A stretch of 4,765 bases of DNA, taken from the IMG/VR virus record IMGVR_UViG_2695420643_000018, positions 1-4,765 of that record. One strand, written 5' to 3'. Made by a program: the position numbers and the translations under genes. The notes under the pieces are model-generated. The model was not told the origin of the DNA. It did no database searches and was given only the letters and a program-made list of their open reading frames with translations. The DNA is from a virus (taxonomy: Duplodnaviria; Heunggongvirae; Uroviricota; Caudoviricetes). This document shows, one piece after another, positions 1-4,765 of this stretch; the first letter of the stretch is position 1; each line of letters begins with the position of its first letter.

Positions 1-393
1 ATAATCCCCGGAGAAAGTCGACACACGGCTGTAAGCCACACCCGCCATCGCATACGCGCTGAACCATTCATTCACGCGCACAGACGGCCCCGCCATTACG
101 CTGAACCAGCGGTTACGCACGGAATCTTCATGCCAGCGGGTATCGCTGTAACGGGTAAGCTGGCGATTCTTGTCTCCTGCATAGCTGAATGACGTCACCA
201 GCCCCAGCGTGTCCGTGAATTCATAACGGTATTTCACGTTAATCCCGTTAAGATTATCGCTACCGGGAGCGTTCGTCCGGGCATGAAGATACCCCGCGCT
301 CAGCGTGGCCTGCTGCTCAGACGCCCATGCAGGCGCACCGGATACGGTCAGACAAATGGCTGCGGACAAAATGGCGGCATAAAGTTTACGCAT
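1..393 (-). CDS. lom: Lom outer membrane protein (Ail/Lom/PagC/OmpX family), 3'-partial; 131 N-terminal codons in window
   Basis: Hand translation of the minus strand from the ATG at 393..391 gives [131 protein letters not shown], near-identical to phage lambda Lom as I recall it. It has a Sec-type signal peptide with an AWA/S cleavage motif. A GAGAGG Shine-Dalgarno sits 5 nt upstream. The position immediately downstream of J matches lambda gene order. The frame is open to the window edge. Confidence 0.95.
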
Positions 394-398
394 AATTA

Positions 399-404
399 CC
401 TCTC
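399..404 (-). promoter_or_regulatory. Shine-Dalgarno (GAGAGG) for lom
   Basis: Minus strand reads aaaagcGAGAGGtaattATG, with 5-nt spacing to the lom start codon. Confidence 0.6.
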
Positions 405-417
405 GCTTTTCTGCAAT

Positions 418-443
418 AAAAAAAGGCGTCATTTCTGACGCCC
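418..443 (-). terminator. Rho-independent terminator between J and lom
   Basis: Minus strand reads GGGCGTCA-GAAA-TGACGCC followed by TTTTTTTAT: a 7-bp perfect GC-rich stem, GAAA tetraloop and 7-T tract, about 20 nt after the J stop codon. The plus-strand version has no T tract, so it is unidirectional. Confidence 0.65.
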
Positions 444-460
444 GTTCTGGGTTATAAAAT

Positions 461-3400
461 TCAGCTGATACTGATACCTGCTGTGGATTTTTTCATCACC
501 ACAACCAGCAGATCGCTGATACTTGCTGTGGGATACCAGTTATTTACCAGCCATGCTGACACCGAAAACTCCAGCGTCATGTGACCGTGACCGGCAGGCA
601 TATCAATAACGCCACTGTAAATCAGCGTATTATCCAGCGCGGTACGGTTATAAATTTCAGCACCGTTTTTCCGCACTATCAGACGGCATGAGGAGTAAAT
701 ATCAGTATGCTCTCTCTCATGTTTAGCGCCGCTGAATGCCACCGCCGGAATAACAATTTGCCGGTCAAACGGCTGATCGTCATAAACCCTGACGGTAATG
801 GTCCCTGATGGCCACCGCTCCGGTGCACGGGAATCCCGGGGGAAAGCTTTGCCCACTGTTTTAACGAGATCGCCTTCAATCTGGTTCGCGGACAGTTTTC
901 CCAGAACCCGACAGTTCTCGTTAATCGTGACGTTGTTGAGCGTCCCGGAATTCGCATTCACGTTACCGCTGATATCAGCATTTCTTGCGGTCAGCCTGCC
1001 CTCCGGCGTCAGGGAAAACGTCGGGGGATTGCCGGACGAGGTGATACTCACCGCAAACAGCCGCTTCAGGAACACGTCGTTCATGAACAGCTGATTCCCC
1101 TGCGCCACAAATAACGGAGTGCTGTTGCCGCTCTCCGGATTTATCATCGCGATACGGTCAGCCAGCAGCAGTATGTTGCTCAGTGGCTGGCCATCAGTAT
1201 CCTCAATCCCTGCACCAATCCCGGCCACATAGGGTATGCCATTTTTTGTTTTCTGTACCTTCAGCATGTAAAGTGCAGCAAGGTCATCATTTGTGTCCTT
1301 CTGCACGCGCTGTATCTGCTGTATGGTGGCGCTCTGGTCCTCCAGCGTTTTACTGACCGTCTGTGTGATTTCATTGCGGGTTTCGGTGATGGAGGTCTTC
1401 ATCTCCGCCATCTCATCCGCAAGCTGGCTGTTGTCTATCAGCTCCCACAGCCCCTGAGCCAGATGCAGTTTTCCTATTTTTTCCCGAAACAGCCCCAGAT
1501 ACCCTTCTGCATCATTGCTGGCCCGGCCACTGGCTTCCACAAAAGCAGATTTCCCCACCAGGTTGACGCTGCGCACGTAAAACCAGAAATCCTTCCCGGG
1601 CTTAATGTGCGGGCCGGATACACTCCACTGACTGCCGGTCCCCAGATAACGGGCAGAGGTTTCCACCTGAGATGTATCTGCGATTTTTGTCTCCGAAAAC
1701 CAGAACTCAAACTGTACCGTCGGGTCATACACCGCAAGACGCGGGACCGCNTTAAAAATCTCCTGACCATTGCGGGTCACTCTTAACCGGCAGGTTGAAT
1801 ACCAGTATGACTGTTGGTTATTACTGTTGAAATTCTCATGCTTACCACCGCGGAATAACACTGGCGGTATCATGACCTGCCGGTCAAACTTCTGATCATC
1901 ACTGATTCTTACCGTGATGGTGCCACTGGCATAAGTGCTCGTGCGGGGGAAAGACTTGCTGACCGTTTTGACAATATCGCCTTCAATCTGGTTGGCTGAC
2001 AGTTTCCCCTTAATCTGACAGTTCTCATTAATCGTGACGTTGTTGAGCGTCCCTGAGTTCGCATTCACACTGCCACTGATATCCGCATTTTTCGCCGTCA
2101 GTCGCCCGTCCGGCGTCAGGGAAAATGCCGGAGGATTGCCGGATGACGTGATGCTCACCGCAAACAGTCGTTTCAGGAACACGTCGTTCATGAACAGCTG
2201 ATTCCCCTGCGCCACAAATAACGGAGTGCTGTTGCCGCTCTCCGGATTTATCATCGCGATACGGTCAGCCAGCAGCAGTATGTTGCTCAGTGGCTGGCCA
2301 TCAGTATCCTCAATCCCTGCACCAATCCCGGCCACATAGGGAATGCCGTCTTTCGTTTTTTGAACCTTCAGCATGTACAGCGCAGCCAGGTCATCATTTG
2401 TGTCCTTCTGCACGCGCTGTATCTGCTGAATGGTGGCGCTCTGGTCTTCCAGCGTTTTACTGACCGTCTGTGTGATTTCATTGCGGGTTTCGGTGATGGT
2501 GGTCTTCATCTCCGCCATCTCATCCGCAAGCTGGCTGTTGTCTATCAGCTCCCATAGCCCCTGAGCCAGATGCAGTTTTCCTATTTTTTCCCGGAAAAAT
2601 TCCAGATACCCTTCACCATCATTGCCGGGCTGCCCGCTGACTTCCACAAACGCAGATTTCCCCACCAGGTTGACGCTGCGCACGTAAAACCAGAAATCCT
2701 TCCCGGGCTTAATGTGCGGGCCGGATACACTCCACTGACTGCCGGTCCCCAGATAACGGGCAGAGGTTTCCACCTGAGATGTATCTGCGATTTTTGTCTC
2801 CGAAAACCAGAACTCAAACTGTACCGTCGGGTCATACACCGCAAGACGCGGGACCGCTGTTATCTGAAAATAGCCCGGTGTCAGCTCAATCGTGGCGGGT
2901 ACCGCAGGTGCATTAATCCTGAACGTGGTGGTGGCCGGTTCCCCCTGCTGGCCATAACTGTTAATCGCCCTGACCGTCAGGGTGTATTCCCCCGGCGGCA
3001 GACCGCTGAAACGGTGCTCTGTATCCGCGGTGATGGCGGTGGTCACCAGACGGCTGTCCTGACCGCTTCCACTGGTCAGGCGCAGACTGAAGCGCACGCC
3101 CTTCACCACCCGCGGCGTGTCCCATTTCGCCTGCGCCAGATACTGGCCGTCAGCTGCACTCACCTCCACCGTCAGGTGCTGCACTGCCGGAGGGATGACG
3201 CTGTTCAGTGAGCCGGACATCGGCTCAAAGCGGGCCCCGTTATCCACAATGGCTTCTTTTTCCGGCACATGCTGCACCGCCGTGATGGCAAAGGTGCCGT
3301 CCGTGTTTTCCCGGATGGAAACACAGCGGAACAGGCGACGACGCAGTGACGGCAGGGAGAGTCCCCACACACCGTATGTCGCCACGCCATCCGGCAGGGT

Positions 3401-4765
3401 ACTGACCTGTATCCGGTCCGGCGCGGGGTGTGCGGTGATGTCCACACTCACCGGCTTACCGCTGCCGTTAATCAGGTTCACCGTCGATGTACCTGTCTCC
3501 GGCAGTGTCACCTCACGGTCCAGCGTCAGGGTGCGGCTGGCGGCATCAATGGACAGGACACGTCCGCCGGTCATGGTCCCGGCATAGTCGTTATCACAGA
3601 TTTCAATAATGTCACCGGGTGTGTGACGCAGCCCCTGTGACCCGAGCGTGAAATCCACCGTCTGCGTTTCCAGCAGTCCGGTCTTTATCACCCACAGCCC
3701 GGCACGGTGGGCCTGACCGCGACTGGTGCAGCCGAACGCATCCATCTTCAGCAGGTTGCGCCCGTAGCGCAGTATGGCTTCCGGGTCTTCCACCAGTTCC
3801 GTGGAGGTCTGCCAGCCGTTCTGCGGGTCGGTGTAATTCACCTCCACCGCCGTGTGGCGGTCCTTCAGGGCNNNNNNNNNNNNNNNNNNNNNNNNACCAC
3901 TGAAACGATGCTCTGTATCCGCAGTGATGGCGGTGGTCACNTCTGCGATTTTTGTCTCCGAAAACCAGAACTCAAACTGTACCGTCGGGTCATACACCGC
4001 AAGACGCGGGACCGCTGTTATCTGAAAATAGCCCGGTGTCAGCTCAATCGTGGCGGGTACCGCAGGTGCATTAATCCTGAACGTGGTGGTGGCCGGTTCC
4101 CCCTGCTGGCCATAACTGTTAATCGCCCTGACCGTCAGGGTGTATTCCCCCGGCGGCAGACCGCTGAAACGGTGCTCTGTATCCGCGGTGATGGCGGTGG
4201 TCACCAGACGGCTGTCCTGACCGCTTCCACTGGTCAGGCGCAGACTGAAGCGCACGCCCTTCACCACCCGCGGCGTGTCCCATTTCGCCTGCGCCAGATA
4301 CTGGCCGTCAGCTGCACTCACCTCCACCGTCAGGTGCTGCACTGCCGGAGGGATGACGCTGTTCAGTGAGCCGGACATCGGCTCAAAGCGGGCCCCGTTA
4401 TCCACAATGGCTTCTTTTTCCGGCACATGCTGCACCGCCGTGATGGCAAAGGTGCCGTCCGTGTTTTCCCGGATGGAAACACAGCGGAACAGGCGACGAC
4501 GCAGTGACGGCAGGGAGAGTCCCCACACACCGTATGTCGCCACGCCATCCGGCAGGGTACTGACCTGTATCCGGTCCGGCGCGGGGTGTGCGGTGATGTC
4601 CACACTCACCGGCTTACCGCTGCCGTTAATCAGGTTCACCGTCGATGTACCTGTCTCCGGCAGTGTCACCTCACGGTCCAGCGTCAGGGTGCGGCTGGCG
4701 GCATCAATGGACAGGACACGTCCGCCGGTCATGGTCCCGGCATAGTCGTTATCACAGATTTCAAT
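461..4765 (-). CDS. J: Host specificity protein J (lambda gpJ-like tail tip / central tail fibre), 5'-partial; reading frame as given contains two in-frame duplicated blocks and N-gaps, likely chimeric
   Basis: One continuous minus-strand frame runs from the window edge to the TGA at 463..461. The ATG at 4732 is internal (upstream codons [11 protein letters not shown] are in frame). The translation matches my recollection of lambda gpJ at [39 protein letters not shown]...[18 protein letters not shown], the FN3-like blocks ([27 protein letters not shown]), [71 protein letters not shown] and the C-terminus ...[11 protein letters not shown] (lambda ...IKKQALGISVV). Lom lies directly downstream, as in lambda. 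Confidence 0.85.
1081..1750 (-). repeat. Direct repeat (downstream copy) of the J C-terminal-half segment, variant B, leading into the intact C-terminus
   Basis: Partner of 2188..2857. It begins immediately after the single N at 1751 with codons [18 protein letters not shown], which belong to the end of the 825-bp block. Confidence 0.85.
2188..2857 (-). repeat. Direct repeat (upstream copy) of the J C-terminal-half segment, variant A
   Basis: Aligns to 1081..1750 at a constant offset of 1107 nt (= 369 codons). Several 60-nt blocks are identical, including a fully identical core 2668..2857 = 1561..1750; other blocks carry scattered substitutions. Homology continues with lower identity toward the C-terminus (about 1827..2187 vs 720..1080). 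Confidence 0.85.
2784..3607 (-). repeat. Direct repeat copy (lower) of an 825-bp J segment covering an FN3-like domain; apparently 100% identical to 3942..4765
   Basis: Comparison by eye in 60-nt blocks at a constant offset of 1158 nt (= 386 codons) found no mismatch. The same antisense ORFs recur at this offset in the supplied ORF track (3117..3587 = 4275..4745; 3205..3447 = 4363..4605). Confidence 0.9.
3872..3895. other. Run of 24 N (gap or masked bases) inside the J reading frame
   Basis: Exactly 24 undetermined bases (8 codons). Known J sequence resumes at 3871 (ALKDRH...); a 45-bp out-of-context fragment sits on the other side. Confidence 0.95.
3896..3940 (-). other. 45-bp orphan fragment of an FN3-domain coding segment, bounded by Ns
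   Basis: accactgaaacgatgctctgtatccgcagtgatggcggtggtcac differs at only 3 positions from 3006..3050 and 4164..4208 (minus-strand [15 protein letters not shown]). It is placed N-terminal to the ALKDRH segment, where my recollection of lambda gpJ has N-terminal-domain sequence (...FRYSFS) rather than an FN3 strand. Confidence 0.7.
3942..4765 (-). repeat. Direct repeat copy (upper) of the 825-bp J segment; runs to the window edge
   Basis: Identical to 2784..3607 at offset 1158. Identity starts immediately after the single N at 3941. The copy may continue beyond the window. Confidence 0.9.

What the first reader, a model, noticed from the sequence alone, without database searches (positions are those of the whole stretch)
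461..2857. Two non-identical J C-terminal (receptor-binding) halves in tandem within one reading frame
The C-terminal half of J appears twice in the same frame. The upstream copy (variant A, about 1752..2783) ends ...[13 protein letters not shown] and lacks the last ~62 codons and stop. The downstream copy (variant B, 461..1750) is complete, ending ...[11 protein letters not shown]. The copies are near-identical proximally and strongly diverged in the distal domain, which in lambda gpJ determines receptor (LamB) specificity. The offset of 1107 nt is a multiple of 3, so the frame stays open. This is either a chimera of two J alleles from different lambdoid prophages or a real duplicated host-range cassette that RecA-mediated deletion between the direct repeats could resolve into alternative J genes.
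Basis: partly seen in the sequence, partly recalled or inferred. Interest (0 to 1): 0.6.

Follow-up and report, generated by a model that had tools for sequence, protein, structure and literature searches.

The report
Scaffold misjoin of phage J alleles
The apparent doubled receptor-binding half of the phage tail-tip gene J is almost certainly an assembly artefact: separate contigs from different copies of J were strung together with N placeholders, so it is not a real duplicated gene.

Summary
The repeat is in the window as described: 461-1750 and 1752-2857 are offset by 1107 nt, identical proximally and diverged distally. Every repeat boundary falls on an N, including a second, unreported repeat (2784-3607 = 3942-4765, 824/824 identical). 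Each piece is collinear, without gaps, with an ordinary single-copy gpJ (about 1158 aa) of EHEC-type lambdoid prophages. The whole 4765-nt window collapses onto about 2763 bp of one J-lom locus in complete genomes. The A-to-B junction is contiguous in 0 of 5426 complete E. coli genomes and is absent from three large contig collections. The variant A end alone occurs in at least 119 viral contigs and always runs on into its own C-terminus. Both distal variants occur at 100% identity in one complete O157:H7 genome, in prophages 1.26 Mb apart. Four of six internal piece ends abut sites that vary between J paralogues (background 6%). The junction also cuts two Ig-like domains mid-fold. Verdict: a draft-assembly scaffold artefact of multi-copy J genes, not a host-range cassette. 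Interest is low.

The parts
1..393 (-). N-terminal 131 codons of lom (Ail/Lom outer-membrane beta-barrel protein), cut by the window edge. It is the normal downstream neighbour of J.
   Evidence: Translation [15 protein letters not shown].... Annotated as an Ail/Lom family protein under the match in complete genomes.
461..1750 (-). J part of piece S1 (S1 = 1-1750): 'variant B', the last 429 codons of gpJ plus the stop, with a complete C-terminal receptor-binding domain. It begins exactly with the 74-mer.
   Evidence: Pfam Ig_J_second (from profile position 18 of 105), Phage_Tail_Tip, and Ig_GpJ_C 1-135/135. S1 is 99.2% identical over 1750 nt to single-copy gpJ-lom in complete genomes.
1751..1751 (.). 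Single N: the scaffold join between piece S2 (variant A) and piece S1 (variant B).
1752..3871 (-). Piece S2: an internal gpJ fragment of 706 codons, running from the Phage-tail_3 domain to the middle of the 'variant A' receptor-binding domain, where the contig ends.
   Evidence: Collinear without gaps with gpJ of L001 (locus 3120-5239), ending 187 nt before the end of that gene. Ig_GpJ_C is matched only at profile positions 16-71 of 135. The best full-length match is 98.1%, in a single-copy gpJ.
3872..3895 (.). Run of 24 N: a scaffold gap.
3896..3940 (-). Piece S3: a 45-nt island from a third J allele ([15 protein letters not shown]), with 3 synonymous differences from 3002-3046 and 4160-4204.
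   Evidence: The exact S3 string is present in 9 of the fetched loci.
3941..3941 (.). Single N: the scaffold join between S4 and S3.
3942..4765 (-). Piece S4: a mid-J fragment identical to 2784-3607 (824/824), ending exactly with the 74-mer. It overlaps the start of S1 by those 74 nt.
   Evidence: S4 and S1 merged through the 74-nt overlap give a normal J C-terminal part of 2500 nt.
1677..1750 (-). 74-mer shared exactly by S1 (its 5' end), S2 (internal, 2784-2857) and S4 (its 3' end, 3942-4015). It is the stretch between two adjacent sites that vary among J paralogues.
   Evidence: family D3. In other loci the base before it is A or G and the base after it is T or C.

Best explanation
The window is a stretch of a scaffolded short-read draft assembly, most likely of an EHEC/O157-like E. 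coli carrying several lambdoid prophages. It is not a contiguous piece of DNA. The tail-tip gene J is present in several near-identical copies, so the assembler broke it into contigs at the sites where the copies differ. A scaffolder then placed four of these contigs (S4, S3, S2, S1) one after another, marking each join with N's (1, 24 and 1). S4 and S1 belong together: they overlap by 74 nt and give a normal 'variant B' J followed by lom. S2 is a contig from another J copy carrying the 'variant A' (A8/OmpC-type) receptor-binding domain. S3 is a scrap of a third copy. Both were inserted between S4 and S1 because they map to the same gene region.

Shown: the N's at every junction, the collinearity of each piece with single-copy genes, the absence of the junction elsewhere, and piece ends at paralogue-variable sites.

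Inferred: the assembler and scaffolder behaviour, and that the alleles come from one genome rather than a mixed sample.
For: (1) N's lie at 1751, 3872-3895 and 3941. Every boundary of both repeats coincides with one of them to the base.
(2) S4 equals 2784-3607 with 0 mismatches in 824 nt, while S1 and S2 differ by 13% or more distally. This fits re-use of a collapsed repeat, not an old duplication.
(3) In complete genomes and phages, the 4765-nt window maps onto about 2763 bp of one gpJ-lom locus. Each piece alone is collinear, without gaps, with a gpJ of normal length (3477 nt in L001, 3474 nt in L002).
(4) The 140-nt junction is covered at 80% or more in 0 of 5426 complete E. coli genomes, with a maximum of 56%. 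A 52-nt junction pattern with N as any base has 0 hits in genome, viral and metagenome contig collections. The variant A half alone hits at least 119 viral contigs.
(5) In all 119 loci, the variant A end continues into its own C-terminus (TCAGTCC... or GCAGTCC...) and never into the 74-mer. All 113 loci that contain the conserved proximal part have exactly one copy.
(6) Variant A distal and variant B distal are both 100% identical to NZ_AP018488.1 (O157:H7), at 1.69 Mb and 2.95 Mb, in two separate prophage gpJ genes.
(7) Four of the six internal piece ends abut a site that is polymorphic among J loci, against a background of 6% of positions. The binomial probability is about 2e-4.
(8) The junction would fuse half of an Ig_GpJ_C domain (profile position 71 of 135) to an Ig_J_second domain that starts at position 18 of 105.
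(9) Literature: EHEC genomes are 'notorious' for fragmenting in lambdoid prophages with short reads (PMC7175801; PMC10925052). Single-N insertions are treated as signs of 'construction anomalies' in scaffolds (PMC5902842).
Against: All three joins keep the J reading frame, which has a chance of about 1/27 if frame is random. A real, selected duplication would explain this more naturally. The finding was flagged because the frame is open, so selection bias probably accounts for it. The source record could not be found, so the assembly method, read depth and scaffold structure could not be inspected. A single N can also be an ambiguous base call in otherwise contiguous sequence.
Confidence: 0.93

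Rival explanations
1. Real tandem duplication: the prophage truly carries a truncated A-type C-terminal half followed in frame by a complete B-type half. This would be a host-range cassette that homologous recombination between the direct repeats could resolve. The N's would be only ambiguous base calls or assembler uncertainty at the borders of a true repeat.
For: The frame is kept across all three joins, about 1/27 by chance. Small real tandem duplications inside the J C-terminus do exist in complete genomes (107 bp in NZ_CP027390.1).
Against: A novel junction would be unique sequence and would assemble through, yet it is exactly an N. The junction is absent from 5426 complete genomes and three contig collections. 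No related locus has two halves. The junction cuts two Ig-like domains. The upstream repeat is 824/824 identical and is also bounded by an N. The piece ends sit at paralogue-variable sites. S4 keeps a 74-nt overlap with S1, but S2 has no overlap with S1.
Confidence: 0.03
2. Same artefact, different source of the alleles: the J variants come from two or more strains or phages in a mixed sample (a metagenome or contaminated culture), not from several prophages of one genome.
For: The tools cannot tell where the window comes from, and the source record was not found. S2 (best 98.1%) and S1 (best 99.2%) have no perfect full-length match in any single complete genome.
Against: One genome is sufficient. 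Complete EHEC genomes carry up to 15 places matching the window. One O157:H7 genome holds both distal variants at 100%. The mid-J allele of S2 and S4 is 100% identical in about 31 O157:H7 genomes that each have 6-9 J-like places.
Confidence: 0.1
3. The N's are masks applied to a real contiguous sequence by the data provider, hiding real bases at those positions.
For: One tool description mentions that a few stretches in a collection are masked as runs of N.
Against: Two of the three N runs are single bases sitting exactly on repeat breakpoints. The chance of that placement is about 1 in 4765 each. A one-base mask cannot create the other signatures.
Confidence: 0.01

Closest known systems
Lambda gpJ (tip attachment / host specificity protein J; PDB 8iyk, 8xcg, 8xcj) followed by lom
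   Same: The domain order is the same: Phage-tail_3, Ig_J, Ig_J_second, Phage_Tail_Tip, Ig_GpJ_C. The C-terminal half is 54-58% identical to lambda J. The gene order J-lom is the same.
   Different: The EHEC-prophage alleles carry a 28-residue insertion after the second Ig domain and different distal receptor-binding domains. In the window the gene is represented by four N-separated pieces rather than one gene.
'A8' gpJ receptor-binding domain (PDB 9wca/9wcb; Brödel et al. 2024, PMC11338833), which uses OmpC
   Same: Beyond the reported lambda/A8 fusion point, which I place at about TINENC, the last ~95 residues of variant A (window 1754-2203 is the 150-aa query) differ from chain 9wca_J at only 2 positions. 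Over all 150 aa there are a few more differences in the lambda-derived part of the chain (E = 1.7e-92).
   Different: The window's copy stops at chain residue 366 of 428, so the domain is incomplete. Receptor use was not tested here.
Fragmentation and misjoining of multi-copy lambdoid prophage genes in short-read EHEC assemblies
   Same: There are contig breaks inside prophage tail genes, paralogous copies, and N-marked joins (PMC7175801, PMC10925052, PMC5902842).
   Different: Nothing of substance. This case happens to stay in frame, so it mimics a giant J ORF.
Genuine host-range switching cassettes (Mu G segment or P1 C segment inversion; diversity-generating retroelements)
   Same: Only the idea of alternative receptor-binding ends encoded at one locus.
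   Different: The window has no invertase, no flanking inverted repeats (one search finds only 20-nt pairs at 85%) and no reverse transcriptase or template repeat. Its content is J and lom only.

Membership tests
Lambda-type tip attachment protein J (gpJ) | Characteristic domain series ending in the Ig_GpJ_C receptor-binding domain | tested here: met
   Pfam hits are above the gathering scores in S1 and S2 and in the full-length reference gpJ. PDB hits to lambda gpJ chains have E = 1e-129 or better.
Lambda-type tip attachment protein J (gpJ) | One gene of about 1130-1160 codons with a single C-terminal half, followed by lom | tested here: not met
   As written, the window has two C-terminal halves and a repeated middle, all joined by N's. 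Every reference locus has one. Removing the N-bounded insert (S3 and S2) restores a normal gene.
Scaffolding artefact of paralogous contigs | Every repeat junction coincides with an N or gap | tested here: met
   N's at 1751, 3872-3895 and 3941 match the repeat boundaries to the base.
Scaffolding artefact of paralogous contigs | Each piece is collinear with ordinary single-copy loci, and the junction is not found elsewhere | tested here: met
Scaffolding artefact of paralogous contigs | Contig ends lie at sites that differ between the repeat copies | tested here: met
   Four of six internal ends abut polymorphic sites, against a 6% background.
Scaffolding artefact of paralogous contigs | No reads span the joins, and read depth is raised on the shared segments | not testable with these tools
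   Reads and the source record are not available.
Invertible or alternative tail-fibre cassette (Mu Gin/G segment, P1 Cin/C segment) | A site-specific invertase gene and inverted repeats flanking the alternative ends | tested here: not met
   The window has only two 20-nt inverted pairs at 85%. The repeats are direct. There is no recombinase ORF; J and lom fill the window.
Diversity-generating retroelement | A reverse transcriptase plus a template/variable repeat pair near the 3' end of the target gene | tested here: not met
   No room or ORF for a reverse transcriptase in the window. Reference loci show lom and tail-fibre genes downstream, with no reverse transcriptase. An adenine-specific mismatch spectrum was not computed.
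A8-type OmpC-binding gpJ receptor-binding domain | Sequence identity to the A8 domain over its whole length | tested here: inconclusive
   Nearly identical over the part present, but the last 62 residues are missing in the window. The reference gpJ of the same type (L001) is complete.

The most novel reading that the evidence does not exclude
The source prophage really carries a truncated A8-type (OmpC) receptor-binding half fused in frame upstream of a complete B-type half. This would be a stored alternative host-range module that RecA-mediated recombination with other J copies could activate, and the N's would only mark assembler uncertainty.
Probability: 0.03. Interest if true: 0.5.

Novelty: not a real feature. 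Interest (0 to 1): 0.04.

Why it matters
If the duplication were real, an in-frame tandem of two receptor-binding modules in a lambdoid J gene would be a new way for a prophage to store host-range alternatives. The evidence says it is a scaffold artefact, so its value is practical. N-joined paralogous contigs can mimic giant in-frame genes (here a 1423-aa 'J'). Gene callers and sequence-only readers will take them at face value unless N's are checked first. The one useful biological by-product is that the source carries at least three J alleles, one with the A8/OmpC-type receptor-binding domain. That is normal for EHEC-like genomes.

Tried and rejected
(1) Finding the source record. The junction pattern and a rare 131-nt stretch were scanned in genome, viral and metagenome contig collections, and all scans returned 0 hits. 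The assembler, read depth and scaffold context therefore remain unknown.

(2) Chimerism inside S2. Its best full-length match is only 98.1%, and some 40-mers are absent from the fetched loci. However, the 3090-3250 allele is 100% identical in about 31 O157:H7 genomes. The mismatch profiles against four reference J genes look like the usual natural mosaicism of J. I found no evidence for or against within-contig chimerism and dropped the question.

(3) A real precedent for tandem J duplication in complete genomes. The only one seen was a 107-bp out-of-frame duplication, which is not comparable.

(4) A literature statement that a named scaffolder writes a single N for unresolved overlaps. I recall this for SSPACE and ABySS, but it was not found in the library. 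Only a general statement about single-N anomalies was found.

(5) The sequence of the second OmpC-type chimera '1A2', for comparison with variant B. It is not in the held supplements.

Full report
**What is in the window.** On the minus strand, one mechanical ORF of 1423 codons (461..4732) reads J-like protein throughout, but its translation contains X's. The DNA has N's at 1751 (one), 3872-3895 (24) and 3941 (one). These cut the window into four pieces:
- S1: 1-1750
- S2: 1752-3871
- S3: 3896-3940
- S4: 3942-4765

**Checking the observation.**
- Regions 461-1750 and 1752-2857 are offset by 1107 nt.
- They include an exact 206-nt run (1545-1750 = 2652-2857) and are 97-100% identical for most of 1061-1750, with dips to 0.87 at 1241-1300 and 0.78 at 1481-1540. 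Identity falls to 65-88% over 821-1060, and the ungapped register is lost below about 820.
- Variant A stops at ...[13 protein letters not shown], 62 residues short of the end. Variant B is complete.

Next to it sits a 45-nt island between two N runs. Every repeat boundary in the window therefore coincides, to the base, with an N.

**What the pieces are.** Pfam places all pieces in lambda-type tip attachment protein J.
- S2 carries Phage-tail_3, Ig_J, Ig_J_second, Phage_Tail_Tip and only profile positions 16-71 of 135 of the C-terminal receptor-binding domain Ig_GpJ_C.
- S1 starts at profile position 18 of 105 of Ig_J_second and carries a complete Ig_GpJ_C.
- Downstream of the J stop lies the start of lom (393..1), as in lambda.

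The C-terminal halves are 54-58% identical to lambda J. The distal part of variant A is nearly identical to PDB chain 9wca_J, 'A8 gpJ'. This is a natural prophage J end that was shown to use OmpC instead of LamB when grafted onto lambda (PMC11338833).

**Comparison with complete genomes.**
- The whole window hits 4864 of 5426 complete E. coli genomes, with up to 15 places per genome. In the best hits, the 4765-nt query collapses onto about 2763 bp of a single gpJ-lom locus. The same holds in Stx-converting phages.
- Each piece alone is collinear, without gaps, with one gpJ of normal length. S2 matches L001 gpJ and ends 187 nt before the end of that gene. S1 matches L002 gpJ plus lom.
- The variant A distal part and the variant B distal part are both 100% identical to one complete O157:H7 genome (NZ_AP018488.1). 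They lie in two prophage gpJ genes, at 1.69 Mb and 2.95 Mb.

**Direct test of the junction.**
- A 140-nt query across 1751 is covered at 80% or more in 0 of 5426 complete genomes. The maximum is 56%, which is the variant A side only.
- A 52-nt junction pattern with the N free has no match in the genome, viral or metagenome contig collections.
- As a control, the variant A side alone is found in at least 119 viral contigs. In all 119 it continues into its own C-terminus (TCAGTCC... or GCAGTCC...) and never into the 74-mer.
- All 113 fetched loci that contain the conserved proximal part have exactly one copy of it.

**Signature of graph-based assembly.**
- S4 ends, and S1 begins, with the same 74-mer. 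Merging them through it gives a normal variant B J. S2 has no such overlap with S1.
- In other loci, the base just before the 74-mer is A or G and the base just after it is T or C. The base after the S2 end is T or G, and the base before the S2 start is C or T.
- So four of the six internal piece ends abut a site that varies between J copies, against 6% of positions under the same test. The binomial probability is about 2e-4.
- This is what is expected when an assembler breaks contigs where paralogues diverge.
- The 0-mismatch identity of S4 with S2 over 824 nt, next to 13% or more divergence in the distal part, fits re-use of a collapsed repeat better than an old duplication.
- S3 differs from the S2 and S4 version at three synonymous sites, and the exact S3 string is present in 9 of the fetched loci. 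At least three J alleles therefore contributed.

**Context from the literature.** EHEC O157 genomes are described as notorious for fragmenting in their homologous lambdoid prophages with short reads (PMC7175801; PMC10925052). Single-N insertions have been used as flags of scaffold construction anomalies (PMC5902842). From my own recollection, not confirmed in the library, some scaffolders write a single N when two contigs are predicted to overlap but no overlap is found.

**What a real fusion would look like.** It would join half of an Ig-like receptor-binding domain to a second Ig-like domain lacking its first 17 profile positions. That is an unlikely product for a functional host-range device. 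The window has no invertase, no meaningful inverted repeats and no reverse transcriptase, so it does not resemble known host-range switching systems.

**The one point in favour of a real structure.** All three joins keep the J frame, which is about 1/27 by chance. The finding was flagged because the frame is open, so selection bias is the likely reason. I record it as unexplained but minor.

**Verdict.** This is a scaffold misjoin of contigs from several J paralogues. They most likely come from several lambdoid prophages of one EHEC-like genome, less likely from a mixed sample. Confidence is about 0.93. It is not a real feature, and interest is low. The source record could not be located, so read-level confirmation is still needed.

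Noticed in passing
window 2784-3607 and 3942-4765; 3896-3940: A second, unreported repeat: 824 nt duplicated with 0 mismatches at an offset of 1158. It is bounded by a single N at 3941. Beside it, a 45-nt island from a third J allele lies between that N and a 24-N run.
   Followed up: yes
window 1751, 3872-3895, 3941: All three N-joins preserve the J reading frame (offsets 1107 and 1158 are multiples of 3, and S3 is in its native frame). This is about 1/27 by chance and is probably a selection effect of how the finding was flagged, but it is not explained.
   Followed up: partly
L003:5105-5318 (NZ_CP027390.1, E. coli 2015C-4944; also NZ_CP074890.1): A perfect head-to-tail 107-bp tandem duplication inside the gpJ receptor-binding domain of complete genomes. 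It is out of frame, and RefSeq annotates J as two overlapping CDS. It is either a genuine J-inactivating duplication or a long-read assembly error.
   Followed up: partly
window 1754-2203 (minus strand): The variant A distal domain is nearly identical to PDB 9wca 'A8 gpJ'. Over the last ~95 residues there are 2 substitutions, and a few more lie upstream in the lambda-derived part of the chain. This is the prophage-derived domain used to retarget lambda particles to OmpC (PMC11338833).
   Followed up: yes
window 2587-2665 (minus strand; protein [17 protein letters not shown] versus [17 protein letters not shown] in S1): A short mosaic patch in S2 differs from all four reference gpJ genes (14 mismatches in 100 nt in each). 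Its 40-mers are absent from all 123 fetched loci. It is probably a recombination patch from a rarer J allele.
   Followed up: partly
window 3090-3250: This mid-J allele (shared by S2 and S4) is 100% identical only in about 31 complete genomes; the ten listed are nine O157:H7 Z-series bovine isolates from the UK and strain 9000. This hints at the lineage of the source strain.
   Followed up: partly

Follow-up and report, generated by a model that had tools for sequence, protein, structure and literature searches.

The duplicated architecture of the lambdoid tail-tip gene J in the window, which is the whole 4765-nt stretch of DNA that was analysed, is very probably a scaffolding artefact, that is, a false duplication of several near-identical prophage J genes, and not biology; a probability of about 0.93 is assigned to this reading. 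The window is composed of a minus-strand lom gene and four fragments of J, designated A to D (Table 1). Each fragment is collinear and gap-free with a single natural lom-J locus, yet the fragments are mutually non-collinear, and the entire window shrinks to about 2.76 kb when placed on a complete genome. An earlier picture of three fragments has to be abandoned, since it had left the 45-nt island at 3896-3940 unseparated.

Table 1. Coordinates of the lom gene, the J fragments, the N tracts and associated features of the window.
Feature	Position	Strand	Characteristics
Ail/Lom outer-membrane protein gene, 5' part, 131 codons	1..393	-	Pfam PF06316 Ail_Lom, E=4.8e-77
Terminator-like hairpin followed by T-run	424..443	-	8-pair stem, 5 GC pairs, tail TTTTTTATTG
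1423-codon ORF through all three N tracts	461..4732	-	J domains duplicated and permuted
Fragment A: lom with the 3'-terminal 1290 nt from J allele 'A'	1..1750	-	Ungapped 1750-nt alignment, 99.2% identity
74-nt block, three copies	1677..1750, 2784-2857, 3942-4015		Repeat family D3, 100% identity
Single N, placeholder at mis-join 1 (A/B)	1751		Both 200-nt flanks 100% identical to L063
Fragment B: 2120 nt from the interior of J allele 'B'	1752..3871	-	Single ungapped alignment, 98.1% identity
24-N run, sized gap at mis-join 2 (B/C)	3872..3895		L063 5620 to 4751
Fragment C: 45-nt piece of third J allele	3896..3940	-	Homologous to 3002-3046, repeat family D4, 93%
Single N, placeholder at mis-join 3 (C/D)	3941		L063 4795 to 4533
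Fragment D: copy of 2784-3607	3942..4765	-	0 mismatches over 824 nt

Fragment A matches the lom-gpJ locus of E. coli O103:H2 FWSEC0007 in a single alignment. Its C-terminal receptor-binding domain is complete, with the stop at 461, and its end is the last base of the 74-nt block. Past this end the O103:H2 FWSEC0007 locus reads CGTTATCTGAAAA, the homologue of the window from 2858 onward, and not TTAAAAATC. Fragment A is homologous to window positions 1834-2857, the final 206 nt being identical, and over the alignable part the divergence between A and B is 0-24% per 50-nt bin. The reference for fragment B is the gpJ gene of E. coli O157:H7 Balcarce_24.2 (natural locus L063, positions 3501-5620 of a CDS at 3314-6790); the fragment is devoid of the last 62 codons of its gene, stop included, and of the first ~390 codons, and past the equivalent of position 3871 natural J genes read GCTGAAGCTGTAGCGG. 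Fragment C shows three differences from 3002-3046, all of them synonymous, and matches L063 4751-4795 as well as the J pseudogene of O145:H28 RM13514 at 100% identity. In an exact scan its 45-mer was found in 60 IMG/VR contigs, among which the window itself is not present; the same scan of genome contigs did not yield the source record either. Fragment D is cut by the window end, and the copy may extend further; its identity to the natural lom-J locus is 96.5% in an ungapped alignment. The perfect identity of D to B over 824 nt, while A and B diverge, fits one contig used twice. At least three J alleles are represented in the window, and the source genome would carry several copies of J.

The lom gene at the window start belongs to the Ail_Lom family, matching the profile from its N-terminus (positions 1-131 of 199). 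Its start codon is located at 393-391 and the gene is truncated by the window start; the annotation under the match in complete genomes is 'Ail/Lom family outer membrane beta-barrel protein'. The hairpin, which is a consensus match only, separates the J stop codon (461-463) from the lom start.

Apart from the single Ns at 1751 and 3941 and the 24 N at 3872-3895, all of the 4765 bases are A, C, G or T. Comparison with natural J genes revealed exactly three breaks in collinearity, and each of them coincides with one of the exactly three N tracts at an offset of zero; by our own arithmetic, the chance that three randomly placed tracts coincide with three breaks in 4.7 kb is roughly 1e-10. Across the tracts the coordinates on L063 pass from 4606 to 3501, from 5620 to 4751 and from 4795 to 4533, giving jumps of 1106, 870 and 263 nt, all of them backward and all within J. 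As expected for false duplications, the N tracts separate duplicated copies on one scaffold (A from B, B from C and C from D) without any offset, and each copy runs collinear with a region that finished genomes, which lack the junctions, contain once.

The Ns are gap placeholders, neither ambiguous base calls nor unread bases of a real molecule. Ambiguous calls at SNPs between paralogues were rejected, since the sequence 3' of the N is not collinear. At 1751 the natural A-type base is C and allele B has T, a difference which had made the SNP reading tempting. The earlier note had placed the N at 1751 at the point where variant A is cut off, and this is confirmed: A ends at 1750, and beyond the N a second J variant takes over from a point within its C-terminal domain. 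The N at 3941 was said to mark the start of an upper copy of 825 bp; the copy indeed begins at 3942, and its length is corrected to 824 nt. Likewise, the 24-N run was said to border a unique 'ALKDRH' segment. The run does adjoin position 3871, the minus-strand start of 'ALKDRH', while the supposed uniqueness of 3608-3871 arises because the window ends at 4765, and from nothing else. Consensus-calling across repeats, offered in the same note as an alternative to scaffolding, is superfluous, as the Ns act as gap placeholders.

The alternative that the structure is real supposes that J of the source strain carries in-frame internal duplications, with two different C-terminal receptor-binding modules in tandem in one polypeptide, the Ns being base-calling failures at recombination joints. 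In its favour, J genes have a mosaic make-up that reflects recombination among prophages, and the mismatches of the fragments to their closest alleles are clustered in blocks; nevertheless, it is regarded as extremely improbable, and the search for the junctions in other sequences speaks against it. Of 5,426 complete E. coli genomes and 50,697 phage records, not one contains junction 1 in a single place; a rearrangement private to one strain would escape complete-genome collections. Exact scans in which N stood for any base detected the junction 1 pattern in none of the genome, viral and metagenome contigs, and the junction 3 pattern in none of the viral and metagenome contigs; as a control, an N in the pattern does match a stored N. 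In complete genomes, the two sides of junctions 2 and 3 were found only apart from each other and in reversed order. The 21 and 620 records that matched junctions 2 and 3, respectively, at >=80% coverage were rejected as real joins, because nearby pieces had been merged by the search; on the matching records the swapped pieces span 598 and 263 nt. In addition, a 24-N run is no base-call ambiguity, and the Ns are confined to the joins.

The domain content of the window also argues against a real rearrangement. The J-specific Pfam domains all score far above the curated cut-offs, and the matching complete genomes carry a gpJ annotation. The window contains two Ig_J, three Ig_J_second, two Phage_Tail_Tip, two Ig_GpJ_C and one Phage-tail_3 domains. 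Natural J genes have lengths of 3474-3477 nt, and the canonical single domain set of a gene of ~3.5 kb is not what the ORF at 461-4732 encodes: most J domains are present in two to three copies, Phage-tail_3 is placed after an Ig_J copy, and the allele-B receptor-binding domain stops 62 codons short, in mid-domain. The order is permuted rather than simply tandem. This non-canonical order is a property of the scaffold, the fragments being individually canonical, and the ORF is artefactual. No identical protein was found for the ORF when it was read as far as the window end.

The single ORF of 1423 codons, without a stop across the three N tracts, is a point in favour of a real rearrangement. 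The naive chance of in-frame passage through three tracts is 1/27, and taken naively such read-through could hint at a real in-frame fusion. Retention of the frame is, however, accounted for by fragment ends at wobble positions. In the window, five of the six fragment ends abut the third position of a codon, and with other drafts included the proportion is 14/20 (binomial p=9e-4), which is expected if the ends sit at synonymous differences between paralogues. The ORF stays open across both single Ns because the flanks on both sides abut a wobble position; the 24-N case is still a 1-in-3 coincidence. Switching of tail-fibre genes by invertible segments or cassettes was also considered and rejected: programmed variation of the Gin/Cin type is expected to have inverted repeats on either side of alternative C-terminal cassettes, no inverted repeats of >=20 nt are present in the window, and both C-terminal variants are direct copies on the same strand.

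Similar joins recur in unrelated drafts, which is a further argument against a real rearrangement. Nine more single-N joins were identified in the draft E. coli contigs L015, L018 and L039, and in five of these both flanks lie inside J and are related by a backward jump. The recurrence of single-N backward jumps in other drafts agrees with a scaffolding artefact.

The positions of the breakpoints point to the kind of process involved. Fragment A ends on the last base of the 74-nt block, and fragment D begins on its first base. Among natural J alleles the flanks of the block are polymorphic (A or G at -1, T or C at +1), and the base preceding the start of fragment B is polymorphic too (A/C). 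Breakpoints at variant boundaries are therefore found for three of the six fragment ends, namely the end of A and the starts of B and D, and the 74-nt block is probably a collapsed repeat node whose edges determine where A ends and where D starts. The end of B and both ends of C have no adjoining variable site among the sampled alleles, so the simple graph-node picture does not fit every end. For fragment C a simple de Bruijn unitig model was rejected, since its ends are not k-1 from the flanking variants at any sensible k.

An artefact of another process, such as reference-guided ordering, partial gap-filling, stitching of contigs or reads with N spacers by a database or pipeline, or later masking, is considered unlikely, if somewhat less so than a real rearrangement. 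Fragment C, only 45 nt long and with an N tract on either side, would be an unusual contig, and a partial gap fill is a possible origin for it. The scanned genome-contig collection does contain a few stretches masked as N, but non-collinear flanks would not arise from masking. Ordering of contigs along a reference was rejected: the fragments, whose starts on a natural locus are 2854, 3501, 4751 and 4533, are sorted by neither start nor end coordinate, an order that simple placement along a reference does not reproduce. The breakpoints at the edges of the polymorphism-bounded 74-nt block point instead to a graph-based assembler.

The scaffolding behind the false duplication most probably took the following course. 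The window comes from a draft scaffold of the short-read type, and its source is an E. coli-like genome that most resembles Shiga-toxin-producing lineages and carries several lambdoid prophages. The J genes of these prophages share long near-identical stretches; they differ in the C-terminal receptor-binding domain and at scattered sites, most of which are synonymous. Identical stretches collapse to shared nodes of the assembly graph while differing stretches form alternative branches, and the scaffolder then chained alternative branches and re-used nodes in series rather than side by side. The resulting chain would comprise lom with the 3' end of allele A (fragment A), allele B (fragment B), a 45-nt scrap of a third allele (fragment C), and the shared middle of J once again (fragment D). 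A distance estimate of zero or below, with no mergeable overlap, could have been written as a single N, and a small positive gap as 24 N; we infer this meaning of 1 N as opposed to 24 N in the window. By a scaffolder convention, one N would here denote an unresolved overlap. An explicit statement of 'single N = unresolved overlap' was not found in the literature, where the support is indirect.

Lambdoid prophages notoriously fragment short-read assemblies of Shiga-toxin-producing E. coli (STEC) (PMC7175801, PMC4928038), single-N insertions are regarded as construction anomalies (PMC5902842), and gaps lying between the duplicated pairs of one scaffold are a primary mark of false duplications (PMC9516828). 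Two proposals of the earlier note are borne out: that the Ns at all junctions reflect scaffolding across repeats, which is supported by the lack of collinearity, by junctions that were not found elsewhere, by the polymorphic block edges and by the recurrence in other drafts, and that the duplicated architecture is at least partly artefactual, since ordinary single lom-J loci account for all of the fragments.

The significance of these observations is one of quality control only, and no new biology is implied. At face value, the scaffold gives a J protein of >1,400 residues with X residues and duplicated Ig-like and receptor-binding domains, which might be deposited in protein databases as a 'novel' tail-tip architecture or make J genes appear too numerous. 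Three features may be used to screen prophage-rich drafts for false duplications, namely single-N joins located within multi-copy prophage genes, flanks with a backward jump on the reference gene, and fragment ends at wobble positions.

The window resembles the false duplications described in vertebrate assemblies (Ko et al. 2022, PMC9516828), in which the duplicated pairs are located on one scaffold and separated by gaps. In terms of the types distinguished there, the divergent pair A and B is like a 'heterotype' duplication, and the identical pair D and B is like re-use or a 'homotype' duplication; as in those assemblies, the product is a spurious gene model carrying extra domains. Unlike the vertebrate cases, which involve two diploid haplotypes, the sequences confused here belong to paralogous genes of prophages within one haploid bacterium, and the window was judged from sequence, whereas Ko et al. 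2022 applied read-depth and read-pair criteria.

The assembly breaks reported for STEC/EHEC genomes (PMC7175801, PMC4928038) are a closer parallel, as they concern the same organism group and have the same cause, structural genes common to many lambdoid prophages. The best matches of the window are gpJ-lom loci of O103, O145, O157, O26 and O111 strains, and a single genome has up to 18 J-like places. Contig breaks are the subject of those papers, whereas in the window the broken pieces have also been chained into one scaffold with N placeholders. Finally, the fragments are ordinary J followed by Ail/Lom, as in lambda, where the tip attachment protein J has lom downstream, and the gene order and annotation match complete genomes. 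Unlike lambda J, the ORF in its present form shows domains that are duplicated and permuted, and its second receptor-binding domain is truncated, which is a trait of the scaffold and of no demonstrated gene.

Undetermined bases interrupt the window at exactly three places: a single N at 1751, a run of 24 N at 3872-3895 and a single N at 3941. They separate four fragments, A to D (see table). The repeat analysis showed that the final 206 nt of fragment A, whose last base directly precedes N 1751, are identical to 2652-2857, and that the 824 nt directly following N 3941 (3942-4765) match 2784-3607 with 0 mismatches, a copy truncated where the window stops. One 74-nt block is present at 1677-1750, again at 2784-2857 and a third time at 3942-4015, and the 45-nt island between the 24-N run and N 3941 matches 3002-3046 at 93%. 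The earlier note had placed undetermined bases at the repeat junctions, and its coordinates are correct, A ending at 1750 and D starting at 3942; the upper copy begins where it was said to, but measures 824 rather than 825 nt, and the 45-nt island is an additional, fourth fragment.

Features of the window, natural counterparts of its fragments, and single-N joins in draft-genome contigs
Feature	Sequence	Position	Strand	Remarks
Ail/Lom outer-membrane protein, first 131 codons	Window	1-393	-	Encoded
Terminator-like hairpin GGGCGTCAGAAATGACGCCT, then T-run	Window	424-443	-	Between J stop codon and lom start codon
Lambdoid tip attachment protein J sequence	Window	Beyond hairpin	-	Pfam
ORF, 1423 codons	Window	461-4732	-	In frame across all three N tracts
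Fragment A	Window	1-1750		99.2% to L062, lom-J locus of E. coli O103:H2 FWSEC0007
Fragment B	Window	1752-3871		98.1% to L063, lom-J locus of O157:H7 Balcarce_24.2
Fragment C	Window	3896-3940		100% to L063 4751-4795
Fragment D	Window	3942-4765		96.5% to L063 4533-5356
Single-N joins	IMG/VR contig L015	6138, 8431, 9797
Single-N joins	IMG/VR contig L039	1986, 4279, 5901
Single-N joins	IMG/VR contig L018	2952, 4452, 7095

Annotations of the matching DNA in complete E. coli genomes name a 'phage attachment tail tip protein J' and, after it, an 'Ail/Lom family outer membrane beta-barrel protein'. A single genome has as many as 15-18 J-like places, and the closest matches are Shiga-toxin-producing strains of O103, O145, O157, O26 and O111. 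The Pfam domains of the 1423-codon ORF show duplication and a scrambled order: there are two copies of Ig_J, three of Ig_J_second and two each of Phage_Tail_Tip and Ig_GpJ_C, with a partial Phage-tail_3 placed after an Ig_J. An N-tolerant gene caller would output this ORF as a chimeric 'giant J' protein with X residues.

Each of the four fragments aligned ungapped to one natural lom-J locus, and approximately 2.76 kb of one complete genome covers 95% of the 4765-nt window. All N tracts coincide with backward jumps, from 4606 to 3501, 5620 to 4751 and 4795 to 4533 in the coordinates of the O157:H7 locus. Natural A-type genes continue beyond the equivalent of 1750 with the homologue of window 2858 onward, natural B-type genes have the other 62 codons of J before the equivalent of 1752, and past the equivalent of 3871 the natural continuation is GCTGAAGCTG.

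Among complete E. coli genomes (5,426) and phage records (50,697), none contained a 200-nt query across 1751 (junction 1) in one place; matches comprised one half or the other only. Queries over 3872-3941 had high nominal coverage, but in every case this was split into two or three pieces that lie in swapped order and span 263 or 598 nt in the record; the swap was verified explicitly at the locus of O145:H28 RM13514. In exact scans the pattern N stood for any base and, as a control showed, also matched a stored N. Junction 1 was absent from the genome, viral and metagenome contigs alike, and junction 3 (N 3941) from the viral and metagenome contigs, the collections scanned for it. The collinearity of the fragments with natural loci and the absence of junction 1 elsewhere support the earlier note's proposal of scaffolding across repeats; the duplicated J architecture is an assembly artefact, not a real feature. 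A real, rearranged in-frame J gene would agree with the reading frame preserved over all three N tracts, but is very unlikely, given that junction 1 is not present in complete E. coli genomes or phages, junctions 2 and 3 occur solely as pieces in swapped order, the domains are permuted, one of the receptor-binding domains is cut short, and the Ns are confined to joins, where base-call ambiguity cannot give a 24-N run.

The 74-nt block, whose last base is the end of A and whose first base is the start of D, is bordered by sites that are polymorphic among natural J alleles (A/G at -1, T/C at +1), and the site preceding the start of B is likewise polymorphic (A/C). A node into which several paralogous J genes had collapsed in an assembly graph would behave in this way. 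Codon third positions adjoin 5 of the 6 fragment ends in the window, and 14 of 20 when similar joins in other drafts are included (binomial p=9e-4, a somewhat optimistic value because two other contigs have junctions in common). At each of the two single-N joins, codon third positions adjoin the N on either side, so that the N fills the wobble slot of both flanks and the reading frame is preserved; this accounts for the sole oddity that could have argued for a real gene. Frame preservation across the 24-N run is a 1-in-3 coincidence. Some fragment ends do not fit the node picture, namely those of C and the end at 3871, which had no adjoining variable sites in the sample of alleles examined.

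In a short-read graph assembly, stretches identical among at least three J alleles would have been merged and the alleles separated where they differ. A scaffolder may then have threaded the alternative branches in series, using the shared nodes again, with one N where a positive gap was not estimable and 24 N for a gap estimated to be small. Writing one N would follow a convention of scaffolders like SSPACE, ABySS and SOAPdenovo. Other artefacts, such as reference-guided ordering, gap-filling residue, stitching or masking, are improbable: the order of the fragments on the reference is sorted by neither start nor end, and masking would leave flanks collinear, unlike those seen. Published work agrees with the scaffolding account in general terms: short-read genomes of Shiga-toxin-producing E. 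coli break up at lambdoid prophages (PMC7175801, PMC4928038), single-N insertions have been marked as construction anomalies (PMC5902842), and a gap separating duplicated pairs on one scaffold is a primary sign of false duplication (PMC9516828).

Scanning IMG/VR with the 45-mer yielded 60 contigs, among which the draft-genome contigs L015, L018 and L039 contain multiple J fragments and nine further single-N joins; five of these nine have both flanks inside J and a backward jump as in the window. One draft-contig break is no more than 10 nt away from the break at window 3871. L015 and L039, from different genome projects and with different IDs, have two identical single-N junctions, one being CCAGATACTG-N-TCAGCTAATCG; one of the two was confirmed by pattern scan. 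Identical junctions are what a deterministic assembler would yield on related strains, and they suggest a systematic artefact of one pipeline.

The J gene of O145:H28 RM13514 (NZ_CP006027.1; L001 3782-6767) contains the 45-mer allele with 100% identity. Its annotation is that of a frameshifted pseudogene, and an internal deletion of about 486 nt removes the counterpart of window 3055-3540. Fragment B has 40 differences from its nearest natural allele, L063, in two clusters (2126-2225 and 3005-3392), 31 of them at codon position 3; they could stem from J alleles being naturally mosaic, or from paralogues that collapsed into a chimeric consensus. The two J alleles of the window show 76-100% identity per 50-nt bin from ~861 to 1750, but at a fixed offset only chance-level identity over the final ~400 nt (461-860 vs 1752-1967), which encode the C-terminal receptor-binding domain. 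Lambdoid J genes that exchange receptor-binding domains usually diverge in this way. The genuine biology in the window consists only of a lom gene and mosaic J alleles of lambdoid prophages, all of them ordinary.
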